Assembly: GCA_963720565.1 (NCBI GenBank)
Contig: CAVRFW010000011.1
Coordinates: 1 to 51,253, forward strand
Source: Candidatus Bathyarchaeota archaeon
GTDB taxonomy: Archaea > Thermoproteota > Bathyarchaeia > Bathyarchaeales > Bathycorpusculaceae
Direction: 5' to 3'
DNA length: 51,253 bases
Below the pieces are notes generated by a model that was given only the letters and a program-made list of their open reading frames with translations, did not search any database and was not told the origin of the DNA. A program made the translations under genes and the position numbers. This document shows positions 1 to 51,253 of this stretch, in pieces (positions within the stretch are counted from its first letter, which is position 1; each line of letters opens with the position of its first letter).

Positions 1-408
1 GACCTATTGAAAATCTTCATAAAAACCAAGAAACTCACCGCCAACAGCCACATCTACAACGGAAGTTCAGACAACCTCTCAACCAATTACCGCCATTACC
101 GAAACCGAATAGCCGATGAATTCAACATGCCCGAACTCAAACAAATATGCCTATACGACTTCCGCAGATTCAAAGCTTCAGATGTTTACCACAGAACAAA
201 AAGCGTACTTAGAGTAAAGGAAATCTTAGGTCACAGCGACCCAACACTAAAAACGACGCTCAAATACATCAGCCTATTCGATGAAGACACTAGCACATGG
301 GAGCCAATCGTATGCGAAACCGAAGATGAAATCAAGCAAGCCATCCGAGATGATTGCATCCTCGTATGCCAAGCAAACGGAAAGACATTTTTTAAGAAGC
401 CAGCATAA
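1..408 (+). CDS. Tyrosine recombinase/integrase, C-terminal part (runs off the window edge)
   Basis: Frame is open from base 1. YDFRRF (variant of the HxLRH box), ILGH and TTLKY (catalytic Tyr) occur in the order expected for tyrosine recombinases. Confidence 0.85.
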   Translation, partial: DLLKIFIKTKKLTANSHIYNGSSDNLSTNYRHYRNRIADEFNMPELKQICLYDFRRFKASDVYHRTKSVLRVKEILGHSDPTLKTTLKYISLFDEDTSTWEPIVCETEDEIKQAIRDDCILVCQANGKTFFKKPA

Positions 409-449
409 GAGATTACTTCAGGGATAACCTTTTGCGGAGTTATAGGTAA

Positions 450-1868
450 TTGGTGGTTCAAAAATATCTTGAAATTTTGAAGGATTACTTTGGCAATGCA
501 TATGCTATTGCCAAGAGATGCGACTTCAATAGAGAAAAATACGAACCACTGGTAAGAAGAGTTTACACGAAAGAATTGCGATATTCAATCTTAGAGACAC
601 TTGCCTATGAGTTGACTAAGCTTGACTGGAAAAAACAAGAAAGTGAAGCAAAAGAAGCTGACGGATTAAAAGTTCACTATGTTGGAGCAGAATATAGTTA
701 TCGAAAACCTTTTGGACATACCTCAGAATTTATTCGCAAAACTGGTCTATATGCCGACAAGGTAGTTGTCGAAGACCAACTACTGAATCGTTTGCTTGCT
801 TGGGATAGACTACGAGCCAATACCAATGTAGTATTCAACTTTGTTATAGACCACGCAATCGATTTCTTAACACTTGAGCCACTGATTATTTCAGAGTCGG
901 ATGAAGGGTTATGCCAATTTGCACCTGCAAGCCAATGGTGCCTAGAAAATAATGGTTTGCAGGACAAAGTAATGGAACTCGTGTTTGATTCGGGAACTTT
1001 GTATGCATCTCAACTTTTTGGTAAACATTTTTCCTCAATGGACGAGGTGCGCTTGTTCATTTCAAAGATAAACAGTCACGAAGAATTCTTCAAGTTAATG
1101 GTAAATAAAGAAGGTTTCGTTACCCAAGATGGTGACGAAATTAACTCTCAATGGATGACGGAATTTGTGCAGCCGTTCGAAACCACAATTACACCTGATT
1201 TGCTTTATGAGACATTAATAACTGGAATTCATGGTGGCAGAATTAATGACTTGGTTTATGATGGTCTACTTGGGACAATTCCAGTCACTGACCTAAGAGC
1301 TTCTTGGAACTCAATGAACTGGCTGATAAAAAACGACAATGATAGGCTATCTAAACAAGCAAGCACCATGGCTATCTCAAAAGAAGCAATGGTGATTAGT
1401 ACTCTTCAGCAAGATAAACTGCGTTGGTTAGGTAATGTCCCAATAAACAAGTTATGTCAACTAAGGGAAAGAGGAGAACTCTCTGACCTAAGAAGGCTAA
1501 TCAATGAAGAAATTGTCAGTATTGAGCAAGCATCTGATGAAGAATTTTTTGAAGTAGCTAAGCAGGTAAACTATAACATTAACAATGCACTGAAAAAACA
1601 TACCGCTCAAATAAGTGACTTAAGGGAAATCTACAGAGAAAAATATGGTCTTGATATTAAGTATTATATTGTCTCTGGAGCTATCGCCATAACCTCGGCA
1701 GTTTTCCAACCAATTGCTTCTGCGACTGGAATCATAGCAACTCTCTCAGGTATAGTTCCTTCAACTTTCAAAACGTTAACAGACTACTTCGAAGAAAGGT
1801 CTCGCCTAAAGGAATTGCAGAAGAAGCCAGTTGCATTACTCTTTGAAGCAAGAAACCGCACAAAGTGA
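450..1868 (+). CDS. Hypothetical protein, AT-rich, with a C-terminal hydrophobic hairpin
   Basis: 472-aa ORF right after the integrase; hydrophobic stretch YYIVSGAIAITSAVFQPIASATGIIATLSGIVP near the C terminus. Confidence 0.75.
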   Translation: MVVQKYLEILKDYFGNAYAIAKRCDFNREKYEPLVRRVYTKELRYSILETLAYELTKLDWKKQESEAKEADGLKVHYVGAEYSYRKPFGHTSEFIRKTGLYADKVVVEDQLLNRLLAWDRLRANTNVVFNFVIDHAIDFLTLEPLIISESDEGLCQFAPASQWCLENNGLQDKVMELVFDSGTLYASQLFGKHFSSMDEVRLFISKINSHEEFFKLMVNKEGFVTQDGDEINSQWMTEFVQPFETTITPDLLYETLITGIHGGRINDLVYDGLLGTIPVTDLRASWNSMNWLIKNDNDRLSKQASTMAISKEAMVISTLQQDKLRWLGNVPINKLCQLRERGELSDLRRLINEEIVSIEQASDEEFFEVAKQVNYNINNALKKHTAQISDLREIYREKYGLDIKYYIVSGAIAITSAVFQPIASATGIIATLSGIVPSTFKTLTDYFEERSRLKELQKKPVALLFEARNRTK

Positions 1869-1996
1869 AATGCTGAAATGCTGTTTTCCTGGTATCCACG
1901 CTTTAGTCGTCAAGTACTTTTCAAAGTGCCGCGAGGATGAAAGTGAAGAGTCAACCGCACTACACCTTAAATTCCCTATAGTATTGTAGTCATCAC

Positions 1997-2024
1997 GCTC
2001 GGCGTCGCCTTCGCTCCGCCTCGC
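1997..2024 (-). repeat. Tandem-GA hairpin repeat, copy 1
   Basis: Minus strand reads GC-GA-GGCG-GA-GC-GAAG-GC-GA-CGCC-GA-GC. Confidence 0.8.
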
Positions 2025-2109
2025 ACTATTGACGCTGTACAAACTGTTTTATAAACTCAGAACTAATACCAGTTATCATAATGCTTGTAAATTGAAAGGA
2101 AGAGGAAAC

Positions 2110-2715
2110 ATGATGGGAGAAAATGAGTCAGAAAACGGTCACAACGGTTGGAAAGCATTCTTGAAAAAACATTGGGGAATCACCGCTGTATTTGTAGTAG
2201 GCGCTGTTTTGGCATTGGTTGGTTCGATTTTAGTTTTTCTATGGTTTGCGGAAGACTCTCAATCGATAACTATGGTACCAATGACTTTGGGTTTATGGAC
2301 AATTGGACATGTCGTCACCTTCATCTTACATCTAATTTTCTGGGAACTTGTACTAATCGGAATTCCAGTAGGCATAGCTGCAATAGGTGGGTGGCAATGG
2401 TGGAAAAGGCTGCCTGATGAAGAAAAGAAGACATATCATTTCTTCAGAAGTAGTTCACGAACAACTGGCGGCGGCGGAGGAGTATCGATACTTTTCTTTA
2501 TTGCTTTCTGCATCAAGGTTTTCATTGATGGAAACTGGGATGTCGCTATCGCCTCTTGGACTTTGAACTACGTTGTAGAATCTATGATTTCGATACTAAT
2601 CTGGGTAGCAATAATCTTTGGAATTCCTGCAGCCATAGGTGTTATCTGGTGGATAAGCTATGGGATGAAAAAGAAACCAGCGAACGAATCAAATCAGACT
2701 GCGATTCCAGCATAA
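2110..2715 (+). CDS. Multi-pass membrane protein of unknown function
   Basis: About 4 hydrophobic segments; ATG at 2110 preceded by GAGGA. Confidence 0.8.
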   Translation: MMGENESENGHNGWKAFLKKHWGITAVFVVGAVLALVGSILVFLWFAEDSQSITMVPMTLGLWTIGHVVTFILHLIFWELVLIGIPVGIAAIGGWQWWKRLPDEEKKTYHFFRSSSRTTGGGGGVSILFFIAFCIKVFIDGNWDVAIASWTLNYVVESMISILIWVAIIFGIPAAIGVIWWISYGMKKKPANESNQTAIPA

Positions 2716-2776
2716 AATAGAAAAAACGAACTGTTCAAAAACCGCAAATAACCCTTCTTTCTTTAACTTCCAAAGC

Positions 2777-2818
2777 TCTCAGCGTCGCTTGTGCTTCCGC
2801 CTCGCACGTTCCAGACGA
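2777..2818 (-). repeat. Tandem-GA hairpin repeat, copy 2
   Basis: Plus strand tctcagcgtcgcttgtgcttccgcctcgcacgttccagacga; same scaffold as copies 1 and 3. Confidence 0.8.
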
Positions 2819-2886
2819 CGCGAAAGCCAGACGAAGCGGACCCTACGATAAGTCGAAAAAACGATAGCGAGATAGCTCTTTGAATG

Positions 2887-2991
2887 CTATCCTTTGCATC
2901 CTCTAACGTGTTTGTTAAACCGTTCCACATCGTAGAAAGTCATACTACAACGCAGACACTTATGAGCAACGCTTTCTCTAGTTTCTCCCAT
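2887..2991 (-). CDS. 34-aa C2HC zinc-finger microprotein (not in ORF track)
   Basis: Hand translation MGETRESVAHKCLRCSMTFYDVERFNKHVRGCKG (CxxC-x3-F-x8-H-x3-C); GAGGA about 10 nt upstream of the ATG. Confidence 0.6.
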   Translation of the reverse strand: MGETRESVAHKCLRCSMTFYDVERFNKHVRGCKG

Positions 2992-3152
2992 TTCTAAATT
3001 TCCTCTTGAAACAAACTGCGCGCGCTACCTACTGCACAAGCAACTGTTTTTGCTCGTTTGTACTTAAAGCGTTTTCTTAACTCTGAAATCCGTAGGTGCG
3101 CTCGAAAGCTTAAATCTAAATTGGATTTAACTGAGATAAAGGATGAGATTTC

Positions 3153-3362
3153 ATGAATGATGATGTCTTGGTGGCGGTGACTGTTAGCCGAGACAAAGGG
3201 GAAATAGTGTACAAGGTTGATTGCTCAAGTAACCTAGCAAGTGAAGAACTCGAATATTACCTCAAAGAAGTAATCGAAGGTATCTGCAAATGGAAACCAA
3301 TTGTTTGCGAAGAAGCAGTGCAAAGCTTCAAAGGAACAGTTAGAAAAAGAAAAACAAAGTAA
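3153..3362 (+). CDS. Small hypothetical protein
   Basis: 69-aa ORF with an AT-rich promoter-like upstream region (GCTTAAAT); divergent from the Zn-finger microprotein. Confidence 0.55.
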   Translation: MNDDVLVAVTVSRDKGEIVYKVDCSSNLASEELEYYLKEVIEGICKWKPIVCEEAVQSFKGTVRKRKTK

Positions 3363-3413
3363 TCCCATATTCAGAAATATCCTCAAGGCACAACAGTAGT
3401 CGTTCGAGCTAAG

Positions 3414-3454
3414 TTTCGGTGTCGCTTGCGCTCCGCCTCGAACGTTCCAGACGA
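3414..3454 (-). repeat. Tandem-GA hairpin repeat, copy 3
   Basis: Plus strand tttcggtgtcgcttgcgctccgcctcgaacgttccagacga; the minus-strand loop is GCAA. Confidence 0.8.
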
Positions 3455-3538
3455 AAACGTCTAACCCGAGCGAAATGTTGAGATTTCATTTGCTTCGTAA
3501 ATTGTAGGCAGTGATAGATTCAGCGCTCGGATGATACA

Positions 3539-4952
3539 CTATTTCTTCCTTGACATCCTGTCACATCTTGGGCAACGCCTCTTCTTTAGAAGGACCCCCG
3601 AAGTAATTATGCAGTTCGAACAAAGCGTTACCCCACAATCCCTGCAATCCACTGAATGGTTTTTGCCATACTCCCGCTTACAAATGGGACAAGTTCTCAC
3701 ACAGGTGTAACATAGAATTTGTTTGCAGATTGGACAAGTCTTGTCCAGATGTACCTTATGAAAAACCCCTTGACATGATGAGCACAAAACCGTTTCAGAA
3801 GGACACAGCCATTTGTTGCAATCTGGACATTGCCATGCCTTAGTCTTAGGTATCGACTTACCACAATCCTCACAAATAGCTCCATTTATGTGGAAACTGC
3901 TTCTTATTATTCCTCCAGAAGAAGCAAGAAGGACCTTTTCAAAACTCTTATCCTTGAAGGCATACTTGAAATGCCAAATCGGGACCAGCAGCAAGTTCTT
4001 GGAAAGTATTGTAATTGCTCTGTTAGACGGCAAATAAGATTGATACTTTTCGCCTTCATATTTATCGTTATAAGAGATTTTTCGCCGATTCTTTTCTTTG
4101 ATGTAATTTATCGCCAATTCCTCTGCCTTGTAATTAGTTACCTTGACTTCCCATTCTCGATTCTCAACGTTATACTTCTCAGAAGAGTCAATTACTACCT
4201 CCTTTAAGAGGTTCAATATTTTTCAAGTCCCTCATTACAATTTCTGACGTGCGGTCTGTATTCTCATGGAAGTTTAACACTTCGCCACTGCTTGCATCGA
4301 TTACCACTGTCCCTCTATCCTCAACAACAGTTTGTTGGTACCATGGCAATCGAACATTTTCCAAGAGAGAAAAGCGTATTTTGTAGTATGGATTAATAAT
4401 TAGTTTTGCAGACGTTATCTCCAATATCTTCGCATTGCTAATTTCAGGAAGAATTGCTTTCTCATATGGCATAATGGGTAATATGTCTTTGAGTGTTGAT
4501 TGTGTCGGTCGCACGTTTTCACTTTTAAATCCTATCCATAACCTCATAAAATCCTTGATTATCGGTTCAACCTCTTCATTCTCAGCTATTGTGAAGTTAT
4601 TGGTTTGTTTGTTGAGACCCGTGTAGGTGAAATTCACTGCACCAGTAACAGCGTATTTGTCATCAACAACGTATATTTTTGAGTGAACCGCCTCTTTTCG
4701 AACGAAGTGGACATCGAAGTTTGTAGTTTGAGATAGTTGGGAGAGGTAACTGTAGGTGTCAGCATTGTAAGTGTCATCACTTGTTACAATTCGAACTTCA
4801 ATACCTCTCCTCGAAAGGTCGTATAGTCTCTCAGCGTACGCTTTCGAAATCCAAGGGCTGCACACCCAAGCTGACCTCTTTGCATAGAAGACTGGTTCTA
4901 CATACTTCCATGCCTAGCTCATTCATGGTCCGCATTGATGTTTCAACAATCA
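3539..4952 (-). CDS. PLD-family (HKD) nuclease-like domain fused to a multi-CxxC zinc-finger region; split by apparent frameshifts
   Basis: CSPWIS, HSKIYVVDD and TGAVNFT motifs in 4188-4865. One-base shift near 4205 (IEPLK/EVVIDS) joins it to the Cys-rich ORF 3539-4216. The PLD frame extends upstream (WKYVEPVFYAKRSAWVCSPW) to a second break near 4912. Confidence 0.7.
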
Positions 4953-5111
4953 TTTACGTCATCTTCAGATTTAATAGTTTGGCAAATAAACGCCCAACTC
5001 TGAGCCAATATTCTAAGCAGCCAGAGCGCGCGTAGACAGTATACCCAGAGGTAGGCTAATGATGAAAAAAACGCCTTGGACGCCTTTTACCCGCGTGATT
5101 CTTACGCAAGG

Positions 5112-5558
5112 TTACTTTGATAGGAAATAGCGCCAAGGAACAGCAATCAGGTCCCCTATTATCCAGAAAACAAACAGCATAGTTATCTCATATCCCCACG
5201 GCTGTACTGAACCAGAGGCAAGCACTGGAGCGAAAACTGCAACAATCCAAACGATTTTTCCTGTTGCCTGCAACAGCAAAGACGCAGCAAACTTTAAAGG
5301 TGAACGCAGACCCAGCAAACCAACAACGCCGAGCGCAACCATGTAACTGTAGGCATAACCTGGTGACCACATCGGGTCTAGATTTGGAACACCCATAAGC
5401 GATGACATCGTAGCTGGTGAGACAAGGTAAACTATACCTAAACCCATCGCCCCTACAATGTTGACTACATACATGAACCTCAGCCAGTTTGGATGAAAAT
5501 CCACTTTTGCAGACTCATTTGTCAATTCTTTCACCTCCTTTCTCCCCAAGACAAGCAA
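5112..5558 (-). CDS. Four-helix membrane protein of unknown function
   Basis: 148-aa ORF with 4 hydrophobic segments; start uncertain. Confidence 0.75.
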   Translation of the reverse strand: MLVLGRKEVKELTNESAKVDFHPNWLRFMYVVNIVGAMGLGIVYLVSPATMSSLMGVPNLDPMWSPGYAYSYMVALGVVGLLGLRSPLKFAASLLLQATGKIVWIVAVFAPVLASGSVQPWGYEITMLFVFWIIGDLIAVPWRYFLSK

Positions 5559-5762
5559 AAGACTGCTTTCGAACCAAGTGTTATTTAATTTTTGGGGTCA
5601 CTTGTTACGTCTCGCGCGCGCCAAGCCAATATTTTGAACATCGCGAGCGCTGATTAATGCCAAACTCGACCTAATCACATTTGCAATTGAATTTCCTCGC
5701 CTTTCTCTAAATCTTCCTCACAAACGAAACCAAGCACGACAGAAACCTGCGCTCTAAACAAG

Positions 5763-5996
5763 CTATTGAAGAATTGACCAAAAAGTAACACGCTCAAGAT
5801 AACCAGAACCGTCCTTACATTCGAACATGCCCACATTATAGACGCACATTAAATCATCACCGATTTTGACTGCCTGAAAGAAAATAGCATAAGGAATAAC
5901 AAACAAGCCATAACGCGCAATGAACTTGGTGCAAACCTTATCCAGCCTAATTTTGTTCCATTCGCGCTCAATTCTGCGTCTACGTTGACGATTCAT
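5763..5996 (-). CDS. Small hypothetical protein downstream of the Rep remnant
   Basis: MNRQRRRRIEREW...; ATG a few nt after the Rep-remnant stop and preceded by GGGAGG. Confidence 0.5.
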   Translation of the reverse strand: MNRQRRRRIEREWNKIRLDKVCTKFIARYGLFVIPYAIFFQAVKIGDDLMCVYNVGMFECKDGSGYLERVTFWSILQ

Positions 5997-6004
5997 TGCT
6001 ACCG

Positions 6005-6304
6005 CTAACCTCCCTCGAATCTCCTGCTGACAACAACTTCCCAAAGCGGCTCGACATCATCACCAAACATGTTTACTGTCTCACCACGTCGAGAAATCGA
6101 CAGCTCAGAGAAAGCACCCAAGTACCGAACACGGACTAAGTCGCACGAACAGTAAGGACACTGATGATTTATGCCAACATCTTTTCCGTTAATCAGCTTC
6201 AACTTCCTGTAGGAACAAACGCCAAACCAAGTTGCCGCATGAGACTTCTTAGCGCCACGACGAACAGAACAATGGTTCAGTTGGTACCAACAAGCTCCGC
6301 CGAC
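6005..6304 (-). pseudogene. C-terminal remnant of an archaeal rolling-circle (HUH-type) replication initiator
   Basis: Extending ORF 6005-6202 upstream in frame gives VGGACWYQLNHCSVRRGAKKSHAATWFGVCSYRKLK...CPYC, the YQLxH/WFG/CPxC pattern I recall from archaeal MGE Rep proteins. No start codon or HUH motif. Confidence 0.65.
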
Positions 6305-6367
6305 AGCGCGCGCTGCACGTGACCAAGAAAGAAAAAAGGGTTTAGGAGGTGGATTTTCCGTTTCTTT

Positions 6368-7000
6368 CTAGACCTGAGTTGGCGTTACAGTTGGTACTGT
6401 TGGTTGCTCTTGTTGAGGTTTTACCGAGAAGAAGGCAACAGCTAGCAATAGCATCGAAATCCAGACAAGAAAAACGCCTATTACGATTATGGTCAAGATT
6501 GCGCCGATTAGCAGTAGTAATCCTGTCGTTCCAAATAGACCAACACCGGTTTTCGAAGACAGCAGCCCGAGCGATTTTCTAAGCAATATAGCAGTGATTA
6601 GCACGAAGACAAAAGCGACCACCAAGGCAGCGACGACATAAACTAGGAATTCCATGATGACTTCAAAACTGATTGTTGAAGGATCTATTGCAGACCATGA
6701 TGCAGCATTTGTCCAATCAGCAATGTTAATTCCGATAGCTGTTAGGAACCCTGCCGCGCCAATGACAACCACCGCTGCTACAGCCACGACACCTACTATG
6801 CCCGCGATTACAGCGAATAGCGCGTTGTTGAAGATCCCTGCTTCCTTGTAGTAATCTGCGAATCCCTTGAAGCCTATGAGAGCCAAAATTAAGCCCACTA
6901 GGCTGAGTATCCAACCGTAGGGTGCTATCCATGGTATTGCGCCTACGAAAAGCAGTAGTGCACCGACACCGCCCAAGTTTTTGCTTGTTGTAATATCCAT
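6368..7000 (-). CDS. DUF996-family membrane protein
   Basis: K.LGGVGALL...GL.L.LIG.KG.ADYY.E..IFNNAL and TGV.LF.T.GLL..IGAIL signatures. Confidence 0.85.
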   Translation of the reverse strand: MDITTSKNLGGVGALLLFVGAIPWIAPYGWILSLVGLILALIGFKGFADYYKEAGIFNNALFAVIAGIVGVVAVAAVVVIGAAGFLTAIGINIADWTNAASWSAIDPSTISFEVIMEFLVYVVAALVVAFVFVLITAILLRKSLGLLSSKTGVGLFGTTGLLLLIGAILTIIVIGVFLVWISMLLLAVAFFSVKPQQEQPTVPTVTPTQV

Positions 7001-7059
7001 TTTTTTTCCTCAAGGCATTCAGCTCGGTGTCTTGAGGATAAAAGCTTTTTCATTGGGGT

Positions 7060-7401
7060 TTAGAGGTGCGCTAAGGGATACCACCAGGCGAGCTCTATGT
7101 GTTCGTTGATTATGCTGTAGTAGCTGCCCAGGTATTCTAGGCCTTTTTCCGTTATTGTGTAAACTTTTCTTGATCTTCCGTCTTTTTGTTCCTTTTGACT
7201 GGTGAGAAATCCTTTCTGTTCTAGGTTGTTGAGTGTTGGGTAGAGAGCGCCGTGTCTGAGTCTTATGTGGAAGTCCGTTTCTACGTTCTTTTTAATTCTG
7301 TATCCCCAGAGGGGTTGGTGTTGGAGCATTCGGAGTAGTTGTATGTCTAGCATGTTTGTGATTATGCGTTGTACAATTTCTTTTCTGTAGTTTTCGGGCA
7401 T
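7060..7401 (-). CDS. PadR-family transcriptional regulator
   Basis: P.WGY.I, G.LYP.L..LE..G and RK.Y.IT..G wHTH signature. Confidence 0.9.
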   Translation of the reverse strand: MPENYRKEIVQRIITNMLDIQLLRMLQHQPLWGYRIKKNVETDFHIRLRHGALYPTLNNLEQKGFLTSQKEQKDGRSRKVYTITEKGLEYLGSYYSIINEHIELAWWYPLAHL

Positions 7402-7701
7402 CGTTTTTCGCCTTTTGGGGTTCTATGTTGAAGTTGTTGGTGTTTGTCTTATTTAGTTTATGTAAAAATCTCGAGTCGGTATTGCTCACGTATGTTTGTT
7501 TATGCTTGTGTTAAGCGCGCGCTCTAGCAACATCTTAAAGTCAAAACCCAACCGCTTATTCCAACTCAACTTGACAACATCGCAGATGCTTTGAACAACC
7601 TCGGACTATTAGTTTTCTTCTTCAGCAAGAGAAACAACTGTTGTGTTTTAAATATTCGCAACAAACTAGTTACTAGTCAAGTTCCTTTCAAGGTGGGCAA
7701 C

Positions 7702-9399
7702 GTGAACCAACAGTACATAGACGAGCAGACGCAACAACAGATCACAGACTTCTGTAGACACATCGCCAAACCAGCCGAAGTCACTGCCATAAGCCTTTTC
7801 AACAGTAATACGAGTGAGTCGCTGAACAGAAAAACAATCTTGGAGATCATGCTCGTTATTCGCGACTTCAAGTCCAGGCTTACGAGCTACTTCAAAATAG
7901 TAAATCAAAGACCAATCGTCTTTCTCGCCGTGGACCAATGGGTTTTTGAGAGAGACGTCGAACGTGGCTTTTTGGGTGAAGCTTTCGCAGGAACCTTGGT
8001 CTTCCCCTACACTGCTCTCCAAGGAAAAAACTACCTTAAGGAACAGGAAATAAAACTGAAGAAACGTCTAGTTCTTGAATTGCTGGAGAACATTGTCCTC
8101 AGTTATCCAGAGCTTTCCTACAGCGTTAAAATCAAGCCACAGTATTTCATGTATGAAGTCATACTGAACCGAGTAAGAGTATTTCCTCCTCTTACGTACA
8201 GCATCTCTAACCTACATGGAACGCTAACGGCTAAAGACCCAGAATCCGTGCTCCACGGGTACATGGAAGCATTAAAGCAACTTGAAACGGAGAAAAAAAT
8301 TGGTGTCTTAAGCGGTTACGTTACTATTCCAAGAGAATTCGTTGTCAAAAGTCAAAAACGAAGAGTGCGCTTTGCAAACCTAACCAAGAACACCCCCAGA
8401 ACCCTTTTCACCTCTTTAGTAAAGATTTTCCCTCAATTGCTAACCTTCTTTTCGCAGAACAGCGAAAGTTTACCTACCCTGCAAAACGTCATCCCGAAAA
8501 AAAGCAGTCAAAGCAGCCAGCAATTCATAGACCCGGAAAAATACGTTTTTGTTCCTACCTCAAAAGGCCTGGTCTCTTTCGCAGACCGCACAGGCATTGA
8601 AGACTTCGCCGAAAAGGTGCTGTTCAAAGGTGAAAACGCGAAGGTCAAGCTTGAACCAGTCGGAGGCGTTCTAAACGATGTCTACCTGATTAGAGCATAC
8701 TCCAAAGGCAAGGAGACGAAAGTCCTTGTTAAACGCTTCAAGGATTGGTCCGGTTTCAAATGGTTCCCACTATCCATATGGTCTCTTGGAGCCCGAACCT
8801 TCGCTGTACTAGGCAAATCAAGACTTGCCAAAGAATGCGCCATCAGCGAAGTCTTAAGGTGCGAAGGATTCAACGTTCCAAAGATTCTACATGTGAACAA
8901 CAATGAACGCCTCGTCTTCATGGAGTATATTGAAGGCGAAGACCTCAGCAACAGTATCAAAAGACTCGCAACGTCCAATGCCGAAGAAAACAAAAACAGA
9001 GAACTGGTGAATATAGAGAGAGTAGGCGAAATACATGCCCGAGTTCATTCTCTTAACGTTACATTGGGAGACACGAAACCAGAAAACATCATAATCGCTC
9101 CAAATGGTGATCTTTACCTTTTGGATTTTGAGCAAGCTTCCCGCAGCGACGACAAGGCATGGGACATAGCGGAATTCCTGTACTATTCAGGTCATTACCT
9201 TCAACCACCTTACGGAAACGGAAAAGCAGCGCTAATTGCCAACTCTTTCATAAGTGGCTACTTGAAAGGTGGAGGAGACCTCAACACTGTTCGGAAAGCA
9301 GGCGCAGCCAAATACACACGGGTCTTCAGCATCTTCACCACACCCTCAGTGATACTAGCTATGTCAAATGCATGCAAAACCGCCAGAGAACAGAAATAA
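7702..9399 (+). CDS. Atypical (Bud32/RIO/Kdo-like) kinase with a long N-terminal extension
   Basis: GGVLNDVY, VLVKRF, FMEYIEG, GDTKPENI, LLDFE and AWD motifs in the C-terminal third; GTG at 7702 after AGGTGG. Confidence 0.75.
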   Translation: MNQQYIDEQTQQQITDFCRHIAKPAEVTAISLFNSNTSESLNRKTILEIMLVIRDFKSRLTSYFKIVNQRPIVFLAVDQWVFERDVERGFLGEAFAGTLVFPYTALQGKNYLKEQEIKLKKRLVLELLENIVLSYPELSYSVKIKPQYFMYEVILNRVRVFPPLTYSISNLHGTLTAKDPESVLHGYMEALKQLETEKKIGVLSGYVTIPREFVVKSQKRRVRFANLTKNTPRTLFTSLVKIFPQLLTFFSQNSESLPTLQNVIPKKSSQSSQQFIDPEKYVFVPTSKGLVSFADRTGIEDFAEKVLFKGENAKVKLEPVGGVLNDVYLIRAYSKGKETKVLVKRFKDWSGFKWFPLSIWSLGARTFAVLGKSRLAKECAISEVLRCEGFNVPKILHVNNNERLVFMEYIEGEDLSNSIKRLATSNAEENKNRELVNIERVGEIHARVHSLNVTLGDTKPENIIIAPNGDLYLLDFEQASRSDDKAWDIAEFLYYSGHYLQPPYGNGKAALIANSFISGYLKGGGDLNTVRKAGAAKYTRVFSIFTTPSVILAMSNACKTAREQK

Positions 9400-9538
9400 G
9401 CTCTTCAATTGATTGAACAACTTGCTTCACAGACCTTACTAACATGATTGGCTCCGACCTTTCGGAATGATCTGCTGAAGAGTCTTTTCCCTGAACCCCA
9501 AGGTTTTATATCCTCTGTCTATTGGAATAATTATTGGG

Positions 9539-9826
9539 TTGCTTGTGACCAAAGTTCTTTACTATAAAGGAATTCACAAGGTGAAGGTTGTCACAGAAAG
9601 CGTAGGCTACTTGATTGTGGAGGCGCTGGAGGAGTTTTATGACTCCGATAATGGCGAAAGGGTCAAGGTTGCAGCGGGTGAGAGACGCATAGTACCCACG
9701 GACTCTGTGCACAAGAGAAGAGTTATGGCTCAAGTGAAGGAGCACACCTACGAGTTGAAGATGGAAAGAAAGCTTAAGCGGCTAGTTGAAAAAGAAGAAG
9801 ACAGACAGAAAGACGAGAAAACCTGA
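9539..9826 (+). CDS. Small hypothetical protein
   Basis: 95-aa ORF, beta-rich N terminus and charged helical tail. Confidence 0.65.
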   Translation: MLVTKVLYYKGIHKVKVVTESVGYLIVEALEEFYDSDNGERVKVAAGERRIVPTDSVHKRRVMAQVKEHTYELKMERKLKRLVEKEEDRQKDEKT

Positions 9827-10016
9827 AGACGCTCTTTTCCCAAATTTAGCCCAAGCAATTTTGTCGCGAGACACCCGTCCTTCCCTGGATGCTCAATTCT
9901 AGCTTTGCCTGATAGCTGCGAAATCTTTTCTACGGGATTGGTTTTTTAAGGAAGCGAATCATACTTGCACTGTTTAGAAAAGTCTAAACTAAGATGTTTA
10001 AAAGTTGAAATAGGGA

Positions 10017-11150
10017 TTGAAGATGCCTTCGCGGCTAATCGTGGTAAAAATCGGCACAAGCGGCATTACTACAGAAGACGGAAAACTTGACGAAGCAGAA
10101 ATGCGTCGATTGACCAGTCAAATATCTGCAGCGTTCAAGCAAGGAGACAAGATTGTTCTCGTCACGTCGGGAGCCGTTGCCGCAGGAATGGAAGAACTCT
10201 CTATACCGCCTAAACCAAACGACATAGTCTTCAAGCAAGCTTCAGCAGCTGCAGGGCAAAGCGTGCTGATGGCGAAGTACCGCGAATTTTTCCGAGAGCA
10301 TGGACTAAAAGTAGCCCAGATTCTACTCACCGCGGATGATCTGTCAAACCGGACATCCTATTTGCACACAGTCAACGTGCTGAGTATGCTGCTAAAACTT
10401 GGCGTAGTTCCTATAATCAATGAGAACGACGTGACCTCAATCGACGAGATCAAGCCCATCAACGGCCTTAAGAAAAACTTCAGCGACAACGACATACTAT
10501 CGGTTCTCTTGGCAAACGCAATCTGCGCAGACCTGGTGGTTATTCTCTCAGACGTTGACGGTTTATACACGACAGACCCATCGAAACCTGACGCTGTAGT
10601 CATCAGAACTGTCGACAGCGTCACCCCTGAACTAAGGAGCACGCTAAAAGGCAAAAGCAAGCATGGCAGGGGAGGCATCCAAAGCAAAGTCAAAGCAGCT
10701 GAAATCGCAACGACATGCGGCATACCCGTAGTAGTTGCTAACGGAAGAAGAGAAAACGTTCTTCTAGACATACTCACAGGAAAAGAAGTGGGCACTTACT
10801 TCAAACCGCACAATAGGATGCCGGCCGTAAAGCGCTGGATTGCCTATGGCGCTTCCGCAAAGGGACAAATCGTCATCAACGAGGGCGCAAAAAAAGCCAT
10901 ACTGGGAGGGTCAAGCCTTCTGCCGGTAGGCGTCACAGAAGTGCGAGGGCACTTCAACGTTGGAGACGTGGTTAGTTTGGTGGACCAAAACAACTCCGAG
11001 TTCGCAAGGGGAGACTCTAACTACAATAGCGGAGAGTTAAGCCTAATAAAAGGGATGAAGATTACCGGGGTTAAGAAGAAACTCGGGATTGCCAGACCCA
11101 AGGATGTAATTGAACACAGGAATATTCACCTTACAGAGGAAAAAGAATGA
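10017..11150 (+). CDS. proB: Glutamate 5-kinase
   Basis: VVKIGTS, LVTSGAVAAG, PIINEND, SDND.LS and a C-terminal PUA domain. Confidence 0.97.
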   Translation: MKMPSRLIVVKIGTSGITTEDGKLDEAEMRRLTSQISAAFKQGDKIVLVTSGAVAAGMEELSIPPKPNDIVFKQASAAAGQSVLMAKYREFFREHGLKVAQILLTADDLSNRTSYLHTVNVLSMLLKLGVVPIINENDVTSIDEIKPINGLKKNFSDNDILSVLLANAICADLVVILSDVDGLYTTDPSKPDAVVIRTVDSVTPELRSTLKGKSKHGRGGIQSKVKAAEIATTCGIPVVVANGRRENVLLDILTGKEVGTYFKPHNRMPAVKRWIAYGASAKGQIVINEGAKKAILGGSSLLPVGVTEVRGHFNVGDVVSLVDQNNSEFARGDSNYNSGELSLIKGMKITGVKKKLGIARPKDVIEHRNIHLTEEKE

Positions 11151-12388
11151 TTGAAGAAATATGTAAGAAAGCAAAGGTTGCGTCTATGCAGCTTGCGCAA
11201 CTTCAAGCTGAGGAAAAAAATGATGCATTGGAAAGAATGGCTAGGGCGCTTGAAGCTAACATCGACAAGATTTTAGAAGCGAACAAGAAAGACGTTGACG
11301 CTGCCAAAGCCAAAGGCTTGAAGTCTGCGTTGCTTGACAGGTTAGCATTAGACAAGCGTAAAATCGGAAACATGGCACGCTGCCTAAGAGAAGTTGCCGC
11401 GTTGCCCGATCCTGTTGGCGCCATCGTTAGCTCATCGACCAGACCGAACGGTTTGATAATTGGACAGCTCCGCGTCCCTCTAGGCGTGATTGGAGTCATA
11501 TACGAATCAAGACCAGATGTTACTTCTGACGCTGCCGGAATCTGCATCAAATCGGGCAATGCGGTGATACTTAGAGGCGGTTCAGACGCCATTAAGTCCA
11601 ACCTGGCTTTAGGCGAGGTGCTCAGGGGAGCTCTGTCAGAATCTAAAGTGCCAGTTGAAGCTATTCAAGTGGTGAGTTCAACTGAAAGAAAGGTGGCAGA
11701 GGAATTCATGCAGATGAGAGAATACGTAAGCGTGTTGATTCCCCGTGGAGGAGCTGACCTTATTAAAACCGTTGTGGAGAAGGCTCGTATACCTGTCATC
11801 GAAACGGGCACGGGAAACTGCCACATCTACGTCGACGAAGACGCTGACTTAGAAAAGGCCATACCCATAATCATAAACGCGAAATGTCAAAGACCAGGAG
11901 TTTGCAATGCAACCGAGAAACTCTTGGTGCACAAAAGCATAGCTAACAGTTTTCTTCCGAGAATAATTGCCGCGCTCCGAGAAGAAGGAGTTGAAGTCAG
12001 AGGCGACGCCCAAACAGCAAATGTTGTTTCAGATGTCAAAATAGCCCAAGAAGAAGACTGGTACACAGAATACTTGGATTTGATCATCGGAGTCAAAGTT
12101 GTGAAGGACATAGACGAGGCAATCGCTCACATAAACAAGTACGGGTCTAAGCATTCAGAGGCCATTCTAACATCAGAATTCGACAGGGCGATCCGCTTCA
12201 TGAAGGAAGTCGATTCAGCCGCAGTCTACTGGAACGCATCCACACGTTTCACAGACGGCAACCAGTTCGGCTTGGGCGCAGAAATCGGAATCAGCACACA
12301 AAAGATGCATTGCCGAGGGCCCATGAGCGTTCAGCACCTAACAACTACGAAATACTGCATATTGGGCACCGGACAGATAAGAAGCTAA
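11147..12388 (+). CDS. proA: Gamma-glutamyl phosphate reductase
   Basis: VPLGVIGVIYESRP, GVCNA.E, NASTRFTDG.QFGLGAEIGISTQK; ATGA overlap with proB. Confidence 0.97.
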   Translation: MIEEICKKAKVASMQLAQLQAEEKNDALERMARALEANIDKILEANKKDVDAAKAKGLKSALLDRLALDKRKIGNMARCLREVAALPDPVGAIVSSSTRPNGLIIGQLRVPLGVIGVIYESRPDVTSDAAGICIKSGNAVILRGGSDAIKSNLALGEVLRGALSESKVPVEAIQVVSSTERKVAEEFMQMREYVSVLIPRGGADLIKTVVEKARIPVIETGTGNCHIYVDEDADLEKAIPIIINAKCQRPGVCNATEKLLVHKSIANSFLPRIIAALREEGVEVRGDAQTANVVSDVKIAQEEDWYTEYLDLIIGVKVVKDIDEAIAHINKYGSKHSEAILTSEFDRAIRFMKEVDSAAVYWNASTRFTDGNQFGLGAEIGISTQKMHCRGPMSVQHLTTTKYCILGTGQIRS

Positions 12389-12766
12389 AACGACCCCCTT
12401 CCAGAATAAGTTGCCCGATTAAGAAGCTTCAGAAGGTTTTCCAGGGATTGAGGATGAGGTTTCCTAATCCCTGGTGTTATGGAGGGCTTCTCCTTTCCCC
12501 TCTCTAATAGCACTTCAATTCGTCAAATAATAAAAGCAGTGTTTCCGAAATTGTAACATTCCGGGATTGCCCCATCCTTAGTTCACTTAATCGTTAAGCA
12601 TTTGCTCAGCTTACAGAGAACCCGCGATAGAGTAGTGCAAGTTTCGCGCGTTAGTAAACCAGCAAAACAAACCCTAAAAACCCTTTGAAGGGCATTCTGC
12701 CAAATTTCTTCAGACGCAGGTGAGGGGGTTTGATTCCCAGCACGTGAAGCTATGATGCTCAAACGC

Positions 12767-12826
12767 AGAATGAAGCTCCTAAAGGTTTAAGCCTATGTTT
12801 GTGGCGACGTTTTCCGCACTCCTTTT
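12767..12826 (+). repeat. 25-bp motif copy 1 plus conserved downstream tail
   Basis: agaatgaagctcctaaaggtttaag (19/25 to copies 2 and 3) followed by tttgtggcgacgt...ccgcac. Confidence 0.75.
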
Positions 12827-12897
12827 TTCAGTGATACGAAGCGCAGGCTACCACAATGATATAAAGCTTTAACGCACGTTTAGGAAAACGATAAGCC

Positions 12898-13389
12898 ATG
12901 CCCCAACCTGTCCATTACAAATTTACTCAACATTTTAGCCAGCCAGCCCGCAAAGCGTACGAATGGTGCACGAACTTCACGCCCGAAGACCAAGCTCTAT
13001 TGCGAGAAGAAAACCCCACGCGGGAAGTGCAACAACTCACGCAAAACACGGTTTTCCTAACTGACAAAATCCACAACGAAGGCAAAACCACGGAAAAACA
13101 AAAACTCATCTGCCTCTATCCAAACAGGCTAATGTGGACTAGCACACACTTAACTGGACCAGCCAAACATTCACAGTTCATCTACGAAATCACATCAGAA
13201 ACCAAAACCACAAGCACCCTCAATTTTACTGCTTTGCACATCGCCCACGACTTAGAAGAAGGCAACAACAAAACTGAAACCAAACGTCTCGCGGAAAAAT
13301 TGAGATCGGAAGACTCTATCACCTGGAAGGAATTGGCGAATGAAATGGAGAAGGAACTGGGAAAAAGTCACCCAAAGAGGTTTGCCTAA
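12898..13389 (+). CDS. Hypothetical protein, possibly SRPBCC/START-like fold
   Basis: 163-aa ORF; P..KAYEWCT.F start, beta-rich core and C-terminal W..LA..ME helix. Confidence 0.7.
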   Translation: MPQPVHYKFTQHFSQPARKAYEWCTNFTPEDQALLREENPTREVQQLTQNTVFLTDKIHNEGKTTEKQKLICLYPNRLMWTSTHLTGPAKHSQFIYEITSETKTTSTLNFTALHIAHDLEEGNNKTETKRLAEKLRSEDSITWKELANEMEKELGKSHPKRFA

Positions 13390-13500
13390 GCAGAAAAGAA
13401 ACTCTTGGTTCTGCATCCAGAAAATTAACTTACCAGAAATAGTTAATTGCTATTAACAAGTCTTAAATGGAGATATCAAAATACTATTTTAGACCCAAAA

Positions 13501-13764
13501 TTGATCGAAGTTATCCCCATTCTCGCTATAGTCTTTGGCTCTTTCATAGGTATTATTGTCGTTGTTTTGGCTTATGCAGCTTACACAGAAAAAAAAGAGA
13601 GACAATATCAATTAGCACTTGCTCAATTAAGGAATTCAGCTTCTGAAAAAGAGACTAAGGAAATTATCAAAGAGATTGTAATGATACCTTGCCAGTATTG
13701 CGGGTCTTTAATTCCTCAAACGTCATTAGTTTGTAGTAACTGCGGTGCTGGAAGAAAACAGTAG
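13501..13764 (+). CDS. Membrane-anchored zinc-ribbon protein
   Basis: N-terminal TM helix, EIIKEIVMIPCQYCG...CSNCGA. Confidence 0.75.
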   Translation: MIEVIPILAIVFGSFIGIIVVVLAYAAYTEKKERQYQLALAQLRNSASEKETKEIIKEIVMIPCQYCGSLIPQTSLVCSNCGAGRKQ

Positions 13765-13860
13765 AGATGCATCAGTAAAAGCGTGCGCCGCAACCGAGAA
13801 ACATGGAATTGTGAAGTTCAGGCGACCTAAGCGATTTGGAATTATTATAGTCTTAGACGA

Positions 13861-13926
13861 AGAATTCCATGCCTAAAGGTTTAAGACCCAATTTGTGGCG
13901 ATGTCACCCGCACAATCCCCTTTTTC
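13861..13926 (+). repeat. 25-bp motif copy 2 plus conserved downstream tail
   Basis: agaattccatgcctaaaggtttaag followed by tttgtggcgatgt...ccgcac. Confidence 0.85.
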
Positions 13927-13959
13927 TTTCTATCCATAAACGATTAGCTAGCTTTTGCT

Positions 13960-14361
13960 TTAGAGAAGCTTCCTTAGTGCCCCAATAGACACTACGTTTG
14001 AGATTTCTTCGACAAACTTGGCCCTGACAGGAGTATCTGACGCAATCCCGCTCCTGAGGATAATCGGCGTGAGGTCATTGTCTTGAGCTCCAATATATGT
14101 TGACAGAACGCACTCTTCTGCGCAAAAGCCTGTTATTATGACAGTGTCAACGCCCAGCTCCCGCAGCTTTTCCGCCAGTTGGGTTTTCGTAAAGGAATTG
14201 CCGTAGGTTTTGACTATTCTCAGGTCTTGCTCCTCAAGGTCAACGCTTTCATGTACTTCAAAATTCGCGTTACCAGGAACAAGCCCTTCGCTGTCGTTTC
14301 TGTGCTGTATTACCACAATTGGCAAGCCTTTCTTCCTGAACAACGGTATTGCCTCGTTGAT
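13960..14361 (-). pseudogene. 5'-truncated isochorismatase/cysteine hydrolase
   Basis: Keeps VKTYGNSF and ITGFCAEECV.ST; lacks the N-terminal IDxQ motif. An in-frame stop lies inside the 25-bp repeat immediately upstream. Confidence 0.8.
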
Positions 14362-14386
14362 AGAATTCCATGCCTAAAGGTTTAAG
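14362..14386 (+). repeat. 25-bp motif copy 3, overlapping the likely BRE/TATA of rps30e
   Basis: Identical to 13861-13885; AAAGG-TTTAAG ends 40 nt before the rps30e ATG. Confidence 0.85.
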
Positions 14387-14425
14387 TGTCTGGGATATGC
14401 TCTATGTGAAATCAGGTGAAAAATA

Positions 14426-14587
14426 ATGCCAACGCACGGTTCACTATCCAAAGCGGGAAAAGTTAGATCACAGACCCCGAAAATTGCGGCTCAAGAGAAA
14501 ACCAAGCCCAGTCCTAAAGCTAGAAGCAGACGTAACTACGAAAAACGGGTGCTTCTGCAGAGGAAACCTGGGCAAAACTGGATGTAA
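14426..14587 (+). CDS. rps30e: 30S ribosomal protein S30e (not in ORF track)
   Basis: Hand translation [53 protein letters not shown]. Confidence 0.95.
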
Positions 14588-14689
14588 ACGTCTGCCCAGA
14601 AATAGTTCGAGTTTTTACGAGGCATGATACATCTTGTGCCAATGCAGTTTATCTACCACTTAAGAGAGAATTAGTGCGGTAGCTGGGTC

Positions 14690-16285
14690 GTGGACATAGA
14701 AAACGCCACTAGGGAAATCATTGAAGCCCTCATGTTTCTGGAGTGCCCCACACACGACGACGCAAACCGAATTAAAATGCAAATAGCCGCCAAACATCAT
14801 CTTAAAAGAATGCCCTCTAACGCCGAGATAATAGCTGCATTGAGCGAAAACGAAAAAACGCGGCTGCTAAGAATACTGCGCAGAAAAGATACGCGTGTTA
14901 TATCGGGTGTCACCGTCGTAGCTGTTATGACTAAACCGCATCCATGCCCACAAGAAGAACCCTGCGCTTATTGTCCAGGTGGCCCATCACAAGGCGTGCC
15001 ACAAAGTTACACGGGCAACGAGCCAGCAGCCCTCCGCGGAAGCCAAAACAGTTATGACCCTTACCTCCAAGTTGGACATCGAATTAGACAACTAACCGCC
15101 ATCGGACATCGTGTAGACAAGATAGAGCTTATCGTTATGGGCGGCACTTTCCCATCCACCCCGGTTGAATATCAAACATGGTTCATCCAACGTTGTTTAG
15201 ACGCCATAAACGGAAAGGAATCTGAGAATCTGAGGCAAGCTCAAACTTACTCGGAAACCAGCAAAATACGCAATGTTGGAATCACGGTGGAGACGCGACC
15301 AGACTGGGCAAAACAGCCACACATAGATAGAATGCTGGGTATGGGCGTAACCAGAATAGAACTAGGCGTTCAAAACCCTAACGACAGAATATACAGTTTG
15401 GTAGGTCGAACCCACAAAGTCACAGACGTAATAGAAGCCACCCGCACCGCAAAGGATGCAGGGTTGAAAATCGTTTATCACCTAATGCCTGGAATGCCGG
15501 GGTCAAATCCAACAGAAGACTTGGAAGCTTTCACTCAAGTCTTCAAGGACCCTGCGTTCAAACCAGATATGATAAAAATCTATCCTTGCCTAGTTATAGG
15601 GAAAACAAAAACCCATGACTGGTACATCAAAGGCGAGTATACGCCATATTCCACAGAGGAAGCCACGAGTCTGATTGCAGAAGTTAAGAAACGAATTCCC
15701 CCATGGGTCCGAGTTATGCGAGTGCAACGGGATATTCCGGCTCGGAACATAGTTGCCGGCGTGAAGAAGAGCAATCTTCGCCAACTTGTACAGCTAAAAC
15801 TAGCTGATCAAGGCGAAAAATGTGGGTGTATCCGTTGCAGGGAAGTAGGTCACAGAATGGTTGTTGACCATGTTGCGCCCGATTTGGATAATGTTAAGAC
15901 ACTATCAACCCATTATGAGGCTTCCGAGGGCGAAGAAATTTTTCTGTCAACCGAAGACCCGATAAACGATGTCTTGGTAGGTTACCTGCGTTTGCGAATA
16001 CCTTCAGCCAAAGCACATAGACCAGAAATCACGGTTGTCCCTTCTGCCATCGTGCGGGAACTCCACGTTTATGGCCCCCTTGTGCCGGTGGGCAAACACT
16101 CTTCTCAAGCATGGCAACACAGAGGGTACGGTTCTATTCTCCTTCGTGAAGCAGAACGCGTATCACATGAAGATTATGATTTGAAAAAGATTTTAGTTAT
16201 AAGTGCGTTAGGCACAAAACAGTATTACATGCAGCACGGGTATGAGAGAGACGGAGTCTACATGTCCAAGAAAATGGAGGATTAA
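14690..16285 (+). CDS. elp3: tRNA uridine(34) acetyltransferase Elp3 (radical SAM + GNAT)
   Basis: CP...C.YCPGG, QSYTG.EP, ETRPD, RELHVYG, QHRGYG. Confidence 0.96.
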   Translation: MDIENATREIIEALMFLECPTHDDANRIKMQIAAKHHLKRMPSNAEIIAALSENEKTRLLRILRRKDTRVISGVTVVAVMTKPHPCPQEEPCAYCPGGPSQGVPQSYTGNEPAALRGSQNSYDPYLQVGHRIRQLTAIGHRVDKIELIVMGGTFPSTPVEYQTWFIQRCLDAINGKESENLRQAQTYSETSKIRNVGITVETRPDWAKQPHIDRMLGMGVTRIELGVQNPNDRIYSLVGRTHKVTDVIEATRTAKDAGLKIVYHLMPGMPGSNPTEDLEAFTQVFKDPAFKPDMIKIYPCLVIGKTKTHDWYIKGEYTPYSTEEATSLIAEVKKRIPPWVRVMRVQRDIPARNIVAGVKKSNLRQLVQLKLADQGEKCGCIRCREVGHRMVVDHVAPDLDNVKTLSTHYEASEGEEIFLSTEDPINDVLVGYLRLRIPSAKAHRPEITVVPSAIVRELHVYGPLVPVGKHSSQAWQHRGYGSILLREAERVSHEDYDLKKILVISALGTKQYYMQHGYERDGVYMSKKMED

Positions 16286-16289
16286 GAGT

Positions 16290-17654
16290 ATGAGTCAAGA
16301 AACAAGTTCAGGTTACAAGGGCGAAGCACGAAAGGTCTTAGATGACGCAGGATGCGAAGTCGGCGATATCGTGCGTGTTATCAACAAAGGAAAAGCGTAC
16401 GAGGGAATACTTATCCCCCGGTCAGAATCGAGAGACGATGAACACGTCGTAGTGAAACTGAAGAGTGGCTACAACCTCGGAGTGAAAGTTACAGCTGAAA
16501 TGAAAATTGAGAAAATCGGAAAGGGCATCAAACCTACGTTTGCGCCGCCACCCCTTCCCACACAAAAAGGGACCCTGCCAAAAGTCGTTATTATGAGCAC
16601 CGGAGGCACAATTGCGAGTCGTGTGGACTACCGAACAGGAGCTGTGCGCCCAGCTTTGTCCGCCAGCGATCTTTACGGCGTGGTTCCAGAACTCGCAGAT
16701 CTCGCACATGTGGATACACAAATTCTTTTCAGCTTGTATAGCGAAAACATAACACAGGAACATTGGAAAAAAACGGCGATAGCTGCTGCGGAACATATCG
16801 AGCGTGGCGTAAAAGGCGTAATAATTGCTCATGGCACAGACACCATGGCTTACACGGCAGCAGCATTGAGTTTTGCGCTGCAAAACTTGCCTGTACCCGT
16901 CATAGTCGTCGGGGCCCAGAGGAGTTCGGATCGCCCGAGCTCTGATGCAGCTACAAACTTGATAGGAGCTGTGAAGGGAGCAGTCTATGGAGACTTTGCC
17001 GAGGTAGTAATAGCCATGCATGAGAATATGGCAGACACAGCAATAGTTTTCAACAGGGGAACAAAAGTCCGTAAATGTCACACCAGTCGGAGAGACACGT
17101 TTAGGCCTGTCAACGGGTTGCCGATTGCGCGATCAGATGAGCAGGGCATAGTAATGCTAACGAAAGACTATAGGAAACGTGACGCGGAGAACAAGCTCGT
17201 CTTGAAGCCTGATTTCAGCAGAAAAGTTGCACTTGTGAAGTTCTATCCGGGTTTGGATCCCTCAGTTATTGACTGGTACACTGAAAGAGACGTAAAGGGG
17301 ATACTGCTTGAAGGAACAGGGCTAGGACACGTGAGCAAAGCCTGTTTTGGAGCCATACAAAACGCCATCAGTCAAGATGTACTTATCGGACTGGCTTCAC
17401 AGTGCATATGGGGACGCGTAAACATGAACGTTTACGATACTGGTCGTGACTTGCTAAACCTTGGAGTTGTCCCATTAGATGACATGTTCCCCGAAACAGC
17501 TTTGGTGAAACTCATGTGGGTTCTGGGTCAAACCCGAGATATAGAGGAAGCAAAAAAACTCTTGAAAACAAACATAGCAGGAGAATTTTCGCCACGGACA
17601 CTGCCTCAAGAATTTGGTGTTGAAAAAGAAGGAGACTCACCCGTTGGAAACTGA
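16290..17654 (+). CDS. gatD: Glu-tRNA(Gln) amidotransferase subunit D
   Basis: KLKSGYN, STGGTIASRVDYRTGAV, HGTDT, GAQRSSDRPSSD. Confidence 0.97.
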   Translation: MSQETSSGYKGEARKVLDDAGCEVGDIVRVINKGKAYEGILIPRSESRDDEHVVVKLKSGYNLGVKVTAEMKIEKIGKGIKPTFAPPPLPTQKGTLPKVVIMSTGGTIASRVDYRTGAVRPALSASDLYGVVPELADLAHVDTQILFSLYSENITQEHWKKTAIAAAEHIERGVKGVIIAHGTDTMAYTAAALSFALQNLPVPVIVVGAQRSSDRPSSDAATNLIGAVKGAVYGDFAEVVIAMHENMADTAIVFNRGTKVRKCHTSRRDTFRPVNGLPIARSDEQGIVMLTKDYRKRDAENKLVLKPDFSRKVALVKFYPGLDPSVIDWYTERDVKGILLEGTGLGHVSKACFGAIQNAISQDVLIGLASQCIWGRVNMNVYDTGRDLLNLGVVPLDDMFPETALVKLMWVLGQTRDIEEAKKLLKTNIAGEFSPRTLPQEFGVEKEGDSPVGN

Positions 17655-19539
17655 CTACACCGCCATAGGATTGAAAGTAGGATTAGAAATCCATCAGCAG
17701 CTCAAAACCAAAGAGAAATTATTCTGCAGCTGCAAACCTGGGCTCTTCAAGGATGAGCCAGAAATGACTTTTTTGCGCAGACTCAGACCTACCCAGAGTG
17801 AATTGGGGCAAGTGGACCCTGCTGCATACTTTGAATTCCAAAAAGGCGTCCGCGTTATTTACGAAGCCAAGAGCAACAGCTCCTGCCTCGTGGAAATGGA
17901 TGAGGAACCGCCCCACCCCCTTAACATGGAAGCGGTGGAGACAGTCTTGACTGCGGCTATGCTTATGAATGCTCAACCGATAGATGAGATCTATGTAATG
18001 CGAAAAACCGTCATTGACGGCTCAAACACAACGGGTTTTCAGCGAACATGCGTCATAGCTTTAGACGGTTTCATCAAGGTCAACGGAAAAGTCATCCCAA
18101 TCCAGCACGCGAGTTTGGAAGAAGACGCGGCGAGAAAAACTGGCGATGAACAAGGAGGAACCATAATTCACTATCGCATTGACCGGCTGGGTATTCCACT
18201 TATTGAAGTTGCAACTGGCCCGGTCATCTATTCACCGGTGGAGGCACAGGAAGTCGCACTTGTCATCGGCAAAATCCTCAGAAGCACAGGCAAAGTCATG
18301 CGCGGTTTAGGCAGCATTCGTCAAGACCTTAATGTGTCCCTTCCAAACGGAGCCCTGATGGAGATTAAAGGCGTCCAAGAGCTTGACTTGATCTCAAAAG
18401 TTGTTGAGTACGAGGTCCAACGTCAGCTGGGTCTCATACGAATAGGCCAAGAACTCAAGAGAATGGGAGCCGAACTGGAAGACACAGAACAGTTTTTTAT
18501 TGATGTTTCCGGTGTTTTCAAAGATACGAAGTGTAATGTTATCAGGAAAGCTTTGGACAAAACCGAGCGGGTTTCAGCTGTTAGGCTCTGCAAATTCGCT
18601 GGTTTTCTGAAGCGGGAGCTGATGCCTGGTGTTCGTTTGGGAACAGAGTTGGCGGACAGGGCGCGTTTCTGGGGTCGCGTCGGGGGCATTTTTCACACCG
18701 ACGAAATGCCTGCTTACGGCGTGTCCCCCGAGGAGGTTGCTGCATTGAGAAAAGCAGTTGACGCGGGAGATGAAGACGCAGTAGTTTTCGTGGCTGACAA
18801 GCCAGAAAACGCTAAGGACGCGCTGTTAGCAGTGGTTGAAAGAGCAAAAGAAGCCATTAACGGGGTTCCGGCTGAGACTCGAACGGCAAAACCTGATGGC
18901 ACAACCCGGTACATGCGACCAAGACCAGGCGCCGCCAGAATGTATCCTGAAACCGATATCCCGCCTGCACTGATAACAGACGCGCTGATTGAAAAGGTCC
19001 ATTCATCACTGCCCGAAGCCACTGAAAAGAAACTTGCCCGTTTTATGAAAGAATACAGTTTAAACGAGAAGTTGGCTAAACAAGTTATCGATTCCGAGTA
19101 CAGCGATCTATTTGAGGCAGCAGTGAAGGAGAGCGGCATTTCCGCAACGACCGTAGCAGCCTTCTTAACTGAAACGGTGAAGTCGCTGAAAAGGGATGGA
19201 GTTCAAGTTGAAAACGTTTCGGATGAAGAAGTGCTGAGTATTTTCAAGTCCGTCGGTTCAGGAAGCTTGGCAAAGGAAGCTGTAGCGGATGTCTTTGTCT
19301 GGCTTTCAAAACACGAAGACAAAAGATTGTGTGACGCTGTGAAAGATTTGAACCTCCAGATGCTTTCGAAAGCAGAGCTAGAGGAACTCGTCGACCGGGC
19401 TATTGCAACCAACAAGCAGTCAGTTGACAAGCTGGGCAAGAACGCTTTCGGAATGCTCATGGGCGCCGTGATGAAAGATGTTAGAGGGAAAGCAGACCCT
19501 GATCTCGTCAGCAAACTGCTTAGAGAGCGCCTGAATTGA
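17644..19539 (+). CDS. gatE: Glu-tRNA(Gln) amidotransferase subunit E
   Basis: GLKVGLEIHQQL, IDGSNTTGFQRT, RPRPGAARMYPETD. Confidence 0.97.
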   Translation: METDYTAIGLKVGLEIHQQLKTKEKLFCSCKPGLFKDEPEMTFLRRLRPTQSELGQVDPAAYFEFQKGVRVIYEAKSNSSCLVEMDEEPPHPLNMEAVETVLTAAMLMNAQPIDEIYVMRKTVIDGSNTTGFQRTCVIALDGFIKVNGKVIPIQHASLEEDAARKTGDEQGGTIIHYRIDRLGIPLIEVATGPVIYSPVEAQEVALVIGKILRSTGKVMRGLGSIRQDLNVSLPNGALMEIKGVQELDLISKVVEYEVQRQLGLIRIGQELKRMGAELEDTEQFFIDVSGVFKDTKCNVIRKALDKTERVSAVRLCKFAGFLKRELMPGVRLGTELADRARFWGRVGGIFHTDEMPAYGVSPEEVAALRKAVDAGDEDAVVFVADKPENAKDALLAVVERAKEAINGVPAETRTAKPDGTTRYMRPRPGAARMYPETDIPPALITDALIEKVHSSLPEATEKKLARFMKEYSLNEKLAKQVIDSEYSDLFEAAVKESGISATTVAAFLTETVKSLKRDGVQVENVSDEEVLSIFKSVGSGSLAKEAVADVFVWLSKHEDKRLCDAVKDLNLQMLSKAELEELVDRAIATNKQSVDKLGKNAFGMLMGAVMKDVRGKADPDLVSKLLRERLN

Positions 19540-19732
19540 TGGGACGCCTTTTGCCTTGACATGAAACCTTTTTCCTAATATTTCCTGTTTTCTTTGCCCA
19601 TGCAGATCACACGAAGTCACGGTTCTCTGAGGGCTGTTTTTGAAGACGCAAATCCTAAAAAGGCATAGCATACCCATGTATATCATGGGTATTGCATTGC
19701 CGCAAAAAAGAAATAGAGAACAGGAAAACGAA

Positions 19733-20215
19733 ATGGACCGGGGCAAGTTCACCTTCCGCGTCAAGATTGGAGATTACGAAGTTGAAATAGACGGAACCTT
19801 CGATGAGGTAACAAAGACACTTGAAAACCTTCCTGACATAATTCCGAACGTTCACAAGGCATTTGAAGAAGCTAAACCTAAGACCGTGGCGACTATAACC
19901 GTAAAAACAGAAGCTACGCAGAAAGAAGCAGCCAAACCTGCTAAGGAGACATATCCGAAGATTGAATCGACCGCAGACTGTCAAGAAGCAGTTACTAAAA
20001 TCTTGGAGACGGATTGGGGAAAATGGCGTCCAAGAACCATGGAAGAACTAAAGGAAGTAATGAAAACGAACGAGTTGAAGTATCCTGCGCGTGCCTTGTC
20101 AGACACGCTTAATCAGCTCGAGGATAAGGGAGTTATCAGGCGATGGAACACAAATACAGGTTTCGTTTACATACTAGCTGAGAAGAAGGCTGCACATTCA
20201 GGAGGTGCGAAGTAA
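19733..20215 (+). CDS. Hypothetical protein with probable C-terminal winged HTH
   Basis: N-terminal FRVKIGDYEVEIDG; C-terminal LSDTLNQLEDKGVIRRW...FVY. Confidence 0.7.
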   Translation: MDRGKFTFRVKIGDYEVEIDGTFDEVTKTLENLPDIIPNVHKAFEEAKPKTVATITVKTEATQKEAAKPAKETYPKIESTADCQEAVTKILETDWGKWRPRTMEELKEVMKTNELKYPARALSDTLNQLEDKGVIRRWNTNTGFVYILAEKKAAHSGGAK

Positions 20216-20686
20216 GTGAAAAGAATTGAAGCTCGAATAAAAACACCGTTTGGCGAATTGGTAATAGAAGGGGAAAGCCCTCAAGAAATTTTGAAGATGT
20301 TGGAGATGTTTCCTGAAAACTTTGTCGAGAAGCTTTCCGACTTCGTTTCAAATAGGGTAACACCTTCGGGAGCACAGTTGAAGGGCATCGTTGAAGCTAC
20401 AACTGAAGGCCCAGTGATAATTACGCGTGAAAAGCTCACCCATTATGAGGCTGTTGGCTTAATCTTTTACGCTTCTGAGAATAGAACAAACACGGCGGCG
20501 CAGGTCGCCAAACTTTTGGAGTCTAGTGGAATTAAGAGTATGGTTCCTGCCCGCTTGAATGAGATGACAAAACGGGGTCAAGTGTTCAAGCCTGATCCTA
20601 ACAAACCCGATTTCAGACTGACGATTCAAGGCGAAAAATGGGTTGAAGACGAAGTTCTAACGCGACTTAGAGGCAAGATGGCTTGA
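20216..20686 (+). CDS. Hypothetical protein with probable C-terminal winged HTH
   Basis: ARIKTPFGELVIEG; ARLNEMTKRGQV...FRLT.QG. Confidence 0.7.
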   Translation: MKRIEARIKTPFGELVIEGESPQEILKMLEMFPENFVEKLSDFVSNRVTPSGAQLKGIVEATTEGPVIITREKLTHYEAVGLIFYASENRTNTAAQVAKLLESSGIKSMVPARLNEMTKRGQVFKPDPNKPDFRLTIQGEKWVEDEVLTRLRGKMA

Positions 20687-21192
20687 CGGAACAACAAGAT
20701 AAGGTCAACGTTCGAATAAAATATAAGGATGTCGAAAAGGAATTCTCCGGCACAATTGAAGAAGCGTGGCTTTTGCTGAGCAAGTTTTTTAACGAGTTTC
20801 TTCCCTCGTTCGAGATCGCGAAAAAGCTCTTGCTAAATGTGGACAATCAACAGCTCGCTAAAGATTGTGAAGGGCTAATCGCTTTTTCCAAAGAAGGATC
20901 AAACCTACTTGTGCCAGGCACGAAGTTGACAGACAATGAGACCCTTTTGATGTGGCTTCTGGCAAGCCATTTGGGGCAAAAACTGGGTATTATGGTTGTT
21001 GACACGCTCACGAAGGAAGAGTTGCGGTTGAAACTCGGGAAAAGCGGAAAAATCACTAGCACAAGATTGGGAGAACTGGTAAAAAACTCCTCAGTAACTA
21101 AGACGGAAAATGAAAAATTCAAAATAACAACCTTCGGATTATCTCTGATGCAAAAAGAAATACTGCCAAGGATTAGATCAAAAAAAGTCTGA
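20683..21192 (+). CDS. Hypothetical protein with probable C-terminal winged HTH
   Basis: VRIKYKDVEKEFSG; TRLGELVK...FKITT.G. Confidence 0.7.
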   Translation: MTEQQDKVNVRIKYKDVEKEFSGTIEEAWLLLSKFFNEFLPSFEIAKKLLLNVDNQQLAKDCEGLIAFSKEGSNLLVPGTKLTDNETLLMWLLASHLGQKLGIMVVDTLTKEELRLKLGKSGKITSTRLGELVKNSSVTKTENEKFKITTFGLSLMQKEILPRIRSKKV

Positions 21193-21246
21193 AATATGCC
21201 CATTCGGTCTCCGTTTCAGAGTTTAAATAAGGGAATCATAATCTGA

Positions 21247-21576
21247 GTGGGCAGTCAGGTGCAAACTGAAATGCAGTTAGAAGAGATGAAGAAGGAAATT
21301 GAGTCGTTGGTAATCGCAAAAGGCTTCTACAACAAACCCGAAGACATACCCAAAAAACTTTTGTTTGCCTTTATAGAACTTGGCGAGGCAAGCGATGCCT
21401 GGAAAAAGGGTTTGTCAGAAGAAAAGATAGCTGAAGAACTTGTGGACGTAATATTCTATATCTTGGACGCAAGCCGATTAGCATGTCCAACGGTGAATAT
21501 GGATGCTACGTTCAGGAGGAAACTGGAGAAGAACCTAGGCAGACCGTACCAATATGGAGAAGGTCATCGAAAGTAG
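21247..21576 (+). CDS. MazG-like nucleotide pyrophosphohydrolase
   Basis: ELGEASDAWKK and EELVDV..Y. Confidence 0.88.
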   Translation: MGSQVQTEMQLEEMKKEIESLVIAKGFYNKPEDIPKKLLFAFIELGEASDAWKKGLSEEKIAEELVDVIFYILDASRLACPTVNMDATFRRKLEKNLGRPYQYGEGHRK

Positions 21577-21609
21577 TCACAATACAGCAATACTAGACAG
21601 TGTTTTCAT

Positions 21610-22053
21610 ATGCGGCAAAAAGAGAACTTCAAGAATCCAACAACATTGCATTTCCATTGCACAAAATGTGGATTATGTTGCGGTGACACCAAAGAAAGAC
21701 AAAGGCATATTCTTCTTTTACTAAAAGAGGCACAGGAAATAGCAGCAGTCACCTCAAAACCAATCTCCGTGTTTGCAGACATAATTGATGGCAAAGAACC
21801 TTACACATACGAAATGAAAAAAACCAAGGAAAGTGGTGCCTGCTTCTTTTTGGCAGATAACCTATGCAACATCTACTCGTTTAGACCATTGATTTGTAGA
21901 TTTTACCCCTTTGAACTTGGAAAAGGAGAATCTAAAGAGCCTCAGTTTTCCTTCACAAGAGAGTGTCCAGGAATAGAAAAAGGCAGAATTCTTGGGGCTA
22001 AATACTTCAAAAAACTCTTCACGCTAGCACAAACAAGACTTATGCAAGATTGA
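21610..22053 (+). CDS. YkgJ-family cysteine-cluster (CxxCxxCC) protein
   Basis: CTKCGLCC, C.FL...C.IY..RP.ICR.YPF, CPG. Confidence 0.9.
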   Translation: MRQKENFKNPTTLHFHCTKCGLCCGDTKERQRHILLLLKEAQEIAAVTSKPISVFADIIDGKEPYTYEMKKTKESGACFFLADNLCNIYSFRPLICRFYPFELGKGESKEPQFSFTRECPGIEKGRILGAKYFKKLFTLAQTRLMQD

Positions 22054-22089
22054 AATGCATATGCCTTTTTTCAGGAAAACCGTAAGCTG

Positions 22090-22554
22090 TTACAGATGCT
22101 GTAGCACATCCGCCTTCTCTAGAATGTAACCGCAATAATGGCATTTCAACATTAAGGGTTCTTCGCTCTTCACGTAGAATCTAGTTGACACGGGCTCTTC
22201 GCTGTTGCTGATACATGTAGGATTGACGCATTTTACTGTGCCCTCAATTACTTGCGGCAGCTTAACCTCCAATTTTTCGACAACACAGTAATTACGAATT
22301 ATGTTTATCGAGGCGTGAGGTGCTACCAAAGCGATGCGGTTGACTTCCTGAGAGTTAAGTGCACGACCTTCAATTTTGACTATGTCTTTTACCTTGAAAC
22401 GTTTGCTTGGAACGTTGATGGCGATTGTCATGACTCTTCTTTCTCTACCGGTGATTCCCAGAATCTTGACAACGTCAAGAGCGTACCCGCCGCTTATGTG
22501 ATCAATTACTGTGCCATCCTTAATTTTGGATACACGCAACTCCTTGTCGCTCAA
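22090..22554 (-). CDS. pyrI: Aspartate carbamoyltransferase regulatory subunit
   Basis: L.VSKIKDGTVIDHI, KDIVKIE, C.NP.CI, C.YC. Confidence 0.96.
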   Translation of the reverse strand: MSDKELRVSKIKDGTVIDHISGGYALDVVKILGITGRERRVMTIAINVPSKRFKVKDIVKIEGRALNSQEVNRIALVAPHASINIIRNYCVVEKLEVKLPQVIEGTVKCVNPTCISNSEEPVSTRFYVKSEEPLMLKCHYCGYILEKADVLQHL

Positions 22555-22696
22555 CGCAAATTCCTCATAGTAGAGCTATGTTTTTTGAAGCAAATAAGAT
22601 TTTACATAGCCAATTTACTTTTTCCCAAACGTAATAGAAGCTAGGAGAAGAAACTAGATTTTGCGAGGTTTTGGAAAACGCGGTTGATTGTTGCTC

Positions 22697-22939
22697 TTAG
22701 TATTTGGAAGAGGTTAATACAATGTAGAGAACGTTGTTTCCCCTTAGCAAAACGTTGCCATAGTTCGTGAGCAGCTGTTCATCCTTGCATTCAGTAGCTC
22801 CTTCGAGGAGAATGTTCATGTGGCCATCGCACTTTATCATTTTTCCTTTGTACTCGCAACCATTCTTGAGGACAACTTCAATGTTACCGTGCATTTGTTT
22901 TATTAGGACGTTCAACGGTTTCTTGCTTGGTTCCATCAT
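22697..22939 (-). CDS. Sm/LSm RNA-binding protein
   Basis: V.LKNG.EY.G....D.HMN..L and G.VLLRGNNV; start could also be 22945 or 22936. Confidence 0.92.
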   Translation of the reverse strand: MMEPSKKPLNVLIKQMHGNIEVVLKNGCEYKGKMIKCDGHMNILLEGATECKDEQLLTNYGNVLLRGNNVLYIVLTSSKY

Positions 22940-23115
22940 TGGCATCGTGTTTCCATTAGAGTTGATACATGCATATCCACAATGCATCATATATAAAAGT
23001 TTTATCCATAACATCAACAAGACCTATAAATCTCGTAAGTTAGGGGGCAACCCATAGAGTATTAATAAGGAACCGAGCGAATCTTACAAGATTGTACGTA
23101 CGGTTATGAAAAGCA

Positions 23116-24567
23116 ATGGCTGAAGCTTCTTTCTATCAGATTTTCACTGAAGTTCCGCCCAGCTACATGGAAAGACTATTTGATTTCATTCATCGAAAGT
23201 ATCTTCTTCCCCAGAAAGAGCGTTTTACTGGTTTTCAAAGCGAAACATCAGGAGGCTTTCCAATTCTTTCATACGTTATTCTTGATGCTCAAAAGAACCC
23301 AGTTGTCAGGGTTGAAGGCAAAGGCACTGCTCCGATAGAGCTGAAAATATCTTCTATCTCCGAGTCCGTGTCCGAAGCAATCAGGGACGAGGCAAAGCAG
23401 GATTTTGTTATAGCAGTGCAGCTTTTTGAGGAGCGTGCAAGAAAAGCAACGCTATACTTCGCTTGGCGGGAAGGCGAAGAAATTGTTCCCGAAGAACTCA
23501 AGAAACAAGAAAAGCCTTTTAACAGACTATTCCTCGAAACACAGATTCTCTTGTTCGTCTTGTTCATTGTCGTTGGTATGGCAGTCTTCACTCTTCTAAC
23601 TTTCTTCTATCCTGAGGCATACTCGATTGCCCCCTTAATTCTGGTAGCAGCACAATTTGTGCTTGTTTTTTACTCAGCCAAGTTCATTGCTCGAACAGCT
23701 GACTGGCACATCACTGAAGACAATCCAATTATACACTTGCTAGAATACCACTTGCCGCTAACTGAGCGAGATGATTTCCAACAGACTCATTCTCGGGAGG
23801 AACTGCTGGCCATAAAGAAAGAAATCTACGATGAAATACTAGCCAAACGTGGTAATATTGATTGTGAAGCAGCGGGGAGGGTTTTCGCTAGACACGGCGT
23901 GACATGTCAACCGGAGAACTTGACTGCTAAGAAGGTAGACGTTTACGCCCTTGTTAAGACGATTGCGCAAAAGTTCAATTTTCAAATACCAAAAATCGTG
24001 GTGTCTAACACTATGGTTCCTAATGCAGCTGCTGCCGGTCCGAGTCCGAGCCGCGGAGTAGTCTTGATAACAACTGGCTTACTTGTCCAGCTTGAAGAGA
24101 ACGAGATTCTTAGTGTGATTGGGCATGAGTTCGGCCACTTAAAGGGAAGGGACCCGCTCATTCTGTACGGGTTAACTGCTGGAGAATACCTGTTTCGATT
24201 CTACGTGTTATTCCCATTGTTTCCACTTATTTTCTCCTCATTCCTATTTTTCTTGTACTTCTGGGGTGTGATGTCGGTCATCTTTTTCATAGCAAAGTTT
24301 TTTGAGGCAAGAGCTGATCTTGTGTCTGCCATGGTTATAGGTCAACCTGAAGTTCTGGCAGGTTCCCTGGAAAAAATTGGGTTCCAGCGACTGCTTTACG
24401 AGCGCACGCCTTCTTTCCGTCTCCAAGAATGGTTAGGCTTGGACCCTCACCCGCCCATATACTTCAGAGTAGCCCGTCTTGAGAGGCTTGAGGCGCCTGA
24501 GAAGATTAGGCATCCTCTGATTCAGTCCATCAAGGATGTGTGGGCTGGGTTACGAGCAAGTCTGTGA
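23116..24567 (+). CDS. htpX: HtpX-like M48 zinc metalloprotease with N-terminal extension
   Basis: PNAAA, TTGLL, GHEFGH, EARAD, HPP...R. Confidence 0.88.
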   Translation: MAEASFYQIFTEVPPSYMERLFDFIHRKYLLPQKERFTGFQSETSGGFPILSYVILDAQKNPVVRVEGKGTAPIELKISSISESVSEAIRDEAKQDFVIAVQLFEERARKATLYFAWREGEEIVPEELKKQEKPFNRLFLETQILLFVLFIVVGMAVFTLLTFFYPEAYSIAPLILVAAQFVLVFYSAKFIARTADWHITEDNPIIHLLEYHLPLTERDDFQQTHSREELLAIKKEIYDEILAKRGNIDCEAAGRVFARHGVTCQPENLTAKKVDVYALVKTIAQKFNFQIPKIVVSNTMVPNAAAAGPSPSRGVVLITTGLLVQLEENEILSVIGHEFGHLKGRDPLILYGLTAGEYLFRFYVLFPLFPLIFSSFLFFLYFWGVMSVIFFIAKFFEARADLVSAMVIGQPEVLAGSLEKIGFQRLLYERTPSFRLQEWLGLDPHPPIYFRVARLERLEAPEKIRHPLIQSIKDVWAGLRASL

Positions 24568-24670
24568 GTAAAATTTGGATATTTGCGTGCACTAATAGTG
24601 CGGTACTCAAAAAACAAATAAAGCATAGAACTTAAACTATGTTCATAACCTCAGGGAGATTAGCCAGGCT

Positions 24671-25951
24671 ATGAAATTGATCTTTGTTGTCATTGACGGC
24701 ATGGGCGACATGCCAATCAAGGCGTTAGGCAACAAGACTCCTTTGGAAGCTGCTCTGACGCCTAGCATGAATTCTCTTGCTAAGAATGGCAGAACTGGTC
24801 TAATGTATTCTGTGGGCAGAGGAGTTGCACCTGAGAGTGATGTGGCTGTAATATCGCTTTTGGGTTATGATCCTTTCAAGTTTAGCACAGGAAGAGGAGT
24901 GATTGAAGCGGTTGGGGCAGGAATAGACATGGAGGACGGCGACTTGGCCTTGCGGTGTAACTTTGCAACTTTGGGGAAAGGAAGAGAAATACTCGACAGA
25001 CGCGTAAAGAGAAGCCTCAGTACGGAAGAAGCCGCAGAGTTAAGTCAAGCAGCCAATGAAAACATTACTCTGGAATCTTGTCCATCAACATTTGAATTCA
25101 GGAATACTCTTGGTCACCGGGCTGTTCTCGTTTTTAAGAGTAAAGAAAAGTGTCTTTCTAGCAGGATAACTAACAGCGATCCGGCTTACGACATAGTCAA
25201 TGGCATTGGAGTAGCCACTCCCGACGTTGAGATGGTTCTTAAGAAGAGCAAGCCGTTGGATGAGACTGAAGAAGCCCGTAGCGCTGCTGAACTCGTTAAC
25301 GAGTTTATCGAGAAAAGTCATGAGCTCTGGGAAAGCCATGAGGTGAATAGAAAACGGGCTGCCGAGGGCAAACTGAAGGCAAACGTTGTTTTAACACGGG
25401 ATGCTGGAAACCAGCTGCCGAAACTTTTCAGCATAGACAAGGAGTACAATGTGAATTTTGCTGCTCTCGCGGACATGCAAGCTGAAAATGGGATTGCTAA
25501 GCTGGCTGGTATGCACTCATCTCTTCTCCCGCCTCCATCGGGCAACATTAAGAATGACTGTGAGATTAGAGTGAAACAGCTCCTTGAGATACTGCCGAAA
25601 TTTGATTGTTTCTACATCCACCTCAAAGGTCCCGATGAGCCAGGACATGACGGCAATTGCAAGCTGAAGACAAAGCTCATTTCTGAAATTGACAAATATT
25701 TTTTTGGCAATCTACTGAGACAGGTATCCTTGTCTGAAACCATTTTCTGCATTACCTCTGATCATGCGACGCCGTGCGAACTAAAGGTTCACAGTGATAC
25801 ACCTGTTCCTTTGCTGATATCTGGTGGGGACGTCAAGAAGGATGGCGGTTCCAAGTTCTCAGAGAAGACATGCAGTAACGGGAGCTTGGGCATCTTGAAT
25901 CATGGATACGAGTTGATGCCGAAACTCATGAAACTTCTCAAAAGAAGTTAG
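24671..25951 (+). CDS. apgM: Cofactor-independent phosphoglycerate mutase, archaeal type
   Basis: IDGMGD...TPLEAA.TP, PESD, HLKGPDE.GHDG, TSDHATP. Confidence 0.9.
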   Translation: MKLIFVVIDGMGDMPIKALGNKTPLEAALTPSMNSLAKNGRTGLMYSVGRGVAPESDVAVISLLGYDPFKFSTGRGVIEAVGAGIDMEDGDLALRCNFATLGKGREILDRRVKRSLSTEEAAELSQAANENITLESCPSTFEFRNTLGHRAVLVFKSKEKCLSSRITNSDPAYDIVNGIGVATPDVEMVLKKSKPLDETEEARSAAELVNEFIEKSHELWESHEVNRKRAAEGKLKANVVLTRDAGNQLPKLFSIDKEYNVNFAALADMQAENGIAKLAGMHSSLLPPPSGNIKNDCEIRVKQLLEILPKFDCFYIHLKGPDEPGHDGNCKLKTKLISEIDKYFFGNLLRQVSLSETIFCITSDHATPCELKVHSDTPVPLLISGGDVKKDGGSKFSEKTCSNGSLGILNHGYELMPKLMKLLKRS

Positions 25952-26181
25952 AAAGCGTTTTTCAGCTTTGATAATTCTAACTGCCAAAGAACTATATTTT
26001 AATCTTGGCTACTACCTTCATCTATGTTTTAGCTAGACCCATAATTTCGATGATAGATCCAACTCTTTGAGCGAGGTTACAAAGACCTCACGCGCTGCTG
26101 TTCACGCCGTTAAGGTGTTAAATACTGAAGTTCGATATACGAAGTTCTACAAAATCCTGCTGGCTTACCTTCGCGTTTCGA

Positions 26182-26646
26182 TTATGGTTTCTTGCTCAGC
26201 ATAATGAAAACGGCAACACCGCCTACGCAGACAACAGCTATGAGCATGGTCATGAAATACATCTGTGGCATGTCGAGTATGTAATGGTCAATTTCATAGT
26301 TGAGAGTCACGAGCTTGTTTTCGGCTAAGTCGGTATTTGTGAAATTCAAAATATAATCGCCTTTTTCAGTACAGACGAAAGTGAAATGAAAATTTCCTAT
26401 ATAACCGAAGTCTCTCACGGTCCCGTTGGGGGAAATCATGGAAAATTGAAGGGTGTTTGAAGCTTGTCCGGCAACTGTGAATTGTATTATTACGTGATCA
26501 TCAATAGTGAGTTCAATTGGATAAGTTACTGTTTCACTGTTTGGGATTGTCAATTGGCGTATTGCTGCATGGGCGGATCCCGCGAATCCAATCAGGGTCA
26601 GCAGGATTAGCAGAGAACACGTCAGCAATCTTCTTTCGTTCAGCAT
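26182..26646 (-). CDS. Exported emp24/GOLD-like beta-sandwich protein with C-terminal TM anchor
   Basis: Signal peptide ending AHA; F.I.SPNG, F.F....G.Y.L.F.N pattern; C-terminal TM and KKP tail. Confidence 0.65.
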   Translation of the reverse strand: MLNERRLLTCSLLILLTLIGFAGSAHAAIRQLTIPNSETVTYPIELTIDDHVIIQFTVAGQASNTLQFSMISPNGTVRDFGYIGNFHFTFVCTEKGDYILNFTNTDLAENKLVTLNYEIDHYILDMPQMYFMTMLIAVVCVGGVAVFIMLSKKP

Positions 26647-26764
26647 AAGCTATTGCTCCTGGATTTGAGCCAATAATTCTTATGAATTTGCGATGTAGAC
26701 ACGGGGTAATAACAGGACATAAAGTTTACAAATATGGACATCGACTATATGATTGTGGGTTGCT

Positions 26765-26980
26765 ATGACCTGCTATTTCAGGCATCTCAAGGAAGTCTTT
26801 TTGAAAGCGGATATTGAAGTCACGTCTGATAACAAGCGTGAAATTGATAGAGTTGTTCACGGGTTGATTGGCGTGGAATACAAGCATTGCCCCGATGTTT
26901 GGCGAGAGATTAAGGCTCGTTTAGCTCAAGATGAAGCCGGATTTGTTTTAGCGTTGCAGCAAGCATGGAAAAGTCGTTAG
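26765..26980 (+). CDS. Small conserved hypothetical protein
   Basis: MTCYFRHLKE...CPDVWREIK. Confidence 0.7.
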   Translation: MTCYFRHLKEVFLKADIEVTSDNKREIDRVVHGLIGVEYKHCPDVWREIKARLAQDEAGFVLALQQAWKSR

Positions 26981-27450
26981 ACTTGTGCGAGGGAACGACT
27001 GTTCACAAGCAAGTGTTGATTTTTTCTGACGGTGGTTCTAGAGGTAACCCTGGGCCTGCAGCCTCAGCTTTCATGATTCTCTCTGAAAATTGTGACTTGC
27101 TTGTTAGGAACGCTCGTTACCTAGGCTTGCGAACTAATAATCAGGCTGAGTACGAAGCCTTAATCTCTGCCCTTGAAGCTGCATCCAAGATTGGAGCGAA
27201 AGAAGTTATATGTCATCTGGACAGTGAACTTGTCGCCAAGCAACTTGCTGGAATTTACACTGTAAAGAACTCGGAGTTGAAGAAACTGTGGCGCAAAGTC
27301 CAAGAAATCGCCCGAAGTTTCAAGAAGATAAGTTACATAAACGTGCCCCGGACACATCCCAACATCCAAGCAGTAGACGCTCTCGTCAATGAAACACTTG
27401 ACAATGTATCTAGGCAAAGCTTAGCCGGAAAACCTAAGCACGCGCTTTAA
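26965..27450 (+). CDS. rnhA: Ribonuclease HI
   Basis: SDGGSRGNPGP, TNNQAEY.AL, DSELV..Q, VPR...D.L.N. Confidence 0.92.
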   Translation: MEKSLDLCEGTTVHKQVLIFSDGGSRGNPGPAASAFMILSENCDLLVRNARYLGLRTNNQAEYEALISALEAASKIGAKEVICHLDSELVAKQLAGIYTVKNSELKKLWRKVQEIARSFKKISYINVPRTHPNIQAVDALVNETLDNVSRQSLAGKPKHAL

Positions 27451-27498
27451 TAAGGTACCAGCGCAGGATAATGGGAACAATGGGAATGGGAGAATTGA

Positions 27499-27888
27499 AT
27501 GTTAGTTCACACTAGTGTTCGAACGAAGAACATGGACAAATCCATAGATTTCTATACCCGACTGCTAGACCTCACTCTCATCAGTCGAAGAGAGATTCCT
27601 CAGAACAACGCCGAAATCGCTTTCCTTCGAGATTTAAAAGCAGAAGGAGCAACACTGGAGCTAACTTGCTATCGCACACAAAAGAAGTACATTCAACCAG
27701 ATTACGAGGAGCGCTTGTTTGACCACCTGGCCTTCGAAGTAAAAGATGTGCACAAGAGCCTCGACGCAATGCGCAGCGAGAAAGTAACGATAACGGATGA
27801 ACCCTTCAGGCTCAGTCAAAATGGCCCGCTGATTGCTTTTGTGGAAGACCCCGACGGAACACTTATTGAGCTCATCGAGCGAAAGTGA
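27499..27888 (+). CDS. VOC/glyoxalase I family protein
   Basis: HT..R..NMD.S..FY, LELT, HLAF.V, F..DPDG..IEL. Confidence 0.9.
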   Translation: MLVHTSVRTKNMDKSIDFYTRLLDLTLISRREIPQNNAEIAFLRDLKAEGATLELTCYRTQKKYIQPDYEERLFDHLAFEVKDVHKSLDAMRSEKVTITDEPFRLSQNGPLIAFVEDPDGTLIELIERK

Positions 27889-28117
27889 AGGCCAAATCCT
27901 ACTGTTGTTTGACTGAAGATCCATTAAGAACTGGAGATGCCTCGAAGAGGCGTAATGCCTATCTATATATTTTCTTTTGGTGTCCTTGAGAAGTAGATTA
28001 TATATGAGTGCTGAAAACATTTATGAGCTAAGAGTAAAATCTGTGTGGATTTGAAGGACAGCGATGTGAGTTAATGATGACGAGCAACATTAGCTGGCAA
28101 TCCAGTGCGAACAGCTG

Positions 28118-29842
28118 TTGTACCTCTGCAGATTTGTTCCTCGAGCACAAGGCAAGTATGGAGTGGAAAGGTTCTTGTTTCGACGGAAAGTCTCAGACGC
28201 TCTGAACTCGCTGTCATCGAAGAGAGCCCCCAAGTACGCTACATATCTTGCCGCCATCATAATTTTTCTCGCGTTAATTCTTCTTCCCCCGATACTTGGA
28301 ATTTTGACGAAATTCGACGCTATGCACCAGGCTTTCAATCAGCCGATTCTTGTTAATCGAGCGCTAGTTGCTGCTACAAATTCCTTTATTATTGCACTGG
28401 TGGTTTCTTTGCTGGATGTTTTAGCCGGGGTTCCCCTGGCTTGGCTCATCACTCGAGGAAAATCTAAGTGGCTTAACATTCTGGATACACTGGCCGACGT
28501 GCCTTTTGTTGTGCCGACCGCAGCGCTCGGTTATTCTCTGTTGCTATTCTGGAATGGACCGCAAGGGATTTCTGCTCTTTTCGGTGGATCGTTGATTTCA
28601 CCTGGCTGGCTTCTCATCGCTCTTCTGCATTTCACTTTTTCATTTCCAATTGTGGTTCGAGTCATGGTTGGCGCACTGCTCGATTATAAGATGGAGTTTG
28701 AGCGAGCATCCAGAACGCTGGGGGCAGCCCCTTTCACAGCAGTTCGAACGGTCACTTTTCCGATACTTAGACCAGCGCTGATAGCCTGCTATGTTCTTTC
28801 GTTTGCACGATCTCTTTCGGAAACGGGAGCTACCTTTATTGTTGCAGGACTTTTTGAGAACGGCCCCGTTTTTCTCCAGAACTTGAAGAACGAATTTTCT
28901 TCAGGCGCCATCGCTCAATCTACCTATGAGGGCGTCACTGTGTTCACAAGCCTAGTACTTATTGCAGTCTCGATATCCATCTTTGCCCTGATTCGCGTTT
29001 TCGGACCGAAATTGCGATTGCCAATAAAGGGAATCTGGCCTGGTTTCGAGAGAAAACTGAGCTATACAAAAGCCGCAACCTCGAGAAACAGTATTGTTTT
29101 GCTGACATTCTTTGCCATAGTTTTGTTGCCTTCCCTGTTCGTTGCTTTGCCCGCCTTCGGGGCTATACTTGACGGAACTCTTGCAGAATCGGTTTCAGGT
29201 TCAGGCGTTTGGGGTACATACTGGCAAAGCTTGCTACTTTCATACGCGTTAGCCGGAATTGTTACTCTGCTTAGCTTCGTGATTGGTTTACCGATGGCCA
29301 TAATGATTGCCAGAAAGAGATTTGGCGCAATCACTTCAACAGTGTTTGACATTCTTGTCAACATACCGCTAATAGTGCCCTCAATAGCGCTGGGCGTTTC
29401 TCTGAAGTTCTTCTGGCAGAATTTCGCTTTCGTTCCCGAGTTTCTGCTTCTGGTGTTTGCACATTTAGCTATCACTTACCCGTATTTTGTAAGATCAATG
29501 TCTTCAGCTTTCGAGCGGATAAGTCTCGATATGGAAGAAGCTGCCAGAACCTTAGGCGCAAAACCTTTCGGCGTTTTTCGAACGATAATGTTGCCGTTGA
29601 CCAAGTACTCAATTCTTTCAGGAGCAATCATGGTTTTCACAAGAAGCGTTAGCGAAACTGGAGCGACTTTGGCTGTAGTAACAACGCTGCAGACTGCTCC
29701 GGTTGTTATCGTTAACTGGGTCAAACAGGTTGTGCCCGCTAACCCATCAGAAATTGGCCTAGGATGCGGAATTCTCATACTCTTATCTTTCGCGATTCTG
29801 CTCGGGCTAAGACTACTGACCAGAGGAAGAGGGAGATACTAA
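28118..29842 (+). CDS. ABC transporter permease with two fused TM modules (FbpB/ThiP/sulfate-like)
   Basis: Two EAA loops (ERASRTLGA, EEAARTLGA); start uncertain. Confidence 0.88.
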   Translation: MYLCRFVPRAQGKYGVERFLFRRKVSDALNSLSSKRAPKYATYLAAIIIFLALILLPPILGILTKFDAMHQAFNQPILVNRALVAATNSFIIALVVSLLDVLAGVPLAWLITRGKSKWLNILDTLADVPFVVPTAALGYSLLLFWNGPQGISALFGGSLISPGWLLIALLHFTFSFPIVVRVMVGALLDYKMEFERASRTLGAAPFTAVRTVTFPILRPALIACYVLSFARSLSETGATFIVAGLFENGPVFLQNLKNEFSSGAIAQSTYEGVTVFTSLVLIAVSISIFALIRVFGPKLRLPIKGIWPGFERKLSYTKAATSRNSIVLLTFFAIVLLPSLFVALPAFGAILDGTLAESVSGSGVWGTYWQSLLLSYALAGIVTLLSFVIGLPMAIMIARKRFGAITSTVFDILVNIPLIVPSIALGVSLKFFWQNFAFVPEFLLLVFAHLAITYPYFVRSMSSAFERISLDMEEAARTLGAKPFGVFRTIMLPLTKYSILSGAIMVFTRSVSETGATLAVVTTLQTAPVVIVNWVKQVVPANPSEIGLGCGILILLSFAILLGLRLLTRGRGRY

Positions 29843-29913
29843 TATGGAACTTCGCCACTATCTCAACAACATCTGTCTACTCAATAATGCAAGCTTGAAG
29901 GAAGACTTAGTCT

Positions 29914-31014
29914 ATGCCTGACGTTCAAGTAGTCAACCTAACGAAGAAATTCGGAAACATTAGTGCTCTTGACAATGTTAGTCTGACGGTTAGTGACAAG
30001 GAATACTTTTCCTTGCTTGGACCAAGTGGCTGCGGAAAAACAACGCTACTCAGACTAATTGCTGGGTTGATTGAGCCAACCAGCGGCGAGATCTATATCG
30101 GCAACAGGCGAGTAGATGACGTTCCGCCTGAAGACAGAGAAATTGGTTTTGTGTTTCAAACTTTCGCCCTTTTTCCCCACCTAACTGTTTGGGACAACGT
30201 GAACTACGGCCCCAGGGTCAAAAACTTTGATCCTAAAGAATCAGGAACTATCGTGGAAGAAGTTCTTGAGATGGTGAAACTGCATGAACGTTTGGACGCT
30301 TATCCTAACGAATTGAGCGGTGGAATGATGCAGCGAATAGCAGTAGCTCGGGCGTTAGCTGCAGGAGCGAAGATTCTGCTTTTGGACGAGCCGCTGGGAC
30401 AGTTGGACGCGAAGGTTAGGAACGAGATTAGATATGAAATAAGAAAGATGGCTAAAGACTTGAACTTAACTGCTATTCACGTCACGCATGATCAAGCTGA
30501 AGCAATGTCAATTTCAGATCGAATTGCAGTTATGAAAAAGGGAAAAATCGTGCAGGTGGGAACACCTCAAGAGTTGTACATGAAGCCAAACAGCTTGTTC
30601 GTAGCTAATTTTATCGGAGAGTCAAACTTGCTTGAAGGTTCTGTGGTAGACGCGTCAAATGGCATGTTGGAAATTGAACTCCGCGGCGGAGTCAAAGTAA
30701 AAGCTTCGGGCAATGGGGTTGCTAAAGGCGACAGGGTGATTGTTGTTGTGAGACCTGAAATCTTTGAAGTTGAGCCGGAGGGGAGCCAAGGCGAAAACGT
30801 GCTTAGAGGCGTCGTGGGAAAGATCACTTTTGAAGGCACGTTTGTGAGGTATGTTATCAAGCTTGAGAGCGAGGACTCTGCCATCGTGACAAAGCCGTCA
30901 TTGACCGAGAAATGGTTTGAAACTGGACAGAGAATCACATTGAGTTTTGAGCCAGAGAAAGCACACGTATTTCCATATCCGCTGTCTGGACTTGCAGAAG
31001 AAATAGCAGTTTAA
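29914..31014 (+). CDS. ABC transporter ATP-binding protein (PotA/FbpC-like, TOBE domain)
   Basis: GPSGCGKT, LSGGM, LLLDEP, VTHDQ.EA. Confidence 0.93.
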   Translation: MPDVQVVNLTKKFGNISALDNVSLTVSDKEYFSLLGPSGCGKTTLLRLIAGLIEPTSGEIYIGNRRVDDVPPEDREIGFVFQTFALFPHLTVWDNVNYGPRVKNFDPKESGTIVEEVLEMVKLHERLDAYPNELSGGMMQRIAVARALAAGAKILLLDEPLGQLDAKVRNEIRYEIRKMAKDLNLTAIHVTHDQAEAMSISDRIAVMKKGKIVQVGTPQELYMKPNSLFVANFIGESNLLEGSVVDASNGMLEIELRGGVKVKASGNGVAKGDRVIVVVRPEIFEVEPEGSQGENVLRGVVGKITFEGTFVRYVIKLESEDSAIVTKPSLTEKWFETGQRITLSFEPEKAHVFPYPLSGLAEEIAV

Positions 31015-31023
31015 CACAGGGGC

Positions 31024-31662
31024 TTATTCTTTTCTGCGCAATACAAAAAAGGCTGCCAGTGCCAAAGCAGCTACCGCTACGATTAGTATGAGACCGTAGA
31101 AAACTACTGGCTGCAATCCGAGAATTTCGGGTTCCCACATATTGGTTTTGTCTATTGAAGAATGAATCGAGTATTCGGAAAATTCGGAGATTCCTTCAAC
31201 AAGGATGCCTGTATCTTGGTCCCAGAAGTAAATGCCTCCGGCCACAGTTGCGGAAACGACGCTGCGGGCTGCACCAGCGTAAGTTCTCTGTTCAAGACTA
31301 GCTATAGTCACGTTACCATGGTAAACACTTGGAAAGACGTCGCCTTCCTGCAAGTTTGCCGAAATTATGAAGAGGTCTCCAAGTTGACCCGTTTCAAGGT
31401 TCATGGTTACCGTGTCATTCACTAGCGTGCCATCAGCGAATTCCGAGGTGATTTTGAGATCAATTGTTTTTCCTTGGACGCTAATTACATCTGACCGAGC
31501 CCATACAACTTCGTGTCCCTCTGGTGGAGTACCAGCTAAAAGCACCCGATATTCTATCCAATCCCCTTCTTTTACCCCGACCGTAAACTCAGATCGCACG
31601 ACGCCAACACTGAATAGAAAAACAGTCAATAGAATAACTGGCCAGAAACATTTTCTGTCCAT
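31024..31662 (-). CDS. Exported, C-terminally anchored hypothetical protein
   Basis: Signal peptide, GVK.GDW.EY and WD..TGIL motifs, C-terminal TM plus RRKE. Confidence 0.8.
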   Translation of the reverse strand: MDRKCFWPVILLTVFLFSVGVVRSEFTVGVKEGDWIEYRVLLAGTPPEGHEVVWARSDVISVQGKTIDLKITSEFADGTLVNDTVTMNLETGQLGDLFIISANLQEGDVFPSVYHGNVTIASLEQRTYAGAARSVVSATVAGGIYFWDQDTGILVEGISEFSEYSIHSSIDKTNMWEPEILGLQPVVFYGLILIVAVAALALAAFFVLRRKE

Positions 31663-31793
31663 GAATAAACCTATACGCGTTCGATTATTTTAGCCTTTAA
31701 ATTAATCTCAGAGGTTAGGCTTACTGAAATCGCGGATGCTGTTGCACTATAACTCTTAAATAACTTCTGCCGTGTACTTCTCAAGGAATAGCG

Positions 31794-33218
31794 ATGAAAA
31801 CTGCGACAAACCTCAACCTTTTCAACACATTAACGCGGCGAAAAGAAATCTTCATCCCAATTGAAGAAGGGAAAGTTAGACTGTATACCTGTGGACCCAC
31901 AGTTTACAATTATGCGCACATAGGCAATTTTCGCGCTTTCCTCTTCGAAGACCTGCTGAAGCGATGGCTAAAACACTGTGGCTTCAAAGTCACGCATGTG
32001 ATGAACATAACCGATGTGGACGACAAAACGATCAAAGGAAGCCAGAAACAAGGCATCCCACTGCAACAGTATACTGCGCATTATACGGAAGCGTTTTTTG
32101 ATGACATCAAGGCTCTTAACATAGAGTTGGCTGACTTCTACCCGCGTGCAACCGAGCACATACCCGAGATGACGGCTTTAATAAAGAAGCTATTGGAAAA
32201 AGGCTATGCTTACCGTGGCGAAGATGGTTCAGTTTACTTTGCCATCAACAAATTCCCAGATTATGGCAAGCTTAGCCACATCAACATTCGCGAGCTTAAA
32301 GCCGGTGCCAGGGTAAGACAAGACGAGTACGCGAAGGAAGAGGCGCAGGATTTTGCTTTGTGGAAGGCCTGGTCAGCTGAGGATGGAGATGCCTTCTGGG
32401 AAACAGAATTCGGTAAAGGTAGACCCGGATGGCATGTTGAGTGCAGCGCAATGAGCATGAGTTACCTGGGCGAAACCTTCGATATCCATTGTGGGGGAGT
32501 TGATAATATATTTCCACATCACGAAAACGAGATTGCTCAGAGCGAATCGGCAACTGGCAAACCATTCGCGAATTACTGGCTGCATAACGAGCATTTGTTA
32601 GTTGAGGGTAAACGGATGGCGAAGAGGTTTGGTAACTATTACACTCTGCGTGATTTGCTCGGAAAAGGATATGCCCCTGAGGCGATTAGGTTTTTGTTGT
32701 TATCGACTCATTATCGGCAGCAGTTTAATTTCACTTTTGAAGGACTTGAAGCTGCCAAAAGCGCTGTTGAACGATTACGGAATTTTGTCCGGCGTTTGCG
32801 CGAAGCGAACGGTGTTAGAAGCAATGGCAATGTGGTAGATCTGGTAAGCCAGGCTGAGGTTGGTTTTGGAAGTGCAATGAATGACGACCTAAACATCGGG
32901 GTGGCAATGGCGGCTCTGTTTGATTTTGTGCGCGACATCAACGCGCTATTAGATGCTGATATGATTAGAAGGCAAGAAGCAGAAACAGTTGAGAAATTAA
33001 TAACCAGCATTGACGACGTTTTGGGTGTGATTGGTCCTATAACCACTGAAGAAATACTGCCGAAGGAAGCGGAAGAACTAATCAGAGAGCGAGAAGAAGC
33101 GCGAAAAACCAAGAACTGGAAGAAAGCCGACGAGATCAGGCTTCAGTTGAAGGCGATTGGCATCGTAGTTGAAGATACAAATGCTGGTGTGCGTTGGAGA
33201 CTGGAAAAGAAAGCCTAG
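31794..33218 (+). CDS. cysS: Cysteine--tRNA ligase
   Basis: CGPTVY..AHIGN, DFALWK, GRPGWH.EC, FPHHENE.AQS. Confidence 0.97.
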   Translation: MKTATNLNLFNTLTRRKEIFIPIEEGKVRLYTCGPTVYNYAHIGNFRAFLFEDLLKRWLKHCGFKVTHVMNITDVDDKTIKGSQKQGIPLQQYTAHYTEAFFDDIKALNIELADFYPRATEHIPEMTALIKKLLEKGYAYRGEDGSVYFAINKFPDYGKLSHINIRELKAGARVRQDEYAKEEAQDFALWKAWSAEDGDAFWETEFGKGRPGWHVECSAMSMSYLGETFDIHCGGVDNIFPHHENEIAQSESATGKPFANYWLHNEHLLVEGKRMAKRFGNYYTLRDLLGKGYAPEAIRFLLLSTHYRQQFNFTFEGLEAAKSAVERLRNFVRRLREANGVRSNGNVVDLVSQAEVGFGSAMNDDLNIGVAMAALFDFVRDINALLDADMIRRQEAETVEKLITSIDDVLGVIGPITTEEILPKEAEELIREREEARKTKNWKKADEIRLQLKAIGIVVEDTNAGVRWRLEKKA

Positions 33219-34000
33219 ACGGTTTTGCCGTTTTGGTTCCACATATTTGTTGTATATTTTTCTTTGAACAGTTTTTCTGCGAGCGTCGTCTCATAGGTTG
33301 TTAGTTTTGCCGGTTCAAGGTTAATTTTCAGTATGGCTCTAAAGCCCTGAGCGAGGGCGTTAGCGACCGTTTCCGCTGCGATGGAGTGATGAAGCTCGGT
33401 TTTGATGCTAGTTATTTTGCGGGCTGCAATCTGTGCGGCTTGGCTGCAACTGCTTGTGGATCTTACGCGCAGGTACTGGAACATTTCCTGCAGGTCAATG
33501 TCGAGGAGGATTGTGCCGTGTTGAAGAACTGTGCCGCGTTTTATGGTTTGGCTTGAGCCGCTGATTTTCTTGTTGCCAACTGTCAGGTTAGGGCAGTTTT
33601 TTGTATCTCCAGCGTTGAAGTCGGCGGGGACACCCATTAAACGAAGAGCATCCGTTACTGCTTCATAGATGCGATGGTATACGATTGTGATATCTCCACC
33701 GAGTTTTTCGGTTTTCGATATCACGCTGTAGGTGACCTCTCCATTTTGGTCATGGTAGACTGCCCCGCCTCCGCTAATGCGCCTTACAACGTCTACGTCG
33801 TGTTTGCGCGTGTTGTCTTGGTAGACTTCATCCTGGACATTCTGGTTTTTTCCGATGCTTACAGAGCTGGGTTTCCATTGGTAGAATCTCAGCGTGTTAG
33901 GCACACGCTCGGATATGCGCGCAGTCAGTATGGCTTCATCGATTGCCATGTTCATGAAGCCGTTGTGTGTTTCAAGAGGAATTAGCCGCCATGTGTCCAT
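33215..34000 (-). CDS. Lipoate-protein ligase A family protein
   Basis: NMAIDEA, RR.SGGGAVYHD, KKISGSSQ, LQHGT. Confidence 0.93.
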   Translation of the reverse strand: MDTWRLIPLETHNGFMNMAIDEAILTARISERVPNTLRFYQWKPSSVSIGKNQNVQDEVYQDNTRKHDVDVVRRISGGGAVYHDQNGEVTYSVISKTEKLGGDITIVYHRIYEAVTDALRLMGVPADFNAGDTKNCPNLTVGNKKISGSSQTIKRGTVLQHGTILLDIDLQEMFQYLRVRSTSSCSQAAQIAARKITSIKTELHHSIAAETVANALAQGFRAILKINLEPAKLTTYETTLAEKLFKEKYTTNMWNQNGKTV

Positions 34001-34141
34001 GCTAATCGTCCTTGATGCGTGATGAACTGTGATGTGCTTAAAACTTTTGCTGTTCGCTTGCACAGCATCGTGGCATGTCAATATTATCCTTAAATATTCG
34101 CGCATGGTTCTTTATTTGGATTCTATATAGGAGAAATAGGT

Positions 34142-34426
34142 GTGCCCGCGATAGAAGTTGGCAGAGTATGTGTAAAGAAGTTTGGTCGTGAAGCTGGAAA
34201 GAAATGCGTCATAATAGATGTTATGGACAAGAGCTTTGTCATGGTGACAGGACCAAAAAAGGTTACTGGTGTGAAGCGGAGGAGAGTTAACCTAAATCAT
34301 ATCGAGCTTCTTCAAGACAAACTAGACATTAAAAGGGGCGCTTCAGACGACGAGGTAGCTAAGGAACTAAAGGTCCCTGACAAGCCAGCGGCAAAGGCAA
34401 GAGCAGCCAAAAAAGCTCCGGCGTAA
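34142..34426 (+). CDS. rpl14e: 50S ribosomal protein L14e
   Basis: AIEVGRVCVK..GREAGKKCVI...GPK..TGVKRRR.N. Confidence 0.96.
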   Translation: MPAIEVGRVCVKKFGREAGKKCVIIDVMDKSFVMVTGPKKVTGVKRRRVNLNHIELLQDKLDIKRGASDDEVAKELKVPDKPAAKARAAKKAPA

Positions 34427-34484
34427 TCTAAACTCTTAATACCTATAGTCTCTTTTTCTATTTTCAAGGAGCCTAGAACTGCCT

Positions 34485-35495
34485 ATGCCCAGAACAGTCC
34501 CTCCATGGGAAATCAAACGTGAAACAGTCATTAGAGCCGAGGACGTAACCAACCCGAAATACGGTTGTATACCCTCTGAAAGACCACCCGAAGATTACAT
34601 CCGATATGGTGTAATAAACTTGGACAAGACAGCAGGTCCAACAAGCCATGAGGTTGCTGCATGGGTGAAGAAAATCATGCATTTGACGCGCATTGGCCAC
34701 GGAGGAACTCTTGACCCGAAAGTGACAGGAATATTGCCCGTTACTCTTGAAGAAACAACCAAAATCGTTCAAGTGTTTCTCTACAGCGGTAAAGAATACG
34801 TTTGTGTCATGAAGCTGCATGGCGACGCAGAAGAACAGCGGGTTCGAAAGGTTTTGACAGAATTTGAGGACGTAATATTTCAGAGACCTCCATTGCGTTC
34901 TTCGGTCAAACGGCAGCTGCGAACCAGACGGATTTACTATATCAACTTTCTCGAAATCAGCGGAAGAAACGTCCTCTTCAAAGTCGGCTGCGAAGGAGGC
35001 ACCTACATCCGCAAGCTCTGCTATGACATAGGAGAAATTCTTGGTGTTGGCGCTCACATGCAGGAACTACGGAGAACCCGCGCTGGACCGTTTGTGGAAA
35101 CCGGCGGCGGAAAAGCGACTTTGCATGAAGTAGCTTACTGGTTTTCAGAGTGGGAACAGAAGAAAGAACCTGAGCTTTTGCGCAAGTTTATCCAGCCGAT
35201 GGAAGCGGCTTTGGGTTTAATGCCGAAAATCGTGGTCAGAGATTCTGCGGTTGACGCGGTGTGCCATGGAGCCAATTTGACCGCGCCTGGCGTGCTATCC
35301 GTCGAAACGGGTATCGAGAAAGACTCCGTAATAGCCATTCTAACGCAGAAAGGCGAAGCAGTTGCACTGGCTAAAGCTCTTGCCACTACTGAGGAGATTT
35401 CAAGTCTGGAGCATGGAACCGTGGCTTCTCTGCAGAGAGTCATAATGCCCCGAGGCACATACCCCAAAGTTTGGAAGAGCGGTAGTGCCGAATGA
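34485..35495 (+). CDS. cbf5: H/ACA pseudouridine synthase Cbf5/TruB
   Basis: GPTSHEV.AW, GHGGTLDPKVTG, GTYIRKLC, PUA domain. Confidence 0.96.
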   Translation: MPRTVPPWEIKRETVIRAEDVTNPKYGCIPSERPPEDYIRYGVINLDKTAGPTSHEVAAWVKKIMHLTRIGHGGTLDPKVTGILPVTLEETTKIVQVFLYSGKEYVCVMKLHGDAEEQRVRKVLTEFEDVIFQRPPLRSSVKRQLRTRRIYYINFLEISGRNVLFKVGCEGGTYIRKLCYDIGEILGVGAHMQELRRTRAGPFVETGGGKATLHEVAYWFSEWEQKKEPELLRKFIQPMEAALGLMPKIVVRDSAVDAVCHGANLTAPGVLSVETGIEKDSVIAILTQKGEAVALAKALATTEEISSLEHGTVASLQRVIMPRGTYPKVWKSGSAE

Positions 35496-36109
35496 CCCGT
35501 GAAAAGCCGGATGATGAACACTACTTCGATGCACAGCCAAAGTCTAAAGGTAACCTTGGCGTAATCCGCTCCAACCTGCGAGGCGAAGCCTTCGAATTTT
35601 TGACTGCGCCAAGCGTTTTCTCCAAAACCCGAATCGATCTCGGAAGCCGTTTGCTTGCAGAAGCCATGGCTCTTCCGAAAATTGGCTACGTTCTCGACAT
35701 AGGCTGCGGATACGGAGTTGTAGGCATAACTGCAGCATCTTCAAATCCACGCTTGCACGTGGTCATGACGGATGTTAATATGCGTGCAGTTCAGCTCGCG
35801 AGAAAGAATTGCAGATTGAACAAAGTAACGAACTGTGAGGTTCGAAATGGTTACCTGTACGAACCGGTTAAAGAGCTGATTTTCAACTGTGTTCTCTCTA
35901 ATCCGCCGGTCAGCGCTGGAATGGAAACCGTGAAAGCAATAATTTGCGATGCACCGAAGGTAATGGCTGAGAAAGCTACGCTGCAGATGGTTGTTAGGTC
36001 CAAGATTGGGGCGAAGACTCTGCCTAGAGTTTTTTCTGAAACCTTTGGCAACTGTTCCGTTCTTGCAAGAGAAAGCGGATATCGCGTGTTAATCGCTGAA
36101 AACCAATAG
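35492..36109 (+). CDS. SAM-dependent methyltransferase (RsmC/MTS-like)
   Basis: VFS...ID.GS.LL, LDIGCGYG, SNPP. Confidence 0.9.
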   Translation: MTREKPDDEHYFDAQPKSKGNLGVIRSNLRGEAFEFLTAPSVFSKTRIDLGSRLLAEAMALPKIGYVLDIGCGYGVVGITAASSNPRLHVVMTDVNMRAVQLARKNCRLNKVTNCEVRNGYLYEPVKELIFNCVLSNPPVSAGMETVKAIICDAPKVMAEKATLQMVVRSKIGAKTLPRVFSETFGNCSVLARESGYRVLIAENQ

Positions 36110-36944
36110 TTCTCAATCGGAACCGAGGCGGTAAAGGTTTGAGTTGCGTTGAAAAACTGCAATAAAACGCGAAACATGAATAACGCTCTGTTCCTGGGTC
36201 TCGCAACCAGGTGCAATTCCCCTCTTGAGGGCTCCATAATTCTGGTAGGCGGTTTTTACTAGAAAATTCCGGATGAGCATGGGGCACGTGCAGGGGAGAT
36301 TTGTCTTAAGGTTGAAGATTGGACGAGTGGCTACGAAAGCATTACTAATTCTTTAACATTATTGTTGAAAATTGAGAAACATGTTCAGTTATGGTTGACC
36401 AAAAAAGTTGCGAACAAGTTTAAGTCTTACCTTAGTAGTTTCAGTTTGGTGTTCTGAGGTGCGGATTCAACTACGTAGAAGTTAGGATTGACATTCACAA
36501 TGGTGATACACACTTTGTCATTATGGAGCACACGAACCGGAAACAAAAAGACACCAGGTACTTGGATGAGGCAGAAATAAGAAGAACCTCAAAAAAGGAA
36601 GCGTCAAAACCGCTAATTCTAATTCGCGCTGAATAATGCTAGGTCGTTAAGGCACGCGGTTTGTTTTACAAGTAACGTAGTTAAGATCGCTGCAACTCGG
36701 AATGGAAAACGCTTCTGGTTTTGTCCTATCTGCGAGTTTGAAACGCCAATGGTTGACAAGATTACAACTCATAGCCTATCGCGTTGGAAGAGATATTGCG
36801 GAATTACATGAAAAGAGAAAAGGAAGATTAGGAAGGCATTTTCTCTTTGGTGATTTGCTCATACAGACTAACGAGTTTTCAAAGCGCAAGTAACAACAAA
36901 CCTTACATTTTGGTGTATTCTATTAGTAGGTGAGGTGAGACTGA

Positions 36945-37172
36945 ATGGTGGTTCCTTTCTTTATGTTAATTCGAACTAAGAAGGGGCAGGCTTTCTCTGT
37001 TGTTCAAGAGGCACAAAAGATTGAAGGCGTTAAAATTGTGCATTCCGTCATGGGAACATATGACGTTATACTCTATTCAGAAGCAAATGAACTTTCAGAT
37101 ATAAGACGCATCCGCGAGGCTGTCAGCCAAATCAGCGCTGTCGTTCGCACCGAAACAGCAGTCCACACTTGA
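36945..37172 (+). CDS. Stand-alone Lrp/AsnC ligand-binding (RAM) domain
   Basis: I.GV...HSV.G.YD.I and V.RTET; no HTH. Confidence 0.85.
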   Translation: MVVPFFMLIRTKKGQAFSVVQEAQKIEGVKIVHSVMGTYDVILYSEANELSDIRRIREAVSQISAVVRTETAVHT

Positions 37173-37836
37173 TTCAAAAGCCTGTGCGTAAAGAATACAC
37201 CATAAAACAAGACGAGAGTCTTTCTCCCAATGCGCAGCTCTTATGCCCTGTCCATTCTCAGATAGTCATAGAGATAGCTATTCGAAAGTCCTCGTTCCTT
37301 ATCTGGAAAGATAAGGATTTGTTCGTTGTGAATGAACCAAGGGCATAGTTCCTTATTGTTACTGCGACGAGTCTCCTGTAGAAAGCTGTAACTATAACCC
37401 GTCCCGATTCTTCATTGCCAAAATTGCTGAACCTCTTGCGAGAATGGCGTTGGAGATTTTTTCTGATTATTCTTCTGTGGGGGATGTTGCGTCTCTTAGG
37501 TATTTTAGGTTGCTCATCCTCTTGATCCTGAAAAATCTCTTCAGACCTTTTTCGGTTTCTGCCTCACGAATGTTAACTTCGCCCTCAAATAGTTGCTTAA
37601 TACTTGGCAATAACGCCAATGATATGTTCCTTCCCATTTTGGCTAGTGTTCCACTCATTTTTCCGACTTCTTACTGCTATCTTGGTTCAGGCAAATCTGA
37701 GGAGCATATTAACAAATGTGAACCGGTAACTTCGCCACAGAGTTGCTTGTCACGTCAACAAAGCTCAGTTGACCGCCAAAACTAAAATAGAACGTCTACC
37801 AGAATGGAGAGCTGAGATTTCTCGGAAAGAATAAAT

Positions 37837-38346
37837 ATGACCCGGGGCAATGAGCAAACCGAAAAAACCCTAGAAAATGAAGCTAAATCCAAAAAGGGAC
37901 TTCTGAGAAGCATAACTACGACATTCAAAGGCGTTTTTGGTTTTTTTAAGCTTGGCGCCCCAAGCGAAATGGACATTTCAATTGCCTCATACGAATTGAT
38001 CTTGAGGACAAGCCCTGAAGACAAGGATGCATGGATGGCGCTTGCACTTTTGTTTCACAAAAGCTTTCAGTTCGAAAAAGCTATTGAATGCAAATTGAAA
38101 GCCTCAGATTTGAACCCCAATGACCCTGAAGTGAAATTCAGCTTAGGCTGCAGTTACAGCGCCAAGGGTGATTTTTCCGCAGCGATAAAAAGTTACCTGG
38201 AAGCACTCGAGCTAAGACCAGACTATGCAGAGGCTTGCGAAGGCATAGCAGATCAATACCTAATAACTGGCGAAGATGGAAAGGCTGAAAAATGGCTGCA
38301 CAAGGCTCATGAGATTAAACTTGCAAAAAAGTTTGTCTTATCCTAA
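37837..38346 (+). CDS. TPR-repeat protein
   Basis: Three to four TPR-like units (AW..LA, LNP.D......LG..Y, AL.L.PDYAEA). Confidence 0.88.
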   Translation: MTRGNEQTEKTLENEAKSKKGLLRSITTTFKGVFGFFKLGAPSEMDISIASYELILRTSPEDKDAWMALALLFHKSFQFEKAIECKLKASDLNPNDPEVKFSLGCSYSAKGDFSAAIKSYLEALELRPDYAEACEGIADQYLITGEDGKAEKWLHKAHEIKLAKKFVLS

Positions 38347-38482
38347 AATGAATTCGTATTCTTGGTCGCGAATGCTATCAAAGCTCTCGGCAGAGCAAAG
38401 CATTGCCTTACCTCCCTTCGCACGGCTGCGGGATATTTAGATTGACGAAAAAGAGGTGGTTTGGGAGTTTTTCTGTGGATTC

Positions 38483-38731
38483 TTATTCAAATTTCGCTTC
38501 AAGAGTAATCAAAGATTCAGTGTTAGCAACGCCCTTAATGCCATGTATCCGTGCAATTACCCATGCCAAGTTATTTGTTTGCGCATGAATGACCACATCG
38601 TAACGGCCAGCTACTGCTTTAGCAAACTTTACTCCCTGGATTTTCCTTGCTTCCTCTACTACTTTCCAAAGCTCTCCGAGCTTTGATGTAACAAGAATTA
38701 TAGCTTCAAGAGGATATCCTTCTTCAGTCAT
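38483..38731 (-). CDS. Stand-alone Lrp/AsnC ligand-binding (RAM) domain
   Basis: I.GV..A.AV.G.YDVV and I.GV..TESLI; GAGGTG upstream. Confidence 0.85.
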   Translation of the reverse strand: MTEEGYPLEAIILVTSKLGELWKVVEEARKIQGVKFAKAVAGRYDVVIHAQTNNLAWVIARIHGIKGVANTESLITLEAKFE

Positions 38732-38878
38732 ATTAACACCTCGCTTTGGCAATGTTAGGTATTTAGAATCTCTCTCTTTTTAAGTTTTGTGCAAACGCAA
38801 AAAACGTAGAAACATAAGAAGTTGAAAACGCAGTAGCGTCTCAACTCAGCTAAAACTCGAGGATACTTCAGGTTCTGA

Positions 38879-39634
38879 CTATTCTCTGAATAGGGACATG
38901 GTTGGGAAGATTTCGATTCCACTTTTGTCTATGGTGTATGGCACAAGGTTTGTGTTGATGCTAACTCCTCTCATCTTAACTACTTGCAAACCTCTTGTTG
39001 TGGTTCCACCTGAATAAAGCGTCTGCATCATGATTACGCCGTGGACCATGAATTCCTCATCCAGTATTTTGCGTTCGAGACCTAATTGTCCGAGTTCTGT
39101 AGTGACTATGGTGGTTATTCCCAAGTCCGAGAATGCCTCTATTAGGTCAACACCTGCTGTTCTTCTTTCTATTGGGTCTGTGAACCGGTAGAATAGTGAT
39201 GCTAGCGTGTCCATCACAACTCTTTCTGCGTGTATTTGCTTGATTTTGGTTTGAAGTTCTTCAATTAGTCTGTCGATCTGCAGTTGTTTTCCTCTCAGGC
39301 TGCCGCTTTCTTCTTTCAGCATTTTTTCTTTTAGTATTGCCACTCTGGACACTCTTGTTGCGTCTATGAAAGCGAATTTATTTTCTTCCTCTGCTTTCTT
39401 GAAGTCCCATCCGAACTTTATCATTTCCGAGTAAAAGTGATCTTTGTTTTCGTCTAAACTAACCATGATTCCGTGTTCGTTGTAGTCCGCGAGGCCTTTG
39501 TATAGGAATTGGGATGCTAGGATTGTTTTTCCAGCTCCTGGTCCTCCAATGACCAAGATTACTCGTCCCCTAGGCAATCCGCCACTTACCATCTCGTCCA
39601 ATCCCGTGACTCCGGTTGAAACGATTTCTGACAA
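38879..39634 (-). CDS. Single-domain KaiC/RAD55-like ATPase
   Basis: STG..GLD....GGLP, GGPGAGKT, R.LQVVKMRG. Confidence 0.92.
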   Translation of the reverse strand: MSEIVSTGVTGLDEMVSGGLPRGRVILVIGGPGAGKTILASQFLYKGLADYNEHGIMVSLDENKDHFYSEMIKFGWDFKKAEEENKFAFIDATRVSRVAILKEKMLKEESGSLRGKQLQIDRLIEELQTKIKQIHAERVVMDTLASLFYRFTDPIERRTAGVDLIEAFSDLGITTIVTTELGQLGLERKILDEEFMVHGVIMMQTLYSGGTTTRGLQVVKMRGVSINTNLVPYTIDKSGIEIFPTMSLFRE

Positions 39635-40137
39635 GCTATTCTCACCTTGAAATGTTAAGAGCTCTAGAATGGTATTTATAACTTGTGCAGTTGCGTTTCA
39701 CTGGGGTAATTGAGCCATTCTTGCTTGCCAAGTGTGAAACTGAAGAGATGCGTGCACGAAGCTGACCTCTATTTCAAGCCAGATTTCGAAACGACCTCAG
39801 ACCCATGCATCAAACATAACCTGGCACGTTTCCAGATTTGAAATCCAAAGGCTTCATGAAGCTCGCGGTAACTAATTTAGAAATGAAACCTTCGGAGGAA
39901 GTCCAACACGTCTTAGGCTTGGTTGGAGGAGAAATCAGAATATTCGAAAAAGGGACAACGTAGGGCTTGGAAAAAATCGACAGAAACAGAAAGCTGTGCA
40001 ATAAGCGGTGCATAGAAAACGAGGTTGAACTCACAAGAGAAAAACTTGAGTGCTAATCCATACTGCGAGAACGCAGTTAAATGAGGCTCCACCTGATTTT
40101 CGGGGAAAGAGCTCCCGACAACTATTATTCTTGATTA

Positions 40138-40686
40138 TTATGATCTATGAATAGGCACAAACTTTCTTTTGGCCTCATTGAGTGAAGCAATATTTATGGA
40201 TAAAACTTCCTGCAGATTCTTATTGAACATGTTTTTGTATTTGATGGCTACAGTCACATTGCCCCCTAGCTCCTCTGGTTCCCCGTTCCAAATTTGAACT
40301 CTTTCGCTCGTTCCAATTGAACTAGTATAAAACAAACTTGACTTACCTTTCAGGGTAATGTCTATTTCAACATCTCGGGCAACCGTACCGCCGTTAACAA
40401 GATTTAGACAGTTGAAACCAACAATTTCTCCAGCTTGGTTATATTCAAAAAATGATGGCTCAAGGGACAGATGCGGCCTAACAATCTCACCTCTTACTTT
40501 TTTCGACTCCGTCATGTTAATGAAAGCGACTATTGCCAAGGATATTGTGGCAATACCGTTAATTATTGATAGAATTGTTGCTTCGCTCATCGCAGCGCGA
40601 GTAATAAAGTAGAGTGCTACGCCTAGAAGTGTAATGGCTACAACTAATGCGATAATGGCATAAATCCTAGTTTTGGAGAGCGACAT
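40138..40686 (-). CDS. Membrane-anchored hypothetical protein
   Basis: Two N-terminal TM helices followed by a beta-rich domain. Confidence 0.75.
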   Translation of the reverse strand: MSLSKTRIYAIIALVVAITLLGVALYFITRAAMSEATILSIINGIATISLAIVAFINMTESKKVRGEIVRPHLSLEPSFFEYNQAGEIVGFNCLNLVNGGTVARDVEIDITLKGKSSLFYTSSIGTSERVQIWNGEPEELGGNVTVAIKYKNMFNKNLQEVLSINIASLNEAKRKFVPIHRS

Positions 40687-40791
40687 AGACCACTATTTAG
40701 AGAATTTGGCTAATTAACTCTTCCCTTTAATCCTTTTTAGACACCAATTCCTATTCAGAAGACGTACTTTTAAGAGCCGATGTCGTGTTCA

Positions 40792-41786
40792 TTATATTCT
40801 GAAATACGATTTCAAGGCATCCATGTCCAAAGTACCGGCTCGAAAGTTCTTTCCAGTTTTAAGATTTGTAACAGCTACTATAGCTGGTGACAAAGTTTTG
40901 TTGTCGAGCGTATCTAGATCGACTCCTATGTCTTTGATGATATCTGAATAGAGTGGATTTCTAGCTGCCTAGTTCTCTGGCTTCCTGAACCATTTTGGAT
41001 GAGGAGACTGGGACCATCGCCACCCATTTGCCCAGTTGCTCGTCGTTGTCGTAACTCACCATGTAGTTCGCTGTACCCCCGCAGGCAACAGCGACATTCT
41101 CTCTGGTCATGCCTTCTTCAGGAGTCGAAGGGACTAATCCAATTGGCGCGCACCCCCAGGCATGTCTAACCAACCATGGGTTTAGACCAAACGTCATAAG
41201 GTTGAATAGCCCAGCTTCTACAGTCCTCGCTGAAGACTGAATTACCCCCACTATGCTCATCGACGAGAAATGAATTATGTAAAGGTTGTTGGCTGCAACC
41301 TTACATTTATTTGCAACGTGTTGAATCAAGTCTTCGGATGGCTTCGTTTCAGTTCTGAGCACCAATACTGCAACGTTTGACTCTTCTTTGTACCCAATTT
41401 TTTCAAAGAGACTCTGCGGCTCAAGAGCTAATGCTCGAGCTGGACCTGAAGCAACTGCGGAGAAATTGCCAATTCTGATTGGCCACCCGTTCAACTGGGA
41501 GGCTAAAGTTGAGATTGTTGGATGATCGGTATGCACAAAAACAGACGATAAGAGCAGATCTGAGTATTGCAATGGGAGAACTTTTGCCGTGCCGTATCCA
41601 CCCAGAGCATATTTCAGTAACAATCTCCCCCGCAAGAAATCCCCCTTCTGCTTTAAGGCCAGCATCTATCAAAGTTGCTCCTGATTCTGATTTTCCAACT
41701 ACTACGTTATACACGTCAGCTTCTTTCACAAACTTATTTACCAAATTCAAAGCCGAATTGTTCAAGCTGACTCTCGAAACCGACAT
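40792..41786 (-). CDS. mch: Divergent methenyl-H4MPT cyclohydrolase homologue (two apparent frameshifts)
   Basis: SLN, GAT.IDAG...GG..AG...EIC.G, TDHP...L.SQ..GW, SGPARAL; C-terminal SPA.V.V.N..TG..F.AG in another frame, ending at TAA 40792. Confidence 0.75.
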
Positions 41787-41914
41787 TCTCTACACTCAAT
41801 CCAACTGATAATCAAACAAGGTCAATATAGGGGCATAAGTCTTTCGACATGACGGGGACAAATGACTTATGGCTCCAGTAGTGTTTATGCCCAAACTCAC
41901 CGCTAACGGGCATT

Positions 41915-42781
41915 CTATTCAAAGCTTTCTCCATAAACGTCCTTGAGTTTCTTGTAAGTGTTGGCACATTCTGGTTTGTCAAAAAAGTGTCTTTCGCCCC
42001 TTGACTGACTCCACGTGTGGCTCCCACTCAATTAGCGCTGAGCACATTTCACATCTAAGTTGGTTTTCGCTTCTAAGTTCGATTCCGCTGTTAGTTATCT
42101 CGAAGGGTGTCCATGTGGTTTTGTGTCTAGCACCTTTGAGCGAAAAAATCCTGAAAAGCCTTGTGATTTGCCTGTTTGATTCGTCTTCCTTCATCTCAAA
42201 GATGCCGTCAAACATAAGCCGAAAGTGACTAATTAATTGGGGATCATGAGCCTCAGGTACAGCTATGAATATAGCGTTGCCGTTTGAAGTTCGGACTTTG
42301 GCAACTAGTATTTGCAGGAAGCGCACAACTTCCAGTAGGTTGTGTTCGCAGATTGAAGTTAACCCGGTTATGGAATCTAGAACTAATCGAATGTCTCTTA
42401 AGCTCGTCTCTGGCATTGTCAATCACCTTCAATACACTTAGCAAGTCGGATGGGTTCTTTACTACATACTTGTTCCAAGGGGTTTTTTCAAGTTTCCAAG
42501 AGTAGCAATCGACAACTCTGAATGTGCCTTTGGAAGCAAACGGCTCGACGTCGAATCCGAAATTCTTCATGGATTTGGAGATTTCTTCAGCAGGTTCTTC
42601 CGTGGAAACATAAATGCACGGTTCACCCTTCAACAAACCGTTGTAGATGAATTGTTTAGAGAAAATGGTCTTTCCAATTCCTGTTGGACCCATTAAAAGC
42701 ATTGAGACGCGCGGGAAAGCTTCCTTCAACGAGTTTTGATGAGCCGGGAAAAATCTCCGTGGGCTTCACTGACCTAGTCAC
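41915..42781 (-). CDS. KaiC/RAD55-like ATPase with C-terminal TRASH/YHS-like metal-binding domain (frameshifted)
   Basis: GPTGIGKT, VVDCYSW, LDSITGL, FDGIFEM; tail CEMC...V.G...F...EC..TYKKLK.VYG pieced from several frames. Confidence 0.75.
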
Positions 42782-43624
42782 TCCAGACTGCTGATTTTTT
42801 CTGCCTAACGCAACGAGCTTTTTTGAGAATGGGTGATCTGGCTTTTTGATAGCGAAGAGGAACTCGTGTCTGTTAAATTGTATGTCGCAGAAGCAAGGTA
42901 TGGATCCAACAATTCTTGTTCCTATGCTTTTTTCCAACTCCAGCTCAAATTCTCTCTCATCTGCCTGTGAATTCAGTTCATCTATTGGGGATGCTCCCGA
43001 TATCTTGTTCAGTATTATGTAGTATTTCGATCCGAACTTTGTTAATGAATCATAGATGTCATTCGTCATCTTCCTCGTACCTTCAATATCCATGTCGCTG
43101 TTCTTCATTACTAAGAAAATTGTGTCAGCCACTGCCAACGTGTTTATGGACCAGTATCTAATCCCAGGGCTTGTGTCAAGAAAGAGATAATCAATTCCAT
43201 ATTCCTCGAATAGCTGGTTCTTAGCCAGCAGAAACCTGCGAATGGCGGCAAGCTGCCATTTCTGGTCGTGCTTAAGCTCGATTTCGGCTATGTCTTCCTT
43301 TCCAGGGCTGGAAAAACCTACAAAGAGTTTTCCGTTTAAGCCTAGTTCGGAGCTCACATCTACCAGTAACTTGGAGATATCGGTTTTTCCTTTTGAAGAA
43401 TTCTCCCCTTTGAGTAAGTCATTCAGGTACGCAGTTGGTTGTTTTCGAAAGTACATGGACAGACTGGGAGCTATAAATCGAAATCCAACTAACAAACCCT
43501 CAAACCGCTCTTGGCGTAGTAAGCTGCAAGATTAGCTATCAGAGTTGTCTTTCCAGTTCCGCCTTTGTATGAATGAAGGGCGATGGTTCTCCCTTGAGAA
43601 GGTTTTTTTCGGTAGACGTGACAT
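42775..43624 (-). CDS. MinD/ParA-family ATPase (frameshifted; ends approximate)
   Basis: TIALHSYKGGTG(K)TT.IANLA deviant Walker A near 43590-43520; LDTSPG; ILNK. Confidence 0.8.
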
Positions 43625-43834
43625 AGGTATGGCCATAGATGATAATGTGAAGAGACAGATATTACTTTTTTTTCTGATCACCCCCTCTTTTTTCTTTGCT
43701 TCTTCACACTGGCTTGTTATGTTCTATTTGATACTGAAGGGCAGCTTCGAGACGCCAGCAAACGAGACAAAGGACTTTATTGCCGAAAATATCACATTAT
43801 CTAGTGTCTGGATCAGAGGACACTATAGGTTTTT

Positions 43835-45109
43835 TTATGCGCTTTGCTCTGTTTGTTTTGATTCTTTCACGAGTTTGCCGACTTTTTCAATATGTTCTCT
43901 CAACTTTCTAGCATGTATCTTTGAAAAAGGTAGCGTCTCAGATGCACCGTATCACAGGAATGACTGAAACAAGAAGTGCTATACTCAGGAATGAGGAGAT
44001 GGTATTGGCAGGACAGGTGTAGTTCTTTTCCCCTCTTGTACAATTGAAAAAACTGTAAACATAAACAGTGGAATGACAATTCCCCAACAGCGTAAGACCT
44101 CTGTTTGGATCCAAATGGTGATGCTGATAAATCGCCGAGAACGACTTGCATATAAACTACTGCAACTAAACCCCATGCAATGCCCTCAACTGCCATAGAA
44201 ATGAAATAGGTTTCGGGGGAGGCAACCAAACCAAATAAAGCGTAGGTTACACCTGGCGTTCCTAGACCTATTAGTATTGGCCATTTTCGCCAAAGTAATC
44301 AGCCATAAATCCTCTATTAATGCGGTAATAATCGTACCTAAGTATTCAAACACTCGACCCATATCATCACGTATCTTCAAATTCGCTTGAGAAACTTCCA
44401 AAGAAGAAGTACACCATTTCCTAGATGGAACATAACCAAGGGAAAAAGATAGTAAGCAAAGTCTCTTGAAGTTATCATGGTGATCCATGGTTTTATTGGA
44501 CCCCTGCTCTCTCTCGAACAAGGGTCTATAATGAGAGCCAAAAAAGTTGCCGCTTTCAGAGCCACGCATACGAAAACAAGTTCTAATAGCCCGAATGCCT
44601 AGAATCTGGGATACAAGCAAGATTAGCACTACTAATGCGAAAGTTGTAAAGCACACTATCCCTGCGATTCTGCCTCTCTCTTCGATAATTGTGGATTCTG
44701 TGAGGAAAGCTTGGCAGGTTGGAATACCTAGACCAGAAGGATATTCCCAACGATGTCACTCGAGAGCATAGAGAATTCCAATCCACTAAAAAAACTAGGG
44801 AGGCAGTGGTTCGAGAGACCGAGGGCACTAGCCAAAACAGCAGAAATTTCCTGCGTTGAACTTTTTCGCTAATCAAACTTCCGATTATCCAGAAACAACT
44901 GCAAGACTGTAGAATATAGCATTTTTCCTAAGAAAGTGTAAGTTAGGTCGATTTCGGGGCTCCTCAACAACATATCGAGAAGATAAGAGTGAAAGATATA
45001 AAACCATATAAGATTGTTGGCAAACAAAAGTGTTACAGTCATAAACTTTCTAAATGAGATTTTAATGTCTTTTGTTGAAGAATCCCAAGGCAAAGCGGCT
45101 GTTCACCAT
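43835..45109 (-). CDS. MFS-type transporter (many frameshifts)
   Basis: Hydrophobic fragments ISEKVQRRKFL..W, ER.R, G.AWGLV.VVY..V.GD.S; charged tail RKLREHIEKVGKLVKESK. Confidence 0.7.
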
Positions 45110-45185
45110 AAATCTAAAATACCAGTGGAGTTCAAATAAAAAACTTGCCCTGATCTTGAGGGCAGAAATAACAGAATAGAATGAG

Positions 45186-45416
45186 ATGAATCTAATGAGC
45201 AAAGAGAGTTTAATGGAAATAGAAAATGTACGTGTTCGATCTGACGCAATCTGCAGTGCTCTACTAATGCCGGATAACTTCAGAGTTCTCGTACAGGCGA
45301 AGAAAAACCATGACTATTGTGCCATTCAAGGAATATTCGAAAAGTGCGGAGTACCTAGGGATCAATGGCAATACTTGATGGATGAGATATTCCATTGTCC
45401 AAGGGCACCTTGGTGA
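45186..45416 (+). CDS. 76-aa peptide ending in Trp; candidate modified-peptide precursor
   Basis: Intact ORF filling the gap between the MFS gene (divergent) and the prenyltransferase (convergent, stops 9 nt apart); ends EIFHCPRAPW. Confidence 0.65.
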   Translation: MNLMSKESLMEIENVRVRSDAICSALLMPDNFRVLVQAKKNHDYCAIQGIFEKCGVPRDQWQYLMDEIFHCPRAPW

Positions 45417-45425
45417 ATGATCCAT

Positions 45426-46493
45426 TCAACTCGCAAGTGCCTCAGTATAACGAACTTCTTCCAAATGCGCGTTCTCCAAATAATCGAGTGGAGCTTTTAT
45501 CATTTGAAAGAAGCATTACGAGCTAGCTCGGCTTGATTGGTTACTCTAGTCTCTTTTGCAGCCTCCTCGATTGCGTTCTGCTTTGCTAAGTCTGTGCACG
45601 TAAGGAGGTGATAGCTTTAGTTTTCCAACAGATCTTGGTGAGATCAAAAACATAAGGAGCAAACGGTTCCTTCTGAATAATTGATTTGACTCTCGAAGAA
45701 TGAGGCTGATGAGGATTTAGCTGCATATAGAATAGGCAAGGGCACGCTCTCAAACTCCATTCTGTGAGGAAGACTCCCTTCCTCGTTAAGAGAATCTCTT
45801 ACCTCCTCTTCCAAATGGATTATGAAGCTGAGTCGTCTTCCAAATTCGGCGAGAGCGTTAATTTCTTTGTTCGATCCGCCGCCGAGAATTGCTCCGATGC
45901 CGGCGCAAACTTCTCCATCCGACGTCAATTTCCGATGAGCTTGGCATCCTAGTCGTCAACTTCTGTTTCAAGAGTTGTGCCTGCATGCAATATCGGTTAC
46001 CTCTCCTTCATAGATATCGAAAAGATACTTCTTGAGGGCTTCCAGAATAGCCACGTTCTTCTGGAGAACGGCTTTTCCTCAGGATTTCCCCATTTCAAGC
46101 AAGCCCTTGATCAGCAGCAGATCTCCCACAAGTAATGCGTTATCTATTTCGTGAAGTCCGAGAATTGTCTCTCTGAAATGCTTGTTCTGTGATTTGTCGA
46201 TGATGTCATCGTGAATTCCCATGCCTGCTGCTGTCAAGGTAATCATAAGACCTGCCTCCTTGGCCATCGAGACTCTGCCGCCGACAGCTTCGCATGAATA
46301 AACTGTCAAGCGGGCCTATGCGTATCTTCCCAGTATGCCTTAACATCCTCCAATATTGCGATCACCTCGGATTTTCTATATCAGAAATAGCTACCTGCCT
46401 AAACTTCTTAAGAACCAGCTGACTTTTTTTCTCTAACATTGCCGCTATCTTTTTGCTGTTTGGATCGACATCCTTCAGCATTTTCTCACTCAT
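45426..46493 (-). CDS. Polyprenyl-synthase-fold (class I terpene synthase fold) protein with atypical motifs (frameshifted)
   Basis: SCEAVGG, IHDDIID, ALLVGDLL, IGAILGGG, L.EFGR.L, second motif EEVRD, LPILYA. Confidence 0.8.
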
Positions 46494-46753
46494 CTGATAT
46501 ATGCTTCTTTATGTTACTTTAAACTCATTCTCCATTATCAATAGTGCAACTACATTGCGTAGCATGAGCAAAAATCCACAGAGACAACTTCAGTTTGGAT
46601 AGCAGTTTTTCCGCAGAGAAATTGGTCTGCCAAAATGTTAAAAACACGCCTATCGTATTAGTAAATTCAGGAAATTATCCGGGGAGTCGAGTTTAGTCCC
46701 TCAGGAGAACTCTGTTTTAGCCTCAAGGACAAATATCGTAGGATTGAAGAATA

Positions 46754-49442
46754 ATGAGCAGAGAAAGATTTGAATTGGAAAGAATATCCTGAGCAAATAA
46801 AGATAGGCAAATTAATAGTGAAAAAATCACCGAAAGAACTTTTCTGAAACTGCGCCCATCGCTCAGGACAAGATGGTAGGTTTTCTTGATGAATACAGGG
46901 AGCTCATCAAGTGGGAATTCAAGCCGACTGACACAGAGAGCGTGCGCAGAAGAAATTCAATACGTTCTCCCTACTAAGCAAATGGGTAACTCGTGCCGAT
47001 GGCACTGAGGAGACGGTAGACCAGTTAGTTCAAAAACTTCAAGATTGACCATACGGTAGATTTTTCGTGCCCAGTACTCTCCGCGAAGATCATAAGATAC
47101 CCAAATGGTTTTGCATTCGAAGATTTGATGATCGTCACATTCGACGAGAAGACTGACCCAATAAAGCTTGAGACTCTGTTTCAGGAATTAAAGGTAGAGA
47201 AGATTAGAAAACTGAGCCGAAAAGAATGATGCTTCTGCGTGTTCTGGATCCGAGCAAGCGGGTATATGAAGTTGTTAACGAACTGAATGACGAACCTAGT
47301 ATCATAAAGCACGCCAGCGTCGACTCGATTCAGTTCACGATTCACTTTGCTTCACGCCAAACGCTCAGTATTTCTCTAAACAATGGAATCTCTGTAACAC
47401 GGGGCAACTGATGCCGGATTGGCAACCTAACAGCCCACAGCGCCACGGCACACCGAACTGTGATATTAAAGCAAAAGATGCATGCGGACATATCGACAGG
47501 AAGTCCGTTAGTGGTAATAGCTATTATTGACTACGGTTGCGATATGAAACATCCTGATCTGAAGTCACAGTATGTGCAGAGCAGCAGATGGTATGACGCT
47601 GTTACGGGTAGTCAAGGCACTTTTCCGAGGACAAAGACGGGCATGGAACCGTCGTCGCGGGAATTGCCTCAGATCTAACTCATTCTTCGAGCTGTCCCGG
47701 AATCGCCGGTGTTGGTTTGCGTTGCGCATATTGCCTGTTAGAATATACGGTGACATCCTTGATTTTGCTTCACGAGCAATCAAATTGCACAGAATTGTTG
47801 ATGCCCTCCAATACTGCGCGTTTGTTGATCAACACGTGGATGTCATAAACATGAGCTTTACCTACGATTTGAATGAAGAAGATCCACGTGACAGAACTAA
47901 ACGCCTCCTTAGCGGACTGCTTTCAGGCGGGTATTGTCATGTTTGCTGCAGCGGGCAATCGAGCAGACAGCCACCCAGGAATTAGCTTTCCAGCGAACAA
48001 TCAGCATGTTATTGCAGTGGGTGCAACCAACGAGAACGATGGAGATGCACCCATCCGCTTGACTGGGACCGATGTGTTTCTGATTGTGGAGGGAGCGAAT
48101 GCGGAAATGAGCTGAGCGTGGTTGCTCCTGGCGTGCATATTTGGGGAACGGACCTGACGGGTACAGACGTCCCTCCGCTTCCTACTAATTACAAGGCAGG
48201 CTCGAACGAATACCTTGACTTCTTGATACTGATGGTTTGAGAAATGGTGCATGCGGTGACCCGAATGGTGACTACTATAATGACTTCTTTGGTACATCGG
48301 CAGCCACCCCGCATGCCGCAGGACTTGCAGGTCTTATTGCTGGCTTATGACCCCGGACTTGCACCGGCAGAGATTAAGACGATTATAGAAGATACAGCTG
48401 AAAAAGTGGGTAATGCTGGAGACGTTTCGACCCATGCCAAGCATTTTGAACAAGTTTATGGGTCATGGGCGCATAAATGCCTATGCAGCTTTGGACTTTG
48501 TTAAGAGTAAATGTGAGGCTGAGCCAACAGAAGTCTACATTCGCGATTCGCTAGGAGATGATGGGACTGAACCTTACACAGGCTCGCCGCTCTGCTACAG
48601 CCCAGATCTTATCGTCCGACAGTCAAAGGAGAATGACCCTCAAACAGCCTTTGGAGACAAAACTGTTGACCCAGGGAGCGATAAGATTACTATTCGACAA
48701 AAAAATTACATCTACGTCCGCGTGCACAACAAGGGAACAGTCAGAGTCTGACGTCCATGTGCGCATATATTTTGCGGATCTCAGTACAGCCTGTGCCCCA
48801 GATACATGGCAGTACTTAGATCAATATGATTTCTACGAAATTGACACTAACAAAACCGCTGTGTCTAGTTCTGCAATAGTCTGGAACATTCCCCAATCCA
48901 GGTCAGGTAGGCATTCTGCATTATTGCTTGGATAGAAGGAACGCGAGATCCTCATCCAGATCCGCTTACCGTCACTAACAGTCTGCAATATGTGGATTTC
49001 ATTCGTAATCACAATAACATCTGCTACCGAAACGTCGTCCTCGAGGAAGTAGGGGCGGGGCAGTCCTCCCAGTAAACTTCTTCATGTCCAGCTTCAAAGA
49101 TGATGCGGAGAAGTTTGGACTGAGAATAGTAAGAAAAGGCGCGGGAGTCAAACTGGATATTAAAGTAAAGCTTCCGAGACACATGCTCAAACAAGACATT
49201 TAGAGGTGAAAACGCAGATTGAGCGTAGAGTGAATCAACCGGTAACTTCCGAGTGTTTTGGGCTATTGGAAAAACTAAGACAACAATTGGTGGGCTCAAG
49301 GTTATAGGCAGCCCCAGCTTGTCTGAGCTGAGAGTCAAGGTACCTATGACCGCAAAGCCAGGCAAGATTTATCAATTCTCAGTGCAACAAATCTCGAAAA
49401 GAAAAATCCTAGGCGATTTTCAAGTAATGTGAAAATAGATAA
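46754..49442 (+). CDS. Subtilisin-like S8 serine peptidase with pro-region and C-terminal beta-sandwich extension (many frameshifts; ends approximate)
   Basis: VVIAIIDYG, GHGTVVAGIA (about 47640), AAAGN, FFGTSAATPHAAG (about 48285), G.GRINA, VYIRDS..D.G.EP...SPDL.VR. Confidence 0.8.
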
Positions 49443-49796
49443 CCTTCACAAATTGGGTACGCTGCCCTCAGAAGGCAAATCACGCGGCATAAGGCGCATT
49501 GAAAACTTGAAGGAGATCTATAGCCGACTAATCGTGCGCGCCACTTTGCGAAAATGCTGGACCAGGTTCAGTTATCAGTCAGCATGAGAGTTTTTGAATC
49601 GAGATAAATAAATTAAAAAGAAGCTTCAAAGGATTGCAGGTTATCTTCACATCTAAGTTGTTCTTTTCTTATAGCTTTTTAGATCTCTTTGGGCATTAGC
49701 GCGCGTGAAACTTCGTTATTTCACCATAATTCTCATGCTTCACTATCGACGGTGCATTACAGATAAAGCTTATGAAGATACGGAGCCAATCACTCT

Positions 49797-50341
49797 TTGA
49801 TGAAAATGAGAGCCTATATGGCTTTATCGTGCAAAGTTGGTGCCTTCGATAGAGTTTTGGATGAACTTATGAAGCTCAGACATCTGCGCACGCACGCTCA
49901 AAGAGAGTGTGCCAGATACTTCCTGCTATTTGGTCCCGTTGATATCCTGGTTCAGTTCACTGGATTGAAGGATATGGACGAATTTGTCCGCAATTGGTTT
50001 ACTCCTATTAGAATGATAACCGCTGATGAGCCGTTGATCGAGAAGATCCAACTTGGCTAGTGATTTCAGAAGGCAAAACATTTACTGAAGAACCGTTTGC
50101 TTTCTTATTCTTGAACACGCAGCCAAGGGACCTCGAAAAAGTGCAGGAGACTCTCCTGACCATTCCAGCAGGTTCTGTCGGCAGACTCGGTCTTTCGGCC
50201 TTACGACGTAATATGTTCAGTCCGAGCCACTGACAAGGGAGATCTTCAACGAGTCGTTTTCTCAAATACAGAAGGCAATCCCGAGTATCCACGGGACAAT
50301 GAGCTGCAATCGTAGCCTCTTCAGTGAAAAGCCATAGATAG
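49797..50341 (+). CDS. Tandem Lrp/AsnC ligand-binding domain protein (frameshifted)
   Basis: First unit AYMAL...LLFGPVDILV; second unit AFLFLNTQP...ADSVFG.YDVICSV read across frames. Confidence 0.7.
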
Positions 50342-50392
50342 GAAGGCAGGCACACGCGCTAATATTGTAGGCAGAAAAAACCATCCGCGTTT

Positions 50393-51253
50393 TCAAGCCT
50401 GAGCACGTGCTATGAGTTGTTTGATGCTTGATACTGGAGGGCTGGCAGATACATTTGCCGGGTGTACTCCCTCATCATTCGGGACGCGTTGAAGGCGGGA
50501 CTTATTGACTTTATCGCTTCTTTGACCATTCTTACCAAAGGCGTGGCACGCCCAAGCGGTCTCGATCATAGTATAGAGGAACAACTTCGTTTTCCAGCAA
50601 ATCGTACAGTGACCTGGCGTCGCTTTCATCTTCTTCCTGATGGCTCCCGCCCTTGAAATCGTCGATTGCCCAGCCGTTTCTGCCGTTGTATCCTTCGTTC
50701 CACCATTAGTCACGAACACTGAGGTTGATTACTCCCGTTCATTGAAGCCTTCATTCCGCTGGTTCCGGCAAGCTTCCTGCATTCTTCTGGGATTATTCAG
50801 CCAGACGTCAACTCCGTGGACCAGAGCACGAGCAACGTTTAGGTCGTAGATCTTCAGACGAAAGCGATACGTCCTTGAAAACGAAGATCCATGGCTGCTT
50901 GGAACTCTCTCTTGAGAAGCTGTTTCGATTCGTAGTGGGCGGGATCAGTTGCCAGCGGAACTCTTATCTGCACCGGGCCTAGCGGATCCGTGACTATTCG
51001 TCTAGTCTCTCGAAGTCTGATAGGTACGATAAGGTCGTTTGTATTCCGTAATCTTCGGTGAAAGCGATGGTCAAGGCATAGCGGTCGAGCGAGAGAACCC
51101 ATCGCAATCGAGCTTGCTGCGCGACTTACTGCGTTTTCAGCCACCGCTGTGTACGCCCTGTTCGTTATCGTGCTTATTATCTGAGTTTTCGCCACAGATG
51201 GTGAACCTACCAGAGCGCTTCGTCAGGCACTTCAACTATGTGGCTCCAGTACG
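50393..51253 (-). CDS. glgP: Alpha-glucan phosphorylase, C-terminal part (frameshifted; runs off the window edge)
   Basis: Minus-strand GVDVWLNNPRRMQEACGTSGMKASMNG PLP-binding signature near 50730-50815; preceding L.GRIAFV. Confidence 0.85.

Follow-up and report, generated by a model that had tools for sequence, protein, structure and literature searches.

Three co-oriented hairpin repeats that separate the cargo genes of an integrated archaeal element are described here, taking as case study a stretch of 51,253 nucleotides from a Candidatus Bathyarchaeota archaeon (the whole stretch is referred to as the window). They are best explained as the strand-specific hairpin of the origin region of an element that carries both an integrase and a Rep gene, most likely its single-strand origin, of which extra copies would have been left where cargo was stitched in; the confidence placed in this explanation as a whole is about even.

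Bathyarchaeia are abundant, uncultured and without genetic tools. The elements concerned form a family of small integrating elements of these archaea, in which a Xer-like integrase is combined with an HUH Rep-like protein not named before, the partner gene c6 and a compact conserved non-coding module. The family supplies a candidate replicon and, in the 3' end of the RNase P RNA gene, a candidate site of integration. The hairpin itself, built with GA steps, is predicted to be a compact, strand-asymmetric DNA signal.

The repeats and their distribution

An earlier sequence-only reading of the window had placed copies of the repeat at 1997, 2777 and 3414. Re-reading of the sequence and a repeat search recovered all three at these positions, each a 28-base unit at a joint between cargo genes (Table 1), and the minus strand of copy 1 agrees to the letter with the claimed GC GA GGCG GA GC [GAAG] GC GA CGCC GA GC. 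The three different minus-strand loops and the extra sequence common to copies 2 and 3 (the tail in Table 1) were confirmed as well. In copy 2 one base is bulged, one pair is G.T and an outer base is unpaired; the middle block of copy 3 contains a C.A mismatch, and its outer end is weak. The repeat search of the window joins copies 2 and 3 in one repeat family (96% identity over 23 nt), and the two arms of the hairpin are also direct repeats of one another at 10 of 12 positions.

A 22-nt pattern occurs twice in the window and had 0 matches in 100 shuffles, and regular-expression and profile scans of the whole 2.09 Mb genome returned the three window sites only (E 1.3e-14, 1.2e-10 and 2.7e-6). 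With a 23-base pattern and up to 3 mismatches, 42 matches were found in 24 of the 332 genomes of the family, against 1 for the reversed control; outside the family, a class-level sample of 298 genomes gave 4 matches, all at 3 mismatches, against 4 control matches. Chance can be excluded, because the shuffles, the genome scans and the family scan with its control all separate the motif from the background. A contig scan for the exact pattern yielded at least 119 stretches, real and spurious ones being told apart by flank and GC content; among the matches listed, 16 are the real element, all of low GC and with Bathyarchaeia titles among them, and the others come from GC-rich bacteria, so that these counts say nothing about how far the element ranges. 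A CRISPR array was ruled out by the spacing of 637-781 bp, with ORFs between the copies.

Table 1. Repeats, genes and remnants of the island, in window coordinates.
Feature	Position	Strand	Basis or remark
3' part of Xer-like tyrosine recombinase (integrase) gene	1..408	plus	Cut by contig start; NCBIfam XerA_Arch E 4e-5
Cargo ORF, 472 aa, without assignable family	450..1868	plus	Family searches
Hairpin copy 1	1997..2024	minus	Perfect GA-step geometry; loop GAAG; without the usual tail; profile positions 3-34
Membrane-protein cargo ORF (cluster c66)	2110..2715	plus	Homologous locus in another genus
Remnant like 3' end and stop codon of same-family integrase gene	2731..2760	plus	By-eye match to integrase ends, e.g. 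L064
Hairpin copy 2 with tail ACGTTCCAGACGA	2777-2805 + 2806-2818	minus	Loop ACAA; profile 2-46, E 2.9e-11
Degenerate M1-like stretch after copy 2	2819..2835	plus	One-mismatch match to M1 core at 2824; weak
Zinc-finger-like ORF, 34 aa	2887..2991	minus	Pfam Phage_zn_bind_3 E 0.0075, under cut-off
Cargo ORF, 69 aa (cluster c48)	3153..3362	plus	Homologue in another genus, 76% over 180 nt
Hairpin copy 3 with the same tail	3414-3441 + 3442-3454	minus	Loop GCAA; profile E 2.9e-15
Three cargo ORFs: zinc-ribbon-rich protein, PLD-like nuclease (4188-4865), membrane protein	3539..5558	minus	Pfam PLDc_2 E 2.5e-16
Possible M1 module remnant	5612..5634	plus	Read by eye against M1 of relatives
Small gene c6	5763..6044	minus	Cluster c6; same protein directly after rep in many rep loci
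HUH Rep-like gene remnant, last third	6008..6367	minus	34-homologue profile positions 243-339, E 7.3e-25

An island bounded by integrase and Rep genes

The repeats lie within an island (window 1 to ~6400) that is missing from same-genus relatives, which align only from ~6400 on. The island spans from the integrase gene to the Rep-like remnant, the latter being placed at 6029-6310 (E 1.2e-23) by a profile search of the genome.

Comparison with other loci shows homology that ends at or near the repeats. In wetland metagenome contigs, a copy of the first cargo gene (97% similar) ends at 2024. Positions 2022-2819 share 83% identity over 801 nt with a locus of another genus (L063), from the last bases of copy 1 into the tail of copy 2, and the integrase-end remnant is present in that locus too. 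The c48 homologue in another genus has a degenerate hairpin before it and a hairpin after it. Metagenome contigs match exactly 3411-3454/5 with different flanks on both sides, and contigs that skip the three minus-strand cargo ORFs have the hairpin joined to ~5685 (joints 2025>5685 and 3459>5687). A metagenome joint on the low side, 2818>3430, may be a repeat artefact. Cargo homologues also occur elsewhere without a hairpin (c66 in a same-genus genome with none adjacent, c48 in two same-genus genomes), and the repeat is therefore not a gene's own 3' signal.

The Rep-like protein

The HxH motif (H195, H197), a Tyr (Y260) and an EH pair are invariant among 34 Rep sequences. In the AF2 model of the protein (pLDDT 87), HUH nucleases account for 7 of the 8 best VIA-wide structural rows at Z 4-5, including MVM NS1 (5.0), SIRV1 ORF119 (4.7), RepB of pMV158 (4.6/4.5), AAV5 Rep (4.5), Vientovirus Rep (4.4, two entries) and a Helitron (4.1). 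Pfam assigned 0 families to the query protein, Rep_1 (PF01446) appeared below threshold in 7 of the 34 homologues (E up to 1, best 1.7e-4), and the Atlas neighbours carry Rep_1 and Zn_Tnp_IS91 domains. Foldseek against the PDB gave nothing at E <= 0.001, the Rep profile had no match among PDB sequences, PHROGs had none for Rep or c6, and viral contigs held no relatives of Rep. All 135 Rep relatives are hypothetical wherever named by their source, none having a precomputed Pfam domain. Motifs and predicted fold point to an HUH-like family, with structural matches that are weak (Z of 5 or less). The gene was found in 89 of the 332 family genomes, compared with 24 for the window's hairpin type. 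The right-hand ORFs of rep-less loci were considered as alternative initiators and rejected, being cargo (PLDc_2, DUF559, RDD, HAD and others).

Architecture across loci

Of 36 hairpin loci, 22 have the integrase gene upstream of the hairpin on the same strand, and 8 have rep downstream on the opposite strand within the DNA compared; all 8 have the integrase too, and hairpin copies of rep-less loci are conserved as well as the rest. Convergent integrase and rep genes are the arrangement of 14 of 15 loci in another genus; among metagenome rep loci, 33 of 80 have it. Just beyond c6, 310-365 nt past the rep stop, the module M1 is present in 9 of 30 family rep loci, with a hairpin ~30 nt further on; the two occur together in 9 of 14 integrase-rep intervals of a second genus. 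M1 adjoins rep and is more conserved than the hairpin. The window's hairpin type was found in just 2 of the 30 family rep loci (1.5 kb flanks), and in metagenome contigs the window's hairpin is joined straight to the c6/rep end. More distant metagenome rep loci mostly have neither M1 nor this hairpin type (clear cases, 5 of 62).

Copy number varies with the state of rep. The 6 loci in which rep is intact or almost so have one complete hairpin each, and 15 of the 36 loci have two or more copies (E < 1e-3), co-oriented in all but one pair; none of these 15 has an intact rep. Such arrays hold 2-5 copies spaced by 330-790 bp, with one or two ORFs between. The genes from integrase to hairpin are mostly unique to each locus. 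Breakpoints of homology between loci fall in or beside the hairpin, spread over ~90 nt: some lie in the loop or at the 3' foot, others inside the tail, between it and M1, or beyond M1. The refutation test attached to the earlier reading, a motif scattered over genomes without link to integrase or Rep and with conserved gene order across it, was run; the motif shows no such scatter and has a link to these genes, gene order across it is not conserved, and the proposal survives.

The integrase and its attachment site

The window's integrase clusters with full-length proteins of 280-430 aa that match Pfam Phage_integrase (E 1e-16 to 2e-20). The best model for the family is archaeal XerA (75-88 bits, cut-off 220). 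Against the integron-integrase model TIGR02249 it scores 50-63 bits for a cut-off of 265, in two separate stretches, which leaves it outside IntI, and IntI4 of the PDB aligns to residues 138-193 only. The attachment repeats of elements in the chromosome are 3' fragments of the RNase P RNA gene and not the hairpin, and a tRNA-Val stands on the left flank of some other loci. No tRNA was found in the window; a tRNA-derived attachment site was rejected on this ground, and the left-flank tRNA-Val of relatives shares nothing with the hairpin. In 19 loci, no direct repeats of 13 nt or more link the DNA left of the integrase with the hairpin region, and no conserved site was seen by eye just past the integrase stop.

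The cassette-boundary recombination site proposed in the earlier reading has to be weighed against these data. The Xer-like recombinase would insert and excise cassettes of an ORF plus a hairpin, as in integrons, on a folded single strand (attC-like) or on a 28-bp duplex of dif size. The part of the proposal that stands is that homology ends in or beside the hairpin. Two of the window's cassettes are found again in other genera beside different neighbours, with homology from one hairpin to the next, and the co-oriented arrays, the upstream integrase on the same strand and the locus-specific genes that follow it are in keeping with such a site, as are an integrase nearest to XerA, a relative of integron integrases, and a small imperfect palindrome around AACGTT formed by the R arm and the tail. 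The scattered breakpoints speak against it, whereas a tyrosine recombinase should cut at one place. The integrase is Xer-like and not IntI, and it already has an ordinary job, given attachment repeats that consist of 3' fragments of RNase P RNA (with tRNA-Val to the left of other loci). Moreover, the hairpin is without attC end boxes, no conserved site follows the integrase gene, and the majority of loci carry just one copy, whose position with respect to rep is fixed in the related genus. Taken together, these points make an integron-like site, the main rival of the origin reading, unlikely.

In a broader version, which we also regard as doubtful, an archaeal system of gene capture would operate without any integron integrase, the hairpin plus tail being its genuine cassette joint. 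Units of an ORF and a hairpin would be inserted between the Xer-like integrase and HUH Rep genes, one of the two enzymes acting on the folded strand, and arrays such as the three copies of the window and the four to five of a relative would result. If cassettes of this kind were real, they would represent a second, independent route to gene-cassette arrays.

Folding of the hairpin and its two types

A clean fold is predicted for copy 1 only, with a difference between strands: as RNA, -20.5 kcal/mol (z -2.1) on the minus strand against -12.7 on the plus strand, and as DNA, -7.4 against -5.1. Copies 2 and 3 have competing pairings, and their z-scores are not significant. No compensatory change was found in the stem of the window's hairpin type (8 Watson-Crick pairs, 44 distinct sequences). 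Paired cells amount to 87.5%, a value equalled or bettered by 456 of 500 shuffles, and 1 pair shows a two-sided change, with a covariation score reached by 461 of 500. Since compensatory change is lacking and wobbles occur on either strand, folding within this type is not proven by evolution. At the same place as the 28-nt type, a second type is found with a 5-bp stem, CCCGC-GAA-GCGGG. In a between-type alignment made by eye the stems differ and the apex GC-G(N)AA-GC is kept, on the rep-sense strand only, which corresponds to the window's minus strand. The loop is the most variable part of the hairpin.

Loops of GNRA type (GCAA, GAAA) with a closing C-G pair are classic motifs of RNA, as are tandem G.A pairs. 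Their presence here, the minus-strand RNA fold of copy 1 and the position of the hairpin in the simplest relatives, exactly where integrase-side and rep-side transcripts would meet, would suit a minus-strand RNA element, which could be a small structured RNA or else the 3'-end or terminator hairpin of a rep-c6 transcript at converging operons. Such an element is very unlikely, given that no T run follows the hairpin on either strand, that the arms are conserved across genera far above a terminator's need, and that the window copies lie 2.5-4 kb off the rep remnant, antisense to cargo genes. The small structured RNA suggested in the earlier reading also loses ground in these sequence comparisons, covariation being absent and Rfam 15 giving no match in the window at gathering threshold; a search of positions 1-6000 gave five matches at E 3-9.4, none at the repeats, where there is nothing at E <= 10.

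A candidate single-strand origin

Among the options of the earlier reading, the best fit is with serial integration of a rolling-circle element that leaves single-strand origins behind. The same element has a Rep-like HUH gene, relatives carry the hairpin just after their rep operon, and the stable form of the hairpin is on the rep-sense strand. The element would replicate by rolling circle, and the hairpin would fold on the displaced rep-sense single strand, acting as single-stranded DNA. M1 is the likely nick or binding module, and the adjoining hairpin most likely the lagging-strand origin. The extra copies of the window would be leftovers of cargo-stitching events, through illegitimate or Rep-linked recombination at origin copies or through serial acquisition followed by deletion. 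The window's element is probably decayed, and immobile as a replicon because its rep is truncated. Several points count against this assignment. Known single-strand origins are as a rule longer, with a position upstream of the nick site; few hairpin loci have a rep (8 of 36), and few family rep loci have this hairpin type (2 of 30); distant metagenome rep loci mostly have neither M1 nor this type; compensatory change is lacking within the window's type; the structural matches of Rep are weak; and no nick site, single-stranded DNA or circular form was seen in the assembled contigs compared.

The same Rep might instead use the hairpin as its own nick or termination signal (a double-strand origin or terminator copy), cutting at the hairpin foot. 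A start at one copy and an end at another would then move cargo, as in IS91/ISCR or Helitron capture; rolling-circle transposases that skip termination sites take along neighbouring DNA (PMC5714925). Two independent pairs show cassette homology that begins at the 3' foot (CCTCG|CAC), arrays are confined to loci with rep missing or broken, as expected if an active Rep resolves repeated origins, and the zinc domains among the Atlas neighbours of Rep are of IS91 type. Such a role is nevertheless highly improbable: many Reps nick in the loop, and no part of this hairpin varies more; M1 adjoins rep and is better conserved than the hairpin; and two near-identical Reps (L252 and L253) stand beside different hairpin types. 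No link between hairpin type and the Rep or integrase trees was seen, the types being mixed in both (16 and 15 rows). The swap of types between near-identical Reps is easier to reconcile with an exchangeable module read by the host than with a nick hairpin specific to Rep, and single-strand origins are described as relying on host enzymes only (PMC5714925).

Comparison with known systems

Origins of Rep_1 (pC194/pUB110-type) and pT181/pMV158 plasmids resemble the element in having an HUH-type initiator gene beside a conserved non-coding region, a hairpin that is stable on one strand only (here predicted) and an exchangeable hairpin module next to a more conserved module on the initiator side. 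The Rep described here differs as a sub-threshold relative of Rep_1 that carries zinc ribbons, and the hairpin has 28 nt, two tandem G.A steps and a position downstream of rep; bacterial single-strand origins are far longer than 28 nt. The host is moreover an uncultured archaeon, the element also integrates, and the function is predicted.

An archaeal parallel in layout is the SNJ2 provirus, a betapleolipovirus. The genes for its integrase and its rolling-circle initiator lie at the two ends of the integrated element, and the origin is a conserved hairpin that comes directly after the rep operon and has a second short conserved element before it (PMC13107129). The SNJ2 initiator is a Rep_trans-like Rep-Arvir with a wHTH domain, in contrast to the HUH motifs and HUH-like predicted fold found here; its hairpin bears no sequence likeness to that of the window, and SNJ2 has one origin, with no array between cargo genes.

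Integrons, including archaeal ones (PMC9668308), share with the window co-oriented imperfect hairpins after short ORFs near a tyrosine recombinase gene. Cargo varies from genome to genome in both, and strand-specific folding is proposed here too; tandem short ORFs, a co-oriented site and varying cargo were all found (three copies in the window, at least two in 15 of 36 loci). An attC site has the inverse core RYYYAAC and the core GTTRRRY at the base of an imperfect hairpin, R''/R' boxes and a length of 57-141 nt. The site described here measures 28-45 nt, is without R''/R' boxes and is conserved in sequence rather than in shape only; its stem base is GC..GC, and the sole GTT follows the hairpin as GTTCCAG, a misfit to RRR. 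The recombinase is also without an IntI-level match, its gene faces the array, and the breakpoints are not at one position.

The terminal hairpins of IS91/ISCR elements and Helitrons likewise combine an HUH enzyme with a short GC-rich hairpin as end signal, and a skipped signal leads to the capture of adjacent genes. In contrast, neither transposon ends nor target sites were found here, and the element brings along an integrase and attachment repeats. A single Tyr column is invariant in the motif region of the Rep, with no demonstrated transposase pair.

At the level of the apex, the nearest likeness is with the DNA mini-hairpins of the d(GCGAAGC)/d(GCGAAAGC) kind, reportedly found to be extra-stable by Hirao and colleagues. 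On the rep-sense strand, both hairpin types end in the same apex (GC-GAA-GC, GC-GAAA-GC or GC-GCAA-GC), with sheared G.A pairs in the design; the apex is here carried on a longer stem with two further G.A steps or, in the other type, on a 5-bp GC stem.

Hairpin repeats in the window and in related genomes

The three co-oriented repeats that a sequence-only reading had placed at 1997, 2777 and 3414 are present there (table); regex and profile scans of the entire 2.09 Mb assembly returned these three sites only, and the pattern search gave no site of this kind in shuffled sequence. Neither a tRNA nor an Rfam family was found at the repeats. The design attributed to them, Watson-Crick blocks split by two symmetric GA/GA steps around a GAAG loop on the minus strand, is perfect in copy 1 and imperfect in copies 2 and 3. 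Copy 1 is predicted to fold better on the minus than on the plus strand, both as RNA (-20.5 vs -12.7 kcal/mol) and as DNA (-7.4 vs -5.1); for copies 2 and 3 alternative pairings compete in the predictions and z-scores are unremarkable. The hairpin arms are also direct repeats of one another (10/12).

Features of the window and of related loci (hairpins in plus-strand coordinates)
Feature	Position	Strand	Remarks
Integrase gene	1-408		tyrosine recombinase
Hairpin 1	1997-2024		loop GAAG, minus-strand reading
Hairpin 2	2777-2805		bulged base, G.T pair, loop ACAA; 13-nt tail to 2818
34-aa ORF	2887-2991	minus	between hairpins 2 and 3; zinc-finger pattern C-x2-C ... H-x3-C; below the 40-aa threshold of the ORF list
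Hairpin 3	3414-3441		C.A mismatch, loop GCAA; tail identical to that of copy 2, to 3454
Hairpin-plus-tail unit	3411-3455		45 nt
Zinc-ribbon-rich protein gene	3539-4216	minus	cargo
PLD-like nuclease gene	4188-4865	minus	cargo, also in L046
M1-like remnant	~5612-5634		weak
c6	5763-6044	minus	small conserved gene, after the rep remnant
rep remnant	6008-6367	minus	last third only, E 7.3e-25
RNase P RNA gene, locus L056	4919-5232		Rfam RF00373, 187.8 bits
Second element, own genome, contig C13	97375-103400		outside the window
Second copy of last ~30 nt of integrase gene, C13	99008-99037		after the cargo gene
Repeat of RNase P RNA 3' end, C13	103368-103400		33 nt
Facing hairpin copies, L071 (G351:C20)	2525-2551, 5196-5222		inverted, 2.6 kb apart; sole such locus

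A 23-base pattern, allowing up to three mismatches, occurs in 24 of the 332 Bathycorpusculaceae genomes scanned, belonging to 8 of 70 genera, with 42 matches against 1 for the reversed control; in 298 genomes of a class-wide sample from outside the family it gave 4 three-mismatch matches against 4 in the control, none convincing. The suggested association with integrase and Rep genes is borne out in the surroundings of 36 hairpin loci (the window and 35 others, up to 8 kb fetched per side): 22 of them, the window included, have a tyrosine recombinase gene upstream in the same orientation, and a Rep-like gene (rep) of ~350 aa lies downstream on the opposite strand in 8, all of which have the integrase. 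A contig end is found within 2.5 kb in 12/36 loci; repeats and mobile DNA often lie near contig ends. In assembled contigs from one wetland sample (two runs), the summed contig depth of the hairpin-plus-tail unit is 507 and 1125, well in excess of the sequence around it; the unit has many different flanks on both sides and is therefore common in that community.

Across 46 aligned copies the arms are near-invariant and the loop is variable, being GCAA or GAAA in most (minus-strand reading). Most copies are followed by the tail (C/A)ACGTTCCAGACGA, and many by a further conserved stretch beyond it, M1 (plus strand GCAAG(A)GCCAAACG). No covariation was detected within the window's hairpin type, where the 87.5% of cells that are paired are equalled by shuffles and one-sided changes give wobbles on either strand; the alignment therefore shows sequence conservation, not conserved pairing. 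A conserved stretch of ~35 nt, TTTTCTCAAGAT..CAGTATATCTCAAGTTAAG, with TATA-like words inside, stands immediately before the hairpin in some six copies (L052, L057, L058, L064, L065, L068) and occurs by itself in L062, right after the integrase stop codon.

The Rep-like partner gene

The Rep-like gene is present in 89/332 family genomes from 20 genera. Its 135 relatives in the protein collection are hypothetical wherever a source names them, and none carries a precomputed Pfam domain. The 34 sequences aligned all share an HxH pair, an EH pair and, within a YQLNH motif, a Tyr. A confident AlphaFold model (pLDDT 87) retrieved nothing at E <= 0.001 with Foldseek, and in an independent structure search HUH nucleases made up 7 of the best 8 rows with modest scores: MVM NS1 (Z 5.0), SIRV1 ORF119 (4.7), RepB of pMV158 (4.6 and 4.5), AAV5 Rep (4.5), two Vientovirus Rep entries (4.4) and a Helitron transposase (4.1). 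Pfam Rep_1 matched 7/34 members below threshold (best E 1.7e-4), and the language-model neighbours include clusters with Rep_1 and with an IS91-type zinc domain. From the motifs and the weak fold match, we infer that rep probably encodes an HUH rolling-circle initiator. The gene directly after it in many loci (rep loci L225-L241), c6, encodes a small basic protein of ~95 aa with no family match in Pfam or PHROGs.

Architecture of the element

Only the part of the window from ~6400 onward aligns to same-genus genomes, and positions 1 to ~6400 are therefore an island. It reads, in order, integrase, cargo, hairpin 1, cargo, an integrase-end remnant, hairpin 2, cargo, hairpin 3, 2.1 kb of minus-strand cargo, the M1 remnant, c6 and the rep remnant, after which the chromosome follows. 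Of 15 loci from one genus that nearly lacks the window's hairpin type, 14 have integrase and rep converging at a distance of 1-5 kb, and an integrase gene converges on rep in 33/80 metagenome rep loci. M1 lies between the two genes, 310-365 nt past the rep stop and just beyond c6, and a hairpin stands ~30 nt further. In metagenome contigs the window's hairpin, or this hairpin with tail and an M1-like stretch, is joined straight to ~5685, just downstream of c6.

The hairpin of the other genus reads GGAGCGA-CCCGC-GAA-GCGGG-AGCGAAGC on the rep-sense strand, with variants that have loops GAAC or GCAA and one with stem GCGC. Both types share the flanking words GGAGCG and AGCGA and the apex GC-G(N)AA-GC on the rep-sense strand, which is the minus strand of the window; evolutionary support for the fold comes solely from this comparison by eye, in which two unrelated stems carry the same apex at the same place. 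The two types are mixed in the Rep tree as well as in the integrase tree, and they differ between two loci whose Reps are nearly identical (branches 0.06 and 0.02). The six loci in which rep is whole or nearly so (split into two frames in two of them) have one complete hairpin each, whereas all 15 loci with at least two copies at E < 1e-3 are without intact rep; since the loci are related to one another, this pattern is no more than suggestive.

Integrase and candidate integration sites

Full-length members of the integrase family match Pfam Phage_integrase (E 1e-16 to 2e-20) and are closest to archaeal XerA (75-88 bits, equivalog cut-off 220); against the integron-integrase model they score far off, at 50-63 bits for a cut-off of 265. 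Arrays of ORF-plus-hairpin units beside an Xer-family recombinase, with cargo differing between genomes, are what an integron-like cassette system would look like, but the features of canonical IntI and attC, which the archaeal integrons described so far have (PMC9668308), were looked for here and neither was found. By definition the system falls outside the integron family; a cassette system of that general kind is nevertheless a serious, if less likely, explanation.

The 3' end of the RNase P RNA gene forms the left border of integrase elements in L056, L039, L046, L049, L059, L062, L064 and L058, and the integrase starts 50-100 nt past it in seven loci. Its last 23-66 nt are repeated further right in L046, where the hairpin lies inside the bounded element, in L051 and in C13; such fragments are also scattered in several genomes of another genus, where contigs often break at them. 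The attachment repeats look like RNase P RNA 3' fragments, not the hairpin, and the border position, the scattered copies and the contig breaks suggest that this gene is a preferred integration target. In L055, L060, L063, L066 and L070 the left flank of the integrase or hairpin cassette has a tRNA-Val(CAC) gene followed by a conserved zinc-ribbon ORF of ~130 aa (cluster c5), an arrangement that may mark a second target. The C13 region is a further decayed member of this element family, without hairpin: its RNase P RNA gene, recognised by DNA similarity to the L056 gene that Rfam confirms, precedes an integrase gene with an internal deletion, and a cargo gene comes next.

Breaks in homology at the repeats

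In line with the proposed swapping of cargo at the repeats, homology between loci starts or ends in or beside the hairpin, with different neighbours. Window positions 2022-2819 match a locus of another genus with 83% identity over 801 nt, from the last bases of hairpin 1 (CGCAC) to the tail of hairpin 2; the left neighbour there is a partial tail and M1, not a hairpin. In another genus the 69-aa gene that precedes hairpin 3 is found again, flanked by a degenerate hairpin and a full one, and a third cassette starts right after the hairpin in two loci. The ends of truncated copies fall in several places (loop, right arm, 3' foot, tail), and in the window cargo sits between tail and M1. Given these scattered breakpoints, the region of ~90 nt as a whole is a hot spot of recombination that does not centre on one crossover point. 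Both window cargo genes compared here have homologues in same-genus genomes lacking any hairpin.

A putative replication origin

An ordinary role is already at hand for the integrase, with attachment repeats derived from the RNase P RNA gene. The hairpin has a fixed place directly downstream of the rep operon and next to M1, which is better conserved; its design differs between the strands, and it has been exchanged between Reps that are nearly identical. These features point to the region where a rolling-circle element has its replication origin. Within this region the hairpin is best read as a putative single-strand origin used by the host, a class described as needing host enzymes only (review, PMC5714925), and M1 is the better candidate for the site of Rep itself. 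Against the origin reading, most hairpin loci have an integrase but no rep in reach, most family rep loci lack the window's hairpin type, and the assembled contigs showed no nicks, circles or single strands. The archaeal provirus SNJ2 is a close functional precedent: the integrase is at one end and Rep, of another kind, at the other, and the origin is reported to be a conserved hairpin lying downstream of rep (PMC13107129).

If the hairpin belongs to an origin, the window's element, which has since lost its rep, would owe its extra copies to past recombination at copies of the origin, or to serial gains and deletions. Rolling-circle transposases missing end signals are described as carrying adjacent DNA along (review, PMC5714925). 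A full-text search, supplements aside, found no published account of this element, its Rep family or its hairpin, and a term search of a survey on viruses of Bathyarchaeia (PMC10848311) gave no mention of rolling circles, HUH proteins or hairpins.

Cargo genes

ORFs between integrase and hairpin are mostly locus-specific. The cargo beside hairpins looks defence-like; a DUF559 endonuclease-like gene is found in L048.
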